This document shows, piece after piece, positions 1 through 64,000 of a stretch of DNA of 64,000 bases. The stretch is from contig CBFHQJ010000014.1 of the NCBI GenBank assembly GCA_965657795.1, forward strand, positions 923 through 64,922, read 5' to 3'. The DNA comes from Akkermansiaceae bacterium (GTDB lineage Bacteria; Verrucomicrobiota; Verrucomicrobiia; Verrucomicrobiales; Akkermansiaceae). The notes beneath the pieces were generated by a model, which was not told the DNA's origin, did no database searches, and saw only the letters and a program-made list of their open reading frames with translations. The translations under genes and the position numbers were made by a program. Every line of letters begins with the position of its first letter. Position 1 is the first letter of the stretch.

Positions 1-360
1 CACATCAACTCACCCGTCCTTCACGAAGGCTATCTTTTTGGTTTCGACGGACCCGTTCATAAAAAGAAAGTGAAGTCCTTCCTCCGCTGCCTCGATGTTA
101 AAACTGGCAAAACAATCTGGACCCAACCCGACCTGAGGGGCTCGCTCATCATCTCGAATGGCAAGCTCATCATCCTCACCCACAACGGAATTCTGATCGT
201 CGCCAAAGCCAGCCCCGAGGGCTTTCAAGAACTCGCCCGACACGAGGGCCTGGGCAAACGCACCTGGTCACACCCGCTCCTCCACCAGAATAAACTCTTC
301 ATCCGCGACGCCGACGGCACTGCGACCTGTCTCGACCTCTCGCCTACCGTGAAACCTTAA
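1..360 (+). CDS. PQQ-like / BamB-like beta-propeller repeat protein, C-terminal fragment (5' end lies outside the window)
   Basis: Frame 1 is open from nt 1 (HINSPVLHEGYLFGFDGPVHKKKVKSFLRCLDVKTGKTIW...). The repeats 'TGKTIWTQP...SLIISNGKLIILTHNGILIVAKA' and 'SHPLLHQNKLFIRDADGTATCLDL' look like the last blades of PQQ-type propellers. TAA stop at 358-360. Confidence 0.6.
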   Translation, partial: HINSPVLHEGYLFGFDGPVHKKKVKSFLRCLDVKTGKTIWTQPDLRGSLIISNGKLIILTHNGILIVAKASPEGFQELARHEGLGKRTWSHPLLHQNKLFIRDADGTATCLDLSPTVKP

Positions 361-571
361 TCTGATCATCCCAGCCATGCGGATCGGAACCAAATGCCGA
401 ACCGGTCGCAGATCCCACCATTCCTTCAACCACGCCCTCCGCTACACGCGCGCACGACGTCAAGAGAACACCGACCATTGCCAGAAATATCGAATTCAAA
501 AACCCCATCATGCAAGGATGCCTGAATCGATCCGGTCTCACCATTTAAAATTCTCAAACTCATCCCAACCT

Positions 572-3325
572 ATGATCCGCTTTCTTTTTTTCCTTTTTCT
601 CGTCATTCCTCCTTCTCTGAATGCCCAGAGCTCCTGGGAAACAGTGACCGGAGATCTTCCACTGCCACAAAGATACCTCAATGCAGATGGAAGCGTCCGC
701 GCCTCACGTCTTTTTCAATTCGAAGACCAGGTCATCGTCTCGACAGACCTGTCACTCGGAAAGTCAGTCCTGATATCCACCTCGGATGGCTTAAACTGGA
801 AGAACTTCCCGGAGCCCCTTCCGGCAAATCGCTTCAATGTCATCTCTCGCGTTCAAAATCGCCGTATCTTCACCTCTCTGGATCCGGCTGCCAATCTTCG
901 CCTTATGATTCCTATCGGAAAAGCAAGCCGACTTGAAGTCACCTAACGCAATTCCGAAGGAACCTTTCTGGCAAAAGGATATCCCGGAGAGTCGTTCGAA
1001 TTCCCATCCCCTGAAGCCACAAAAATTAGTGATGAAACTTCGCAAGAACTCGCCGTCTTGTCGGGTGAATTTATCAACTTCCCCGACCTTCCTGATGGCC
1101 AGATCACCAATCTCGCTCGAATTGGTGACACCCTCATCGCACAAATTGGGGGCTCGCAAAGAGGTCAGCTTTACTCATGGTGTCCCGACTGCGGGACCCG
1201 CGAACTTCAAGGACATTGGAGAAATTTATCGGGACAGGGTGCTATTGACAGCAAGCCGCAGAAGATGGCTGGAGGCAGCACCAATGGGTTCATTTTACAA
1301 AGTCTTTTTGTGTCATCGGTGACCGAAGTTCGCAAAACCACCTTCGGAGTGAGACAATCGGTCGGCGCTGCCCCCGATGACACTCTCCATGATATTGCTT
1401 GGGACTCCGACACCTTCATTGCCGTTGGCGCAGATTTTGATTTCTGGTCCAATTCCAGCACAGGCCTGATCCTCCGAAAAGTTGGAACACAAGACTGGCA
1501 AACCATCTCCGTCCCGGAAGCAGGCGAATTTCTCGGTATCAGCCGCGGGAGCCTCGGGTGGCTGGCAACTTCAGCGAACGGCGGCATTTGGTCGAGCCCG
1601 GACGGATCGGAATGGCAGCAGGCGGGCGAGTCCTCCTTTCCAATCGTAGCGCTGACTGAAAATAACAACCTATGGCTTGCCAGCACAGAAGCCGGAGCCG
1701 TTTACAGCTCAGCCAACTTATCAAGCTGGAACCAACAATTAGGCAACTTTTCCGGGAGTCGAGGGATCACAGTTGCCGGATCTCATTTTCTAACTCTAGG
1801 CCAATCCAATCTCCGCCGCTCTCCCGTCGCTGCGGAAGGGGCTCCGGACATCACCGGCCAGCCACTTTCCGGTTCCGTAATCCCAAATGAATCAGTCACG
1901 CTCACCGTCGCTGCCACCGGACAAAATCTCGCTTACCAATGGTTCACCGGAGAAAGCGGAGATCGAAGTAATCCCATCGCCGGAGCGACCCTTCCCAGTT
2001 TCACCACTCCGGCATTACAGGCCGACCACCTTTTCTGGGCAGAAGTTTCCAACGACCTTGACCGGGACCAAAGCTTCACCACCGAGATCGTGGTTCAATT
2101 CCAGCCTACGATTGAAAGGCAGCCAAGCCCTTCTTCAACCACCCTTGATCTCAGCAACTTTGGAGGTCTCAGCGCTTCGATCTCAGCCGACGGAAATGGC
2201 CTTAACTACCAGTGGTATCGTGGAGAACCCGGCGACCTGACCGATCCGGTGGAGGGAGAGACTGAAAGGTCAATTTACATCCGCGCGAATACCGTGAGCA
2301 CCGACAGTTACTTCGTGCGCGTCAGCAATCGGATCGGCTTTATCGATAGCGATCCAATCTCTCTCACCATAAACCCCATTCTTCCGACCATCATCTCGCA
2401 GCCTGAGGACGATGAAGTCGATGCCGGCAGCTTCGTCAGCCTCCGGGTCAGAGCCTCCGGCCCACTTCTCAGCTATCAATGGTATCAGGGAGAAGCAGGA
2501 GACACTTCCAACCCGGTCCCAAACACCGACTCTTCGTTCTTCTATCCGGAGACCGACGGTGCCCCGGAAACCCGCTACTGGGTCCGCGTCACCAATCCCG
2601 CAGGTCACGTTGACAGCTCAGCCGTCACGGTGCTTCTCAACTACACCCCTCTCGAAATATCTTTCTCCTCCCCGGAAGACCTCACTCTTCTGGCGGGACT
2701 CCAAGGGGGCGTCTACTTCAACGTAAGGCCGAGGGCCGGAGTTACTCTCCAGTGGTTTGAAGGAGTGTCGGGCGACACCTCGACTCCCATCACAGGAGCT
2801 ACCAATCAATCTTTTGACCTTCCCGACAAAGGTCCAGGAGTCTTTACCTACTGGGCCCGTGCAAGCAACCCGGTCAGCACCGTAGATTCGCCCACGAAAA
2901 CAGTCACCCGAATCGCTCCGGACTATGAAGAATGGCTCAACTACTACGGAGTCGAGGCCGACGTCATGGCACCGGAGGCAAGCGCAGCTGGAGACGAGTT
3001 CTCAAATCTCTTCCGCTATCTTGCCGGACTTTCACCGTTCGCTTTTGCAGGTGATGCTTTCAGCCAAACGCACCTTCATCACGATCCCGAAAGCGGCGAT
3101 TACTTTCTCGCCATTGACGTCCGCACCCGACCCCTTCCCGAGGGCGCATCTTTGCTCGTTGAACAATCATCTTCTCTAAATTTCGATTGCACTCCGGCGG
3201 TCGAAATGGGCACTCCAATCCCGCACAGTGACCAAACGATCACGAGAACCTATCATACCTCCCAACCCATCAATTCCCGGCAAAGACAGTTCCTTCGGGT
3301 CCGCGTAAGCTTCGCATCCGAGTAA
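572..3325 (+). pseudogene. Secreted beta-propeller (BNR/Ycf48-like) + four Ig-like repeats + C-terminal tail-module protein, interrupted by a single in-frame TAA (944-946). It could alternatively be two separate CDS (572..946 and 1058..3325).
   Basis: ATG at 572 gives a signal peptide (MIRFLFFLFLVIPPSLNAQS), followed by 'STSDGLNWKNF'-type propeller motifs. ORFs 377..946 and 1058..3325 are in the same frame, and the 37 codons between them (RNSEGTFLAKGYPGESFEFPSPEATKISDETSQELAVL) contain no stop. The downstream part has only a TTG start, no signal peptide, and continues the propeller motifs (IWSSPDGSEWQQAG, VYSSANLSSWNQQ). Confidence 0.5.
1841..2911 (+). repeat. Four tandem ~90-aa Ig-like coding repeats inside the 572..3325 locus
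   Basis: A recurring signature appears four times: YQWFTGESGDRSNPIAGAT, YQWYRGEPGDLTDPVEGET, YQWYQGEAGDTSNPVPNT and LQWFEGVSGDTSTPITGAT. Each is followed by a 'hydrophobic-W/F-x-R/E-V/A-S/T-N' strand (FWAEVSN, FVRVSN, WVRVTN, WARASN). Confidence 0.55.
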
Positions 3326-3357
3326 TCGAAGAAGAATCGCATGGGATTGGTCGATCT

Positions 3358-4671
3358 CTACTTCGGATTTACCAACCTCCCTCCCAGCTGGTTTGCGCGC
3401 CCCCACTTCGCAAGCACCTCGGATTCAATGACACCGGGGTCGTCATTCCATTTTGCTTCTGCTTGCACCAACCACCTGGATTGCCGGCAGACTTCGATGG
3501 TGACCCGGGGCTCGACCCTTTCACGATAGCCATCAATTTCATGAATGAGGCCCAAGCTGAAAATAGCGGATCTCCCCTTCCGGCAATCTTGCCGGTAGCT
3601 CCCCACACAGTGCTGCATCTTGTTTCCTTCCACCACCAACTGGGTGTGTCTGACCAACTGCTGAATACGCCATTTCGTGACTCTTCCACACCGATCGTGG
3701 TGCAATAGCTCAAGATCCTCGACCTCCTCCATCGGGCTCCAACATGAATGACTGAATTGCCAAAGCTCTTCGCGAAGCCCTGGCCCGTGGAGATCGTCGC
3801 TGCGAAATCTCAAGCCATCCGCCGTGGCATCCCGATACAAGGCACTCCAGAACTTCCGACAATACCTCACAAGTTCATCAAGTGGCAGGCCCACCAAATC
3901 ACGGGCCTTGTTGAAACGGTATGTTCGATAAAAAGCGAAAAAGAGATCGGCGATCATTCCGAAATTCTTGGCTTTGAATCCCGGGGCTTCCGCAAGTTTC
4001 GCGAACAGGCGCGACCAACTTTCCTCATTCGATAAACACCGCACCACAGCGCTGGAGAGAACCTCCGTCATCAACTCGTCATTGAAATTCAAGACCTTCA
4101 TTTGTCCCCAACGCAAGGCCTGTCTGATGGTCAGGTCACCGGGTGCCTGCATCGCAAGATGGATCGCCTTCTTATTTACCGACGGCATTTTTTCGCACTT
4201 CCGCCAACTCCCACCATTGCCAACCTCGCAATACCAGTCCCGCTCCAGAATCTTCAGAGTTCCCTTCTCCAGCCAGGCCGATTCGAAGAAGTCAGGAATC
4301 TCCCACCGCACAAACAGATGCCGGAGCATATCCCGAAGATGATCGTCACCCGATGGCACCCAGTCCTCCGGGGAGCGAATCCATCGATCCGAATAGTGGG
4401 CAATTCGAAGCAACACCGGAACCATCTGGCGCTCCAGCTGGTGGTGGGTTGATAGTAAATTTGATCTCCCGACAACCACCGGGCTCAAGCGGAGGCAGGG
4501 TTCAATCAGATGAGGGATGGTTGTCTTGGACGCACAGAAGGAGCGCCCAAGACGACGAAAATTGGTTCGAAGAATAGGGTGACGGACAGACGCGGCAATC
4601 CATTGCTGCCCACGAATAATCGAGGACAGAATTGATTGAATCGTCTTCCCGTTGGAACAGGAAGAGGGCAT
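3358..4671 (-). CDS. PcfJ-like protein
   Basis: 437-aa ORF with an ATG start at 4671. The C-terminal region 'WRIQQLVRHTQLVVEGNKMQHCVGSYRQDCRKGRSAIFSLGL' matches the PcfJ-family signature I recall (EG..M.HCV.sY...c..G...I.SL). Confidence 0.6.
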   Translation of the reverse strand: MPSSCSNGKTIQSILSSIIRGQQWIAASVRHPILRTNFRRLGRSFCASKTTIPHLIEPCLRLSPVVVGRSNLLSTHHQLERQMVPVLLRIAHYSDRWIRSPEDWVPSGDDHLRDMLRHLFVRWEIPDFFESAWLEKGTLKILERDWYCEVGNGGSWRKCEKMPSVNKKAIHLAMQAPGDLTIRQALRWGQMKVLNFNDELMTEVLSSAVVRCLSNEESWSRLFAKLAEAPGFKAKNFGMIADLFFAFYRTYRFNKARDLVGLPLDELVRYCRKFWSALYRDATADGLRFRSDDLHGPGLREELWQFSHSCWSPMEEVEDLELLHHDRCGRVTKWRIQQLVRHTQLVVEGNKMQHCVGSYRQDCRKGRSAIFSLGLIHEIDGYRERVEPRVTIEVCRQSRWLVQAEAKWNDDPGVIESEVLAKWGRANQLGGRLVNPK

Positions 4672-4895
4672 GAGACAGTTTTTCTCAAAAAATAATCGGA
4701 AAGAGCGGCCTGGCTAAGTCGGTCGCAGAATTTGTCACCGGCAATTCAAGAACCAGCGAACATCGTTGAATATCCAAGCTGTAAAAGCGTGGCTTTCAGA
4801 TCCGATCAGGAGTGTCTGTCTTCAAAAAACATTGCGGGGGAGGGATCACCCACTATGGCTTCCAAGGCAATCAAAAACTGCACAAAGCCACCTCA

Positions 4896-7397
4896 CTAAG
4901 TCCAAATCGCCCACCCCACGATTCCCAGATTGTAGAGGCCGTGAAGGATCATTCCCGGCACAACCGAGCGACTCCGTAGATAGAGAACCGCAGTCGCAAT
5001 CCCGAGGAGAAAGACCGGAGGAAAAGAGGTCCCGGGATGCACAATCGCAAAGATGAGCGCACTTCCAAAGATCGCATTTCGTTTCGACCAAAACCCCAAC
5101 ATGGTCCGACACATAAAGCCTCGAAACAAAAGCTCCTCCAGAATAGGCGCAGCCACCACCGCCAAGAGAATTAACACCACAGGATTCCACTCCGAACCAA
5201 GCTCTCCTTCCATCCCGCCAAAAACTCCGGTTTCCAAAATCAAAGTCCAACCGATGCCGGCAGCCAAACACACTGCCGCCGCCACCACGATCTCGACAAT
5301 CAGTCGCGATCTCCCTACCCGGCCTCCTTCTCCGGGAAACTCTGGAAGCGGAATGCCCTTCTGTCTCTGCCGAAGCTTTGTGAAGCCCACCGCGACCAGA
5401 CCACCGACCACAAAAGAGCTCAGGATCACTTCTCTGGTCACGCCCCCGGTCACTCCACCGATCACTGTCACCAATACCTGTACCAGTAAAAACACCACTA
5501 CGGACCACAGCCCGTCGTCCACTCCCCAACTCGGCGGCTCTTCCTCCACCGGCTCCATGAGGTAGTTGAAACTTATCTCGCGTCTCTGCCAAATCGCCAC
5601 TCCAAGAAACCAGAACACCACCAAAGAACTCACCAGAGGCCAAAAACTTCCGTGCCACAACAAAGCTCCAAAAATCCCCGCGAAGGTCATCGCGCCATAC
5701 ATTCTCCCGGGGGCCATTCGCGGCATCTCACCGGAGGCCACATCCGGCATTTGGGGTCTCCCAAGAACAATTCCACTCACCACCCGGCCCATCACCCACA
5801 CACCAAAAAGAGTCATGAGATAGCGCCAGATTTCCGTCACCTGGAAATCGCTGCTCACCAAAATCATGACCACCACCAGGATCACCGCCAAACCAGTCGA
5901 GACCGAACGCCACAAGGTCTCCCGCCGTCGAAAGTAAGCCGCCACCGCCACCGGCAGATTATAAATCATCCACACTCCTTTCGCCTCGGAAACCAGCAAT
6001 TGGGGAGCCGTAATCAGGCTCGCATAGGTTCCGCAGGAATAGGCCAGTGCACAAATCCCCGCCGCCGTGATCGACTGCACCATGGTTGGATTGATCAGGA
6101 CCTGATAGCCCACGATCATCAAGGGAACGAGAATCACCTGCATCGCCAGCGTCCGATCCCGCAACAAAAGCAGCCCCTCAAACTTCAGCAAGCTGCCGCC
6201 CTTCAATCTCTGGTTCCCCACTCCGCGGTTTGCCGAATGCTGACCATTTCCAGAGAGCCAACCGGTCTTCATAAAGCGTGCAGCCATGGCGCTTCCCCCC
6301 GCTCCACAAACAAGGGCGACCAAAAGGGTCACTCCGATTAAGCCGCCCAAGCCCAACAACAAAGTCTGCCCCACCGGCTGGCCCGTTTTTCCCGGCATTC
6401 TTTCCGCCAACCAATTCACCCACGGGAAGGAAGAAGCTCCCGCGAAACACGCTGCCAAAACCGCATAGAAAGCAAGAAGCCCCAGCATCGAAAAAATCAT
6501 CTGGGCGTTCTTTAAAATAATTGCCGGCGCTCTCGCCCGCATCCAGGTATCCAGAAAAATTTCCAGTCCGGTGATCGCCACCGAGATCAGCAAAGTCAGC
6601 ACCATCGCCACCAAGGCCGCGACCAAAACAAACTCACCGCAAGCCATCAGAAGATTGGTCAGCAAGGGCCACAAAATAAAATAAGCCAAGGGTCTGATCA
6701 GCGCGCTCGAGAGAAAGGTGCCCGCCAGCAACTCCGACTCCTTCATGGGCAAGGTAAACAACCACTCCTGATGGTCGCTTGTCGCCGCGAGATTCTTCTG
6801 CTTGACCGCCATCGGCATGAACAACAGTGCCACTAAAAGCCCCAGAAAAATCATCCCCAATAAACGGGTAAAGCGCTCCCTGACTCCGCCTTGAAACTCA
6901 CGCAGAGTGATCTCTCCTCTTGAAAAAATCTCATAATCCGCCCACCCCTCGAATCCGCGCTCTCGGTAGGCCTCCAGAACCTGATCGGTAGTGACCGGGA
7001 TTAAATCGTCCTTCCCTGTTCGAAAGCTTCTTGTACTCAGGATGAATTCCAGACGCTCCTCAATTTCCTCATTCGATCGGCCCTCCCAGTCTGGAGCCTC
7101 TTCCACTAAAGTCTCATATGTGAATCGATCAAAACTCACCACCCCTTCCCTCATGCTCAACGAACGTTCTGCATAAGTCGTAATCATCTTGTGGGTCAGA
7201 AAGAATCCCTGAACCAAAAACAAACTGCCCAGCAAAATAAAGAAGACTGATCCTTTCGTATTCTTGGGCAGCGTCGGATTGCGATGCTTCGCATACCAAT
7301 CCCCAAGCCACCCCGTCATGTGCCGGAAGCGGAACCACATCAGCACGACCAAGGCTCTGACCGCACCACTTCGCCTTTTGTCAGTGGAATCAGACAT
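4896..7397 (-). CDS. Polytopic membrane protein: ABC-exporter-like permease region fused to a C-terminal CPBP (CAAX/Abi) intramembrane glutamic protease domain
   Basis: ~830-aa ORF with many hydrophobic segments. The C-terminus carries all three CPBP motifs: 'ILEELLFRGF' (EExxxR), 'FAIVHP' (FxxxH) and 'HGLYNL' (HxxxN). The ATG at 7397 overlaps the upstream ABC ATPase stop (ATGTCTGA). Confidence 0.7.
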   Translation of the reverse strand: MSDSTDKRRSGAVRALVVLMWFRFRHMTGWLGDWYAKHRNPTLPKNTKGSVFFILLGSLFLVQGFFLTHKMITTYAERSLSMREGVVSFDRFTYETLVEEAPDWEGRSNEEIEERLEFILSTRSFRTGKDDLIPVTTDQVLEAYRERGFEGWADYEIFSRGEITLREFQGGVRERFTRLLGMIFLGLLVALLFMPMAVKQKNLAATSDHQEWLFTLPMKESELLAGTFLSSALIRPLAYFILWPLLTNLLMACGEFVLVAALVAMVLTLLISVAITGLEIFLDTWMRARAPAIILKNAQMIFSMLGLLAFYAVLAACFAGASSFPWVNWLAERMPGKTGQPVGQTLLLGLGGLIGVTLLVALVCGAGGSAMAARFMKTGWLSGNGQHSANRGVGNQRLKGGSLLKFEGLLLLRDRTLAMQVILVPLMIVGYQVLINPTMVQSITAAGICALAYSCGTYASLITAPQLLVSEAKGVWMIYNLPVAVAAYFRRRETLWRSVSTGLAVILVVVMILVSSDFQVTEIWRYLMTLFGVWVMGRVVSGIVLGRPQMPDVASGEMPRMAPGRMYGAMTFAGIFGALLWHGSFWPLVSSLVVFWFLGVAIWQRREISFNYLMEPVEEEPPSWGVDDGLWSVVVFLLVQVLVTVIGGVTGGVTREVILSSFVVGGLVAVGFTKLRQRQKGIPLPEFPGEGGRVGRSRLIVEIVVAAAVCLAAGIGWTLILETGVFGGMEGELGSEWNPVVLILLAVVAAPILEELLFRGFMCRTMLGFWSKRNAIFGSALIFAIVHPGTSFPPVFLLGIATAVLYLRSRSVVPGMILHGLYNLGIVGWAIWT

Positions 7398-8133
7398 CAC
7401 CTTCTCCCGTCACCGCAAAGAACACCTCTTCCAAAGTCTCCACAGCAGACTCTCTTTTCAAACTTTCCACCGTTCCCTCAGCCACCAACTGACCCCGATT
7501 CATCACCACGCACCGATGACAAACCTTCTCCGCCTGATCCAAAAGATGGGTCGAATAGAGCACCCCGCTTCCGTCTGAAACACACCGCTGCACCAGCTCC
7601 AGAAATGACCGCGTCGCCACCGGATCCAGCCCGTTTGTCGGCTCGTCCATGATCAAAAGGTCAGGCTTGTGAACCGTCGCCATCAGAAAGGCCAACTTCT
7701 TGCGCATCCCCTTCGAGTAATTTGAAGCAAACTCACCCAGGTCATCCACCAACCCGAGTTCCCCCCCCACATCATCAATGTGAGCCGTGATTACCTCAGG
7801 CGACAAACCCCGCACCTTACCCACAAATTCCAATAGCTCGATTCCTCTCAAGTGGCTTTGGAAATTCGGCTCATCCGGCAGAAAACCCACCCGCTTCTGC
7901 ACCTGGTTCCTCTCCGAAAAACAATCCATCCCAAAGAGAGAGAGATCACCCGCAGTCTGCCGAATCATCCCCATCAACATCTTCACCGTCGTCGTCTTCC
8001 CAGCCCCATTTGGTCCCAACAACCCAACAATCTCGCCTCTCCCGACCTGAAGCGACAAACCATCAACAGCCCGAAAAGCGCCAAAATGGCGGGAGACATT
8101 CTCAAGCGAAAGGATGGGCTGCTCAGGATTCAC
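7390..8133 (-). CDS. ABC transporter ATP-binding protein
   Basis: Walker A 'GPNGAGKTT', signature-like 'YSKGMRKKL', Walker B 'LLIMDEPTNGLD', H-loop 'STHLL'. GTG start at 8133. Confidence 0.9.
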   Translation of the reverse strand: MNPEQPILSLENVSRHFGAFRAVDGLSLQVGRGEIVGLLGPNGAGKTTTVKMLMGMIRQTAGDLSLFGMDCFSERNQVQKRVGFLPDEPNFQSHLRGIELLEFVGKVRGLSPEVITAHIDDVGGELGLVDDLGEFASNYSKGMRKKLAFLMATVHKPDLLIMDEPTNGLDPVATRSFLELVQRCVSDGSGVLYSTHLLDQAEKVCHRCVVMNRGQLVAEGTVESLKRESAVETLEEVFFAVTGEGDV

Positions 8134-8212
8134 AATGAATATATCCTAACGGTCGGGCATCGTCGGTAAAGCTCTCCCTTTCTCCATGGGCGGCCCCTCC
8201 CAACACAAAAGA

Positions 8213-8249
8213 GGGAGCAGGCCGTCACCTGCTCCCCCCATCGTTTTTT
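8213..8249. promoter_or_regulatory. GC-rich hairpin (9-bp perfect stem) in the divergent intergenic region; terminator/attenuator-like, orientation ambiguous
   Basis: GGGAGCAGG (8213-8221) / loop CCGTCA / CCTGCTCCC (8228-8236). On the minus strand it is followed directly by TCTTTTGTGTT, about 80 nt upstream of the ABC ATPase start. On the plus strand a T6 run lies 8 nt downstream. Confidence 0.3.
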
Positions 8250-8450
8250 CTGTTTCACCCAAAAAATCGATACTCTTTTGTTTCCGTTTTTTTCCTTCGC
8301 ATATCGAAATACGAAGTTGGGACCGAAGATACCCACCCATCCAATCGCAAAGCAGCAGGCCCGATGTCAAATTTCATCAAAAAAAATGGATGTTTCCCGA
8401 ATTGATCTTTCTGGCTGCACTCACGCCCGCGCTGGTCTATCCTTTCAGCA

Positions 8451-11030
8451 ATGACCCCAAGCCACCTATTCCCCGTTATTCTGGCCTTCGTCACCCTCTC
8501 GTCAATGCCCGCCCAGGAAGAAGCCAATCTCGATCAAATCGCCAAAGGACTTGGCTCTCAAGAGATGCCCGTCCGACAGGAAGCATCCGAAAAGCTCTGG
8601 AAGGCCGGCCAAAAGGCTGCCGCGACTCTCTCCAACCTGGCTGCCAGCGATGATCCCGAGATCTCACGCCGGGCCGCTCTCCTTTTAAAAAGAATCGATC
8701 TTGGTCTTAGTTCGAATACTCCAATCGAAATCCTGGACCTCCTTGATCGCTACGACCAATTGGATGCTACTGCGAGGATCAACACGCTCAAGAAGCTCGA
8801 TAAACCCGAGCTCGCCCTCACCCTTCTCAAATTATGGTCGGAGGAGAAGAGCTTTCGGGTGCGCGACGCCGTCGAGGGGGTCGTTTCAAAAGCTCTCAAT
8901 AAGGCCGTGCAATCCGCTCTTGCCGAAAATGATCACGAGAGAGCCGAAAAACTCCTCAAGAAACTACCCGATCATCCCAACGGATCGGTTTGGCTTGCAG
9001 GACTCTATGCTGCGAACGGCAAACTCGAACAGAAGATCGCCGGACTCGAAGCCGGACAGGATAAAGCCCAAAACCCGCTTCTCCTCGCCTGCTATCGCCG
9101 CGCCGGCCTCCTTGATCAAGCACTGAAGCTCGCCGGAGAAATGAACGACCTGGAATCACTGGCCAGCCTTTCGCTTCTCAAGGGCGATTACCTGCCCTAC
9201 TTCGAGTGGGCTGAAAATGCCGATAAAGCAGCTCCCCGCTCCAAAGTCATCCAAATCCTTCGCCTACAGGAAGAGGAAAAAGACGAGGAAGCTCTCGCAC
9301 TCGCTAAAGAACTTCTCGCCGTAATCGAAAAAAAACGATCCAGCTCGGACCGGGAAAGAAATTATCAAATCCTTCACCTCACCGGATTCTACGAACTTTC
9401 GATCCCATCGATGGAGAAAACGGAGTCCTCGCGACTTTACAGCCTCGATTACACCAACATGGATACCTCGAAATGGCTGAAGCGATGCGACATCCCTCTT
9501 GATGCCGGTCTCCGCGACAAATGGGTCGAAGAGCAGATCCGAAGCATCGGGAAAGGTATCGAGGTTCCATCCGAGGAGGTGCGCAAGCTCTTCTTGCTAT
9601 CCGGCCACTACTACCGTCTCGGTGAAAGAGAAGAAGCCTGGGAATTGATCACCCGCCTTAGAGACGCGAGCAAGAAGGCCGGCGGGGTCCAGTGGAGCAC
9701 CTTCAAAAAACAGAATTCCTCTTACTTTCAGTTTAGACTGAGCGTCGACGAGATTGCTCCAGACTGGGGTGAGAATGACTACCTTCAGTTACTGAATAAA
9801 TTTTATACCTCCGACGACGAGGAAAAGGCTCAGATCTGGAAAGCGCTGACCAAGGCCGGCGACCTCACTATGCGGGAACGTTTTGATCTGATCACTGATT
9901 TTTACGGCTGGAGTGATGCCCCTTATTCCAAGCGAATCACTTCCTGGAATAAGATGATCGAGTTGGGACGCAAGAACCCCGACCTCCTTGACCTCTTCCT
10001 CAAAATCGGACGTAACTTTCTTCCGGTTGAGATTGTCGTTGAAGCCATCCTCGCACGAGACGATCGATTCGAGGATCTTTCCAAGACCGAACAACGATTT
10101 ACACTCGGCCAATTCGTAGTTCTCCGCGATTGGAAACGCGCCCTTGAACTCTTTGACCGGATGGAAAATCCAGCCAAAGACCATCCAGCACTCGCCTACG
10201 GAATCCTCAGGCAGGCGGGACGACAGGAGGAAGCCGACAAAGCTCTTGCCCATGCCATCAATGACTGCGTGGTTCTCCCATCCCGTCTTGAAGAACTCTC
10301 GCAGGAACTCCAAATTGCTGGTTGCTATGAAGAAGCCCTCGCTCTCAAAAAGCGCATCACCATTGAACTCCCGCCCGGCTCCAGCGCCTGGAAACGAAAT
10401 CTCGAGTGGCTTTGGAAAGAGACCATTTCCAAGGGAGAGACAAAAAAAGCCCGTGCATTGGCGCTGGCCATCTGCGTTTCTTCTGTCGAAGGAAGTGCAT
10501 GGGGAAGCTATACCGAGCCTCTCTCGAACTTTTTGAGAATGCAGACCTGCCGGTCGCTTGACCTCGCCCGGGCCGGCAAGACCGGCGAGGCCATCGAAGC
10601 CATCGATAAAGCCATCAGACCCATTCCCGCCTCAACTTACATTGCCGACATCTTCATCGAGAACATTGACCGCACGGTCTGCCCCAAGGTTCACCAACAC
10701 GTATTTCAGTATTCCTACCGACACTACAACAAGGTCATCGCGAAACACCCGCGCTTCGTCCGTCCGCGAAATGGTCTCGCTTGGCTTTGTGCCGTTAGCG
10801 AGCTCCACCTCGAGGAAGCCGAACGCCATAGCGTTGCTTCCATTACCAACAATCCCGACGGTTCTTACTACGACACCTTGGCCCGCATTCACCGTGGCTT
10901 CGGAAACTTCGACGAAGAATTCCGGATTCAAAAGCACGCTGTCCAGTCCTCCTCTAGCAGTTACCTCGGATCGGTTTCTGAAATCCTGACAGTCTACGAT
11001 GACATTCTTAAAAGACGGGCCGGGAAATAG
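8451..11030 (+). CDS. Secreted alpha-helical repeat (HEAT-like N-terminus, TPR-like body) protein of unknown function
   Basis: 859-aa ORF with ATG start. Signal peptide MTPSHLFPVILAFVTLSSMPAQE, then a HEAT-like 'MPVRQEASEKLWKAGQKAAATLSNLAASDDPEISRRAALLLKRI'. The remainder has helical-repeat composition. Confidence 0.6.
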   Translation: MTPSHLFPVILAFVTLSSMPAQEEANLDQIAKGLGSQEMPVRQEASEKLWKAGQKAAATLSNLAASDDPEISRRAALLLKRIDLGLSSNTPIEILDLLDRYDQLDATARINTLKKLDKPELALTLLKLWSEEKSFRVRDAVEGVVSKALNKAVQSALAENDHERAEKLLKKLPDHPNGSVWLAGLYAANGKLEQKIAGLEAGQDKAQNPLLLACYRRAGLLDQALKLAGEMNDLESLASLSLLKGDYLPYFEWAENADKAAPRSKVIQILRLQEEEKDEEALALAKELLAVIEKKRSSSDRERNYQILHLTGFYELSIPSMEKTESSRLYSLDYTNMDTSKWLKRCDIPLDAGLRDKWVEEQIRSIGKGIEVPSEEVRKLFLLSGHYYRLGEREEAWELITRLRDASKKAGGVQWSTFKKQNSSYFQFRLSVDEIAPDWGENDYLQLLNKFYTSDDEEKAQIWKALTKAGDLTMRERFDLITDFYGWSDAPYSKRITSWNKMIELGRKNPDLLDLFLKIGRNFLPVEIVVEAILARDDRFEDLSKTEQRFTLGQFVVLRDWKRALELFDRMENPAKDHPALAYGILRQAGRQEEADKALAHAINDCVVLPSRLEELSQELQIAGCYEEALALKKRITIELPPGSSAWKRNLEWLWKETISKGETKKARALALAICVSSVEGSAWGSYTEPLSNFLRMQTCRSLDLARAGKTGEAIEAIDKAIRPIPASTYIADIFIENIDRTVCPKVHQHVFQYSYRHYNKVIAKHPRFVRPRNGLAWLCAVSELHLEEAERHSVASITNNPDGSYYDTLARIHRGFGNFDEEFRIQKHAVQSSSSSYLGSVSEILTVYDDILKRRAGK

Positions 11031-11048
11031 AAAGGTCGCTTTCGAACG

Positions 11049-12461
11049 CTATCGAGCGGCAGAAAGATCGCCTTGGATGGCGCGGCGGTGATAGAGGAAC
11101 TCGAAGAGGTTCCCCTCGTGCGGCTGCTCCCACTGAACGCGATTTGTCGGGAACGGCCCGATATTCAGGCGCTCGATATCGGGGCTCAGCATGAGATCCT
11201 GAATCCAATCTTTATTCTCGGTAAAGGCGCTCACCACAAGAGTTTCGCCGATGTTCGCCAGCATTTCAGATTGGGGCATTTCTACGATACTCGCGTAAGG
11301 GAACATGAATTCGGTGTTTGCCAGAGCGTGATCCTTGTCATCACAAGCGATCAAGGTCGGGCAGAGATAGGTCTGGTCAAAGGCTTCCACTTTCCGTCCC
11401 TCGGCACGATGTCCCGCAGTAACATCCCGAGCGCCCTCGTCTTCCAACAGACCTTCAATCATCCCGTCAATCCCATCGGCAAGCGCGGTGTTCGCGAAGC
11501 CGCAAAGCAGTGCATTTGAGTCATCGCGGGCCAGTGGCTTGATCTCCGCGAGTTTTGCAGCCAGCGCTTCCGCGATTTCATCGCGATGTGAAGGGACGAG
11601 GATCGCCGACGTGTTGATGCAACTCCGCCCACCGTTTGCAGAAATGGAAGTGACCAGCACATCAATGAATTCTTCCCAACGATCAATATAATCTTCGCCA
11701 ATCAAAATCTTGGAGCGTCCTGTGCCGTGAACCTGGATGCTCTTGAACGGCGCATACTTCTTCACCGTGACATCAGACCCGAAAGAAATTCCCGCGCCAC
11801 ATGAAGTCAGCAAGGTATCACCACCCTCGTGCGTGGTTGGATAGTAGCCAAAGGCCTCCTTTGGAAAACCCGCCTGAATCATGGCCTGCACGATTCGCAG
11901 CGGCGTAAATGGATCTTCACGTCCCGGCTTCAAAAGAACCGGGATTTTCATCACCAAAGCCGGAAGCCAAAGTGAATTCACCGCCGGAGCATTACTGGGA
12001 AGCGACACTCCGAGTGAACTTGTCGCCGGATAGTAATTCACTTCAAGTCCACCCACCGAGGTGATCCCTTTGTCAAAAATCTCCAATGGCATGCCCCGCG
12101 TGAGCCCACCGATCACAGTCCGGATCTGTGACATCGCAGCATGAATCTTCCCCATATTCATCCGCACCAAAGTGTGTGGAAGACGAGTCAGAGCAGAAAG
12201 CGACTCCACGTAATCATCAGGCCCCTGGGTCGAATCGCCGCAAGGCAATTCGGCATTCATGAAGAGCTCGGCCGCCTTCTCGCAATAGTCAGCAAGTGTC
12301 TCAGCCGGAATGGCATCAAGCGCAGCCTTGGCTTGGTCGATCTTCAAAAGATCGCGACGAATCAAACCAGGGTTCGCAGTGTGCGTGGTCAGATTTTCGT
12401 TTAACTCGACAAGGTCGGCAGACTCATAAGTCTCGCCAAGGCGTAAGATGGGAATTTGCAT
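11049..12461 (-). CDS. Divergent aldehyde dehydrogenase superfamily protein (acyl-CoA reductase / LuxC-like)
   Basis: 'ANGGRSCINTSAILV' corresponds to the ALDH catalytic-Cys segment (nsGQxCxaxxRxxV). The usual ELGG segment reads 'VHGTGRSKILI', so the Glu is absent. ATG at 12461 is preferred over the TTG at 12503. Confidence 0.6.
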   Translation of the reverse strand: MQIPILRLGETYESADLVELNENLTTHTANPGLIRRDLLKIDQAKAALDAIPAETLADYCEKAAELFMNAELPCGDSTQGPDDYVESLSALTRLPHTLVRMNMGKIHAAMSQIRTVIGGLTRGMPLEIFDKGITSVGGLEVNYYPATSSLGVSLPSNAPAVNSLWLPALVMKIPVLLKPGREDPFTPLRIVQAMIQAGFPKEAFGYYPTTHEGGDTLLTSCGAGISFGSDVTVKKYAPFKSIQVHGTGRSKILIGEDYIDRWEEFIDVLVTSISANGGRSCINTSAILVPSHRDEIAEALAAKLAEIKPLARDDSNALLCGFANTALADGIDGMIEGLLEDEGARDVTAGHRAEGRKVEAFDQTYLCPTLIACDDKDHALANTEFMFPYASIVEMPQSEMLANIGETLVVSAFTENKDWIQDLMLSPDIERLNIGPFPTNRVQWEQPHEGNLFEFLYHRRAIQGDLSAAR

Positions 12462-12648
12462 GGTGGTGGGTGGTGAAGCGTTTTGGTTGAGGAAAATTGG
12501 CAATTGGCTTTGAGCGATTGGCTCCTAGCCTTTTTGAGGGATTTGGATTATGGAGTTTAACATAATGTTGTGATCGGGAAACACAGAGCTTACCAAGCTG
12601 TATTTATTGTCAGAGCGAATAGACAACTCCGCACACCTTAACGTCTTA

Positions 12649-13719
12649 TTAGTAAACTCCTTCAATCACGGCCTTGGTCCCGCTTTGGAACGGACGGACA
12701 TCACCGACTCCATCCCATGGAAATTCATCACACTCGGGACGGCGAATCGCTTCGTCACGCTCAAGGAATCTTGGCACGAAAAACTCCTTCGTCATCGTCG
12801 TCAATTCAACGCGACCATACTCGCCGTAATCAACGACCTTGGTGGAATCCTTGGGATTAACCACCCGAAGAATCGCGCGCGGCTGCGGCGCGTAGTAAGT
12901 CAGCGAATACTCGCCGGGCTCGCGCCTCTTGGAAATTGCAAGGCCCATCAAAGTATTACCATAAGTGGGCGCGTAATTGATCTTACCTTCGAGAACTTCC
13001 TCCTGAATGAATTTCACATACTGGGGGGTCATCGTCGTTCCTCCTGCGAAAACTCCACGAATTCCAGCATCGGCGAGCGACATTCTCAGGGAAAGGCTCT
13101 CGAGCAAACGAGGCGTCGTAAAAATGCACTTGATGTCACGATGGCGAATGATCGTCACCGCTTGGTCGATCACGTGCTCTTGGTAGGCCTTGGCCATCTG
13201 CATCTCGCCCATCCCGATCAGGCGCTTCACCCAGCGGGGGTCGAGGTCGATAAAATAACACGCTCCACCACGAATATTCGCAAGGTGTTCAATTGCCATG
13301 CGCAAACGACGCGGACCCGTCGGCCCCACCATCAGCCAGTTGGCCCCTTGCGGGAAAAAGTCAGGACCGTAGTGCTCGGAAAACTCGGTATAGTCCGTTT
13401 TGTAGTCTTCCCAACCAATCCGCTGCTTGGGCATTCCGGTCGTTCCACCGGTCTCGAAAACATTATACGGGCGGCCTTCGAAGGCCTTCGGGATAAACTT
13501 GGCTGGATCTTCCTTGCGAAGGACCTCGTCGTCGAAATTGTCGAAATGCAGCATGTCTGCAAAGGTCTGCACCTTCTCCCGGGGATCCCAACCGGCCTCT
13601 TTGGCCCAGTCCAGCCAATAGGGGCAGCCGGTTTCGGGTGAAAAGTGCCAGTTGATCATCTCCTTGGTATGGGAATCAACTTGCGCGCGGGCTTCTTCAA
13701 CGGTCAGGGAGGAACTCAT
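12649..13719 (-). CDS. ANL-superfamily adenylate-forming enzyme (PaaK / coenzyme F390 synthetase / LuxE-like)
   Basis: 'FETGGTTGMPKQR' is a P-loop-like AMP-binding motif and 'APTYGNTLMG' is the second ANL core motif. 356 aa, ATG start at 13719, upstream of and co-oriented with the ALDH-like gene. Confidence 0.6.
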   Translation of the reverse strand: MSSSLTVEEARAQVDSHTKEMINWHFSPETGCPYWLDWAKEAGWDPREKVQTFADMLHFDNFDDEVLRKEDPAKFIPKAFEGRPYNVFETGGTTGMPKQRIGWEDYKTDYTEFSEHYGPDFFPQGANWLMVGPTGPRRLRMAIEHLANIRGGACYFIDLDPRWVKRLIGMGEMQMAKAYQEHVIDQAVTIIRHRDIKCIFTTPRLLESLSLRMSLADAGIRGVFAGGTTMTPQYVKFIQEEVLEGKINYAPTYGNTLMGLAISKRREPGEYSLTYYAPQPRAILRVVNPKDSTKVVDYGEYGRVELTTMTKEFFVPRFLERDEAIRRPECDEFPWDGVGDVRPFQSGTKAVIEGVY

Positions 13720-13803
13720 GATCAGTGGCTAAAAATATTCGGTCACCAGAAGTAACCTACCAGTGAAAACCCGCAAGAAGGAGTTTTTTAAACCTTACAA
13801 AAA

Positions 13804-14154
13804 CTAGCTCCAACGGCAAACCTGCTCGCTCATCGGCGTCTCCAGCCACCCGTTCCCGGAATTGCGCCTCTTCCATGAATTCACCGCCAAAACGGCCGCT
13901 CCCATGATGCAAACCCCTGTCACAATTAAAACAAAACGCCAATTCGCCCGATCCACGTTTCCGACCCAGAGATCCACCAAAGTTGCCATCACTGCTCCGG
14001 CAAGAAAGAACAAAGCAGGGTGGGAATGTCGGGTCTCGCTATTCCATCTGGGAAGCCCGTAGATCAAAACTTCCGCGCCCGCCCAAAAGCGAAAAGGAAG
14101 GATTAATGCCACAAAAACCAACACCCGCTCCCGTGAGAAATTCCAACACGCCAT
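13804..14154 (-). CDS. Small membrane protein (about 3 TM segments), hypothetical
   Basis: This is the internal-Met version of ORF 13804..14472, starting just after the MATE stop. Hydrophobic stretches: VLVFVALILPFRFWAGAEVLIYGL, ALFFLAGAVMATLVDLWVG, FVLIVTGVCIMGAAVLAV. Confidence 0.35.
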   Translation of the reverse strand: MACWNFSRERVLVFVALILPFRFWAGAEVLIYGLPRWNSETRHSHPALFFLAGAVMATLVDLWVGNVDRANWRFVLIVTGVCIMGAAVLAVNSWKRRNSGNGWLETPMSEQVCRWS

Positions 14155-14219
14155 TGCCCCATTGACCCATGCCTGAACATGCGGGTCCGCAAATCGAATC
14201 CTCCTCCTGCCGGACACCT

Positions 14220-15542
14220 TTAGGAGGTCATCTTCCATGCCCTCCGGCCCAAAAGCCAGGCAGCCGTAATCAGCCCGGCACTCAGGCCCCACCAGACTCC
14301 CGCCGACCCCAAACCTTGCCCGAATGCAAGAAAGATCCCAAACGGCACTCCGATCAGCCAGTGTGCAGAGAACATGATCAGGGCCGGTATTTTCACATCG
14401 TCCATTCCCCGCAGAACTCCGGATGACAAGATCTGCGAGTGATCCGCCACCTGGAAAATCGCCGCAATCCAAAGCAGTCCCACCACGATCCTCATCGGCT
14501 CCACTTCATCCACAAAGGCCGAGGCCAAAGCTTCATCGAAAATCAAAAAGACCCCCACAAAAACCAAGGAGACCGTCAACCCCGTCAACCAACCGCTGAG
14601 AACAATCGGTCTCATTCGCTCGGGCCTTCCCGCGCCCTTCGCCTCTCCGATCTGCACGGTAAGCGCCATCGACAAACCCAGAGGCACCATGAAGGTTGTT
14701 GCGACACACATGATCGCCACCTGATGAGCCGCCAAGGCCGCCGCCCCAAAACTCCCGATCAAAAGCGCCGCCATCACAAAAGCACTGATCTCGGCCGACA
14801 CCTGCAAACTGGCCGGCCACGCAATCTTCCAAAACTCCGCAAGTTCCTTCCGGTCCGGCATCAAAAACCAACGATGCGGCGACCAAGCTTTTAGGTCCGG
14901 ACTAAACCGACACCAAAGCATCACCCCCATCATTGTTGCCACCCTCGCCAGTAAAGTCGCCAAACCAGCCCCCTCCAATTCCATTCTCGGCGCTCCCCAA
15001 TTCCCCTCAATGAACAACCAGTTTAAAAACACGTTCAAAAAGACCCCTGCCAAAACAATCCAAAACACCGGCCAAGGTTTCGCCATCCCGTCCGAGTGAT
15101 TTCGCACCGCCATCGTAATGATCGCCGGCGTCATGGAAGCACTCACCAAGAGGTAAAATCCCGGCAAACGATCCACTACTTCCGGATCCTGCCCCAGAAA
15201 AGAAATGAGCGGAAGACTTAGCCAGCTCAGGACAAAAGTCGCCACTCCCAGCACCAGGCTCAGCAAAAATCCATCCCGTAAAGCTGCCTTGGCCTGCTGT
15301 TGATCTTCCGCTCCACGCGCTTGCGACACCTTCACCGAAACCGCGATCGCAATCCCGATCCCCAACATCAAGGGCAGGTGCAAAATCGAATGCGCCAGCG
15401 TCGATGCCGCCAGCTCCACCGTCCCGATTTTCCCAATCATGTAGGTATCCACCAGCCCCATCAGCATTTGGCTGACCTGGCCGGCCATCAAAGGCAGGGC
15501 GAGGATCAAGGTCGTCCGCCCCTCGCGAACGATAGAACTCAT
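14220..15542 (-). CDS. MATE family efflux transporter
   Basis: ~440 aa with 12-TM composition. The N-terminus 'LILALPLMAGQVSQMLMGLVDTYMIGKIGTVELAA' is the typical MATE opening. Start is ATG at 15542 or GTG at 15545. Confidence 0.85.
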   Translation of the reverse strand: MSSIVREGRTTLILALPLMAGQVSQMLMGLVDTYMIGKIGTVELAASTLAHSILHLPLMLGIGIAIAVSVKVSQARGAEDQQQAKAALRDGFLLSLVLGVATFVLSWLSLPLISFLGQDPEVVDRLPGFYLLVSASMTPAIITMAVRNHSDGMAKPWPVFWIVLAGVFLNVFLNWLFIEGNWGAPRMELEGAGLATLLARVATMMGVMLWCRFSPDLKAWSPHRWFLMPDRKELAEFWKIAWPASLQVSAEISAFVMAALLIGSFGAAALAAHQVAIMCVATTFMVPLGLSMALTVQIGEAKGAGRPERMRPIVLSGWLTGLTVSLVFVGVFLIFDEALASAFVDEVEPMRIVVGLLWIAAIFQVADHSQILSSGVLRGMDDVKIPALIMFSAHWLIGVPFGIFLAFGQGLGSAGVWWGLSAGLITAAWLLGRRAWKMTS

Positions 15543-15572
15543 CACGCGGTCATATCCAAAGAACGCAAAAGC

Positions 15573-16484
15573 TCAAGATTGAACCAAGGCTTCCGCGCGC
15601 GCTTGTTTCCGCTTCCACCACATCAGCCACAAAAGCCAAAACGGAATCGCCCAATGAGAAGTCCGCACCGCCGCCTCCACCATCCAGGGATCCATCGCGT
15701 TGTATGGAAGAGTCTCATCATAATAGGCCAGAATGCGTGCCAGAGCCGTCGCCCCGCCCCAGCAGAACATGTAAAAAAGCGCCATCCACCGGGTCCACGG
15801 CAAAATCAAAAACGGCACGACCACAAAATCGAGCCACCCCATGACCTCTAAAAATTGGAAACTCCCCTCCTCCGAAAGCCCTAAAATTTCCATGGTCATC
15901 ATTTGAAAGTGCAGCGGGACATTGTAATAACCCATTGCATAAAGTCCGTGGCCCACGAAGGTCATCGCCGCCGCGATCATCAACAGCCATCGCACGATGG
16001 CGTCGCGCTTTGGAGCGACCAGAGACTTTCGGCCAAGGTAGATCAAAAGAGCAATCGGAGCCATCATTTGAAGAACATGCTCCATTGCCATGCCCGCTTG
16101 CATATCCTTCCCCACCCATCTCGAAAAACTATCGAGAATCAAGATCAGGATTGCTGGAATGAGGAACCACCGCAGCCAACGGACGCGGGAAAAACCGGCC
16201 AGCCAAGGAATAAAAGCCGAAACAATGAGAAACCTCCCCATCATCTCCAGGCTGGGGGTAATCCATTGATCGGAGGTCCGGGCAAAGTGACTCCAGGTCA
16301 TGTCGTACTTTGCGAGCACAGGGGTCCACCACTTCTCCTGCCAAATGAGTTCACGGATCGGGCTGTCCCAACGCCAGGTCAACCAGCCCCGGGCCAGAAA
16401 AGTGAAACTGACAATGACCTGAAGGATTCCCAGATTGCAGCAATCAAGCCAGGTCGCCTTCTCCTCACTTTCCGCCGATTCCAT
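15573..16484 (-). CDS. Polytopic membrane protein, unknown function
   Basis: 303-aa ORF with ATG start, Trp-rich, about 8 hydrophobic segments. It is packed tightly between the phosphoesterase gene (8-nt gap) and the MATE gene. Confidence 0.5.
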   Translation of the reverse strand: MESAESEEKATWLDCCNLGILQVIVSFTFLARGWLTWRWDSPIRELIWQEKWWTPVLAKYDMTWSHFARTSDQWITPSLEMMGRFLIVSAFIPWLAGFSRVRWLRWFLIPAILILILDSFSRWVGKDMQAGMAMEHVLQMMAPIALLIYLGRKSLVAPKRDAIVRWLLMIAAAMTFVGHGLYAMGYYNVPLHFQMMTMEILGLSEEGSFQFLEVMGWLDFVVVPFLILPWTRWMALFYMFCWGGATALARILAYYDETLPYNAMDPWMVEAAVRTSHWAIPFWLLWLMWWKRKQARAEALVQS

Positions 16485-16492
16485 CCGCTCGA

Positions 16493-17788
16493 TTAGTCCG
16501 CTGGAATTTCAAGAACCTCGTCGTCTCCGCTTGGAGCCCAAAGTTTCAGTCCCTCGGGATTTTCATAGGGGTTTTCAAGATCGATTTCACCAACGCGAGA
16601 CACATTCTCAACTTTCACCGTCTTATCAAAAATGGCATCGGGTGTGACATAAAGCCAATCAAAGCCGTTGAAAGCAGCCGCGCCCACCGTCCAGGAATAC
16701 TTCACATCAGCCCGTCGGAGCGGAGCACCCCAGCAACCTTCGCCAAGATAAACCGTCGCCTTTGGATCATTCGGAGCCGCCTTGAATCCTCCGTCACTGG
16801 AGCTGTCGGGCTTCACCGGAACAGTCCGCTTCATCACGTGAGAATCCGATTCCAAAACAACGTCAAAGCCCTCTTCGTAAAATGTGTCGGCCCATTTGTA
16901 AGGATTCCGCCCGAGTGGTTTCCCGCTGGTATGCGGGCGCATCGGCTTGTGGTAGCCAGCCGCCAAATGGGTCACCCCTTTGCCGTTCTTCTTTAAATCA
17001 GACCGCAACCACGCTCCCTGCGCACCATCGGCAGGGATCTGGCTATTCAAAACGTAATAGCGAAAAAGATTATCCCCGATATTGAAAGCCCCGTAGGTGT
17101 CAGCGGGTGTTCCAAAATGATTCGGAATACTCTCCGGCCGTGCCTCGTGATTCCCGCGATGAGGGACAATGGGGAGCAGCCGTCCTTTTTCACCAATCGT
17201 CAGCTGCCAATCATCCAGCCAGTCATTCCACTCCACTGGATTGTCGTGATTAATCATGTCCCCGGTGAAGGCCACGAAAAGTGGTGAGAGCTTTTTGCAC
17301 ATCATGTTGGCAGCCTGCCGAATGTCCCGAAAGTTCCGCGAATCTCCTCCGCAAATGAAAGTGAAGGGCTTCGGCTGATCCGGAGCCGTCCGAAAGTAGA
17401 ACAGCCGGCTCACCCCCGCTTCATCACCCAGGCACATGAAATACCAGCTATCTGGTTTAAGATTTTCGAGAGTCACCATGCAGTTTCTCATTCCGTCATA
17501 CTCAACGACTCGATCCACCTTCTTCCGGTTCGAATATTTGATGGTATTGCGACCTTCGTTTTTGAGACCGTAATAAAGAGTGGCCGGATCTCCCTCCAAT
17601 TGGTTCCAGACGAAGGTCGCAGTCGTCGTCGGATCCTCGAACCAAACCAAACGGTATTTTTCGGTTTCCGAAGTATTCGCGTTCGGCGAATCAGCTTGCG
17701 CCCATGAACAAATAATCGAACCGACAAAAGCAGCCAGAGCAACCGCAAGTCCGTGCGGATGGTTGAAAGAGAATTTCCTAAAAGTCAT
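16493..17788 (-). CDS. Secreted metallophosphoesterase, purple-acid-phosphatase-like
   Basis: Signal peptide, then metallophosphatase motifs in order: 'ICGGDSRNF', 'FTGDMINHDN', 'HRGNHE', 'AAGYHKP', 'LESDSHVMKR'. ATG at 17788 is preferred over the TTG at 17821. Confidence 0.75.
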   Translation of the reverse strand: MTFRKFSFNHPHGLAVALAAFVGSIICSWAQADSPNANTSETEKYRLVWFEDPTTTATFVWNQLEGDPATLYYGLKNEGRNTIKYSNRKKVDRVVEYDGMRNCMVTLENLKPDSWYFMCLGDEAGVSRLFYFRTAPDQPKPFTFICGGDSRNFRDIRQAANMMCKKLSPLFVAFTGDMINHDNPVEWNDWLDDWQLTIGEKGRLLPIVPHRGNHEARPESIPNHFGTPADTYGAFNIGDNLFRYYVLNSQIPADGAQGAWLRSDLKKNGKGVTHLAAGYHKPMRPHTSGKPLGRNPYKWADTFYEEGFDVVLESDSHVMKRTVPVKPDSSSDGGFKAAPNDPKATVYLGEGCWGAPLRRADVKYSWTVGAAAFNGFDWLYVTPDAIFDKTVKVENVSRVGEIDLENPYENPEGLKLWAPSGDDEVLEIPAD

Positions 17789-17890
17789 TCCCAAGTAGAG
17801 ATTCGAAAATCCCGATTTCAACCCTAAAAAGCCACTAGGTCAAAAACCCCAAGATTGCTTCCCTTTTTCATCTCTCTACTCTCTCGCCCG

Positions 17891-20800
17891 ATGAAAGCCG
17901 TTCTTCTCATTTTCCTCGCCGCCCTTTCGGCAACCGCTGCGCCTCTCGAACTCAAAAAAGGATCCCGCATCGTCCTCGTCGGCAATGGCTTGGGTTCACG
18001 TATGGTGCAGTATGGTTTTTTTGAAACTCAGCTTCATCTACAACACCCCGAGAAAAATCTCTTCATTCGCAACATGTGTGATGAAGGAAACACCCCCGGG
18101 TTCCGACCCCACTCTGCGCGCTCCACCCCCTGGGCCTTCCCTGAGGCCGATAAATTCCACCCGCCTCTCTCCAAAGCCACCGACCGCTGGCGCTCCGGCC
18201 ACACTGGCAACGGAAGAATGCCTTCGCCCGATGAATGGCTCACCAAACTCAAACCCGACATCATCATCGGTTTCTTTGGCTACAGCAAATCTTTCCCGGA
18301 CGAAGGAAGGATCGACAGCTTTGAAGCTGAACTTCGAGCTTGGGTTCACCACACTCAGACTCAGAAATACAACGGCCAAAGCGCTCCCCAAATCGCACTC
18401 GTCTCACCGATCACCTTCAAGCCCCGCGGTGCCGAAAGAGAAGGTGGCACCAGACCCAGCCGTTACGCAGATATCATCTTTCGGGTAGGCAAGGACTACC
18501 AGATCCCCGTCGCCAATATCGTCACCATGACCGGCCTGATGGGTGAACCCTACAATGACCCAATCACTCTGGATGGAAACTCACTTAATCGAAATGGTTA
18601 CGCTGCGGTCTCCGGGAAAATCTATACTGATCTTTTTGGCAATGCCGCCAACCTCGCGAGCAGCACTCAACCCTCAATCCAAAACGCAATCGCCGAAAAA
18701 AACTGGCTCTGGGAAAAACACTACAAAATCCCCAACGGCGTCCACGTTTACGGCCGCCGTCACAATCCCTTCGGCCCTAAAAACTATCCCGCCGAGCTCA
18801 AAAAGCTCGAGGAGATGTGCGCCAACCGCGACCGCGCCATCTGGGCCGCGGCTCAAGGAAAAACCTTCGACCTCGCCGCCGCCGATGCCAAAACCACCCC
18901 GCTCCCCGAGATCAAAACCAACTACCGCCCCAGCAAAAAGAACGGCAGCACCGAATACCTTTACGGCGACGACGCCCTCGCCTCCTTCACCCTCGCTCCC
19001 GGCTACAAGATCGACTTCTTCGCCTCCGAAAAAGAATTCCCCAACCTCGCCAACCCCGTTCAAATCACCTTCGACAACAAGGGCCGTCTTTGGGTCGCCA
19101 CCATGCCCACCTATCCACATTGGAAACCCGGCGATCCCAAGCCCAACGACAAGCTCCTCATTTACGAAGACACCGACAACGACGGCAAAGCCGACAAGGA
19201 AATCGTCTTCGCCGACAATCTCCATCTCCCCACCGGATTCGAGATCTCACACGACGGCGTTTACGTCGCGCAAGGCAATCACCTCATCCGCCTGCAGGAC
19301 ACCAACGGTGATGACAAAGCCGACGTCCGCGAGATCATCCTCAGCGGCTTCGACGACCACGACACCCACCACGTCATCTCCGCCTTCTGCGCCGATCCCT
19401 CCGGCGCCATCTACATGGGCGAAGGCACCTTCCTTCACTCCCACATCGAAACGGCGTACGGTCCCGTCCGCAGTTCCAACGGTGGCTTCTTCCGTTTCTC
19501 CCCTCAACGCAATCATCTCGAACGCACCGCCCGCCTTTCCATCCCCAACCCCTGGGGCACCGCTTTCGATCGCTTCGGCCAACCCTTCTTCCTCGAAACC
19601 TCCGACCCCGACCTCCACTGGATGACACCCGGATCAGTGAAGGTCGACTACGGTCAATTTTGTCCCAAGCCTCCCGCCATCCTCGAAAAGAACCAACGCG
19701 TCCGCCCCACCTCCGGACTTGAATTCGTCTCCAGCCGCCACTTCCCCGACGAAGTCCAGGGCGACGTCATCCTGGGAAACACCATCGGCTTCCTCGGCCT
19801 CAAACAACACCAAATCCTAGACTCCGAATCCGGCTATAAAGCCAAGCATCGCCACGACCTCCTCAAATCCTCCGACGGCAACTTCCGCCCCGTCGACCAC
19901 GAGTTCGCGCCCGATGGCTCCCTCTACCTCTGCGACTGGCACAACGTCCTCGTCGGCCACATGCAACACAGCGCCCGCGACCCCCTCCGCGATCACAAAC
20001 ACGGTCGCATCTACCGCATCACTTACCCAGGTCGCCCACTCGTCAAACCCGCCAAAATCCACGACGCCAGCCTCACCGAACTCTTCGAAAACCTCACCCT
20101 CCCCGAAGCCCGCACTCGCTACCGCACCCGCCGCGAACTTCGTGACCGTAACCCCAAGCTCGTCATTCCCGCTCTGCAAAAATGGATCGACGGTCTCGAC
20201 CCCAGCAATCTTGAAAAACATCAACACCATCTCCTCGAAGCCCTCTGGGTCAGCTGGGGACTCGACGAACTCAACGTCGGCGCCCTCTCGAGCCTTCTCA
20301 CCGCCCCGGACCCCCGCATCCGGGCTGCCGCCGTGGAAGTCCTCCGCTCAAACCGCGATCAAATCGAAGACGCCTCCGATATGCTCAAGCAATTTGCCGC
20401 AGACAAATCCCCGCGCGTCCGCCTCCAAACCGCCGTCGCTGCCTCCTGGTTCCCTCCGGAGAAAGGTCTCCCCATCCTTTCCGAGATCAAAAAACACCCC
20501 GTCGACAAATGGCTCAAGCCCGTCCTCGAAACCGCCAAAGCCCAACTCCAGGGCAAGCAACTCCAAATCGAAACCGGCGAAAAAATGGCAAAGCCCACTT
20601 CGCCGCTCAAAGGCGACGCCCTCACTCTCTTCAAAAAAGGCCACGAAGTTTACTCCCGCGAGGGCCACTGCATCACCTGCCACCAAGCTGACGGCGCCGG
20701 CCTTCCCACCGCCATGTTCCCACCACTCGCCGGCACCAAGTGGGTCAACGGCTCCGAAGATCGCCTCATTAAACTCACCCTCCACGGCCTTCTCGGCCCC

Positions 20801-21031
20801 ATCGAAGTGAAAGGAAAAAATTACCCCGGGCAGGTTCCCATGACGGCCTTCAAGCAACTCTCCGATAAAGAGCTCGCCGCCGTTCTCACCTACGTCCGAA
20901 ATACCTTTGGCAACAAAGCTTCCATGATCACCCCGGCCAAAGTACGAGAGATCCGAGAGACCACCAAGTCCCAACAAAGCTTCTACGCCCCCGCCGATCT
21001 CCTCAAGGAACACCCTCACCAAAAACCGTAA
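17891..21031 (+). CDS. Dehydrogenase-like beta-propeller + HEAT repeats + C-terminal cytochrome c domain protein (the family commonly annotated as PVC-type heme-binding CxxCH protein), with an N-terminal SGNH-like region
   Basis: Signal peptide MKAVLLIFLAALSATAAP. The propeller region includes 'FDNKGRLWVATMPTYPHWKPGD...DTDNDGKADK'. HEAT-like 'DPRIRAAAVEVL', 'KSPRVRLQTAVAA'. Heme motif 'CITCHQADGAG' with a downstream Met ('VPMTAF'). Confidence 0.75.
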   Translation: MKAVLLIFLAALSATAAPLELKKGSRIVLVGNGLGSRMVQYGFFETQLHLQHPEKNLFIRNMCDEGNTPGFRPHSARSTPWAFPEADKFHPPLSKATDRWRSGHTGNGRMPSPDEWLTKLKPDIIIGFFGYSKSFPDEGRIDSFEAELRAWVHHTQTQKYNGQSAPQIALVSPITFKPRGAEREGGTRPSRYADIIFRVGKDYQIPVANIVTMTGLMGEPYNDPITLDGNSLNRNGYAAVSGKIYTDLFGNAANLASSTQPSIQNAIAEKNWLWEKHYKIPNGVHVYGRRHNPFGPKNYPAELKKLEEMCANRDRAIWAAAQGKTFDLAAADAKTTPLPEIKTNYRPSKKNGSTEYLYGDDALASFTLAPGYKIDFFASEKEFPNLANPVQITFDNKGRLWVATMPTYPHWKPGDPKPNDKLLIYEDTDNDGKADKEIVFADNLHLPTGFEISHDGVYVAQGNHLIRLQDTNGDDKADVREIILSGFDDHDTHHVISAFCADPSGAIYMGEGTFLHSHIETAYGPVRSSNGGFFRFSPQRNHLERTARLSIPNPWGTAFDRFGQPFFLETSDPDLHWMTPGSVKVDYGQFCPKPPAILEKNQRVRPTSGLEFVSSRHFPDEVQGDVILGNTIGFLGLKQHQILDSESGYKAKHRHDLLKSSDGNFRPVDHEFAPDGSLYLCDWHNVLVGHMQHSARDPLRDHKHGRIYRITYPGRPLVKPAKIHDASLTELFENLTLPEARTRYRTRRELRDRNPKLVIPALQKWIDGLDPSNLEKHQHHLLEALWVSWGLDELNVGALSSLLTAPDPRIRAAAVEVLRSNRDQIEDASDMLKQFAADKSPRVRLQTAVAASWFPPEKGLPILSEIKKHPVDKWLKPVLETAKAQLQGKQLQIETGEKMAKPTSPLKGDALTLFKKGHEVYSREGHCITCHQADGAGLPTAMFPPLAGTKWVNGSEDRLIKLTLHGLLGPIEVKGKNYPGQVPMTAFKQLSDKELAAVLTYVRNTFGNKASMITPAKVREIRETTKSQQSFYAPADLLKEHPHQKP

Positions 21032-21068
21032 CCGAAAGGTCCACCTTTTGGAACCTCGGCACCAATCA

Positions 21069-21088
21069 CTGAAAGTTGGAGCTTTCAG
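21069..21088. terminator. Weak hairpin between convergent genes
   Basis: CTGAAAG (21069-21075) / TTGGAG / CTTTCAG (21082-21088), followed by an A/T-rich stretch (CTACTGTATTTTTA). Confidence 0.2.
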
Positions 21089-21154
21089 CTACTGTATTTT
21101 TACCGTCACCTTACTATGGAGCCGATCAAACGGCCGCTCATCGCCAAGCATTTC

Positions 21155-22408
21155 CTAGCGGTGGATCCCAATTCCCGGCTTTGGATTAAGCCTCGCGTTT
21201 AGTTGTTTGACAAGGTCCTCAACCTCAGCTGTCCGGGGCAAATCCTTGGTCCATTCCAGAGCAGCGGCAGGCTCTTCATAACTGATATCGTAGGCATACC
21301 GCAGCGCCAGGTAGTCTCCAATTGCACCCTTGGGTTTTGAGTTGATCCAATTGCCGGCTGCAGCGTAATCGAATGAGGTAAAGCTTTGCTGAAGGCTCCG
21401 GATAATCCTTTTCTGATAGGATGACAGCGAATCTTTGCCATTGCTTTGAGAAATCACCCAGTCCAGCCAATTTGGATCCTGGGGAGAACCTCCTCCTCTT
21501 CGCCGAATCCCATCCGCGAAGGATTTGAGCTCGCTCTGACTGGCCTCTTCATCCCTGAGAATTTTCAACGTATCACGAAAATCGGAAGAGAGGTCTTTAA
21601 GCGCTAAAGACTCCCATGCTCCGGCCTTATATTTTTCCGATAAGCCGGATTCACGAACCGCTTTCACGTAGTCTGGCGCCCGTTCCAGATTCAGAGAACT
21701 CGCGATGCCAAACATGCTGATATCTTGGGTCAAAACAGGAGCATCTTTGAGATGTTTGAAGGCGAGACCAAAATCCTTCTTTGCCATTTCTGCCAGCAAC
21801 TGATTTGCGACCCGGTCTCGATCTCGCGCCGGAAAAACAGTGGCAGGTGGCGTCCCGCCATACTCCGAGAACCAAGCCCAGGCAGCCTCGGGATCATGCC
21901 GGGCCAAATGCTCGAGAGCCAAATGAGTGGCTCTCCAAATCCGACTTGTCTCTTGAAAACCTTCCCACTCCAATGACTCCAAACCGAGGTCAAGTGCCCG
22001 CAATGGATCCTCATCGCAAATCAACCTCAAGCAATAGCACGCGATTCGCCCGCGCGAGTAGAGCTGGAGGGTTGACTCCTCTTTCATTTCACGAAAAACA
22101 CCCTCCAATTCGCGGACTGAGAGATTAATAAGAGTTCCCATAAACTCCGCTTCAGCCTTGGTCCGGTCACCTTTGGAGTCCGGCTCATTGTTCGCATAGA
22201 TTCCGACGATCTTCTTTGTAATCCCTTCGATTGATCGATCCTGAATGACACTGCTTTTGACTCGTAACCGTGAACTGGCGACCACGCTCTGATCTTCGGA
22301 ATCTGTCTTAGCGATGGCTCTCAATTGCGCCAGCTCATCGACCTGCCTTCTTCCAATAATCACCACCACGACTAGGATGGCCAATGTTGTTACAATCGAT
22401 GCTTTCAT
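21155..22408 (-). CDS. Single-pass membrane-anchored alpha-helical repeat protein, unknown function (paralog family with 49808..51184)
   Basis: 417 aa. N-terminal anchor MKASIVTTLAILVVVVIIG. Recurrent 'DPxxAxxW' helices (DPLRALDLGLESLEW, DPEAAWAWFSEYGG, EPAAALEWTKDL). ATGA overlap with the upstream gene. Confidence 0.55.
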   Translation of the reverse strand: MKASIVTTLAILVVVVIIGRRQVDELAQLRAIAKTDSEDQSVVASSRLRVKSSVIQDRSIEGITKKIVGIYANNEPDSKGDRTKAEAEFMGTLINLSVRELEGVFREMKEESTLQLYSRGRIACYCLRLICDEDPLRALDLGLESLEWEGFQETSRIWRATHLALEHLARHDPEAAWAWFSEYGGTPPATVFPARDRDRVANQLLAEMAKKDFGLAFKHLKDAPVLTQDISMFGIASSLNLERAPDYVKAVRESGLSEKYKAGAWESLALKDLSSDFRDTLKILRDEEASQSELKSFADGIRRRGGGSPQDPNWLDWVISQSNGKDSLSSYQKRIIRSLQQSFTSFDYAAAGNWINSKPKGAIGDYLALRYAYDISYEEPAAALEWTKDLPRTAEVEDLVKQLNARLNPKPGIGIHR

Positions 22409-22914
22409 TTCTTTTCGGAGTTTTCCTGCAGCACTAGCTTATGGGCCTCGGCAAGAGCCCTTTTAAGATCAGGATCTTGTAGACTCTCCAGTCGATCCTC
22501 CAAGGAATTGTGATAAGGACAGGTCGGAATACAGACCGTCTTTTGAGCAAATTTTTTGAGTAATTCATTCGAAGCAGATGTCCCTCCAAATTCAGCAATC
22601 TTGGCGACCGTTCGTTGATACTGTTTCGGACGACTGTCATTCATGTGATAGGAAGTTACGAGCGCACGACTCATCGGAGCAACGTGTTCTTCAGGCTGGC
22701 CTTGCAGCCACTGATAAAGTTCATCGAGGTGTGATAGATCCTCTTTCTCCTGCGCTCCAAAGTTGGTCGATACTCCCAAGATAAATGCATCTCTCTCGGT
22801 CCCGACAAGTTCCATCTGGTTCATAAACCTGGTTGCCGCGCCCAGATCATCGCGGGAAAAATGAAAAGTAAGATTACCCGCTACAAACTCTGATCTTTTT
22901 GATCGCCGCGCCAA
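22405..22914 (-). CDS. Hypothetical protein; possibly the detached C-terminal half of the upstream gene
   Basis: 169-aa ORF with only a TTG start, which lies inside the preceding ORF (34-nt overlap). It has no signal or anchor. Confidence 0.35.
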   Translation of the reverse strand: MARRSKRSEFVAGNLTFHFSRDDLGAATRFMNQMELVGTERDAFILGVSTNFGAQEKEDLSHLDELYQWLQGQPEEHVAPMSRALVTSYHMNDSRPKQYQRTVAKIAEFGGTSASNELLKKFAQKTVCIPTCPYHNSLEDRLESLQDPDLKRALAEAHKLVLQENSEKK

Positions 22915-23636
22915 TTAAACACAGATTTTAATAGGTCCGGATCACCCCTTCGGTTGGAAAGGCTGGAGAGGAGGGTGTCTGCTTCTCTGGGAGTGAGCTT
23001 CTGCATTCTGCCATGCATGGCATCCGGATCGAGCTTGAGAAGATGGGGGGCCAGAGTCTCTTCAAGCTTCAATATTCTGGAGGAATGGGTGGAAAGACGC
23101 TTGGAATCGGCTCTGAGTTGATCGCGATGCTGATCGATCCATGCCACCACAGCGCGAGGGTCTTCAGGCGAGAGATTGGTCAATGCGACCTTGATCAGAT
23201 TGAAGTGGCTGTTGATCTCCCCCGACATCAGATGGAGGGCATCCCGAGGAGACTTACTGGCAAGCAGAGCCCAAACACCAGATTGGAGCTTTTGGCGCTC
23301 ATCTTCAGGAAGTTGGAGACCCGGAATCTGATCGCTCAAATCCAACAGATCACCGACTGACATCTTCTGCAATTCGAGCTTCAAGCGAATGCCGGCTCTG
23401 ATCCCGTTGATCATATTTCCATCATCTGAAAGTTCACCTTTCGCAGCGGAAGAGAGCATGACCAAATCTACTTTCCCGGATGAGTCGAGGTAACTGTAGG
23501 GAGCATCCGGGTAGAGCTTGGGATCTTCAATCAAAGAGGTTGAGCCTTGACCGGCGGACGAAGCCAACTGTTGCCACCCCAGCCAGGCGCCACCCGCCAA
23601 CAACACCAACAAAGGCGCATACCATTCTTCTCTCAT
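22881..23636 (-). CDS. Membrane-anchored helical protein, unknown function (same family as 21155..22408)
   Basis: The internal ATG at 23636 gives MREEWYAPLLVLLAGGAWLGW (anchor). Motifs 'SPRDALHLM' and 'DPRAVVAWIDQH' resemble the DPxxAxxW repeats of the neighbouring paralogs. Confidence 0.45.
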   Translation of the reverse strand: MREEWYAPLLVLLAGGAWLGWQQLASSAGQGSTSLIEDPKLYPDAPYSYLDSSGKVDLVMLSSAAKGELSDDGNMINGIRAGIRLKLELQKMSVGDLLDLSDQIPGLQLPEDERQKLQSGVWALLASKSPRDALHLMSGEINSHFNLIKVALTNLSPEDPRAVVAWIDQHRDQLRADSKRLSTHSSRILKLEETLAPHLLKLDPDAMHGRMQKLTPREADTLLSSLSNRRGDPDLLKSVFNWRGDQKDQSL

Positions 23637-23831
23637 CACGCTTGTACTTTTACCTGATTCACAAATCATGGGAAATGTAAGAATGAGTAATCTCAATCAT
23701 AACACCATCAGGGTCCTAACGAATGGCCCGGAAAGACTGAGATCCCCTGACCTTTTCGATAGTTTCGCGCAAAAGGAGATTTCGACAAACCTGAGTGGAC
23801 ATCGTTCGCTGGAATAGTAACGCTCTCCACC

Positions 23832-24893
23832 ATGTTGCTTCAATCTCTCCTTCCTGTAACACTTTCACTAATCACCCTTCTTTCTTTTGCACGCGGGGAT
23901 GTCCAAAGCGACTTCCATCGGGACAAGCAAATCGACACCATCGCCTTCGGCTCCTGCTACAATCCCCGCGATAAAAAGGACGTCATGTTCGATGCCGTCC
24001 TCAAAGAGACCCCCGATGTCTTCGTTTTTCTTGGCGACAACATTTACGGGGACACCAGGGACATGAAAGTCCTCCAGAAAAAATACCGCGAACTCGAAGC
24101 TGTGGATGGCTTTCGAAAACTTCGCGATGCCACCACGATGCTCGCTACCTGGGACGATCACGACTTCGGCACAAACGACGGCGGAAAAAGCTATCCCATG
24201 CGCAAGGCCTCCGAAAAAATCTTTCTCGATTTTTTCAAAGACCCGGTCGATTCCCCCCGCCGGAAACGTGAAGGTATTTACGGATCCTACACATTTGGAA
24301 CACCGGGCAAGATCTGCCAGATCATCGTCCTCGACACCCGTTACTTCCGCGACGAACTCCCAAAGACCAAAAAGAAAAAAGAACCCGGCACCGTCGGTTG
24401 GTATGAACCCACCAAAGACACCAGCAAAACCCTCCTTGGAGAACCCCAGTGGAAGTGGCTCGACAAACAACTTCAGGTCCCGGCCGATCTCCGCATCATC
24501 GCCAGTAGCATCCAGATGATCTCCTTCGAGAAAGGAATGGAGAATTGGGGCAATGTCCCTCACGAACAGAAACGACTCTTTGATCTCCTCAAAAAGAACA
24601 AGGCTCACCACACCTTCGCCATTTCGGGCGACGTACACTTCGCCGAACTCTCGAAAAAGGACCTTTCTGGATATCCATTCTACGATCTCACCAGCAGCGG
24701 ATTCTCACACACCAGTAAGTCCTGGTCACAAGCGACGAATTCCTTCCGAATTGGAGCCTCACATTCGCAACTCAATGCCGGACTCATCCAAATCGATTGG
24801 GCCAAAAAATCAGTCGAGCTTGCAATCATAAATCCCAAAGGAGAACAAATCTTAAAGCACCCACTGAAGTTCTCAGACCTGGAATTCGAATAG
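23832..24893 (+). CDS. Alkaline phosphatase D (PhoD)-like metallophosphatase
   Basis: Signal peptide, then 'IAFGSCYNP', 'FVFLGDNIYGD', 'ATWDDHDFGTNDGG', 'ISGDVHFAEL'. Confidence 0.8.
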   Translation: MLLQSLLPVTLSLITLLSFARGDVQSDFHRDKQIDTIAFGSCYNPRDKKDVMFDAVLKETPDVFVFLGDNIYGDTRDMKVLQKKYRELEAVDGFRKLRDATTMLATWDDHDFGTNDGGKSYPMRKASEKIFLDFFKDPVDSPRRKREGIYGSYTFGTPGKICQIIVLDTRYFRDELPKTKKKKEPGTVGWYEPTKDTSKTLLGEPQWKWLDKQLQVPADLRIIASSIQMISFEKGMENWGNVPHEQKRLFDLLKKNKAHHTFAISGDVHFAELSKKDLSGYPFYDLTSSGFSHTSKSWSQATNSFRIGASHSQLNAGLIQIDWAKKSVELAIINPKGEQILKHPLKFSDLEFE

Positions 24894-24923
24894 TACCCGG
24901 AGAAGGGTCAAACTGCTCATTTA

Positions 24924-25709
24924 ATGCAAGTCTCCCTCGGGATATTCACTTCTATTCTCCTGCTCCTTTTTGTGAGTAGCTGTAAAGAACACTACCCTCC
25001 GACCACCAAGGTCGAACTTAACGATCCTTCAAGAGGGCTAAGCATCGAATCGGTCCACCATCTCGGCAACTCCTGGCAGATAGTCACCGTCGATCCTTCA
25101 AAGTCCAAACCTTCCATTCAGCTCGCTGACTCCGCCGGGAAACCGCTGCGAGATTTCTCCGCCTTTGAAGCAGCTGCTCAAAAAATCGGCCAAACGACAG
25201 TTTGGATGATGAACGCCGGAATGTATCACAAAGGAGGAACACCGGTCGGTCTCTGCATCATCAACGGAAAGCAAATCACGCCGGTCAACACCTCGGTAGG
25301 CGAAGGCAATTTCTTCCTCAAACCTAACGGCATTTTCCTTCTTACCAACGACGGGGCCTGAATTATCGACACCAACGATTGGCGTCCTGAAACGGCTGCC
25401 ATGGTCAAATGCGCCACCCAATCCGGCCCCCTCCTTGTCAGCGATGGAAAGTTTCACCCCGCAATCCGGGAAAATTCACCCAACAAACTCATCCGAAATG
25501 GCGTCGGTGTTCGCGCTGACGGTCACCTCTGCTTCGTGATCTCGACCACTCCGGTTTCCTTCCACGAAATGGCGACATTTTTCCGCGACCATCTCAACTG
25601 TCCGGAAGCACTCTACCTAGACGGGACCGTGAGCGCACTCTACGCACCGAGAGCCAAAATCACTCCCGAAGCAACTCGACTCGGACCCGTGATCGGCGTG
25701 TGGGAATAG
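24924..25709 (+). pseudogene. Phosphodiester glycosidase (DUF2233 / NAGPA-like) family protein interrupted by an in-frame TGA (25359-25361)
   Basis: ORFs 24924..25361 and 25401..25709 share one frame. Read through, the sequence is ...NGIFLLTNDGA*IIDTNDWRPETAAMVKCATQSGPLLVSDG.... Family hallmarks lie on both sides of the stop: 'MNAGMYHKGGTPVGL' before it, and 'QSGPLLV', 'RNGVGV', 'ALYLDGTVSALY' after it. Confidence 0.65.
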
Positions 25710-25728
25710 ACCTTGGCGGACCACCGGG

Positions 25729-26446
25729 CTAGCGGCGGCGACGAAAGCCAAACCCAAAACCCGCAAGGCTCAACAGAACGACCGAAGTTGGCTCCGGAAC
25801 CACATCACCGAAAATCTCAAACTCATTGAGATGGAAATGGGCCCCAGTGGCGTTCTGCGTAGCATCGGCCTGGAAACGGATGGTTGTGAATGCCGCCGGA
25901 GTAGCGAAGTCAGCTCCACCACCATCCCAACGGATCGTCTAGTTTGTAGCATTCCAAACGGAAGGCGAAGTCCCATCAACTCCTTGCACGAAAATGTCCA
26001 CGTAATTTACTTGGTCGTTCGATCCCTGGACTCTCCATGCACGGGCATCGCGAACCGGTACCGAGTCATTTCCACTGGTAAGTGGTAAAATGAGTCAGAA
26101 CAACTGCTTGTGAGAAAGTGGCATCGACCCAAAAGGGAAGATTCGCACCACCGCTACCGCAGCACCACTTGTCATTTCCGCCACCAACCCGATTGTCGAA
26201 GATATTGAAGGCCGCTTCTCCACCACCAAAGCCCGGCTCCTCATTCCCGGAGAAGGTCGCATTGTAATTCAGATCCGCATCAGCCGCCCCGTCATTCTCA
26301 GGATCCGTCAGATCGCCCCCCAAAAGAAAATCTCCCGCACTAGTTGCCCCGGCACCGAGAACGGTGGCAGCTTCAACCCGCGAATTTCCAGCAGTGATAA
26401 AAGCCGCAGAGGTAAAAAAGACAAAAGTTTGCCGGAGCTTGATCAT
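25729..26446 (-). pseudogene. PEP-CTERM-anchored discoidin (F5/8 type C)-like protein carrying a frameshift (~26080-26086) and an in-frame TAG (25939-25941)
   Basis: Manual translation of the frame ending at TAG 25729-25731 gives ...LTSGNDSVPVRDARAWRVQGSNDQVNYVDIFVQGVDGTSPSVWNATN*TIRWDGGGADF...HLNEFEIFGDVVPEPTSVVLLSLAGFGFGFRRRR. The N-terminal part with its signal peptide (MIKLRQTFVFFTSAAFITAG...FWVDATFSQAVVLTHFT) is in a different frame (ORF 26066..26446). Confidence 0.6.
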
Positions 26447-26565
26447 GACAAGAGAATGTCAAAGACTTCAGGACCCCGTTCCGACTCTTCCGTCGGCGAG
26501 GTTGCCTTTTGAGGTATCAGCGTCTCAAGCAGCGGCAGCCTACTTTATCGTCGCTTTGCAAAGCT

Positions 26566-27060
26566 TTAGCGAATCCGGGAGCTATAGTAGTCGAAGGGAC
26601 CAACCCGAGACCAATTCCCGGAATAGAGCCCGACAAAATCCTCAAATTTTACGGCAAATCGTTCGACCCGGGATTCCTGCATGACCCACCAAGCGGTGGC
26701 ACCGTCCGCCCTCAGAAGAAGCTTTCCTCCATCGGCCGCCTGGTAGAAGACCAACGCCCCATGCCACTCGGGAAAATCGTTAATCGACTCCGGCCAGTCC
26801 CACCCCGGAATCACTTCCTTCCCAGGAGCGAAGACAGGCCATTCCTCTTCACAGTATCGAAAACTGCCTGCCGTAAAAGTATCCTCGGCAAGACCTCCAA
26901 AGAATTCAAAAAAGTCCAAGACTTCTTCGTGATCTGCCAAACCGAAGCTCTTCAATCTTCCCCGCCAATACTCTCGTTTCAAGGGGGCGGGAAGAAACCA
27001 CCGGTCACTCACCAAGCGCCCCGAAGCATCTCTCTTCTTCCCAGAAATCACTCCACCCAC
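26566..27060 (-). CDS. SMI1/KNR4 (SUKH)-like protein
   Basis: 'FLPAPLKREYW...EEVLDFFEFFGGL' near the N-terminus and 'ALVFYQAADGGKLLLRADGATAWWV...FAVKFEDFVGLY' near the C-terminus resemble the SUKH-1 pattern. GTG start overlaps the upstream ORF by 13 nt. Confidence 0.4.
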   Translation of the reverse strand: MGGVISGKKRDASGRLVSDRWFLPAPLKREYWRGRLKSFGLADHEEVLDFFEFFGGLAEDTFTAGSFRYCEEEWPVFAPGKEVIPGWDWPESINDFPEWHGALVFYQAADGGKLLLRADGATAWWVMQESRVERFAVKFEDFVGLYSGNWSRVGPFDYYSSRIR

Positions 27061-27281
27061 TTATCCACCTCGAATGTTCGAAGTTTCTCCGCAAACCACT
27101 TCAACGCCGAATTCTCAATTCGCTCCCATCGACTCACGAGCCGCTCGTGGGCTTTTGCGAGATCGAGCCCCACAAAACCTCTGATCCACGGAGCCATCCG
27201 GTCCAAAAATTCCGGGGGAATCCCGCCTCCGGCCAGTGGATACTCTGGAGGCTCCTCAAGGTGCACGAACAATTCACTCAC
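27048..27281 (-). CDS. Small hypothetical protein (77 aa)
   Basis: ORF with a GTG start overlapping the CDGSH gene stop by 8 nt. No recognisable motif apart from 'GIPPEFLDRMAPW'. Confidence 0.3.
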   Translation of the reverse strand: MSELFVHLEEPPEYPLAGGGIPPEFLDRMAPWIRGFVGLDLAKAHERLVSRWERIENSALKWFAEKLRTFEVDKWVE

Positions 27282-27459
27282 CCTCTGAAGGACGCTTCAC
27301 CGGAATCGTTGTGGCCTCTTCTAATTCAAGCTTTTCAGGTCCCATTCCGCTCCCCTTGTGTGACCCATCACAGAAAGGGTATTTGGCAGACTTACCGCAG
27401 CTGCACATCCAGTGGGTTCCGGCTTCCAGGGTGATTTCTTGATCAGCTTTGTCGCTCAT
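27274..27459 (-). CDS. CDGSH iron-sulfur domain protein (mitoNEET-like), 61 aa
   Basis: From ATG 27459: MSDKADQEITLEAGTHWMCSCGKSAKYPFCDGSHKG.... It contains the C-x-C-x2-S-x5-P-x-C-D-G-S-H signature. Confidence 0.75.
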   Translation of the reverse strand: MSDKADQEITLEAGTHWMCSCGKSAKYPFCDGSHKGSGMGPEKLELEEATTIPVKRPSEGE

Positions 27460-27547
27460 GCCCGAACTTGGCACATTTGTTAGGAATTCGCAAACGACCA
27501 TCTCCCCAAGCTTGCCGACGAAAGCCTTCGCTCTATTCTCATTGGCA

Positions 27548-29947
27548 ATGAGACTCCTCCTTAAAGGCCTCCTAACCTCTCTTCTCCTCACCACAAAGTC
27601 CCTCGCCGGCCCCAACGTTGGCCCGTTCCTCGAGGAAGAAACTCCCTTCGTCTCATCCGCGCTCCTCATCCCTAAAGGCAAAGCGATTGACCCGGTGCGC
27701 CGCGGCATCCTCATCCGCCTCAGTGACGACCACTGGGCATGCTTCGACACCGACTTGCTTCGCTGGGCCGCCGTTTGGAAAGCCCCCGCCGGAAAGCCAC
27801 CCCTCAGTCTCGATTCGATGGCGGCCATCTCCTATCCCAAGGGAAAGGCCAAAGCCAAGTCTCCTCCCTCACTGCAAGGCACCCTCCTCTTTTCCTCACC
27901 CACCCTGCCCGGCGGAGGCCCGGACGGCCCGTCAAAAAACGACCCCCGCCCAACTCTTCCCGGCGATGCCACGAAACCAATCGGCCCCTTCCCCAAAGAA
28001 TCCGGCCGCTGGCTCGGCATCGAACTCCGCGGTAAAACGCCCGTCCTTCAATACCGTTTGGCTGATGCCATCATCCATGAAACCATCATAAAAAGAGGGG
28101 CCGAATTCAGAAGAATCATAGAAGTGTCTCCTCACCAAAGGAACATCCACCTCATTCCCGGAGCCTTCTTCTCCCACCTCCACAAATTCCCGCTCGATTC
28201 CTCGATGCAGATCCTTCCCCCCTCAATCAACTCAGGCACCCTGACCTATTCCAATCAACCCACCTCACTCTCCACCCTCCCCGACAAAGAACCAGCAACG
28301 CCCGCTTTCCCGCACGGCCACACCTTCACCAATTCCACTTCCAAGATTCAGGGAGCTTACTCCATCCGGCAACTCGCTCTTCCCGAAACCCCTCGCTTCG
28401 TCCGCCCCACAGATCTGGCCTTCCTTTCAGACGGAACCGGACTTCTCGCCACTCTCGATGGCGACATCTGGCGGATCGAAACCCCCGGGGCCAAAACCTC
28501 CCGCTGGACCCGCATCGCTTTTGGGCTTTTCGAAACGATCTCAATCGAAGTCACACCTGGCGATCGCATCTTCACCCTCGGCCGCGATCAAATCACCGAG
28601 CTCATCGACACCAACGACGATAGCTTCATCGACTTCTATCGAAATGCCTCCAACGCTTTTCACCAAACCCTCCACACCCGCGATTTCGCCACCTCCCTCG
28701 CCATCGCAAAAGACGGGTCCTTCTTCATCGCCAAAGGAGGAATTCACAGTCCGGGCAAGGGAATGCACAACGAGCTCTCGACTCATCGCGGGACCATCTT
28801 AAAAATCTCCCCCGATGGTGACACCGCCTCAGTTCTCGCCGACGGCCTCCGGATTCCCTACGTCGGACTTCGTTCCGATCAAACCCCGTTCGCCTCCGAC
28901 CAACAAGGCCACCACGTCCCCAGCACTCCCGTTCACCAACTGCAATTCACTCCATCCCTCGGCTTCGCCCCCACAAACCATCGCGAGCTCAAAACCACCG
29001 AGCCACTCCTCTGGTTTCCCTATCAAGCCAACCGGTCCGCCGCCGCCTTCACCCAATGGGATGATCTCTTTCTTCAAGTCTCGTGGGGCGGACGCTTTTT
29101 TGTCATCGAAACCCCGGAATCGGGCCAGCCCTTCTCCTGGCAACTCCCGCTTCAACTTGACTTCCCCTCACTCAACGCCACCCGACATCCTCTTTCCGGG
29201 AAACTCTACGTCACCGGCCTCGGTATCTCCGGCTACAAGCCCACCACCCCAAACCTCAGCGGCATCGCTTCCATAGAGGAAACGACCAAGCTCCCAAAAC
29301 CCAGCTCTTTCGATGTTCAGGGTGATTCCATCACGGTCATTTTCGATCGGCCTCTCTCAAAGGATGAAACCATCATTCCTGCCAGCCCCGCCCTGCGATT
29401 ATTCAATATCAAACGAAGCGGAAAATACGGCTCGGGCCACTACCGATGGGACGGAAAACCCGGAGAACACCGACTGCAACCTGCCACCATTTCTCTCTCC
29501 GATGATCGTCGTACTTTAACCCTCACCTTCCCCATCCTCGGACGCTCGGACATCCTCGATCTTCATCTCACCCTCTCCTCCGGAACAACCATCGCCCCCA
29601 TCCATCTCTTTTCCCGGCCGGCCCACCTTCCCAAGGCCGACCTCAGCGCATTGGCCAATTTCGAAAAGGCCAAGCCTACTCTTAAGCCCGGGAACTCAAA
29701 AGCCGGCAAAGGGCTTTTCACCACCTATGCCTGTGCCGGATGCCACTCCCTTGATGGAGCAAAATTGGTCGGCCCCACCCTTAAGGGAGTCGCCACCCGT
29801 TCCGACGAAGCCTTCCTCCGACAATCCATCCTTGAGCCAGCCGCCGTCGTCACCCAGGGCTTCGAACCCTCCATGCCCTCCTTCGCCGGCGTTCTCACCG
29901 ATCAACAACTCGCCGACCTCCTCGCCTACCTCAAAACCCTCCGCTAG
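27548..29947 (+). CDS. Secreted beta-propeller-like protein with C-terminal cytochrome c domain
   Basis: ATG at 27548 gives the signal peptide MRLLLKGLLTSLLLTTKSLAG. The C-terminus has 'FTTYACAGCHSLDGAKLVGPTLKG...FEPSMPSFAG' (CxxCH plus a distal Met). Confidence 0.7.
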   Translation: MRLLLKGLLTSLLLTTKSLAGPNVGPFLEEETPFVSSALLIPKGKAIDPVRRGILIRLSDDHWACFDTDLLRWAAVWKAPAGKPPLSLDSMAAISYPKGKAKAKSPPSLQGTLLFSSPTLPGGGPDGPSKNDPRPTLPGDATKPIGPFPKESGRWLGIELRGKTPVLQYRLADAIIHETIIKRGAEFRRIIEVSPHQRNIHLIPGAFFSHLHKFPLDSSMQILPPSINSGTLTYSNQPTSLSTLPDKEPATPAFPHGHTFTNSTSKIQGAYSIRQLALPETPRFVRPTDLAFLSDGTGLLATLDGDIWRIETPGAKTSRWTRIAFGLFETISIEVTPGDRIFTLGRDQITELIDTNDDSFIDFYRNASNAFHQTLHTRDFATSLAIAKDGSFFIAKGGIHSPGKGMHNELSTHRGTILKISPDGDTASVLADGLRIPYVGLRSDQTPFASDQQGHHVPSTPVHQLQFTPSLGFAPTNHRELKTTEPLLWFPYQANRSAAAFTQWDDLFLQVSWGGRFFVIETPESGQPFSWQLPLQLDFPSLNATRHPLSGKLYVTGLGISGYKPTTPNLSGIASIEETTKLPKPSSFDVQGDSITVIFDRPLSKDETIIPASPALRLFNIKRSGKYGSGHYRWDGKPGEHRLQPATISLSDDRRTLTLTFPILGRSDILDLHLTLSSGTTIAPIHLFSRPAHLPKADLSALANFEKAKPTLKPGNSKAGKGLFTTYACAGCHSLDGAKLVGPTLKGVATRSDEAFLRQSILEPAAVVTQGFEPSMPSFAGVLTDQQLADLLAYLKTLR

Positions 29948-29950
29948 GGA

Positions 29951-31799
29951 ATGGATCCCTCTCTCTTTTTCAACGCCTTCATCTATCTCGCCGCTGCGAC
30001 CCTTGCTGCGCCACTCGGTCGTCGCCTCGGCATCGGAGCCGTTCTGGGCTATCTCGTTGTCGGAGCCATCATCGGACCCGCTTGTTTTGGCTTCACCGGA
30101 GAACACTTCAGAGGAAGTCCTTCACTTCGCAGAGTTCGGCGTGGTCCTCATGCTCTTCGTCATCGGACTGGAACTCGATCTTGGAAAACTCTGGCGCATG
30201 CGCACCTCCATCTTCGGACTCGGAGGATTGCAGCTCACTCTGTCCGCCGGAGCGCTCGCTCTCGCTGCCGGATTTCTCGCTTCGGATTGGAGGGAAGCCC
30301 TTGGCCTCGGTCTCATCCTCGCCCTTTCCTCAACCGCCATTGTGATGCAGACCCTGAAGGAACGCGGCCTCACTGAAACCAGCTCCGGCAAACAGGGCTT
30401 CACCGTCCTCCTCTTCCAGGACATCGCCGTCATCCCCATCCTCGCTTTCCTTCCCACACTTGCTCATCGCACCGTTTCGGATTCATCGGCAGGACATCAT
30501 TCCGAATCCGCGATCACCAACTGGATCAATAGCCTCCCGGCCTGGGGTGAAGGTCTGGTCATTCTTGCCGCGATCGCCGTCATCATTCTCATTGGCAAAT
30601 TCGCCCTCAGGCCCTGGCTTCGCTTGGTCGCCCGGCCCAAGGTTCCCGAAGCACTCAACGCAACCACCCTCACCCTTGTGATCGGCACCGCTCTCCTCAT
30701 GAATTCAGTTGGCCTCTCCCCCGCGCTCGGCACCTTCGTCGCCGGAGTTATGCTGGCAAGCAGCCCCTATCGACACGAACTCGAGGCCAATATCGAGCCT
30801 TTCAAATCTCTCCTCCTCGCCGTCTTCTTCCTCGCCGTCTGAGCCAGTATCAACTTCCCCCTCATCGCTGCCCAACCGCTCTCTATCGCTGGATTTGTGG
30901 TCATTCTTATCGCGGTCAAAGCCCTGGTGCTCTTCATCCTTTCCAAGATTTTTCATCTCTCCCTCGACCAAGGCCTTCTCTTCTCCGTTGCCCTCGCTCA
31001 AGGCGGTGAGTTTGCTTTCGTCCTCGGCGGCTTCGCGGTCAGCAACGGCGTCCTCAGCCCGGAGATCACCGCCCAAATGATCGCCGCAGTGGCCCTGTCA
31101 ATGGCCCTCTCGCCCATTCTCCTCATCGCCCTGCAACGCCTCGTTCTCCCTAGACTTGGCACCACCGAAGCGGAAGCCCCTCCCGAACCCGATGTCGAAA
31201 ACGATCACTCCCGGGTCCTCCTCGCTGGCTTCGGACGTTTCGGCCACCCCATCATCCGTCTCCTGCGCAGTGCCGGTCACATGCCCACCGTCCTTGAGCA
31301 GGATAGCGACCACGTCGACTTCATCCGCCGCATCGGCCTCAAGTGTTATTATGGTGACGCCACCCGGCTCGAGCTCCTGCACGCCGCCGGAGCTTCCGAA
31401 GCCGAAATTCTCATCATCGCCATCGATGACGAAGACGCGTGCATGGAAATCATCCACCATGCCGCAAAACACTTCCCTCACCTTCACATCCTCGCCCGGG
31501 CTTGCTCACGCGACCACGCCTACCTGCTTCACGAAGCCAAGGTCGACTACTTCATCGAACAGCTTGGTTCCTCCCTCGACTGCGCCATCAAATCCCTCGA
31601 CCTCCTCGGCCACGATCTCAATCACGCCAAGGATGCCGCCCGCCGATTCAAAGAGAAGGAAATCGAATCGATCGAAAACCTCGCCGCTTATCGCGGCGAC
31701 CAAAATCAATACATCAACGCCGCCAATCAAAACCTCCGCGATCTCGACAATCTCCTCGAGAATGCCCCGCTCAAGACTGACCCACCGCAATCCGAGTAG
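29951..31799 (+). pseudogene. KefB/KefC-type CPA2 K+/H+ antiporter with C-terminal RCK (TrkA-N) domain, carrying a frameshift (~30085-30100) and an in-frame TGA (30840-30842)
   Basis: The gene is split into three pieces. (1) From ATG 29951: MDPSLFFNAFIYLAAATLAAPLGRRLGIGAVLGYLVVGAIIGP.... (2) After a frame change: ...EEVLHFAEFGVVLMLFVIGLELD...LLFQDIAVIP...EPFKSLLLAVFFLAV*. (3) Same frame as piece 2: ASINFPLI...AQGGEFAFVL...LLAGFGRFG (RCK). Colinear with E. coli KefC as I recall it. Confidence 0.75.
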
Positions 31800-32868
31800 G
31801 GGAAAGCTCCTGCTTTTTTTGCGCTTCGTCCAGCGAACCAAACTCATCTCTTGGTAACACCCTCACGAGAGGATGATCCGGCAGACCACACTCTTCAGTT
31901 GCGAAAACTGGAATCCCCATCGCAAGGGATCTCAAAGCCAAGCGGGGCTGATGCTCGACCCAGGCAGGCAAGACCACTGCCTTCGCCGTTTTTAGATCTT
32001 TCAATTCACCCTGCTGAAAAGACTCTTCTCCCCCTCCTTCACGAGCCCGCCCGAGTACGACGAGCTTCTTACCAAGCCCTTCCAGATCATAAATCCCCTT
32101 CCTGCCCAACGGCGAACACGGAAGGAAGAAATGATCTCCGCCTTCTCCAGATCGAGCTTCCACCTCCGGCATCTTCCAATCCAACAACCATGCCCGATGA
32201 CCAAAGTGCATCGCGATCGCCCGATGCGGAGTGACCAACTTACCGGCCCGGGCCAGGGCCTCACGCTCCATGCGCACCAAAACAGGGTCGGCCCGGAAAT
32301 CGCCCAGGGTTGGAGACCCAGGATGCCTTGCCGCCGCTTTGTTCAGTCTCCGTAGCAATTCCTCAAGAGGCCACCGCTCCATCAGGACATCAAAAGTCCG
32401 CCCACCCAGCACGCCCATCTGCCAAAGATGGGGAAGGAGGTTCTGGGAAATCACGAGATGACGGCACTCCGGAGAAAGATATTTCCGGTAATGCTCCGCC
32501 AACTTACGATCCGCTTCCAGGAGAGCTTTCTGCCGAACCGCGCCCTGTGCCGGAAGTCGGCGCTGCCGGAACGAACGCAGCAGAGTCGGAAGGGTGGCAT
32601 GATGCCGCTTCGCTTTCTTCGGAATCTCCCAGGCATAGTTCCGCTTTTTAAAACGACGGCCCTCCATCGGAGTGAGCCAGTGATCGCCCTCCCGCGAATG
32701 ACCGCCACACCATTCGTCAAACTCCGGCCACCGGGCATCGAGTAGAAACGCAGAATGCCCTTGCGTGGGCCGAAACCGCAGAGGGATGGCGAAAACACTC
32801 GGTCTGGTTGCAAGTGAGGCAATCGCCCGAGGGCGCCTGCCGCTCAACCGCATCGGGAAGCACTTCAA
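31771..32868 (-). CDS. Glycosyltransferase-like protein (GT-B C-terminal half recognisable); start uncertain
   Basis: The C-terminal 'KLVVLGRAREGG...AKAVVLPAWVEHQPRLALRSLAMGIPVFATEECGL' resembles GT1/GT4 nucleotide-sugar-binding halves. The ORF overlaps the VanW ORF by 152 nt and the Kef locus by 29 nt (convergent). Confidence 0.4.
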   Translation of the reverse strand: MKCFPMRLSGRRPRAIASLATRPSVFAIPLRFRPTQGHSAFLLDARWPEFDEWCGGHSREGDHWLTPMEGRRFKKRNYAWEIPKKAKRHHATLPTLLRSFRQRRLPAQGAVRQKALLEADRKLAEHYRKYLSPECRHLVISQNLLPHLWQMGVLGGRTFDVLMERWPLEELLRRLNKAAARHPGSPTLGDFRADPVLVRMEREALARAGKLVTPHRAIAMHFGHRAWLLDWKMPEVEARSGEGGDHFFLPCSPLGRKGIYDLEGLGKKLVVLGRAREGGGEESFQQGELKDLKTAKAVVLPAWVEHQPRLALRSLAMGIPVFATEECGLPDHPLVRVLPRDEFGSLDEAQKKQELSPTRIAVGQS

Positions 32869-33511
32869 TCTTGCGGGCTTTGTCCGGACGATCTGCTCTA
32901 ATTCTCACAACCAAATCAGAGGCATCGAGCTCCGCTTCCAGCCGCCATTGAAATGGTGCCCGAAAACGAAGATCGACGTAGTTCCAGAAAACGGTGGCAT
33001 CGAGATTCTTCTCGCCCATCGACCCGGGAACCAAGCGCGAGTGCTCGTGACGTTCGACAATCTCAAGCCCCGCTTCGAGAGCCGCTTGATAAAGCAAACC
33101 CGTCACCTGACAGAGCCCGCCACCACGATTCGGGACCATGCATCCTTCCCGCAACTCCCGCCCGACGGTGTAGCCTTTTCCCCGGGTGGTCCGACCCAAT
33201 TGACGCCAGAAGCTAAAGACTTCGCTCGCCGGAATGACGAGACCATGCAGAGCTTGCGCCGAAATCCTCAGGTTTTCGACCTTGCCCGCCGTCAGCGGAA
33301 ACTCAGTGTCGGAAACCTGCGTCCATAACCTGGCCCGTGCCTCCCCAATGACCGGAGCTTCCACTTCCGCCTCGCCCGCCGGATGCCGGTCCGGACCTTC
33401 ACCCCACTCCATGATCCCCCGTCGCACCCTCAGCAGCCCGGTCTTGCCATGAAAAACAAGCGACTGAAGACGCCCGGGCAACTCCGACGGATCACGAGGT
33501 TCTGATTTCAT
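32717..33511 (-). CDS. VanW family protein
   Basis: 'EVFSFWRQLGRTTRGKGYTVGRELREGCMVPNRGGGLCQVTGLLYQAALEAGLEIVERHEHS' is the VanW core. An alternative ATG lies at 33574. Confidence 0.7.
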   Translation of the reverse strand: MKSEPRDPSELPGRLQSLVFHGKTGLLRVRRGIMEWGEGPDRHPAGEAEVEAPVIGEARARLWTQVSDTEFPLTAGKVENLRISAQALHGLVIPASEVFSFWRQLGRTTRGKGYTVGRELREGCMVPNRGGGLCQVTGLLYQAALEAGLEIVERHEHSRLVPGSMGEKNLDATVFWNYVDLRFRAPFQWRLEAELDASDLVVRIRADRPDKARKIEVLPDAVERQAPSGDCLTCNQTECFRHPSAVSAHARAFCVSTRCPVAGV

Positions 33512-33630
33512 GGAACTGCTTTTATCACAACGGACCGCAAGATTGGTAAAAGGGACGTAAATGCTCCCAATCATAAAAACCGGGACCGAATCTACGAAAC
33601 CCGCCCCCCTTCGAAAAATCCTCTTCTTTT

Positions 33631-33651
33631 GTCATACAAAAGATGTATGAC
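33631..33651. promoter_or_regulatory. 8-bp perfect inverted repeat (operator-like) upstream of the LamG/CotH cluster
   Basis: GTCATACA (33631-33638) / AAAGA / TGTATGAC (33644-33651), 63 nt upstream of ATG 33714. An extra ATGAC half-site lies at 33654-33658. Confidence 0.35.
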
Positions 33652-33713
33652 GAATGACAGCTTTGGACTTTCACAGAGTCAATAGACATCAACCGTTCAA
33701 CACCCCACAATCG

Positions 33714-35816
33714 ATGAACCCAAAAAGAGACAATACCACACATGCCGCCAAACGGCTGACCCTGAGGGCTCTCCTTCCTCTTGGCATGATCAACCTTTCC
33801 TCCGCTGAGCTCGTCAGCTATTGGCCGCTCAACGAAACCGCCGGTGACATTGCGGCCGATACCGTTGGCACCAACGATGCCACTTGGCAAAATGCCGGAA
33901 TAAACTTGGTTTGGGAAACTGGTCGCATCGGTGGAGCCGCCAACCTGACCGATGCTGGCGGAGCTGCGGCAAACAACTACTTTCAGTTGAACATGCCTGA
34001 ACTGATCGGAGCCGAGGCGATCACCATTTCCCTGTGGATCAATAACCGGGCTCAGTCTTCTTCCGGCTACAACGGAATCTTCATGACCCGGGATTTCAAC
34101 GGAGCCACCAACAACTCCTGGGGTCTCGCCATTGAGAATAACGGCAGTGAACGCCTTGACTCACGCGTCAATGGACCGGGGATCGATTCCGACAACGGCC
34201 TACTTGCCCCGGATGGCGAATGGAAACACCTCGTCCTCGTCTGGGATGGCGTAAACTCAACCCACACTCAATATGTCAACGGTGTCGCAACCGCTACCGG
34301 TGCTTCAGTTGGCGGCCCCATCGTGGGCCCCGATAGCGGCCCGTGGTATATCGGATATGATAGCTGCTGCGGCGGCTCCCGCGACTTCGATGGCTTGGTC
34401 GATGACATCGCCGTTTGGAACGAGGCCCTGCCCCTCACCGCAATCGTAACGCTTTCCGAAGGGACCCCGGCCGATCAGTTGAACATTTCGGATTCGGACA
34501 ACGACGGCATGACCGACGAATACGAGGACATGTTCGCCTTCCTCGACAAGAGCGATGACAGTGACGCCGAGCTCGATGAAGACAACGATGGCCTGAGCAA
34601 TCTTGAGGAATTTCAACAAGGCACGACTCCCGACGATGACGACAGCGATGACGATGACCTGACCGACGGAGACGAGGTCAACATTCACGGAACCAATCCT
34701 ACCTCTGATGACACCGATGGAGACACCATCAAGGACGGCGAAGAACTCGCGGAAGGCGAAGACAGCTTTGTGACCAACCCTCTTGAGCCGGATACCGACA
34801 TGGATGGCTTTGACGATGCGGCGGAAATCACCGCAGGCACCGACCCCACCGACCCCACCGATCCACCGGCCGCAGCACCCATGCTCATCGGTCACTGGCC
34901 TCTTGATGAGACTTCAGGAATCATCGCCGAAGACCTTATCAACGGAAACAACGGAACCTGGGGCAACCCGGACGGCTTCAACCTGGAATGGACTACCGGC
35001 CAGATTGGTGGAGCGGCGCGATTGAGCGACCTTGGAGGCGATAGCTTCTTCCGAATTGAAACGATCAATCAACTCATCACCTCGAATGCTCTGACCTTGA
35101 CGGCTTGGATCGACCCCGATGAAAACCCGGGCTACAACGGGATATTTATGACTAGAACCATCGATGGCCAGACCAACAATAGCTGGGGTCTTGCCTTCGA
35201 AAATACAGCGGCCGCCGGCAACCATCTTGACTCACGGGTCGATAAAGATCCTGTGGATTCAGCCCCCGACACCCTGCTTCCGGATGGTGGCTGGTATCAT
35301 GTCGCTCTCGTTTGGGATGGCACGACCGGCACGCACACCCAGTATATCAATGGAGAGGAATCAGGAACAGCAGGCGGATTTCTGATGCGTCAAATTCTTT
35401 CTACAAGTGGCCCTTGGTTTATCGGATATGATGATTGCTGCGGTGGAGATCGTGATTTCAACGGACTCATCGACGACCTTGGCATGTGGAACCAGGCTTT
35501 GACCTCTCAGGAGATTGCCGGGATCTATGAAGACGGCTTGAATGGCATCGGCATCGGTGGCGTCACCACCCCTCTTACGATCACCAATCTCACTCTGAAT
35601 GAAAACGGTTCGGTGACTCTGACGTGGAATTCAAATCCCAATGAAAATGTCTCCTACTCCGTTCTTGTGAGCAGCGACTTGGTCGGACCGGTTTCCAGCT
35701 GGGCTGACGAAAACGATGGCGTATCCACCCAAGGCCTCACCACCACCTACACCACAGCGGCCGGCTTCGTCACGGGGGAAGACAAACTCTTTTTTGCCGT
35801 CCTCAGAAACCAGTAA
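33714..35816 (+). CDS. Secreted protein: LamG module, acidic thrombospondin-type-3-like Ca-binding repeats, second LamG module, C-terminal tail module
   Basis: Signal peptide ending ...LSSAELVSYWPLNE. Two copies of the LamG module (…GYNGIFMTR…NNSWGLA.EN…LDSRV…W.HV/LVLVWDG…TQY.NG…GPW.IGYD.CCGG.RDF.GL.DD…WN.AL). Between them: DSDNDGMTDEYED, DEDNDGLSNLEEF, DDTDGDTIKDGEE, EPDTDMDGFDDAAE. Confidence 0.75.
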   Translation: MNPKRDNTTHAAKRLTLRALLPLGMINLSSAELVSYWPLNETAGDIAADTVGTNDATWQNAGINLVWETGRIGGAANLTDAGGAAANNYFQLNMPELIGAEAITISLWINNRAQSSSGYNGIFMTRDFNGATNNSWGLAIENNGSERLDSRVNGPGIDSDNGLLAPDGEWKHLVLVWDGVNSTHTQYVNGVATATGASVGGPIVGPDSGPWYIGYDSCCGGSRDFDGLVDDIAVWNEALPLTAIVTLSEGTPADQLNISDSDNDGMTDEYEDMFAFLDKSDDSDAELDEDNDGLSNLEEFQQGTTPDDDDSDDDDLTDGDEVNIHGTNPTSDDTDGDTIKDGEELAEGEDSFVTNPLEPDTDMDGFDDAAEITAGTDPTDPTDPPAAAPMLIGHWPLDETSGIIAEDLINGNNGTWGNPDGFNLEWTTGQIGGAARLSDLGGDSFFRIETINQLITSNALTLTAWIDPDENPGYNGIFMTRTIDGQTNNSWGLAFENTAAAGNHLDSRVDKDPVDSAPDTLLPDGGWYHVALVWDGTTGTHTQYINGEESGTAGGFLMRQILSTSGPWFIGYDDCCGGDRDFNGLIDDLGMWNQALTSQEIAGIYEDGLNGIGIGGVTTPLTITNLTLNENGSVTLTWNSNPNENVSYSVLVSSDLVGPVSSWADENDGVSTQGLTTTYTTAAGFVTGEDKLFFAVLRNQ

Positions 35817-35882
35817 TCGAGCGCCCTTTCAACTCGACAACTCTATCGCTAAACGAAATTCTTACCAAACATACAACTGACT

Positions 35883-36704
35883 ATGAGAAGCAAAGCACAA
35901 ACACCACTCCTCGGGGTAATTGCCCTGGCTGCCGCCATTCCGGCGTCTTCCATGGGAGCTCTTGTCTCCCACTACAACCTGGACGACACCAGCAATGGCA
36001 TCGCCGTTGACAGCGTGAGTGGAAACGATGCCACCTGGCAGAACGGCACCAACACGAACCTCGTAAATGTGACCGGCCAGATCGGCGGGGCCGCAAGCTT
36101 GACCGATGCCGGTGGAGCCGGAGCCAACAACTTTTTTCAACTGTCTCTGCCCCAGCTCATCGGAGCCAATGGAATTTCAATTTCCCTCTGGATTAACAAC
36201 CGGAACCAAACTTCATCCGGCTACAATGGAATCTTCATGACCCGGACCTTCAACGGTGCCACCAACAACAGCTGGGGCCTTGCCATTGAAAACAACGGGA
36301 ATGAGCGCTTTGACGCCCGCGTGAATGGTCCCGGGATTGATTCAGCCGACGGCTTACTCGCCGACGACGGGAATTGGAAGCATCTCGCTCTCGTTTGGAA
36401 CGGGGTCAATTCTACCGCCACTCAATACATTAATGGAGTTGAAACTGCGACCGGAGCCGCCGTCGCCGGTCCCATCGCCGGCCCCGACAGCGGACCATGG
36501 TATATCGGTTTCGACGATTGCTGTGGCAACACCCGTGACTTTGACGGAAATATCGATGACATCATGGTCTGGGACGACGCCTTGAGCGCCGGACAGATTG
36601 ATACAATTTATCAAAGCGGACTTCTCGGCGTTTCTATTCCTGAGCCCGGCACTTCTCTGCTTGGGCTTCTTGGTGGAATGCTCCTGCTCCGCCGTCGTCG
36701 CTAA
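35883..36704 (+). CDS. LamG-domain protein with PEP-CTERM sorting signal
   Basis: Signal peptide, then one LamG module very similar to the first module of the upstream gene. The C-terminus 'IPEPGTSLLGLLGGMLLLRRRR' is PEP + TM + Arg cluster. Confidence 0.8.
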   Translation: MRSKAQTPLLGVIALAAAIPASSMGALVSHYNLDDTSNGIAVDSVSGNDATWQNGTNTNLVNVTGQIGGAASLTDAGGAGANNFFQLSLPQLIGANGISISLWINNRNQTSSGYNGIFMTRTFNGATNNSWGLAIENNGNERFDARVNGPGIDSADGLLADDGNWKHLALVWNGVNSTATQYINGVETATGAAVAGPIAGPDSGPWYIGFDDCCGNTRDFDGNIDDIMVWDDALSAGQIDTIYQSGLLGVSIPEPGTSLLGLLGGMLLLRRRR

Positions 36705-36731
36705 AACACGGCCTTAACCCTACCATAAGAA

Positions 36732-36763
36732 GGCGGTGCTTTTCGATGCACCGTCTTTTTTTT
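36732..36763 (+). terminator. Rho-independent terminator after the PEP-CTERM LamG gene
   Basis: GGCGGTGC (36732-36739) / loop TTTTCGAT / GCACCGTC (36748-36755). The stem is 8 bp including one G-T wobble and is followed directly by T8 (36756-36763). Confidence 0.7.
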
Positions 36764-36804
36764 GCCCCTACCAATCGGCCACCTTCCCCCTTCCTGAAAT
36801 CGCT

Positions 36805-39800
36805 ATGTCTTCAAAATATTCCTATCTGGCAGCTGCCTGTGCTGCGCTCGTCACGACCTCATCTTATCTTCGCGCCGAGTTAATCGGACACTGGACCTTT
36901 GATGAAACTACCGGAGGCATCGCAACAGACTCAATCGGAGCGATCGATGCCAATTGGCAAAACGGTTCCAGCACCAATCTCAACTGGACCACCGGACAGA
37001 TCGGAGGAGCCGTCGATCTTGGCGGTCAAACATCAGGTGACAATTATTTCTCAACCGGGAATCTCACCACTCTATCGAACGCAAACGCGCTTACCATCGC
37101 AGTTTGGGTCAACCCCGATGGATATACCGGCTCAAGCTACGAGGGCATATTCATGACCCGGAGTTCTCTCACCGGAAGCGCAGCCGGCAACCAAAACTGG
37201 GGACTCGCTTGGGAAGATGGTAATGGCAGCAACCCAAATCCCCATCTCGACTCAAGAACCGGTAACGGAACCGATTCCAACCCCGCCTCCATTCCCGCCA
37301 ACGGTGGCTGGTATCACGTAGCCCTCGTCTGGGACGGAAGCGCCGGCACACACGTGCAATACATCAATGGCGTGCAGTCAGCCAGCACCAGCGGACCCAC
37401 CGGAACAATCTCCGGCGGCACCTGGCACATCGGCCACGATGATTGCTGCGGAGGCTCCCGTGATTTTAACGGACAAATCGACGACCTCGGGGTTTGGGAT
37501 CACGCTCTCTCTGCTGCCGATATCGCCGCAATTTACAACCAGGGACTCAATGGTCTGTCCCTTGACGAAACCCCGCCGCTCCCACCCACCGAAGCTCTCA
37601 ACGTGGGCCTGGTCATCAACGAAATCCACTACGACTCCGAGCCGAAAACCGAGTTTGTCGAATTCATCGAACTCCTCAACACGAATTCGACTCCCCTCGA
37701 TATCAGCGGCTGCACCTTCTCTGACGGGATCAATTTCACCTTCCCCGCCAACACCATTCTCGCTGCCACGGAATACGCCATCATTACCGAAAACCCGGCC
37801 GAACTCACCGCCAAGTTTCCCATTCCCCCGGGAACCCAAGTCTTTCAATACTCCGGTTCCCTTTCCAACGATGGTGAACATATTAGCTTAAGAAACGCGA
37901 CCGGAGAACTACTCGATACCATCGACTACAAATCCGAATTCCCCTGGCCCATCTCTCCCAATGGTGAAGGCGACTCGATGCAACTCATCAACGCCGCTCT
38001 CGATAACGATCTCGGCGGCGCATGGCGCGGCGAACTCCCCACTCCCGGGTTGGCCAACGCCAACTTTAACACCAACGCCCCACCGCTCATCCGCCAAGTC
38101 AACCACTTGCCCGAACAACCACTTTCCAGCGAAGCCACCACCATCAGTGCCAAGATCACTGATCCCGATGGAATCGCTTCTGTAAGTCTACTCTACCAAG
38201 TCGTTGCGCCCGGGGACTTCATCCCCGCCTTTCTCCCAAATCCCTACCCCACCCTCACCGGAAATCCTAATGCGCCCCTGCAACCCAACCCCGCATTCGA
38301 AAACCAGGCGAACTGGAATATTCTGCCCATGACTCCGGCAGGTGGAGACATTTACACCGCTGTCATCCCGGCCCAGCCTCACCGCACGCTAGTCCGCTAC
38401 CGTATCGCGACCACGGACACTTTCGCCGAGTCCATCCGTGTTCCCTACCTCAAAGATTCCTCACTCAATTTCGCCTACTTTGTTTATGACGGCGTTCCCG
38501 ACTACGTCGCCGGTGACACCATCCACTCCGCCAGCAACCTTACCAGCTTACCGGTTTACCAAATGATCACGCGCGATGACGACCGCGCATACGCTTATGC
38601 CTACGAGACCACCGGTGACAACTTCCGCATCCCCAAGGGCAACAACGCTCGTAAGACCTACAACTGGGAATGCGCCCTCGTCTATGATGGTGTCGTTTAC
38701 GATCATGTCGCATGGCGCTTGCGGCAAAACAATGATCGCTACACTGGCAACGGAAAACGCTCGATGCGCTTCCGTATGAACCGTGGACACTACTTTCAGG
38801 CCCGCGGCGAAGATGGAGAAAAACTCGCAGTAAAATGGCGGCGATTTAACACCTCCAAAATGGCTCGATTCGGAGGCACCAACAGCTACGGATTTCACGA
38901 GACCATCAACTCCAGACTTTGGCGCATGGTCGGAGTCGAATGCCCCTACTTCCTGCCCGCCCACTGGCGCATGATCGACGATGCCGACGAAGCACCCGAC
39001 CAATACGGTGGCGATTTCTTCGGCTTCACCACCATCGTACAAGACATCGATGGACGCCTTCTTGATGAACGCGATCTCCCCAACGGAAACATGTATAAGC
39101 TCAAAGACGGAGTGAGCAATCCACTGGAACTCCAACGCAACCAAACCCGCACCGCCGTCGATGATGGCAGCGATTTCCTCAACATCCGGAACAACCTCGA
39201 CAGCTCACAGAGTGATACGTGGTTAAACGAACACGTCAATTGGGATCAATGGACCCGCTACCACGCCGTCGTGGAAGCCGTCCGCCACTACGATTTCGGA
39301 ACACCCAATACCCACTTCAAAAATCGCGCTTGGTATTTCCAGGAGCAGGCTGGAAACCCAAATGGACTCCTGCGGATTGTGCCCCATGATCACGATGCCA
39401 GTTGGTCACGAGGCTACCACGATAGCCTCAACAGCGTGGGCAATAGCATCGGCACCGGTTTTCCCTGGGCAGCCATTTTTGATGATATCCGTCGCCCACC
39501 CACCGGGAGCGAAAAGCCCGGCTTCACCCGCGACTACCGGAACTTCATTCGCGAGTTCCGTCAACTTCTCTGGCAGGAGGAAACGGTCAACACCATGATC
39601 GATGATCATGCCGCCACCCTTCAACAATTCAGTTTGGCGGATCGAGACCGTTGGGTTGGAGCACCCGCTGCCGCCGGACGCGAAACAATGGTTCCTATCG
39701 AAAGCATCGCGGCGCCTATGAAGAACATCGCCTTTGTCAGCGACACCATGTACGGCGCAAATCTCGCCGGGGGACGCGGCGCCTTTCTCGACCAGATCGC

Positions 39801-41484
39801 GATCGACCCCGCCATTCCCGATCAACCCACCATCAGCTACAGCGGAGCTGATGGTTTTCCGGCCGGTGCTTTACAATTCACCAGTTCTTCTTTCTCTGAT
39901 CCGCAAGGGGCGGGAAGTTTTGGAGCTATGCAATGGCGCATTGCCGAAGTCGCCAACCTTGGCGATACTGAGGACACGACCATTCTTCCTGCCGGTTCAG
40001 TCTGGAGTTATCTCGATGACGGCAGCGATCAGGGCACCGCTTGGCGCGAAACTGATTTCAATGATTTTGCATGGAGCAGCGGCCAATTGCCCGCCGGATA
40101 TGGCGGCATCAGCGGGACCACCCTCGTGACCGCCATCAACTTCGGCCCGGACTCCAACAACAAGTATCCCACGACCTACTTCCGAACCACCATCGACATC
40201 TCCGACCTCGAAAGCATCGGCGAGTTTGTCTTCTCGCTTAACGTCGATGATGGGGCAGTCGTTTACGTCAATGGCATTGAGATCCTCCGTGATGGGATCG
40301 ATTCCGACTCACCCGTCGCCTTCAACACCTTCGCCGACGACAATGGTAACGAGGGCACTTATGACAGCTTCATTGTCTCCAAAACTCACTTCATTGAAGG
40401 ACTCAACACCATTGCCGCCGAAGTCCATCAGCGTGCCGGCAACAGCAGCGACATGGGATTCGACATGAAAATCACGGCAAGTGGATCGATCCCCGAACGT
40501 GAATTCGAATGGACAGCCGGTTGGGAATCGGGCACAGCCACCTCGTTTCAAGAGACCATCACGCCACCCGCAGTCGCCACCCGCGTGAACCAAACTTACC
40601 GCGCACGCGTCCGTCATCAGGACAGCAGTGGACACTGGAGCCTGTGGTCCGAACCTCTCGAGTTCATCACCACGGAACCTGACCTCTCCACCTTCACCGG
40701 CTCTCTGGTCATCAACGAAATCATGTATCATCCGGCAGCCCCCACTGCTGCCGAGATCGCCGCCGGATTCGACGACGACGACTTCTTTGAATACATCGAA
40801 GTTCGCAACGTCGGAAACCAAACCGTCGATCTGAGCAACATCCGGTTCACCAAGGGAATCGATATTGACCTGAGCGGCACCATCGCGCCCGGCGCATACG
40901 TTCTCGTCGTGAACAATCTAGCCGCCTTTGAAATGCGCTATGGAGCGGACCTCCCCATCATCGGCGAGTGGAGCGGCAAGCTCAACAACGCCGGCGAGCA
41001 ACTCAAACTCTCCTTCGGCGCTGGCGAAACGATTCAGGATTTTATTTACGATGACCTGGCACCTTGGCCCACCGCGCCCGACGGGGCTGGATCCAGCCTC
41101 GTCCTCATCAACCCCTTCGGCCTTCCTGATCACTCCAATCCATCGAGTTGGCGACCCGGACCGGCCACCCCGAACAGCACTGATGGAACCACCTGGACCG
41201 CTGGCGAAGACCTTCTCAATTACGCCACGAAAGGAACTCCAGTCCTGACGGTCCTTCCCGATGGAAACCTAAGCCTCAGTGTTGCATTGAACCAGCTTGC
41301 CGAAGATCTCATCTTTGAAGTTCAGACTTCGACCAACCTTCAGAACTGGCAACCTCAACCGGCCTTTGTTTTGAGTGATCTTCAGGACTCCGGCACTCCC
41401 GGCTACTCTTTGGCCACCTTCATCACGACCACGCCACTACTTGGCGAACGTCACTTCGTCCGCCTCCATGTTCAAACGCGATAG
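36805..41484 (+). CDS. Giant secreted LamG - LTD - CotH kinase-like - beta-sandwich module - LTD - tail-module protein (CotH paralog 1)
   Basis: ATG 36805 gives the signal peptide MSSKYSYLAAACAALVTTSSYLRA. LamG module with DDCCGGSRDFNG. LTD: 'LVINEIHYDSEPKTEFVEFIELLNTNSTPLDISGCTF' and a second 'LVINEIMYHPAAP...FEYIEVRNVGNQTVDLSNIRFTKGI'. CotH-like core: 'VYDGVVYDHVAWRLRQNNDRYTGNGKRSMRFRMNRGHYF...KWRRFNTSKM...GDFFGFTTIVQDIDGRLLDERDLPNGNMYKLKDG'. Confidence 0.7.
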   Translation: MSSKYSYLAAACAALVTTSSYLRAELIGHWTFDETTGGIATDSIGAIDANWQNGSSTNLNWTTGQIGGAVDLGGQTSGDNYFSTGNLTTLSNANALTIAVWVNPDGYTGSSYEGIFMTRSSLTGSAAGNQNWGLAWEDGNGSNPNPHLDSRTGNGTDSNPASIPANGGWYHVALVWDGSAGTHVQYINGVQSASTSGPTGTISGGTWHIGHDDCCGGSRDFNGQIDDLGVWDHALSAADIAAIYNQGLNGLSLDETPPLPPTEALNVGLVINEIHYDSEPKTEFVEFIELLNTNSTPLDISGCTFSDGINFTFPANTILAATEYAIITENPAELTAKFPIPPGTQVFQYSGSLSNDGEHISLRNATGELLDTIDYKSEFPWPISPNGEGDSMQLINAALDNDLGGAWRGELPTPGLANANFNTNAPPLIRQVNHLPEQPLSSEATTISAKITDPDGIASVSLLYQVVAPGDFIPAFLPNPYPTLTGNPNAPLQPNPAFENQANWNILPMTPAGGDIYTAVIPAQPHRTLVRYRIATTDTFAESIRVPYLKDSSLNFAYFVYDGVPDYVAGDTIHSASNLTSLPVYQMITRDDDRAYAYAYETTGDNFRIPKGNNARKTYNWECALVYDGVVYDHVAWRLRQNNDRYTGNGKRSMRFRMNRGHYFQARGEDGEKLAVKWRRFNTSKMARFGGTNSYGFHETINSRLWRMVGVECPYFLPAHWRMIDDADEAPDQYGGDFFGFTTIVQDIDGRLLDERDLPNGNMYKLKDGVSNPLELQRNQTRTAVDDGSDFLNIRNNLDSSQSDTWLNEHVNWDQWTRYHAVVEAVRHYDFGTPNTHFKNRAWYFQEQAGNPNGLLRIVPHDHDASWSRGYHDSLNSVGNSIGTGFPWAAIFDDIRRPPTGSEKPGFTRDYRNFIREFRQLLWQEETVNTMIDDHAATLQQFSLADRDRWVGAPAAAGRETMVPIESIAAPMKNIAFVSDTMYGANLAGGRGAFLDQIAIDPAIPDQPTISYSGADGFPAGALQFTSSSFSDPQGAGSFGAMQWRIAEVANLGDTEDTTILPAGSVWSYLDDGSDQGTAWRETDFNDFAWSSGQLPAGYGGISGTTLVTAINFGPDSNNKYPTTYFRTTIDISDLESIGEFVFSLNVDDGAVVYVNGIEILRDGIDSDSPVAFNTFADDNGNEGTYDSFIVSKTHFIEGLNTIAAEVHQRAGNSSDMGFDMKITASGSIPEREFEWTAGWESGTATSFQETITPPAVATRVNQTYRARVRHQDSSGHWSLWSEPLEFITTEPDLSTFTGSLVINEIMYHPAAPTAAEIAAGFDDDDFFEYIEVRNVGNQTVDLSNIRFTKGIDIDLSGTIAPGAYVLVVNNLAAFEMRYGADLPIIGEWSGKLNNAGEQLKLSFGAGETIQDFIYDDLAPWPTAPDGAGSSLVLINPFGLPDHSNPSSWRPGPATPNSTDGTTWTAGEDLLNYATKGTPVLTVLPDGNLSLSVALNQLAEDLIFEVQTSTNLQNWQPQPAFVLSDLQDSGTPGYSLATFITTTPLLGERHFVRLHVQTR

Positions 41485-44400
41485 CCAATCCTCAACAATA
41501 CGATGGGCGAAGGCACTCCTGCTCTTCACCTTGTCGGGTCACCTTCACGCTGAGCTCATCGCTCTTTACAAGTTCGATGGTAATGCCAACGACACCATCA
41601 ATGGCAATCATGCCACTTGGATTCCGAACGCCCAAAACACTCCACCCAACTGGCAGGCCAATGGTCAAATCGGAGGCGCCATCCGCTTCCCCGGAAGCGG
41701 TTCTCACGTGAACTATTTCAGCGTAAGCGGCTTCCCGGAAATCAATGACTCGACAGGCATGACCGCCGCCGCTTGGTTCAAACCAGAGGGCACGACGGGA
41801 TATCGGGGACTTCTGATGTCGCGCCGAGTGAATGGCGACAAACTATTCGGATTCGGCCACGAAAACGGCCACCTCGACGGTCGAGTCGATCGCACTGCCC
41901 TCGACTCTTCTGACAACTCGATCAACAACAACGGCGAATGGTATCACATCGTCTGGGTCTGGGATAACGTCGCCCGCACCATGCAGCTTTACATTAACGG
42001 AACCGCCACCGGATCACCAAAATCCGTCGCGGCCCAATCCATCACCACCAATAGTGACTGGCGCATTGGCGATGACTCCTGCTGCAACAATCGCAACCTC
42101 AACGGCTGGCTCGATGATCTTGCCATTTACGATGAGGGTCTCAGCGCAACCGCCATCGCAGAGCTTTACCAAAATGGCCTCGATGGGCTCAGCGCCAATG
42201 AACAACCGCCTCCTCCTGCCACCGAACCGCTGAACGTCGGCTTGGTCATCAATGAGATTCATCACGATGCCGATCCCAAAACCCAGTTCATTGAGTTCAT
42301 CGAACTCCTCAACACCGGACCAACCCCACTTGATCTAAGCGGCTCCTACTTCGAGGGCATCAATTTCGTCTTCCCTCCCGGGACCACTCTGAACGTCACG
42401 GAATATCTCGTCATCGGCGAAAGCCCAGATCACGATTTCCAATTCACCGGCTCGCTCTCGGGAGATGGCGAGCAAATCACTCTGCGAGATGCCACCGGAG
42501 CCATCGTCGATCGTGTTGACTATTCCGCCCGCTTCCCCTGGCCCATCATCGATGGCGGCGCTTCCATGCAGTTGACCAATGCCACCCTCGACAACGATCT
42601 TGGGGCCAGTTGGCGGCCCGCCCTCCCGACGCCCGGATTCCAAAACCAAACCTTCACCAACAACGCTCCGCCTCAAATGCGGCAAGTCTCCCACACTCCG
42701 CAGGCCCCACAATCGACCGACCCCATCACGGTGAGCGTCAAAGCCACCGACCCCGATGGCATTGAATCCCTCACCTTGCATTATCAGACCAATGCTCCGG
42801 GTTCCTTCGTACCCGCCTTTCTCCCGCTTGCCAGTCCGGTGCTCCGTTCCAATCCCGAAACCGCGCTGACTCCCAATCCCGCTTTCGAGCAAAACTGGAT
42901 TGCCTTGCCCATGACCGTGGATGCCAGCGGAGAAATCTTCACCGCCACCATTCCGGCCCAGCCCCACCGCACCTTGATCCGCTACCGAATCACTGCGACC
43001 GATTCCCTCGCCAACTCAATCCGGGCTCCTTTCCCGGAAGATCCCTCCTTGAATTTTGCCACCTTCAGCTACGACGGCGTTCCAGACTACACCACCAACA
43101 ACGGCACGACCTATTCCGCCGAAGATCTCACCGCCCTCCCCGTCTATCATCTCATCACCAATGACGATCATCTTGCCCAATGCTGGGCCTATGATTCCTC
43201 CGACCGAGCCGGAAGCATCGCCTCACGAAAGAAGTTCAATTGGGAAGGTGCCATGGTTTACGACGGGGTCACTTACGACCACATCAAATACCGACTTCGT
43301 CAGCGTAATGATCGCTACGCCGGCAACGGTCGAAGGCCAATGCGCTTCCGCTTCCTTCGCGGGAACTACTTTCAGGCCCGTGACCCGGAAGGGGAAAAAT
43401 ACCCCGTGAAATGGCGCTCGCTGAACACCAGCAAGATGTCGCGTTTCGCCGAAGGAGCCAACTGGGGCATGCGTGAACTGGTGTCATCGCGCCTTTGGAA
43501 TCTCGCCGGAGTGGTGGCTCCTGAATTCCAACACATTCACTTCCGCGTTATTGATGATGCCGCCGAGCAAGCCAACCAATACGATGGCGACTTCTATGGC
43601 CTCTCGATGATCTTCGAAGATGTCGACGCCCGCTTCCTTGAAAGTCGCGACCTACCCAAAGGCAATGTTTACAAACTCAAGGACGGCGAATCCAATCCAC
43701 TTGAACTTCAACGTTACCAGGCCCGCGACGCCGTGAGTGACGGCAGTGATTTCATCAATATTCGCGATAATTTGGGCCCACCCACCCAATCCGATCAGTG
43801 GCTCCGCGAACACGTCGACTGGAATTCGTGGTATCTCTACGCCGCCCTCGGCGAAGGATTCCGCCACTACGATTTCTCCCCTCACTTTCAAAAGAATCGC
43901 ATTTGGTATTTCAAGCCCAAGGAAGGCACTCTCTTCGGGCTCATGTCCATCATTCCACACGACACCGATGCCACCTGGAAACGCGGCACCAACGACAACC
44001 AATGGAACGACCCCGCGTGGGGTCCGGGCAATGGGTTTCGCGGACGAGTCGTCGGCTATGATCTACCCAAAGAGGCCATCGCCGAAATCACCGGACTCAA
44101 TGAAAGCGACGGCGAAAACCACCCGGAACGCGAAGCTTTCATGCTGGAATATCGCAACGTCCTCCGCGAAGTCAGCGACTTGTTTTGGAAACCCGGGACC
44201 GTCAACACCATCATCGATCAAGCACATGATCGCATTGCCGAAATGGCTCCCGCCGACATCGCGCGCTGGAGCAATCGGGAGAACATTGGACCCTTGGCAA
44301 GCCAGACCAATTTGATGAAACGACTTGCCTTCACCGAGGATCTTTATCAGGGAAGTTCCCTGTCCGGTGGTCGGGCACAATGGATTCGAAACCTCTCGCT

Positions 44401-45493
44401 GGATCCCGATATTCCAAATCAACCCACTCTCGTTCGAACCGGGACCTCCCTCGACTCGTCGCCCTTCTCCGATCCCCAGGGAAACGCCACCTTCCAGACC
44501 ATGCAGTGGCGAATTGCTGAAAAGGCCAACCATGAATGGCACGCGACCTGGACCGATCAATCATCACAATCTTCCATTCAACCTCCCGCTGCAGCCACCC
44601 GTCCGGACCTCATATATCTTGCCCGCGTTCGTCATCAGGATGATTCGGGACGGTGGAGTCACTGGTCCGAGTCAGTGGAGTTTGTGGGCACCGAGCCGGA
44701 TATCAGCCCGTATTTGAACTCACTGGTGATCAGCGAAATCATGTATCACCCGGAACAACCCGGACCTGCCGAAGTCGCTGCTGGTTATACTGACTATGAT
44801 GATTTCGAATACCTCGAATTACGCAACGTGGGAGACCAGCCACTTGATTTGAGCAATGTCAGATTGACCAAAGGGATCGATGCCAACTTGACCGGCACCG
44901 TGGCTCCCGGGGAGTTCGTTCTTCTGGTCAGAAATCAGGCGGCGTTTGAAATACGCTACGGACCCGGGCTCCCGGTGTTCGGAGAATACACTGGCAAACT
45001 CGATAACGGTGGTGAACGGATCAAGCTCAGCTTCGGAGCAGGCATTGCAATCCGCGACTTTGTATTCGACGACATTTCTCCCTGGCCGGACAGCCCAGAT
45101 GGGAATGGCCGCTCTCTGGTCTTGGTCGATCCCTTCGGACGACCCGACCATGGAAACCCCTTCAATTGGCGGGCCGCAATTACGACCCCGGGAACAAGCG
45201 ACAGCACAAATTTTTCAGGCGACGACCTCGTTGCTTACGCGATGCGGGGGAATCCACACCTGGAAACGCTCCTGGACGGAAAAATCGGATTCACGATTGA
45301 AATTAATGAAGTCGCCGAGGACCTATCTCTCAGCCTGGAAATCTCAAAAGACCTGATCACGTGGGCCCCGGTCGAATCCACAAGGATCCAATCACTTGCG
45401 ACCACCGGAGGATTTGCCAAAACCACTTTTGAGGTTGCAACACCGAACCCAGGAAATCGATGGTTCCTTCGAGCCCGTTTTCAACGATATTAG
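41468..45493 (+). CDS. Giant secreted LamG - LTD - CotH kinase-like - LTD - tail-module protein (CotH paralog 2)
   Basis: ATG 41468 overlaps the previous stop by 17 nt. Signal peptide MFKRDSQSSTIRWAKALLLFTLSGHLHA. Colinear with paralog 1 (LVINEIHHDADPKTQFIEFIELLNTGPTPLDLSG; VYDGVTYDHIKYRLRQRNDRYAGNGRRPMRFRFLRGNYF; GDFYGLSMIFEDVDARFLESRDLPKGNVYKLKDG), but it lacks the WSYLDDGS...DDGAVVYVNG module. Confidence 0.7.
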   Translation: MFKRDSQSSTIRWAKALLLFTLSGHLHAELIALYKFDGNANDTINGNHATWIPNAQNTPPNWQANGQIGGAIRFPGSGSHVNYFSVSGFPEINDSTGMTAAAWFKPEGTTGYRGLLMSRRVNGDKLFGFGHENGHLDGRVDRTALDSSDNSINNNGEWYHIVWVWDNVARTMQLYINGTATGSPKSVAAQSITTNSDWRIGDDSCCNNRNLNGWLDDLAIYDEGLSATAIAELYQNGLDGLSANEQPPPPATEPLNVGLVINEIHHDADPKTQFIEFIELLNTGPTPLDLSGSYFEGINFVFPPGTTLNVTEYLVIGESPDHDFQFTGSLSGDGEQITLRDATGAIVDRVDYSARFPWPIIDGGASMQLTNATLDNDLGASWRPALPTPGFQNQTFTNNAPPQMRQVSHTPQAPQSTDPITVSVKATDPDGIESLTLHYQTNAPGSFVPAFLPLASPVLRSNPETALTPNPAFEQNWIALPMTVDASGEIFTATIPAQPHRTLIRYRITATDSLANSIRAPFPEDPSLNFATFSYDGVPDYTTNNGTTYSAEDLTALPVYHLITNDDHLAQCWAYDSSDRAGSIASRKKFNWEGAMVYDGVTYDHIKYRLRQRNDRYAGNGRRPMRFRFLRGNYFQARDPEGEKYPVKWRSLNTSKMSRFAEGANWGMRELVSSRLWNLAGVVAPEFQHIHFRVIDDAAEQANQYDGDFYGLSMIFEDVDARFLESRDLPKGNVYKLKDGESNPLELQRYQARDAVSDGSDFINIRDNLGPPTQSDQWLREHVDWNSWYLYAALGEGFRHYDFSPHFQKNRIWYFKPKEGTLFGLMSIIPHDTDATWKRGTNDNQWNDPAWGPGNGFRGRVVGYDLPKEAIAEITGLNESDGENHPEREAFMLEYRNVLREVSDLFWKPGTVNTIIDQAHDRIAEMAPADIARWSNRENIGPLASQTNLMKRLAFTEDLYQGSSLSGGRAQWIRNLSLDPDIPNQPTLVRTGTSLDSSPFSDPQGNATFQTMQWRIAEKANHEWHATWTDQSSQSSIQPPAAATRPDLIYLARVRHQDDSGRWSHWSESVEFVGTEPDISPYLNSLVISEIMYHPEQPGPAEVAAGYTDYDDFEYLELRNVGDQPLDLSNVRLTKGIDANLTGTVAPGEFVLLVRNQAAFEIRYGPGLPVFGEYTGKLDNGGERIKLSFGAGIAIRDFVFDDISPWPDSPDGNGRSLVLVDPFGRPDHGNPFNWRAAITTPGTSDSTNFSGDDLVAYAMRGNPHLETLLDGKIGFTIEINEVAEDLSLSLEISKDLITWAPVESTRIQSLATTGGFAKTTFEVATPNPGNRWFLRARFQRY

Positions 45494-45497
45494 ACCA

Positions 45498-48400
45498 ATG
45501 CACCCTTCCTCGGGAATCATACCATGCGCTCTGATTGCCATCACTTGTTGGCTCAGCGGTGGACGGGGCTTTGCAAGTCTCCCGACGGAGATCACCTCAC
45601 AGGGGTTCGCCTCGCAAACCCACAGTCACTCCAGCGGACTCTACCCCGCCGCGCAGGCCATTGATGGGGATCTCACCACCTTCAATCACACCGAATCCCA
45701 AACTCCGGGTGGCGCTTGGGAGCTCACCTTTCCGACGGAGCGTGAACTCAGCTCGGTCGAAATCGTGAGCCGCGATTGCTGCGCCGGACGTTTGAATGGC
45801 GGCACCCTTCGTTTGTTCGACGGCGAAGCCGAAATGGTCTTCGAAGTAGATCTCATCGACAGTGGCCCGCTAACCACTTTCACGGCCGAAATCCCGGAAG
45901 GAACGATGGCCCGGAGTCTTCGCATCGGTTTTGATCCCGACGAGAATGGTATCGTTCACCTTGCCGAAGTCCGCGTCTTTGGACCTGCGGGCGATCCACC
46001 GGCGATCGAGCAATTCGAGGCAAACGGAAACACCCTGACCTGGAATGTCAGCAATGCCGGCTCCATCGAACTTTATGGCGTGGGATCTCTCGCGGCCAGT
46101 GGATCCTTGACCCTCTCGCCTACCACCAGCACTGCCTACTTTCTCACTGCTAGCAATCCCTGCGATACCATCACCGCGAGTACTTCCATCACGATTGATG
46201 GCATCCCTCTTCTGCCCCGGATTACCGAATTCAATGCCGTCGGCGATGACTGGGTGGAAATCTGGAATCCTAGTAACTCTTCATTGAACCTGACCGGCTG
46301 GCATCTCACCGACGATCCCGACAATCCGCAACGTTGGGCTTTTCCAATTAATCAATCGATCCAAGCCGGCGAACTCCTCACGATCCCAAGACCCTTTGGT
46401 CTCGCGCGCGAAAAAGGATCCTACCTTGCCCTCATCGACCCGGAAGGAGCAGTCGTTTCGCAATTCACCTATCCGGAGCAATTCGAAGGAAGCAGCTACG
46501 GAATCGATCTCGAAGGCAACGAACGCTATTTCCTCCAACCCACTCCGGACGAATTCAATTTCAGCCCCAGCGTTTCCGGCTTCTTGTCCGGCGTCAATTT
46601 TTCGTCTGAGCGAGGAATCTACAATGCTCCGATTTCACTCACACTTAGCGCCAAAACACCGGGAGCACGCATCCTCTACTCGACCGATGCCTCCGACCCC
46701 TCGACCGAATACACCGGCCCAATTTCAATCTCAAGTACGAGAGTCATTCGAGCAATAGAAGTCCTCGATGGTTTCCAGCCTCCTCGCGCGGAGGCACATA
46801 CTTTTCTTTTCCCCGAAGGCCTCGCTTTGCAGCCCGAATTCCCCGCAGGCTTTCCGGACGACTGGCTCCCCGGCACTGCCAGCGGAGCGCTCGCTCCCAT
46901 TTCGCGCCGTTCCGACTACGAGATGGATCCGGAGATTATTGGTGACGCACCTTTCACCGACCGCCAAGGTGAGACCTTCGACATTCCCGAAGCACTGACC
47001 TCGCTCCCCAGCCTTTGCCTCACCCTTCCCAATGATGAAATGTGGGACCCTGATGACGGGCTACATGCAAATGCCCTCAAACGGGGACGCAACTGGGAGC
47101 GCGAAATCTCGATGGAAATCATCGATCCGGCATCCGGTGAAAATTTTCATACCGGCTGCGGACTGCGAATCCACGGTGGCCGTGGGCGGGTTGCGGAGAT
47201 GTTGAAGAAGTCCTTCCGCCTCTATTTCCGGGGCGACTATGGTGCGACCAAATTCGACTACCCCCTCTTCGAAGGAATGCCGGACGGCGGAGTCGACCAC
47301 CTCGTTCTCCGCGGCGGCAATGGTAAGACCTGGGCCAGCCCGTGGCGAGACCTGACCGGCGGCGGAAACTCCCTCCCTCGCGTGACCTATCTGCGGGACC
47401 AGTTCCTCCGCGATACCAATCGCGCCATGGATCAACCCAGCTTCGCGGGGACTTTCGCCCACCTTTACATCAACGGTATTTACTGGGGCCTTTACAATCC
47501 CATTGAACGTCCCGGCGGACCTTACGCCGCCAATCACTTCGGAGGAGATGCCGATACCGACTGGGACTTCCTGAAGTGGGCCAATGGACTCCCCACCCAG
47601 GTGACTCATGGTGACACCGAAGCCTGGGATGAAGTCCTTGCCCTTTCGCGCAGCAACCCAGCCGCCAACTTCGCCGAAATCGCCGGGAGGGTCGATATCG
47701 ACAACCTCGCCGACTTCCTCATTTCCAATTTCTATGTCGGCAACATCGACTGGGCAGGCACCCGCAACAACAGCTACGCCTTCCGCTCCCGCACCGGTGT
47801 CTCAGACGGAAAATTCCGTTTCATGTGCTGGGATGGAGAAGAGAGTTTTCTCAACACCGGAGCCAACTCAACCGACCAGAACCGTGAAACCACTGCGATG
47901 GAGCTTCACCTTGATCTCCGCACCGTGCCCGCATATCGCCGCCGTTTTGCCGACCGCGTCCACCGACACCTCGTCGATGAAGACGGCGTCCTGCAAACAG
48001 AAATCGCGACGGCCCGACATGATTCCCTCGCCGACCTGGTTGACGAAGGTATCGCCGCTGAGTCCGCCCGCTGGGGCGACCTTCTCCGTCCAAACGATCC
48101 CTATACATACGATGGCGACTGGACCACTGAGATCAACAACCTCACCAACAACTATCTCACCAACCGCCCCGCCACCACTCTCTCTCAATTGCGGGTAGAC
48201 AACCTCTACCCCATGACAATAGCTCCGGTGGCTGCAATGAGCGGGAGCAATTCCTTCACGCTAGACGCACCGGCGGGAGAAATTTGGTTTACCACCGACG
48301 GGAGCGACCCAAGAAGATCCGGAACAGCTGAAATCTATGATGTTACAACCAACTCGTCCGCCTTGATCGAACTCGATGCAACCTGGGACTATCTCGATGA

Positions 48401-49787
48401 CGGAAGCAACCTCTCCGGAACAAACTGGACTGCGACGACCTACGATTCTTCGACCTGGTCTAGCGGTCCTGCACCCCTTGGTTACGGAGGCATCAGCGGA
48501 GCAAGTATCGCCACTCAAATTGATTTTGGGGGCGACTCCAACAACAAGCACATCACGAGCTATTTCCGGCAGGACTTCCAAATCGCCGATGCCTCCAACG
48601 CAGGTTCCCTCCTTATCCAATACATGCGTGACGATGGCGCGGTCATTTACCTCAACGGAACCGAAATTGAGCGATCCAATCTCCCGGCAGGCGCGATCGA
48701 TACCAACACAACCGCGCTGCAGTCCATTGGAGGGAATGATGAATCGGCACTGATCTCAGTCGAGGCCCCGTCCAACCTACTCGTTACCGGCACCAATACT
48801 ATCGCGGTCGCAGTCCATCAGAACCGCGGCAATTCATCTGACTCTGTCTTTGCGCTCCGCCTTTCGGAAACGACCGATGGAATCGCTCTTTCTGGTGACA
48901 CCCGTGTGAAGGCGCGCGCGCTCCACAATGGCGAATGGTCCGCCTTGGAAGATGAAACCTTCCGCCTAAACGATTCCCTCCCCAAATTGGTCGTCAGTGA
49001 GCTCATGTATCACCCCGCTCCTCCATCGGCCTCCGAAATCGCCGCCGGGTTCACCAACGATGACAACTTCGAATTCATCGAAATTCGCAACGTGGGAGGT
49101 CATACCCTCCTGCTCGATGGCATCCGTTTTACCAAAGGCGTCGACGCAAATCTTGAAGGAACCCTCTCCGCCGGAGCGGCCGCCCTCCTGGTTTCAAATC
49201 GTGCCGCCTTCGAATTCCGCTACGGCACCGACCTCCCCATCCTGGGTGAATGGCAAAGCGGTGACCGGCTCGACAACGGTGGTGAGAAAATCAGGATTCG
49301 TGATGCTGAAGATCGCATCATTCAGGAGTTTACTTACGATGACCGCAATCTTTGGCCCGAATCTCCCGACGGCGATGGCCCCAGCCTCACCCTTATCGCT
49401 CCGGCCACCCTGCCCGATCACAAACTTCCTTCCAACTGGCGATCCAGTTCGACGAAGGGCGGAAACCCCGGCACAAGTGATGCCACCACCTTCCCGGGCG
49501 ACAACTCCTCGGACCTCCTCGACTATGCCGCCAAAGGCAATCCGGAAAGCGAAATCCTCCCTGACGGAAACTACGCGACCACCCTTCAAATCAATCCCCT
49601 CGCAGACGACATCCTCATTCATCTAGAAGCCTCGACCGACCTCGAGGTCTGGCATGATGCTGTCGACTCTTTCACCCGCTCCTCTCCCGGGCCTCTGAAC
49701 GCAGGGTTCTCATCAGTCACCTTTACCACCCTCACCCCACCGGACACTCCCCGGTTTTTTATTCGCTATCGGGTCACCCTGCGCTAG
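45498..49787 (+). CDS. Giant secreted discoidin-like - LTD - CotH kinase-like - beta-sandwich module - LTD - tail-module protein (CotH paralog 3)
   Basis: ATG 45498 lies 4 nt after the previous stop. The N-terminal F5/8-type-C-like module is 'AQAIDGDLTTFNHTESQTPGGAWELTF...VEIVSRDCCAGRLNGGTLRLFDG...HLAEVRVFG'. LTD: 'ITEFNAVGDDWVEIWNPSNSSLNLTGWHLTDD'. It has a CotH-like core. 'WDYLDDGSNLSGTNW...GYGGISGASIATQIDFGGDSNNKHITSYFR...DDGAVIYLNG' matches paralog 1. C-terminal LTD: 'LVVSELMYHPAPP...FEFIEIRNVGGHTLLLDGIRFTKGV'. Confidence 0.7.
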   Translation: MHPSSGIIPCALIAITCWLSGGRGFASLPTEITSQGFASQTHSHSSGLYPAAQAIDGDLTTFNHTESQTPGGAWELTFPTERELSSVEIVSRDCCAGRLNGGTLRLFDGEAEMVFEVDLIDSGPLTTFTAEIPEGTMARSLRIGFDPDENGIVHLAEVRVFGPAGDPPAIEQFEANGNTLTWNVSNAGSIELYGVGSLAASGSLTLSPTTSTAYFLTASNPCDTITASTSITIDGIPLLPRITEFNAVGDDWVEIWNPSNSSLNLTGWHLTDDPDNPQRWAFPINQSIQAGELLTIPRPFGLAREKGSYLALIDPEGAVVSQFTYPEQFEGSSYGIDLEGNERYFLQPTPDEFNFSPSVSGFLSGVNFSSERGIYNAPISLTLSAKTPGARILYSTDASDPSTEYTGPISISSTRVIRAIEVLDGFQPPRAEAHTFLFPEGLALQPEFPAGFPDDWLPGTASGALAPISRRSDYEMDPEIIGDAPFTDRQGETFDIPEALTSLPSLCLTLPNDEMWDPDDGLHANALKRGRNWEREISMEIIDPASGENFHTGCGLRIHGGRGRVAEMLKKSFRLYFRGDYGATKFDYPLFEGMPDGGVDHLVLRGGNGKTWASPWRDLTGGGNSLPRVTYLRDQFLRDTNRAMDQPSFAGTFAHLYINGIYWGLYNPIERPGGPYAANHFGGDADTDWDFLKWANGLPTQVTHGDTEAWDEVLALSRSNPAANFAEIAGRVDIDNLADFLISNFYVGNIDWAGTRNNSYAFRSRTGVSDGKFRFMCWDGEESFLNTGANSTDQNRETTAMELHLDLRTVPAYRRRFADRVHRHLVDEDGVLQTEIATARHDSLADLVDEGIAAESARWGDLLRPNDPYTYDGDWTTEINNLTNNYLTNRPATTLSQLRVDNLYPMTIAPVAAMSGSNSFTLDAPAGEIWFTTDGSDPRRSGTAEIYDVTTNSSALIELDATWDYLDDGSNLSGTNWTATTYDSSTWSSGPAPLGYGGISGASIATQIDFGGDSNNKHITSYFRQDFQIADASNAGSLLIQYMRDDGAVIYLNGTEIERSNLPAGAIDTNTTALQSIGGNDESALISVEAPSNLLVTGTNTIAVAVHQNRGNSSDSVFALRLSETTDGIALSGDTRVKARALHNGEWSALEDETFRLNDSLPKLVVSELMYHPAPPSASEIAAGFTNDDNFEFIEIRNVGGHTLLLDGIRFTKGVDANLEGTLSAGAAALLVSNRAAFEFRYGTDLPILGEWQSGDRLDNGGEKIRIRDAEDRIIQEFTYDDRNLWPESPDGDGPSLTLIAPATLPDHKLPSNWRSSSTKGGNPGTSDATTFPGDNSSDLLDYAAKGNPESEILPDGNYATTLQINPLADDILIHLEASTDLEVWHDAVDSFTRSSPGPLNAGFSSVTFTTLTPPDTPRFFIRYRVTLR

Positions 49788-49807
49788 CACTCGATTGCGG
49801 AAGAGCC

Positions 49808-51184
49808 TCATTCGCCAAGAACCCCGGCGAACTCCTCATCCAACTGTTTGAGTATCTCCACCTCGTCCCGAAGATCAAATCCACCAGTCTCGATCATCCC
49901 AAGCAAATCGTCATACCGGCGTTCCCAGTCCGCCAAACGGTTACTCTGTCCCTTGCCAGGAAAGAGATCCTCAAGTTCAAGGGAAGAGGAGTTTAAAATC
50001 GTTCCCTGAATCACACGGTAACGACTCCGGTCATCGAGCTGCGAAAAAACCTCTTCGGCTCGTTCCGGATGATGACGCAGAAGAGAAGACCAAAGGACTT
50101 CTCTGGATTCCTGGTTGTCAATTGGTGCCTCAAGAGCACGTTCAGGAAACTCCCGTGCAAAGTCATCATAAAAGGCGGCTCGGGCCTCCCCCTCATCGGT
50201 CACTCCTCCGGAGTTATTTCTTTCAAACCATGTCAGTCCCTCTCCCGGCTCCATCCGTTCCAACAAGCCAGCTGCTTGCAGCAAAATGGAAGTGCGTCCC
50301 GGCCTGGCATCCGGCTTCAAAACACGCACACCTTCGGTTTCGGCTTCGGGCGAAGATGGCATGCGAATCTCGATGGCATAGCGACCTCCACCCCATCGGG
50401 CGACAAGTTTGGATGCAGTTCGCTTATCCTGCACTCCCTGAAGAATTCCTTCAATGATTGCATCCTGATAACCAAGAATCTCCGGACCTGCCTCTCCGGG
50501 ACCCGGAACCGCTGCCACGGCTGCTTCAAGATCACGTCCAGCATACCGGGCAAAGATTTCCCGAACCGCCTGCAGCTGCCAGGTGTCATCACTCCGAATG
50601 AAATAGAGATAGTCATCATGATCACCGATCGTGGCAGGCTCCATAACGCGCCCGGTGCGGTCCGCCGGAGAAGCATATTCCCTGAATCCAGCAAAAGCTG
50701 AAGCTGGATTAACTTCGGCCCACCCCCGGAAGGTTGAAAACCAAATCTGCCGGTATCCCCATCCATCGTATTTTGAGGGGTCGGTGGACTGCTCCAACCA
50801 TCTCAAAGCCCCTTCAGGATCCCGTCGTGCAAGCTCGGCATGCACCGCACAACGCACCCATCCACCCGGACCATCGGCACGCGCAGAAGCGGATTCATCA
50901 CGTAAAGCCACTAGCTCCTCATCACCAAGATGAGCCACTAAATTTTCAACCCGGTCGAAACTCGAGATTTTTCCCGTTTCATTTGCAAGGAATTCGCGGA
51001 GCCGACTGACAGCTTCCTCTCGCGAAACTCTTTCGCGACCCGACCGGGCCGATGAGCGCCCACTTAACTGATTGGAGGGTTGGGATTCTCCCCCTTCAAC
51101 AGAATCAGATAAAGCCAATCGTCCCAAAAACCCACCCACGATCACCGCTAAAGCGGCCACGGTAAGCTTCTTCTTTCCAATCAT
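49808..51184 (-). CDS. Single-pass membrane-anchored alpha-helical repeat protein, unknown function (paralog of 21155..22408)
   Basis: ATG 51184 gives MIGKKKLTVAALAVIVGGFLG (anchor). Repeats 'RRDPEGALRWLEQS', 'EVNPASAFAGFREY'. Same overall size and architecture as the 417-aa protein. Confidence 0.5.
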   Translation of the reverse strand: MIGKKKLTVAALAVIVGGFLGRLALSDSVEGGESQPSNQLSGRSSARSGRERVSREEAVSRLREFLANETGKISSFDRVENLVAHLGDEELVALRDESASARADGPGGWVRCAVHAELARRDPEGALRWLEQSTDPSKYDGWGYRQIWFSTFRGWAEVNPASAFAGFREYASPADRTGRVMEPATIGDHDDYLYFIRSDDTWQLQAVREIFARYAGRDLEAAVAAVPGPGEAGPEILGYQDAIIEGILQGVQDKRTASKLVARWGGGRYAIEIRMPSSPEAETEGVRVLKPDARPGRTSILLQAAGLLERMEPGEGLTWFERNNSGGVTDEGEARAAFYDDFAREFPERALEAPIDNQESREVLWSSLLRHHPERAEEVFSQLDDRSRYRVIQGTILNSSSLELEDLFPGKGQSNRLADWERRYDDLLGMIETGGFDLRDEVEILKQLDEEFAGVLGE

Positions 51185-51231
51185 TGTTCCATCCAAGAAG
51201 CGAAACAAGGCTGATCATTTGTTGTGATCAT

Positions 51232-52299
51232 TCACACAGGTTGGAAGTCACTTGCATGCTCTTTCAAGAGTCCCATCACTTCATCGAGCGAGGTCGCAAC
51301 TTCGTAGTCCTTGGACTCGCACACCGACTCCAGCAAGGGAAGGAGAGCGTCCCAAAAGCCCACTCCGTTCTCATCGGGGCGATTAAAAATCACAACCTTC
51401 TTCCCCTTCATGAGATCACTCTCCTGATGTTTAAAGATCATGAGCGCAAAGAGTTCCTGTACCGTTCCGGCCCCTCCGGGGAAGATCACGAAGGAGGTCG
51501 AATTTTCAATCATGACTTCCATGCGAGTGTAAATATCCTGGCGCAGCCAAAAGCACGAAAGCCCCTCCGGGAGCCCTTCCAACTCTATGATATGAGGAAC
51601 ATTGGAACCAGCGGTCCAGCCACCTCCAGCCACCGAACCCCGGACGACCGCGCCCATGATACCCGATTTTCCGGCTCCGGAAACACAGCCAAATTTGTTC
51701 TCAGCAAGACGCCGGCCAAGCTCCTCACCGTCAGCGATGTACGAAGGATCTTCGAGAGTCGCCGAACAAAAGACACACACGCTGCCAATTAAATCTTCAG
51801 GAGGTGGGGTATCAGCTTTCGGAATCTCGGTATTGCAGGCAATCTCACGATTTGGATCGGGAAAATCTCCCTGCATGGCCAGCTGCAATCGCTTAATGAC
51901 CTTAACCGGCTTTGAAGCACTCAGCAAAAATTCACGGAAGTCCTGCTTCACCGTTCCGAGCTCCCGAAGGCGTCCCAACAAGGAAAAAAACGGATCCCAC
52001 GAACCATCGCTATTCAGAATTATGGTGGGCTTGCCCTGAAGGTAGCGATCGAGAGTCTGATATCCCACAAAGACCGAAATGGCCTTGAACATGTCCTCCA
52101 ACGAGGCTCCAGGAGTGAAGACGAAAGCGTCCGACTCCTTGATCTTCTTCTCGATATTGCAAAGCGTAATCTGCTGATCACCATTTGAATTATAAATATC
52201 CCATCCCGCATTGTAGAGGTGGAACAAAAGCTTCGCTCGCGTCGAGCGACCGGGATCGTCGGAACCAATCACGGTTCCGGATAGTCTGACAATTGGCAT
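51232..52299 (-). CDS. LOG-family (TIGR00730-type) nucleotide 5'-monophosphate nucleosidase with an extra N-terminal degenerate LOG-like half
   Basis: The C-terminal half has 'VCVFCSAT...GCVSGAGKSGIMGAVVRG...TSFVIFPGGAGTVQELFAL...KKVVIFN' (GGGxGxMG-like and PGGxGTxxE motifs). The N-terminal half has the same layout with the motif decayed: 'SDAFVFTPGASLEDMFKA...KPTIILNSDGSWDPFFSLL'. Confidence 0.7.
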   Translation of the reverse strand: MPIVRLSGTVIGSDDPGRSTRAKLLFHLYNAGWDIYNSNGDQQITLCNIEKKIKESDAFVFTPGASLEDMFKAISVFVGYQTLDRYLQGKPTIILNSDGSWDPFFSLLGRLRELGTVKQDFREFLLSASKPVKVIKRLQLAMQGDFPDPNREIACNTEIPKADTPPPEDLIGSVCVFCSATLEDPSYIADGEELGRRLAENKFGCVSGAGKSGIMGAVVRGSVAGGGWTAGSNVPHIIELEGLPEGLSCFWLRQDIYTRMEVMIENSTSFVIFPGGAGTVQELFALMIFKHQESDLMKGKKVVIFNRPDENGVGFWDALLPLLESVCESKDYEVATSLDEVMGLLKEHASDFQPV

Positions 52300-52422
52300 C
52301 TTGAATGATAATTTGAAATTCTCGCGGGGAATTTCCCCCTCGCGCGGTCACTCAACATAGCGCAATCTCGCGTCAGGGAAGAAAAATTTCTGCAAGCGGC
52401 CATTTCTGAGGCGCGGAAAGGC

Positions 52423-52815
52423 TTGACCGAAGGCGGCATTCCGATTGGCAGCGTCATCGTCCATCGAGGGAAAATCATTGGACGCGGGCACAACCGTCGC
52501 GTCCAGCAGGCAAGCACCGTTTTGCACGGCGAGATGGATGCCTTTGAAAATGCCGGAAGACAATCCGCCAGCGTCTATCGGGAGTGCGAACTCTACACCA
52601 CCCTCTCACCCTGCCCGATGTGCAGCGGAGCGATCTTGCTTTACGGCATTCCCAAAGTGATCGTCGGCGAAAATCAAACATTCATGGGAGAAGAGGAACA
52701 CCTCCGCTCGCGAGGAGTTGAAGTGGAGGTCGTTCAAGACGAAGAGTGTATCGAATTGATGAAACAGTTCATCACAGAGAAGCCGGATCTTTGGAACGAA
52801 GACATCGGCGAGTGA
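52423..52815 (+). CDS. Yeast-type (FCY1-like) cytosine deaminase. This is the minimal ORF from TTG; the true N-terminus is probably upstream (see findings).
   Basis: 'HGEMDAFENAG' and 'TTLSPCPMCSGAILLYGIPKVIVGEN' form the HxE / PCxxC zinc motif. The C-terminus 'CIELMKQFITEKPDLWNEDIGE*' closely parallels the S. cerevisiae Fcy1 end (...MKQFIDERPQDWFEDIGE) as I recall it. Confidence 0.8.
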   Translation: MTEGGIPIGSVIVHRGKIIGRGHNRRVQQASTVLHGEMDAFENAGRQSASVYRECELYTTLSPCPMCSGAILLYGIPKVIVGENQTFMGEEEHLRSRGVEVEVVQDEECIELMKQFITEKPDLWNEDIGE

Positions 52816-54189
52816 TCACTTGGGCTCGACCCCTCGCTTGCGCATGATGGAAACAAGCGCACGTTCGCTTTTCTCGATGGGGCGAAAATTCCCCGGGCGA
52901 TATCCCTGGGTGATTTTCAAGGGTGTCCATCCGGATTTGTTCTTTTGATGCCAGATTTTAATATCGGCACCCAGTTCATCGAGAAGCGCCATCATTTCCG
53001 GAGCGCTTTTATAAGCCGCGGCATGCATCACGGTCTCGCCACGATCATCCTTCACGCTGAGATCCGCGCCCTCTTTGACCAAGTATCGCACCACCTCCAA
53101 GGCCGATTTCAAATCCGCCGCTTCTTCGCCCGGAGCCGTTACGCCCATTCCAGCAGCGGCCAAAAGGGGAGTCGTTCCGCAATGATTCGCCAGCGTAGGA
53201 TCAGCCCCCACCTCTTCGAGTGCTTTCAGGAAAGGAAGATCAGCTGTTTGGGCGGCCAAGAGATAAGGTGTCGCGCCCTGTCGATCCACCCGTGCCGTGC
53301 CACGAGGGCCACCTTTGAGTTTCAGATTGGGATCCGCACCGTGCCTCACCAGGATTTTGACCAACTCGAGACTGCTTAAAGCGCCCGAGCCCTTGGGAGT
53401 CGGCAGCCCGTCATCACCGTCACCTTTTACGGACTTCCGGACCCAACTCAAAACGTGAAGCGGAGCATAACCAGAACGCAGATCATTCGCGTTTGCGCCC
53501 ACCGTGAGAAGATACGCCGCTAATTCAAAATGCCCGTTTTCGATCGCAAGGATCAAAGCCGAAGTGCCATTACTCATGCGCTTGCGGCCTCGTTTCACCT
53601 TGGCCGCCTCGTTCACATCAGCGCCTTTATCAAGCAAGGCTTTGACCACATCGGCGTGCCCCTGACGGACCGCAAAGAGCAGAGGAGTGTAGCCGGATGC
53701 GAGAGGCTTTTTGAACTCTGCTCCTTTTTCTAACAAGTATCGGACGACATCAGCGTGACCGTCGGACGCGGCCCACATGAGCGGCGTTTGATCCCGATGC
53801 TCTTGAGCATCGATCTTAGCTCCAGCCTTCACGAGACTTTTGACAATTTCCAGCTTCCCGGTCCGGCTCGCGGTGTGAAGAGGTGATTCATCACCCGGCA
53901 GAGCCAGGTTGGCATCGGCTCCTGCTTTTAAGAGGCTGTTCACCATTTCCGAGTTCCCATTCTGACAAGCCAGCGAAAGTGGAGTGACTCCGTAACGATT
54001 GGTTTGATTGACCAAAACGCCCGATTTGATCAAGGCCTCGACCTTGGACAGGTCATTTTGGTGAGCTGCTTCGATCAGAGGATTCGCTTGCAAAGGCGCG
54101 AGTAAGAGGTAGCCGAAAGCTCCCGCTTTCGGAACCATGGCCACTACCGAAAGCAGGAGCTTTCGGCTACCTTCGAAGAGCAATCTCAT
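52816..54189 (-). CDS. Secreted ankyrin-repeat protein
   Basis: About 11 consecutive ANK repeats ('GVTPLSLACQNGNSEMVNSLLKAGADAN', 'DQTPLMWAASDGHADVVRYLLEKGAE', 'GYTPLLFAVRQGHADVVKALLDKGADVN' ...). Hydrophobic N-terminus. The ATG overlaps the upstream stop (ATGA). Confidence 0.85.
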   Translation of the reverse strand: MRLLFEGSRKLLLSVVAMVPKAGAFGYLLLAPLQANPLIEAAHQNDLSKVEALIKSGVLVNQTNRYGVTPLSLACQNGNSEMVNSLLKAGADANLALPGDESPLHTASRTGKLEIVKSLVKAGAKIDAQEHRDQTPLMWAASDGHADVVRYLLEKGAEFKKPLASGYTPLLFAVRQGHADVVKALLDKGADVNEAAKVKRGRKRMSNGTSALILAIENGHFELAAYLLTVGANANDLRSGYAPLHVLSWVRKSVKGDGDDGLPTPKGSGALSSLELVKILVRHGADPNLKLKGGPRGTARVDRQGATPYLLAAQTADLPFLKALEEVGADPTLANHCGTTPLLAAAGMGVTAPGEEAADLKSALEVVRYLVKEGADLSVKDDRGETVMHAAAYKSAPEMMALLDELGADIKIWHQKNKSGWTPLKITQGYRPGNFRPIEKSERALVSIMRKRGVEPK

Positions 54190-55508
54190 AGAGAAATCAT
54201 TCCGTTGCTATCGCCGAACTTTTCGACTTTCACGCCAGCTTTGTCGAGTAGCGTCAGGTGTAAATTCGCAAGTGCAGTCGGCTCGTCGAACTGGAGATGA
54301 CGCCCGCCTTTCACTCCGCCTGCGGCTCCTCCGGCAACAATGACGGGGAGGTTTTGGTGGTCATGAACGTTGGGATTGCCCATGCCGCTGCCATAAAGGA
54401 AAAGCGAATGATCAAGGAGCGAACCACTCCCGTCGGAGGTCGCTTTCATCTTCTCAAGGAACTCTGCAAAGAGCGAAACGTGGAAGGCATTGATCTTCGA
54501 CATGCGCTCAATCTTCGCGGCGTCGTTTCCGTGGTGGGAAAGCGGGTGGTGCGGATCAGTGACCCCGGTCTCGGGATAGACCCGGTTACTCGTCTCGCGG
54601 GCCAATTGAAAGGTCGTGATCCGGGTGATGTCCCCCTGGAAGGCCAGCAGCTGAAGCTCAAACATGAGACGGGCATGATCACGATAGGAAGCCGGGACAC
54701 CGTCGGGACGATCCAGATCCGTGAGCGCTTCGTCACGGGTCGCGGCTTCGGCTTTTTGAATGCGGCGCTCGATTTCGCGAACCGAAGTCAGGTAGTCATC
54801 GACCTTCGAACGATCAGCGGGGCCAAGCTCACGCTTCAGGCTTTGCAGATCGTTGTTCACGAAGTCGAGAAGGCTCGCCTTTTTCTTCAAAGCAGATCGA
54901 CGTTGCTGCGCGCTGCCACCTTCTCCAAAAAGGCTCTCAAAGATCAGTCGTGGATGAGCCTCGGCTGGAAGCGGGGTTGTCGGCGAAGACCATGATAGAT
55001 TGTTCTGATAAACGCAGGCGTAGCCATTGTCGCACTGTCCAACCGTCTGCATGAGGTCCATTGACATCTCAAGCGAAGAGAGCTGCGTTTCCTTCCCGAT
55101 GTGCTGGGCCGCGATTTGATCTACGGTCGTTCCAAGAAAATAATCCGCACTTTCGGTTTGCCGGGCTTGCGCCGCGCTCAGGAAGGCCGAGTTGGACGTG
55201 GCGTGTGTCCCGGGATAAGCAGGCTGCAATTCCAGGTTCGAAAAAATGTTCACGTGTTCCCGAACCGGAACGAGGGAATTTAGAATGGGCGAAAGTTCGT
55301 CGAGGGTGTCCTTGCTCTTCGGAGTCCAACGGGAGAGATCACACCCCATCGGCATGAAAACAAAGCCGAGACGCTTAACCGGTTTCGCAGCCGTCAGCTT
55401 GGCCGCTGTCGCCGCCGGAATCATGGCATCAAGCAAGGGAAGAGCGACTGCGGATCCGAAACCCCGGAGAACGGTGCGCCGGGAGAGAGCTTTTTTGGTA
55501 ATGATCAT
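54186..55508 (-). CDS. DUF1552 domain protein (Tat-signal)
   Basis: The N-terminus 'MIITKKALSRRTVLRGFGSAVALPLLDAM' is the characteristic DUF1552 opening. 440 aa. ATGA overlap with the upstream DUF1592-type gene. Confidence 0.75.
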   Translation of the reverse strand: MIITKKALSRRTVLRGFGSAVALPLLDAMIPAATAAKLTAAKPVKRLGFVFMPMGCDLSRWTPKSKDTLDELSPILNSLVPVREHVNIFSNLELQPAYPGTHATSNSAFLSAAQARQTESADYFLGTTVDQIAAQHIGKETQLSSLEMSMDLMQTVGQCDNGYACVYQNNLSWSSPTTPLPAEAHPRLIFESLFGEGGSAQQRRSALKKKASLLDFVNNDLQSLKRELGPADRSKVDDYLTSVREIERRIQKAEAATRDEALTDLDRPDGVPASYRDHARLMFELQLLAFQGDITRITTFQLARETSNRVYPETGVTDPHHPLSHHGNDAAKIERMSKINAFHVSLFAEFLEKMKATSDGSGSLLDHSLFLYGSGMGNPNVHDHQNLPVIVAGGAAGGVKGGRHLQFDEPTALANLHLTLLDKAGVKVEKFGDSNGMISL

Positions 55509-57706
55509 TGTCTCTGTCGATGGGTGAAGGGAGCACTTTGGGTGATCCCCAAGATTAGATCGCTGAGACGATACTCCGGAGCGGCCTTGCGGACAATCTC
55601 GCGGAGCGCAGGAGCATCGAAATACTCCACACCTCTGCCGAGGGCATAAGTTAGCATTTTTTCGCTGATCGTTCTAGCAAAGAGGTCGGGGCGCTCCAGC
55701 AAGGCCTCTTCCAGTGGATCAACGCCGGTGAAGGTCCGACCATCGGGCAGTCCGCCCACGGCATCCACTTCGCCGGTGATGAAGCGGCCAACGGCATCGT
55801 ATTCCTCCAGGGCAAACCCGGGAGGGTCCATGAGCTTGTGGCATGACGCGCACGACTTATCCTGACTGTGTGCTGCGAGCTTCTCGCGCATTGGCAAATC
55901 GTCCGCTACCACGACATCATCCAAGGCCGGGACCTCGGGCGGTGGAGGCGGAGCGGGAGTCCCCAGAATATTTTCGAGCACCCAGTTTCCGCGGATCACC
56001 GGTGAAGTACGGTTCGCATAAGAGGTCACCGTCAGAATACTTCCCTGACGTAACAAGCCACCACGCTGCATCGAAGAGTCAAGTTCAACCCGACGAAACC
56101 GGCTCCCGTAAATATGAGGAATGCCATAGTGCCTCGCCAACCGCTCATTAAAAAAGGTGAAATCAGCCCCAATCAAATCAACCACCTTTCGATTTTCGTG
56201 AAGAACCGTTTGAAAGAGAAGTTCAGTCTCACGCTTGAAGGACTGGCGGAGATTATCATCGAAGTCCGGAAAGAGCCTCAGGTCGGGCGTCACCCCATCG
56301 AGATTTCGAAGTTGTAACCACTGGTTGGCGAAATTGGTCGCCAGCGATTCTGCTCTTGGGTCCGCTAACATCCGTCTGACTTGCCTGACCAAAACCTCTG
56401 ACTTGGAAAGGTCGGCATCGAGCAACTCGTGATCGGGCAAGCTGCTCCAAAGAAAAAACGAAAGCCGCGTCGCCAACTGATGATTTGGCAAGCGGTAAAC
56501 CTCGCCCGCCTCAATCGCTTCCGAATCATTCTCTACTCGAAACAGAAACCTCGGACTCACCAAAATTGCTGCCACCGCCATTTCGAGGCTCTCATCTAAA
56601 AAAGGCTCAATCGCCTTCAAATCCTTTGGAGTGATTTCACGACGGTAAGCCAGCCGCATCAACCCGGGGAGGTCTTTCTCTTCAAAGCGGGGCTTCCCGG
56701 ATTTCGCATTGAAAGGTCCGGTCAAACTCACCTGAAAGATGGCAGGAGCCTGCCTCGGATGACGGTGAAAATTGAACTCGGCATGATAAGGCTGCCTCTT
56801 CGTTTCTAGAACCGAGGTGGGCTTTTTCGGAAAAGTTACGCCAACTTCATGAGTCCCCCCCGGAACCATCAGGCGCACATTGAGGTGGGCATCGACATAA
56901 TCGTGATTTCGGTTCTTCGGCCGCCCAACGACAAAGGATTTCACCGGTTTACCATCTATTAACAACTCAACCTCGTGCTTTCCTCCGATCAATCCCTCCA
57001 CCTCCTCGTTTCGGTCGCGGGCGAGGCGGATTTCAAATTCATACTCGCCATTCACCGGAAAAGTGTGCTCAAAAAGCACCCCGCCCCGCGTCCCGAGCGG
57101 AAGCCCTTGCACATGTTCCTTCTGGCTTCGATCAGCTGGAATCCGAACCACCCGGAGATCGGGCGAGTCATAAGAACTCCCCACCGCAATGCGCGCGATT
57201 TTCTTGGCCGCGCCGAGATAGCGATTCAGCAAAGTCGGTGAGAGTTCACCCACCGTAATGTTGTCAAAGCCATGGCTCGACTCATCCTTCGGCAACATCT
57301 CACCAACCTCGACCGAGACTCCCAGAAGATCCCGGACGGCATTCTGATACTCGGTCCGCGTGAGCCGTCGCATTGCGGGAACCTTCCCAAGCTGCCGCTT
57401 CCGTTTTGCGAATCCATCCAGATAACTCTTCAACCCGGCAAGCATCTCATCATACTCCTGCGAGGACGGCCGATCCTTTTTCGGAGGTGGCATTTGCCGG
57501 GAATCCATCCGCAAAATGGCATGCTCCCAAACCTCCCAATGCTTTGCTGGATCCGCATCGACAATCTCTCCAAGATCCAATCCACCCTTCGTGATCCCGT
57601 CGCCATGGCAATCAATGCAGTAAGTCTCCACAAAATCCGCCACCGGAGGCTTCGCTTGAAGAAGTCCAAGCGCAACCACGTTCAGCAAAGTCAATCGAAT
57701 CATCAT
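55505..57706 (-). CDS. DUF1587/DUF1592/DUF1595/DUF1588/DUF1585-type protein with an N-terminal CxxCH motif
   Basis: 733 aa. 'ETYCIDCHGDG' near the N-terminus and a second 'CASCHKLMDPPGFALEEYD' near the C-terminus. This is the usual partner of DUF1552 proteins in PVC genomes. Confidence 0.7.
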   Translation of the reverse strand: MMIRLTLLNVVALGLLQAKPPVADFVETYCIDCHGDGITKGGLDLGEIVDADPAKHWEVWEHAILRMDSRQMPPPKKDRPSSQEYDEMLAGLKSYLDGFAKRKRQLGKVPAMRRLTRTEYQNAVRDLLGVSVEVGEMLPKDESSHGFDNITVGELSPTLLNRYLGAAKKIARIAVGSSYDSPDLRVVRIPADRSQKEHVQGLPLGTRGGVLFEHTFPVNGEYEFEIRLARDRNEEVEGLIGGKHEVELLIDGKPVKSFVVGRPKNRNHDYVDAHLNVRLMVPGGTHEVGVTFPKKPTSVLETKRQPYHAEFNFHRHPRQAPAIFQVSLTGPFNAKSGKPRFEEKDLPGLMRLAYRREITPKDLKAIEPFLDESLEMAVAAILVSPRFLFRVENDSEAIEAGEVYRLPNHQLATRLSFFLWSSLPDHELLDADLSKSEVLVRQVRRMLADPRAESLATNFANQWLQLRNLDGVTPDLRLFPDFDDNLRQSFKRETELLFQTVLHENRKVVDLIGADFTFFNERLARHYGIPHIYGSRFRRVELDSSMQRGGLLRQGSILTVTSYANRTSPVIRGNWVLENILGTPAPPPPPEVPALDDVVVADDLPMREKLAAHSQDKSCASCHKLMDPPGFALEEYDAVGRFITGEVDAVGGLPDGRTFTGVDPLEEALLERPDLFARTISEKMLTYALGRGVEYFDAPALREIVRKAAPEYRLSDLILGITQSAPFTHRQRQ

Positions 57707-58082
57707 TGTGAGTGGCCAGCCTTATCAAGTGACAGATGAATTGGCAACATGAACAGACCCATCGAGGTAAACCTGTTTCTGCTCGAAACGAAGAAATGAA
57801 TGGATCTTACCGAGCCGCCACACCGCCCCTTCTTTTCTTCTGGTTCAACCCTCTCAACCTCAGACTCCAACAGCTAAAATAAAAACAGCAACGCACATCC
57901 GCTTCCTTGGAGCAGCCCTTTTTTCAGCAGGTGGATCCAACCAAACAGACCTGACGCCTTACACCTGCGCGGATGGAACGGTCATTGACCCTGACAATGG
58001 CGGATTTGTCTCGGAAGTGCCGACATGACCGATGTGACCGGGCGAAGGCGGCACCGTGAGTGGCCTAGCTGATCAATTTAAA

Positions 58083-59234
58083 CTACCTCGCTTTGGGGAA
58101 GTTCTTAAGGATATCGGAAAGATCATCGGATTTCTTTCGATTGCTTTTCTCCTTATCTTTGGGAGAGGGTTCACCATCAAGAGTCTCCGAGCGTTTCGCC
58201 GGAGTCCTGCCATTCGAGTTGGTGGAGACAAAAGCCGATTTCCCCTTGCCGACCAGAGGTGTCGGATCATTTTCAAAGGTTCGATAATCCATCAAGGGAT
58301 GCTTGATGGAGAATGCGTTCCCCATCAATACTTCTTTCTTTGTCTTCCCGGCGAAGATATTTCCAGGCTCCGTTTCGGAGATCAAATTGAAGGAGGAAAA
58401 AGGACTGCCTGATTGAGCCGCCTCAATCTGGTCGGAATCAAATCCGAGTTCCTCAAGCCGATCGCGATGAGCTTGCCGCACCACCTCATTCACCGAACCC
58501 GGGGCCTTTTCCATCTCTGCGAAAAGGTCTTTTGCAAAATTGGCCTCTTCAAGCAGGTCTTCGGCCGAAAGATATCCGTTCGCTGCATGGAAGATTTTCC
58601 CCTCCGGTGTCAGGAAAAGCGTCTGCACATTCTGCCCTCCCACTCCACGGGTACAGCTCCCGGGCAGATCATCCGGCTGATGCCAGATCGATTTTCCGGC
58701 CGTCGGATCGCCAGTCGTATTTGTAAAGGTATTCACGAAGTCCTGGTTGAGCAGGCTGCGAACTTTGCGGTCTGAGAACGACACGGTTCTCATGGTATGA
58801 CCGGCACTTCACATCCCGTCATCCAGCTTGCCTAAAACGCGGAACCACATCACCGGTCGATCGCCGCCCGCACCTCCGTTCGCCTGTTCGAGGGCGTCTT
58901 CGATCTCCGGCTGCCAGGTTATTCCATGCAGCTTAATCGGCCCGCCCCCTTTCTGCCTTGGAGCCGACTTCGGGGCATGCTCATCGACATAGGCCTGATC
59001 TTTGGTGCTCAGCTTGGAAAGCGGCACTTCGACCAACCTTGAATCGTCCTTCCTGAGGGTCACTTTGCCGGTGATGGAATTAAATGATACTAAGGAGGCT
59101 TTCACGGAATACTTTCCGTCCTCGCTCGACCACTGTCTGTGGGCTTCCCCGGCTGTGGCAAAAAACAAGCCTAGCCCGAAGGCCGCTCCGCCCACAAGGA
59201 GCGATCTTAGTTTTGGATTTGATAGTGTTCTCAT
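58083..59234 (-). CDS. Secreted SHD1-like + thioredoxin-fold protein with an in-frame TGA (58809-58811) at the redox-Cys position; candidate selenoprotein (alternative: pseudogene)
   Basis: ATG 59234 gives the signal peptide MRTLSNPKLRSLLVGGAAFGLGLFFATAGEA. SHD1-like 'WSSEDGKYSVKASLVSFNSITGKVTLRKDDSRLVEVPLSKLSTKDQAYV'. Then '...DRPVMWFRVLGKLDDGM-TGA-SAGHTMRTVSFSDRKVRSLLNQDFVN...'. ORF-track pieces 58809..59432 and 58083..58793 are in the same frame, separated by TGA + 5 codons. Confidence 0.5.
58774..58791 (-). other. SECIS-like hairpin 17 nt downstream of the in-frame TGA
   Basis: mRNA sense: GAGAAC (58791-58786) / CGUGUC / GUUCUC (58779-58774), a perfect 6-bp stem with a 6-nt loop. An outer GGUC...GACC pairing is possible across an asymmetric internal loop. 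Confidence 0.4.
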
Positions 59235-59389
59235 AGTTTTAATGGGATTTAGAGCAGCCAGAAACCGCCCTTCACAGCAGAAAGCGGCAGGCTCCCGAAA
59301 ACACATCTGCACCAGACAGAAAAAATTCTGCCGACACTCGCCGCAACCTTGCACCTTTTGAAGAAGTGTCGCCTTTGATAGTCTAACCC

Positions 59390-61322
59390 ATGCTTGCTGG
59401 CTTTTTTTGTGTCGTTTTCCTGGGATTGTCAAGTCTCATCATCGGCTGCCGGGACTGCGAAAGAAAAGCTGCGATTCCTCCCGGTATTGGAAAATCAGAT
59501 CAAGAGTCGCTGGATCAACGGATCGATCAAATCCCCGCCGTTGCTTCTCCAGGCGTCGGGATGAATCAGGCAGAACAAGAGCTTGGCTACAAAATCCAGA
59601 AACATGGAACGGCTGCCGCCGATGCTCTGGTTCCGCTCCTTACAACAGATGACGAAGATATTTACGACCTCGTCGCGTATTGCATCAACGATCTTAATGC
59701 GGACTACCTCAAACCGCGTCATCTTGACCCTATCGCGAAAGCTGCTCGTCAGAATCGCAGTTGGTTGCCCAATGCCATCGCTGACATCAACACACCCGAA
59801 GCGATTGAATTCCTCGCCAAGGATTTCCGCCGTGCTCCGCAAACCATGGCACAAATCGACAATGCGCTGGAACGACGCGCTCCCGAATCGATCCTCCCGC
59901 TCATCCGTGAATTCAGGCAGGCCACTGAAGCTGAAACTGAATTCATGGATGCCCTTGTTCCTCTCTTCAAAGACTGTGGCACACGGGCAAGTGAAGCGGT
60001 CGCTCCGCTCCTTGAGATTTCCCTTGATGAAACCCAAGCCGCCTTCCGAAGACTTGCCGCGATCAAGCTTCTCGGAGCCATTGGGCCTTCTTCCCGAACC
60101 ACATTTCCCGAGTTGCAAAAACTCGCCAAAAAAAATCAGGATGTTTTTGGGGAACCAGTTCAGGATGCCATCGCCAGCAGCCGCACTCCCGAGGCCGCTG
60201 ACATCCTCCTCCCGCCAGTGATTTCCGCCACACGCGCGGAGCAAAACTACTATGCTCTCGGAGATTTCGCCACTGAACTTGGACACGCCGCTAAACACCT
60301 CGCACCTGAACTAGCTAAACATCTCAATGACCCCGACCCATACCTTCGCCTCGGTGCCTGTCGCTCGCTCGGCCATCTTGGCGATCCAAGTGTCTGGCCC
60401 CAATTGATCGAGAAACTTGAATCACAGAATTGGCAGATCGCTTATTCCGCGGTTCTTTCACTGACTCAACTGGGAGCGGTCGAAAGCCAACCGGCCCTCG
60501 AAAAATGTCGCGACCACTATTAGTTCCCCCGGGTCAAACATGCCGCTGACTATGCTCTCCGCAGACTCGCTGGAAAAGAGCCCACCAAGCTGGATTTTGA
60601 GAGACTCGGAAGCCCCTTCAACACCTCCATCGAAGACAGCTACAGCACCTTTGATTCTGAAGACAGCACACTTTGGCCCCTCAATGACCTGGGCGAGATC
60701 CCTCTGGCTACCGGTAAGAATAAAGGCCACCTCGAACTCTATTTTGCGCTCCCTCCAGATGACGATTTTTGGATCGAAATTCGCGAGCAGAAAAAGGGGG
60801 ACGGATGCTTGCAAACGGGCTATCCCGAAATTTTCCAATCCCTGCTCAGGACAATGCTGAAAGTTGGAAGAACAACGACTTAAGCGGCCCCTGGATCCAG
60901 ATGATCAGATTCAGGAAAACGACCTTTGTTTTCCTAGGTTCCCATGGAGAGAATCGAGGCGTTTATATCATCGAAAATGGACAACCACCCAAGAAAACCT
61001 CCTCGGAAATCACGAAATCAATGACACTTTGGAACGATGAAATCGTTCTGACTGAAGGGTCGAGACATATGGGAATAGACATTGGAAATCTTCACCGGAT
61101 TTTGAAGAAGGACGGAGTTTGGACCGTCGATCCCTGGCTGCCCCTGCCTGGCTGCCCCTGCCTGGCTACCCTGAATCCTCCGGCATCCTGAAGAACGGGA
61201 GACTCTTTGCCAATTGCAGCGACGGCGCGATCGCCCTGACGAAAGATGGTATTCTTGAATACCTGGGATCAGGGACAGAACCCAAGCCCGACCAATCTTT
61301 CTTACCAGCTCTAGGCGACTGA
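59390..61322 (+). pseudogene. HEAT-repeat lipoprotein with a C-terminal extension, carrying three lesions: in-frame TAG (60521-60523), a frameshift (~60840-60880), and a 14-bp tandem duplication (61134-61161)
   Basis: Lipobox 'LSSLIIGC'. HEAT-like repeats run up to '...ALEKCRDHY*FPRVKHAADYALRRLAGKEP...'. The frame stays open for about 120 further codons after the TAG with no start codon. The protein-like sequence then continues in frame 1 (SWKNNDLSGPWIQMIRF...VWTVDPWLPLPG), and after the duplication in frame 3 (YPESSGILKNGRLFANCSDGAIALTKDGILEYLG...*). Confidence 0.6.
61134..61167 (+). repeat. Tandem direct repeat CTGGCTGCCCCTGC x2 plus a partial third copy (CTGGCT)
   Basis: 61134-61147 and 61148-61161 are identical, and 61162-61167 repeats the first 6 nt. 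Removing one 14-nt copy restores a continuous frame: ...VDPWLPLPGYPESSGILKNG.... Confidence 0.85.
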
Positions 61323-61773
61323 CTACAGTTCTCAAAAAATCTTAGCTAATCCAGGGAATACCGGACTTACCTTGCCATTCTCCTCGCGACCAGGAGCCGG
61401 CCGGAGGCCTGCTGCCTGATCGATCGTTCCTGAAGTAGCGTTGCGACGGCATCAACACTAACCGCCAACCGGGAGCCTGTGCGCTTGGCCAGCTCATCGG
61501 GAACCGGGAAAGCATCACCAGCGCGGAGCTTGCCACATTACATCGCTTCGTGGGCCATCGCGACGATCTCAGCGGCGGAACTTGCCGTCCGCATTTAGAT
61601 GGGCCGGAACATGGCATTCCGTCTGATAAAAACTGCGGATTCCGGGAAGGCGATGGTTGGTCATCATGAGTGGGTTCATCTTTCTTTAATGGGGAAGTGT
61701 TCATGAGAGTCTTCGACAGGCTTCCTATTCCGGATTCAAATTTCTGAGGATTCCCTTTTATTTTTCATGGAAT

Positions 61774-61803
61774 AAAAAAAGCCAGCATCGCTGCCGGCTT
61801 TTT
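61774..61803 (-). terminator. Bidirectional-looking intrinsic terminator downstream of the sigma/anti-sigma operon
   Basis: A7 (61774-61780), then GCCAGCA/TCGC/TGCCGGC (61781-61798; the stem has one A-C mismatch), then T5 (61799-61803). On the minus strand the hairpin sits 33 nt after the anti-sigma stop and is followed by U7. Confidence 0.55.
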
Positions 61804-61831
61804 GAAGGAGAGATGATATTTGGATTCCGCT

Positions 61832-62638
61832 TCAGGAGGTCTTCGCCAAAGCAACCACCACCTCTTGTTTGGAAACGACCACTCCTCCGGGTTGTTCCAG
61901 CGTAATGACAAAAGCTTTGGGATCATTCACGACGAGAGGATTACGAATCGGAATAATCGTAGTCCCATCGCCGGTCGGAATATCAAACACACCACCGTCG
62001 ACAGGCTTTTCATACCGGCCGGGATCTACGATCCAGAGCTGGTATTGCTTCGCCGTCGGTTCATTGGCGGGAAGATTGGTCAGAGTCATGTAACCCTCCT
62101 GCATGGAATCACTCCAAACGACTTTCCCGCTCATCCCTTCGTAAGCCTCAACACCGCCGAACTCAGACTCGACGATGTCATTCGCCTTGCCGAGCAGCGA
62201 CTGCATCGCTTCAGCTGGCGAAGGTGGCGAAGGTGGAGGATTATCGGCAGTTTCTCCCTGCGACTCAGGCGCTGAATCCATCATAAATTTTCCGACCAGC
62301 AGAATTGCCAGCACCGCAGCAACCAGCCAGGCCGTTTCGGAATCACCGGCAATCTTACGCCAAATCGAAGGACGGACAACTTTCTCCTCTTCCGATTCAG
62401 GCAACACGAAGTCCGACATCCCCGCCTCGAGCTCTTTGAGGAGATTCCGGGGAAGTTCCTCTTCGTTTTCAAAATTTGATTCGAGGGCAGCCGCCGTTAT
62501 CTCCAGCGACAAGTCAACCTCACAACGGGGATCCTTCGAAAGCTCTTCCCACTCCGCCAATTCGGCGGCATCGAGATCACCGAGAATCCGGCCGGCTTCG
62601 AGCTCTTCGAATCGGTCTAAAATTTCCTGATCGTGCAT
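61832..62638 (-). CDS. Anti-sigma factor, RskA-type (zinc-finger-less N-terminus, TM segment, extracytoplasmic RskA domain)
   Basis: TM segment 'TAWLVAAVLAILLVGKFMM'. The C-terminal 'KQYQLWIVDPGRYEKPVDGGVFDIP...VITLEQPGGVVVSKQEVVVALAK' is typical of the anti-sigma-K RskA C-terminal domain. The ATG overlaps the sigma gene by 22 nt. Confidence 0.7.
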   Translation of the reverse strand: MHDQEILDRFEELEAGRILGDLDAAELAEWEELSKDPRCEVDLSLEITAAALESNFENEEELPRNLLKELEAGMSDFVLPESEEEKVVRPSIWRKIAGDSETAWLVAAVLAILLVGKFMMDSAPESQGETADNPPPSPPSPAEAMQSLLGKANDIVESEFGGVEAYEGMSGKVVWSDSMQEGYMTLTNLPANEPTAKQYQLWIVDPGRYEKPVDGGVFDIPTGDGTTIIPIRNPLVVNDPKAFVITLEQPGGVVVSKQEVVVALAKTS

Positions 62639-63222
62639 GGCTTTGGGTTGGAGGTGGTTTGATCGCCGTCGAGTCGGCGAAGTTTGTTTCGCAAGTCGAT
62701 CAATCCGCGCCGAAGCCGCGTTTTCACAGTGCCAAGAGGCAGGCCGGTTTGCTCGACAATTTCGGGGTGGGTCATTCCTTGTTCAAAGTGGAGTAGGAAA
62801 AGATGGCGGGTCTCTTCAGGCAATTCCTGCAACGCGGCCTGCACGTCTGCGCTCTCACATTGCAAGCTTGCAGTGGATTCAACCGAGGCCTGCGGGAGCG
62901 AATCAGCCTCCGGAAGTGGTTCCAGGAGAGGTCGCCGACTCTCCTTGCGAACAAAGTCGATCGCCCGGCGCCGCGCAAGCATGCCGACGAAAGTAGTCTC
63001 GGTCGCGATCGCCGAATTGAACCGCTTTGCAGACCTCCAAAGATCGGTAAAAGTTTCCTGAACAACGTCCTCCGCAGCGGAGTGGTCACGCACATGTTTT
63101 CTGGCGATGGACCAGACGAGAGAGCCCAATTTGTTAATGCACTTTTCCATGGCTTGCTCGCTTCCTCCGGCAACCTCCAGGAGGATCCCGCTATCTGACG
63201 AAGCTTGAGGTCGATCAGTCAC
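62617..63222 (-). CDS. ECF-type RNA polymerase sigma-70 factor
   Basis: Region 2: 'AEDVVQETFTDLWRSAKRF...TFVGMLARRRAIDFVRKE'. Region 4: 'LPEETRHLFLLHFEQGMTHPEIVEQTGLPLGTVKTRLRRGLIDLRNKL'. A GTG start at 63222 is needed to include the 'LLEVAGGSEQAMEKCINKLGSLVWSIARK' helix. Confidence 0.85.
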   Translation of the reverse strand: MTDRPQASSDSGILLEVAGGSEQAMEKCINKLGSLVWSIARKHVRDHSAAEDVVQETFTDLWRSAKRFNSAIATETTFVGMLARRRAIDFVRKESRRPLLEPLPEADSLPQASVESTASLQCESADVQAALQELPEETRHLFLLHFEQGMTHPEIVEQTGLPLGTVKTRLRRGLIDLRNKLRRLDGDQTTSNPKPCTIRKF

Positions 63223-63256
63223 TAACGGCGGAAGGCTATCTCGGGGCGGGAATGTG

Positions 63257-63292
63257 TCGACCCCGGATTCCGTGAAAGGACTCCGGGGTCGG
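63257..63292 (-). promoter_or_regulatory. Strong hairpin between the fasciclin gene and the sigma factor gene
   Basis: TCGACCCCGGA (63257-63267) pairs with TCCGGGGTCGG (63282-63292): 10 Watson-Crick pairs + 1 G-T. The inner loop can add TCC/GGA. There is no U-tract on the transcribed (minus) strand. Confidence 0.4.
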
Positions 63293-63308
63293 TGGGGGGA
63301 AGATTGGC

Positions 63309-63809
63309 TTACTTGGCAGGAGGAAGGATCACGGTGTCAATGACATGGATGACGCCGTTCGAGCACTCGATATCGGCTTTCACCACTTTGGCAGATCCAT
63401 TCAAAGTCAACGCCTTCTCCTTCACCGCAAGGGCGATATCCTTCTTGTTCAGCGCGGTAGCCTTATCAAGAGTCACAGCGGTCTTGGACATCACCTTGCC
63501 GGAAACAACATGATAAGTGAGGATGGCGGTTAACTTGTCCTTGTTTTCTGGCTTGAGGAGCATTGCCAGAGTTTCCTTGGGAAGCTTGGCGAAGGCTTCA
63601 TCGGTGGGAGCAAAGACCGTGAATGGTCCTTTTCCTTTCATCGTTTCGACTAAGTCAGCTGCACCAAGTGCGGCAGCGAGGGTCTTGAAACTGCCGGCTG
63701 CAACGGCGGTATCGACAATGTCTTTTTTCTTCTCACCGTGGTGATCCGCCGAGGCCGTTGAAACGAGGGCGAAAAATCCGAGGAGGATGGAGGTGGCTAA
63801 TGATTTCAT
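63309..63809 (-). CDS. Secreted fasciclin (FAS1) domain protein
   Basis: ATG 63809 gives the signal peptide [21 protein letters not shown]. Then '[47 protein letters not shown]...[10 protein letters not shown]...[13 protein letters not shown]'. Confidence 0.85.
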
Positions 63810-64000
63810 TTTTTGGTTTGTTTGGGTTTTCTGGGAGCCCTTTCGAGGCTTACAACAGGGTCTTCGCGGGATCCCAAATTTCAGATTCAAGCAAATGAAT
63901 TTTTTAAGATCTCTCTTTCGCTGAATCAAAAAAGAACCTGTCACCGCTTTCGCGGGACGGGGCTCCGGTTGGGGAAATCCTCAAATATGGGAAGCAACTA

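Follow-up and report, generated by a model that had tools for sequence, protein, structure and literature searches.

We found that a region currently annotated as two hypothetical genes very probably constitutes one intact gene for an exported selenoprotein of 383 residues, in which a single in-frame UGA is recoded to selenocysteine (Sec). The gene lies on the minus strand, at 58083..59234 of the 64-kb stretch of DNA analysed here (the window), and is cut by public gene calls into two ORFs. A selenoprotein had been proposed at this site in an original prediction made from the sequence alone. It is supported by a TGA in the same column of 43/43 homologous loci, by rare homologues with Cys in that column, and by a conserved hairpin past the codon, which neither of the two Cys forms examined possesses. 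The family is widespread in Planctomycetota and Verrucomicrobiota, where databases split it into two "hypothetical" fragments.

A single reading frame across a conserved UGA

The two ORFs (58809..59432 and 58083..58793, minus strand) share one frame and are separated by the TGA at 58811..58809 and five sense codons, which precede the ATG chosen by gene callers. The junction reads ...RPVMWFRVLGKLDDGM-TGA-SAGHT-MRTVSFSDRKVRSLLNQDFVN..., and from the start at 59234 down to the TAG at 58085..58083 the frame contains no frameshift and no further stop. The description of two same-frame pieces with a single lesion and no frameshift in the original prediction thus holds, and a full-length alignment with 26 homologues is likewise free of frameshifts along its whole length. 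The ATG at 59234 is the probable start, chosen for an N-terminus that is basic and then hydrophobic, as in the homologues. Coordinates of all features are collected in Table 1.

Table 1. Features of the putative selenoprotein gene and of the sigma/anti-sigma pair in the window
Feature	Position	Strand	Basis
Complete gene, putative selenoprotein	58083..59234	-	383 codons, Sec = codon 142, stop TAG 58085..58083
Predicted signal peptide, residues 1 to about 30 (MRTLSNPKLRSLLVGGAAFGLGLFFATAGEA)	59145..59234	-	Read from sequence
SHD1 (SLA1 homology domain 1), residues 32-88	58971..59141	-	Pfam PF03983
Predicted thioredoxin-fold domain, DsbD-gamma/DUF255 type, about residues 100-260	58455..58937	-	Pfam, hhalign, Foldseek
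UGA probably read as Sec, residue 142	58809..58811	-	TGA in 43/43 loci, Cys homologues, aligns to DsbD Cys461
Putative bacterial SECIS-type hairpin, U-GAGAAC/CGUGUC/GUUCUC-A	58773..58792	-	Energy, conservation, published bSECIS criteria
C-terminal extension	58086..58454	-	Alignments, models
Anti-sigma factor gene, RskA_C domain	61832..62638	-	Pfam PF10099, E = 7.7e-15; 22-nt overlap with end of sigma gene
ECF sigma factor gene	62617..63222	-	Pfam Sigma70_r2 7e-16, Sigma70_r4_2 1e-15; about 3.4 kb upstream

The 43 homologous loci with upstream DNA, all of which carry the TGA, come from three Verrucomicrobiota MAGs and otherwise from Planctomycetota, and their amino-acid identity ranges from about 35 to 72%. 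The motif around the codon, M-U-S-A-G-H-x-M-R, is invariant and is embedded in a wider conserved block, RP..(W/C)(F/L)RVLG....M-U-SAGH.MRTV(S/T)FS. The ATG five codons past the TGA is also present in every one of these loci. An exhaustive HMM search returned 439 matches (201 with E < 1e-10), nearly all of which are gene calls that begin at this Met, and two (P0028 and P0070) are upstream fragments with the C-terminal end ...DDGM. A second search with a full-length profile and a word-indexed method yielded the same C-terminal fragments, with no new N-terminal or Cys forms.

Homologues with Cys in the UGA column are rare. Three of them (P0114, P0119 and P0122) read M-C-S-A-(S/A)-H and one (P0209) reads A-C-S-G-F; in both Cys forms that were checked at the DNA level (L047 and L049), the codon is TGC and the gene is a single continuous ORF. 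The Gly at position +3 from Sec is invariant among the Sec forms and is Ser or Ala in the Cys forms. Two further homologues have other residues in the column, namely Trp in the distant P0217 and Tyr in P0142.

A hairpin downstream of the UGA

The mRNA can fold into the hairpin GAGAAC/CGUGUC/GUUCUC at 58791..58774, 17 nt past the TGA, just as foreseen in the original prediction, which had given it a 6-bp stem, a G at loop position 2 and a distance of about 23 nt from the codon to the loop. The core stem is perfect (58791..58786 pairs with 58779..58774) and reaches 7 bp with the flanking U-A pair, and the 6-nt loop begins 23 nt after the UGA. Folded alone, the hairpin has an energy of -8.1 kcal/mol (z = -3.57), which was equalled in 2 of 200 shuffled sequences. 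The published consensus for bacterial SECIS elements (bSECIS) comprises a loop of 3-9 nt with a G among its first two bases, followed by U, a stem of 4-16 bp, a distance of 16-37 nt from the UGA and a minimum free energy of -7.5 kcal/mol or lower (PMC13188914). The hairpin falls within this range throughout, with the loop CGUGUC (GU at positions 2-3), a stem of 6-7 bp, a spacing of 23 nt and the above folding energy. Rfam at gathering thresholds gave no match in the whole window, which is expected for an element that is short and located within a coding region.

All six stem pairs are intact in 43/43 sequences, and the sole changes convert A-U to G-U. Only codons +8 to +11 (ACC GTG [T/A]CG TTC) have a synonymous-codon entropy of 0, and the Arg at codon +7 is encoded by AGA or AGG only, a swap that preserves the pair as G-U; the adjacent invariant residues R, L, G, A, G and H use two to five codons each. 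Of the checks suggested with the original prediction, those run here all favoured selenocysteine. As to hairpin co-variation, the pairs are kept and the synonymous sites are frozen, but there is no compensatory covariation among the 43 sequences, because the hairpin is invariant. Its support therefore comes from frozen synonymous sites and not from compensatory changes. No such hairpin is found in the two Cys forms examined, where the codons are CGC/CGA and GTT and where the corresponding stretch of L047 folds with z = +0.17. Together, the codon usage and the Cys forms show that the hairpin is under selection at the RNA level, which exceeds what the coding sequence demands and goes with the UGA forms.

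The machinery for Sec insertion was sought in the same DNA. A scan of the 64-kb window and of 44 loci with ARAGORN revealed no tRNA-Sec, and tblastn with E. coli SelA, SelB and SelD gave no match in 640 kb, a search which is uninformative since it covered only 64 kb of this genome and 20-kb pieces of the relatives. Complete selA/selB/selD sets occur in some Planctomycetes (PMC4807772).

Architecture, fold and the identity of residue 142

From N- to C-terminus, the protein combines a putative signal peptide, an SHD1 domain and a thioredoxin-like domain. Read by eye, the N-terminus begins with a basic n-region, continues with a hydrophobic core and has small residues ahead of the presumed cut, a layout shared by the homologues. 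In the modelled Cys form, residues 3-21 make up an N-terminal helix. The SHD1 fusion that had been predicted is confirmed by a match to PF03983 above the Pfam threshold (E = 2.1e-9; 37.5 bits versus a cutoff of 23.7). The domain is present in 20 of 27 full-length homologues, and both the family profile (E = 8e-7) and Foldseek match it to PDB 2hbp. Neither the single protein nor the family profile, when searched against PDB sequences, retrieved anything but this domain.

The fold of the second domain was approached through profiles and through a model. Thioredox_DsbH/DUF255 (PF03190) is matched with E = 8.9e-5 and 22.9 bits, under the gathering cutoff of 27, and 14 of 27 homologues match it at E <= 0.01. 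The AlphaFold model of the Cys form P0122, which is about 39% identical to the window protein, reaches a pLDDT of 84.6 and shows a strand (120-125) and then, at the motif, a helix (135-144). Foldseek searches with this model retrieved 1uc7, 1vrs, 2fwh, 3ira and 7tkv, with DsbD-gamma, 3ira and 7tkv at a probability of 1.00. As judged from this modelled relative, the domain has a thioredoxin fold of the DsbD-gamma/DUF255 type, with the catalytic residue predicted at the N-terminus of helix alpha-1. The hhalign alignment to E. coli DsbD-gamma sets U on Cys461 and G145 on Cys464 of the C-V-A-C motif. The claim that the TGA falls on the first Cys of a CxxC motif is thus borne out by this alignment, by the weak Thioredox_DsbH match and by the Foldseek results for P0122. 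The CxxC dithiol motif itself is absent; in its place is U-S-A-G, which lacks a resolving Cys, as had been noted before, and is invariant in the Sec forms.

Invariant residues of the thioredoxin-fold domain are W107, P127, R132, U142, H146, H185, Q201, N202, Q204, H216 and E230, and Cys194 is nearly so, with Val in three aligned family members. The C-terminal extension consists of a helical region and a variable linker, a conserved block (F..HPL....F..DP..LVG.G.S.F) that forms helices at high pLDDT in the models, and a low-complexity tail. The extension has no family match, and the C-terminal piece modelled alone (pLDDT 76.6) gave no significant Foldseek match because its fold is truncated.

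These structural data bear directly on the question of whether the UGA divides two separate genes, with an SHD1 protein that ends at the TGA, reinitiation at the ATG 15 nt further on, and a hairpin that serves coupling or regulation. Such an arrangement, which we regard as very unlikely, would split the thioredoxin fold between beta-1 and alpha-1, exactly at the catalytic residue, and its second start would be a Met that lies inside helix alpha-1 in the alignment to DsbD-gamma. Moreover, the Cys forms are continuous ORFs with TGC in the column, the position and loop of the hairpin fit the SECIS consensus, and no Shine-Dalgarno-like sequence was seen by eye before the ATG. What speaks for two genes is the invariance of this ATG in 43/43 loci, the fact that every automatic annotation gives two ORFs, and the lack of visible Sec machinery within the window and the 640 kb of loci.

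The insertion of a standard amino acid (Trp, Cys or Gly), by programmed read-through or reassignment of UGA, has a similarly slim chance. The Trp in P0217 and the Tyr in P0142 would agree with it, as would the absence of Sec machinery from the DNA searched. Yet TGA is an ordinary stop, both for long ORFs in the window (8 of 26) and at the ends of the family genes (13 of 43), so there is no genome-wide reassignment. In addition, this column belongs to the nucleophilic Cys in a thioredoxin fold, and close relatives do have Cys there. A dedicated hairpin nearby, at the distance of a SECIS, is the signature of SelB-dependent recoding.

An in-frame TGA also interrupts a Kef-like gene of the window (30840..30842), so the genome may be subject to some decay; in a scan for ORF-TGA-ORF arrangements this was the only one of 39 junctions that looked coding on both sides, and it had no convincing hairpin. 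A plain nonsense mutation, which would make the selenoprotein gene a recently inactivated pseudogene and had been held to be a serious alternative in view of several damaged genes in the window, can nevertheless be dismissed almost entirely, despite the Kef-like case: the same TGA recurs in all 43 homologues from two phyla, whose sequence divergence shows that they are not copies of one contaminant, both halves are under strong purifying selection without frameshifts, the synonymous sites of the hairpin are frozen, and public gene calls in hundreds of clusters begin just past the TGA.

With a Sec at residue 142, expression of the gene would proceed as follows. The UGA at codon 142 would be recoded during translation, with the 6-7 bp stem and CGUGUC loop acting as the SECIS element that recruits SelB-GTP-Sec-tRNA(Sec); if selenium were absent, termination would leave a 141-residue SHD1 fragment. 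The signal peptide would take the protein out of the cytoplasm, and the mature form would comprise SHD1, a linker and the DsbD-gamma/DUF255-class domain, with Sec at the N-terminus of helix alpha-1, the site of the nucleophilic Cys461 in DsbD. The invariant Gly at +3 (U-S-A-G-H) implies that no intramolecular bond of the CxxC type could form, so that the redox centre would have to act as a mono-selenol. It might form a selenenylsulfide with a Cys of a partner or substrate, or it might be oxidized to a selenenic acid that is then resolved. Cys194, His146, His185, His216 and the segment Gln201-Asn202-x-Gln204 are candidate helper residues in this chemistry.

DsbD-gamma, the C-terminal domain of DsbD/DipZ (1uc7, 1vrs, 2fwh), comes closest in structure to the Cys-form model (TM 0.58-0.65 when normalised to the target). 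In the profile alignment its KPVM... is matched to RPVM...DL.GFM-U-SAG-HRMRTVSFS.P.V, and DsbD-gamma is extracytoplasmic, as the selenoprotein would be after its predicted export. They differ in that DsbD-gamma has a CxxC motif and is joined to a domain for electron transfer in the membrane, whereas the family described here has U/C-S-A-G without a second Cys and is predicted to be a soluble exported protein with an SHD1 domain. In this family the loop ahead of the active site is longer, the C-terminus carries a long helical extension, and strand beta-3 is preceded by an invariant Q-N-V-Q block, which, from our reading of the alignment, may take the place of the usual cis-Pro. The only Pfam family of the thioredoxin type that matches, below its gathering threshold, is DUF255/Thioredox_DsbH (PF03190; YyaL, SPATA20; 3ira, 7tkv). 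DUF255 proteins have the pattern C-x-x-C-H-x-M, with a conserved Met after CxxCH, which U-S-A-G-H-T-M resembles; unlike them, the selenoprotein family lacks the second Cys and the C-terminal alpha/alpha-barrel domain.

Known thioredoxin-fold selenoproteins likewise carry Sec in a redox motif at the N-terminus of alpha-1 and a SECIS just past the UGA, and several are exported. In contrast to the present family, they are not listed with UxxG, which the 2026 catalogue gives only for rhodanese-like proteins and arsenite methyltransferases, and neither an SHD1 fusion nor an ECF sigma neighbourhood has been described for any of them. The same catalogue contains no Sec-containing DUF255 protein.

Gene neighbourhood and significance of the family

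An ECF sigma factor gene adjoins the selenoprotein gene in 29 of the 43 loci. In Planctomycetota the gene order is conserved, with the sigma gene first, a candidate anti-sigma protein of about 550 residues second and the selenoprotein third; this order recurs in 28-29 loci and is also seen beside the Cys form P0114. The protein of about 550 residues has no Pfam match, so its assignment as an anti-sigma factor is putative. The three Verrucomicrobiota loci have the sigma gene immediately downstream. The sigma/anti-sigma pair of the window is found about 2.6 kb upstream of the selenoprotein gene with an opposite-strand gene in between, so the operon link of the Planctomycetota does not hold here. 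The window sigma gene may be functionally linked to the selenoprotein gene.

Given that most genomes place the gene in a cluster with an ECF sigma/anti-sigma pair, the neighbourhood suggests that the selenoprotein is part or output of a signalling module for redox stress in the envelope. The regulon of SigK-RskA in M. tuberculosis, which includes DipZ and the fasciclin proteins Mpt70/Mpt83, offers a parallel: the window has an ECF sigma and an RskA_C anti-sigma gene upstream of a DsbD-gamma-like protein with predicted export, and in P0028, a 93%-identical relative, the N-terminal part is joined to a fasciclin domain (PF02469). This likeness is a lead only. Unlike in SigK-RskA, the candidate anti-sigma proteins of planctomycetes have no RskA_C match. 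We know of no selenoprotein in the SigK-RskA regulon.

A more specific, and rather doubtful, proposal is that the selenoprotein is more than an output of the stress response and serves the co-encoded ECF sigma/anti-sigma pair as an extracytoplasmic redox sensor, whose lone selenol would respond to an oxidant or electrophile and control the activity of the ECF anti-sigma factor through a reversible selenenylsulfide or selenenic acid, while SHD1 would dock onto the candidate anti-sigma protein on its periplasmic side. Motifs resembling NGxxxxFxSxEEF occur in only about half of the neighbouring candidate anti-sigma proteins. Docking of SHD1 on these repeats is weakened as an explanation by the Cys form P0114, which has no SHD1 while its neighbour still has the repeats. 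If the sensor proposal were true, envelope signalling in bacteria would gain its first signal sensor that relies on selenocysteine.

The prokaryotic selenoproteome comprised 119 families according to a 2026 review. The family is absent from this catalogue, and we found no paper that describes it and nothing relevant in the literature on DUF255 or SHD1 with selenocysteine. NCBIfam models gave no family at E <= 1 for the full-length protein (U-to-C). Hundreds of clusters (201 at 50% identity, E < 1e-10) are filed at present as two unrelated hypothetical proteins. Recognition of the Sec codon would restore them to one gene and add a family to the prokaryotic selenoproteome. It would also indicate Sec use in many uncultured bacteria of the Pirellulaceae, the Planctomycetaceae and Akkermansiaceae-like groups, for which M-TGA-AGY-GCN-GGN-CAY followed by the invariant hairpin could serve as a simple marker. 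The family is almost wholly of the Sec form, with predicted export and a mono-selenol U-S-A-G-H on a DsbD-gamma-like scaffold. This combination makes it a good case for studying why Sec, and not Cys, is retained, and the link to ECF sigma/anti-sigma pairs provides a testable regulatory context.

Conservation of the in-frame TGA

We consider it very probable that the in-frame TGA at this locus genuinely encodes selenocysteine (Sec) and that the gene belongs to a selenoprotein family not described so far. The original prediction of a selenoprotein is supported by the conserved TGA column, Cys homologues, a frozen SECIS-type hairpin and the normal use of TGA as a stop elsewhere. All features described in that prediction (ORFs, TGA and hairpin) were found in place when the sequence was re-read: two ORFs share one frame on the minus strand of 58083..59432, and translation of 59234..58083 gives a single 383-codon frame with one internal stop only. 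General reassignment of TGA is ruled out, as 8 of the window's 26 longest non-overlapping ORFs, the neighbour gene 55505..57706 among them, stop at TGA, which is also the true stop in 13 of 43 family genes.

Coordinates of features in the window
Feature	Position	Strand	Remark
In-frame TGA	58811..58809	-	junction ...GDRPVMWFRVLGKLDDGM-TGA-SAGHTMRTVSFSDRKVRSLLNQDFVN...
Hairpin GAGAAC-CGUGUC-GUUCUC	58791..58774	-	17 nt after TGA
ECF sigma gene	62617..63222	-	same strand as selenoprotein gene
RskA_C-domain anti-sigma gene	61832..62638	-	22-nt overlap with ECF sigma gene
Kef-type antiporter-like gene with in-frame TGA	29727..31799, TGA 30840..30842	+	…FKSLLLAVFFLAV-TGA-ASINFPLIAAQ…

A search with the joined window protein (U entered as C) yielded 85 homologues, nearly all of 210-240 residues and spanning only the post-TGA part; MRTVSFS is the N-terminal start of almost all these post-TGA gene calls, and two proteins, P0028 and P0070, are upstream fragments ending in ...RPVMWFRVLGKLDDGM. 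The same picture emerged when the profile was run exhaustively against 1.84 billion representatives: of 439 hits, 201 of them below 1e-10, nearly all were gene calls whose start falls 1-5 residues into the profile. We fetched DNA of 44 relatives from species-representative genomes, three of them Verrucomicrobiota/Akkermansiaceae MAGs and the rest from Pirellulaceae, Planctomycetaceae, Mariniblastus, Aureliella, Rubripirellula and Fuerstiella. TGA stands at the same column in each of the 43 loci whose sequence reaches upstream of it; there the open frame extends further upstream to encode a conserved block, an SHD1-like domain and an N-terminus resembling a signal peptide. A plain nonsense mutation, the alternative initially kept open, is thus ruled out, because the stop codon is retained at one column in two phyla at 35-72% identity.

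Few matches extend upstream without a stop, among them P0114, P0119 and P0122, which read ...GPM-C-SA(S/A)H(R/A)MR...; P0209 reads ...DA-C-SGF... at the UGA column. The Cys codon is TGC in both Cys forms whose DNA was read (L047 and L049). Homologues with Cys where the UGA aligns are the standard in-silico criterion for a selenoprotein.

Some family members stand apart. Representative-library matches include the divergent P0142, with Tyr at the Sec/Cys column (V-Y-S-A-S-H), and the distant P0217, with Trp (A-W-S-A-A-H); if these are real, the wider family is not uniform in its catalytic residue. P0028 (274 aa, from a Logan contig of 2110 nt) matches the window protein's N-terminal part at 93% identity, ends ...DDGM before the TGA and carries a fasciclin domain (PF02469) joined in the mid-SHD1 region, an arrangement that reflects either fusion of genes or a chimeric assembly.

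A candidate SECIS element

The hairpin passes every published bacterial SECIS criterion: its loop begins 23 nt after the UGA and, folded alone with a flanking U-A pair, reaches -8.1 kcal/mol (z = -3.57), the consensus being a loop of 3-9 nt, a stem of 4-16 bp, a distance of 16-37 nt from UGA, an MFE <= -7.5 kcal/mol, and G among the first two loop positions, then U (PMC13188914). Codon use was tabulated column by column in the 43 sequences, with offsets counted from the UGA. Invariant residues have several synonymous codons (five each at R-10 and L-8, four at G-7 and G+3, three at A+2, two at H+4); at codons +8 to +11 only ACC GTG (T/A)CG TTC occurs, and Arg +7 at the hairpin start is AGA or AGG (AGR) only, never CGN. 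These frozen codons, +7 to +11, coincide exactly with the stem and loop bases. The Ser codon after the UGA (58806..58808) is AGY, never TCN, in 43/43 loci, so that the base after UGA is always A. RNAalifold finds the six pairs, broken in none of the sequences; the stem varies only by exchange of A-U for G-U, which affects one pair in 17 sequences and another in a single sequence, and the covariation that the original prediction had proposed to look for is therefore missing in its compensatory form. In the two Cys forms read, the same peptide region uses CGC/CGA and GTT codons and the hairpin cannot form (z = +0.17 for the L047 stretch). Codon use thus points clearly to selection on the hairpin RNA sequence itself.

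The UGA would be recoded by the established SelB/SECIS mechanism, the support for which lies here in the cis elements. No selA, selB, selC or selD was found within the 640 kb examined (window and relatives' loci); complete Sec machinery is documented in some Planctomycetes (PMC4807772), and our literature search found no statement on Akkermansiaceae-like Verrucomicrobiota. The Kef-like gene of the window has long open frames flanking its TGA (440 and 318 codons) and no convincing hairpin downstream; judged from the window sequence alone, its TGA looks like a nonsense lesion.

Fold and proposed chemistry at the probable Sec site

Residues 32-88 match Pfam SHD1 above threshold (E = 2e-9), and residues 105-257 match Thioredox_DsbH/DUF255 below it (E = 9e-5, 22.9 vs 27 bits); of 27 full-length homologues, 20 and 14, respectively, match these domains. 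Alignment by hhalign of the family profile (...KPIMWFRVLGDL.GFM-U-SAG-HRMRTVSFS.P.VQ..L) to the C-terminal domain of E. coli DsbD (probability 74%, E = 2.7e-5) sets Sec on Cys461, the first Cys of C-V-A-C, and the invariant Gly on Cys464, bearing out the proposal that the TGA occupies the first Cys of a CxxC motif. The Cys-form relative P0122, modelled from a 78-row alignment, stands in for the window protein (mean pLDDT 84.6, core above 90). The model predicts a signal helix, an SHD1 barrel, a thioredoxin fold and a helical extension; the fold would comprise strand 120-125, a loop, helix 135-144 carrying C-S-A-A-H, two more strands and a long helix. Foldseek matched it in the PDB to DsbD-gamma (1uc7, 1vrs, 2fwh; target-normalised TM 0.58-0.65), and also to the DUF255 domain 3ira, the Thioredox_DsbH protein 7tkv and SHD1 2hbp.

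Position +3 is Cys in no Sec form and in no Cys form, as expected from the UxxG motif without resolving Cys, so the aligned sequences indicate a family of mono-selenol (or mono-thiol) thioredoxin-fold proteins. Sec might form an intermolecular Se-S bond to a partner or substrate, or pass through selenenic acid cycling, known from GPx-type and 1-Cys enzymes. The nearly invariant Cys194, replaced by Val in three of the aligned members, could serve as a resolving residue. Invariant residues include W107, P127, R132, M141, U142, S143, A144, G145, H146, M148 and R149, and further H185, Q201, N202, Q204, T209, H216 and E230; the conserved His, Gln and Asn may shape the Sec site, and Sec and His may bind a metal.

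Novelty and genomic setting

NCBIfam, which holds most curated selenoprotein families, gave no match to the full-length protein at E <= 1. Among the 119 prokaryotic selenoprotein families and subfamilies catalogued in 2026 there is no PF03190 or SHD1 entry, and UxxG motifs are listed for rhodanese-like proteins and arsenite methyltransferases only; full-text literature searches for DUF255 or SHD1 with selenocysteine returned nothing relevant. Because no counterpart was found in these sources, we rate the family as new within a known class, the thioredoxin-fold bacterial selenoproteins. Its members are truncated entries named "hypothetical protein". A planctomycete genome study of 2016 (PMC4807772, Table S9) reports an unnamed "hypothetical" Sec candidate that has Cys in Rhodopirellula sallentina and could belong to this family.

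In Planctomycetota, clustering of the ORFs within 8 kb singled out two neighbours as conserved: an ECF sigma factor (Sigma70_r2/r4_2) and a protein of ~500-650 residues without a Pfam match, whose gene directly precedes the selenoprotein gene, in the same orientation, in 28-29 loci. This gene lies between the sigma and selenoprotein genes (L004-L044; e.g. L019:7884-9524), about 500-2300 nt before the latter; a single hydrophobic segment near residues 100-200 is present in most copies of the protein, and roughly half carry NGxxxxFxSxEEF once or twice in the C-terminal part. On an 8-Mb contig, the Cys form P0114 likewise follows these two genes in that order. In an Aureliella MAG, ARAGORN gave two overlapping tmRNA predictions (L019:16067-16852, minus strand) ~6 kb downstream of the family gene.

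Both the window gene and the Cys-form gene adjoin large genes of the PSCyt/PSD family (planctomycete cytochrome-like), at 55505..57706 (minus strand) and L049:1-3502, respectively, and L049 also has an HXXSHH (PF07586) gene; this adjacency may be chance, because such families are abundant in these phyla.

The three loci from Verrucomicrobiota have their sigma gene just downstream. The sigma/anti-sigma pair of the window, which resembles the SigK-RskA type, lies about 2.6 kb upstream, separated from the selenoprotein gene by an opposite-strand HEAT-like gene. With much less confidence than for the Sec codon itself, we propose a specific redox role and a link to sigma signalling: the ECF sigma association suggests an envelope redox-stress module, looser in the window than in Planctomycetota.
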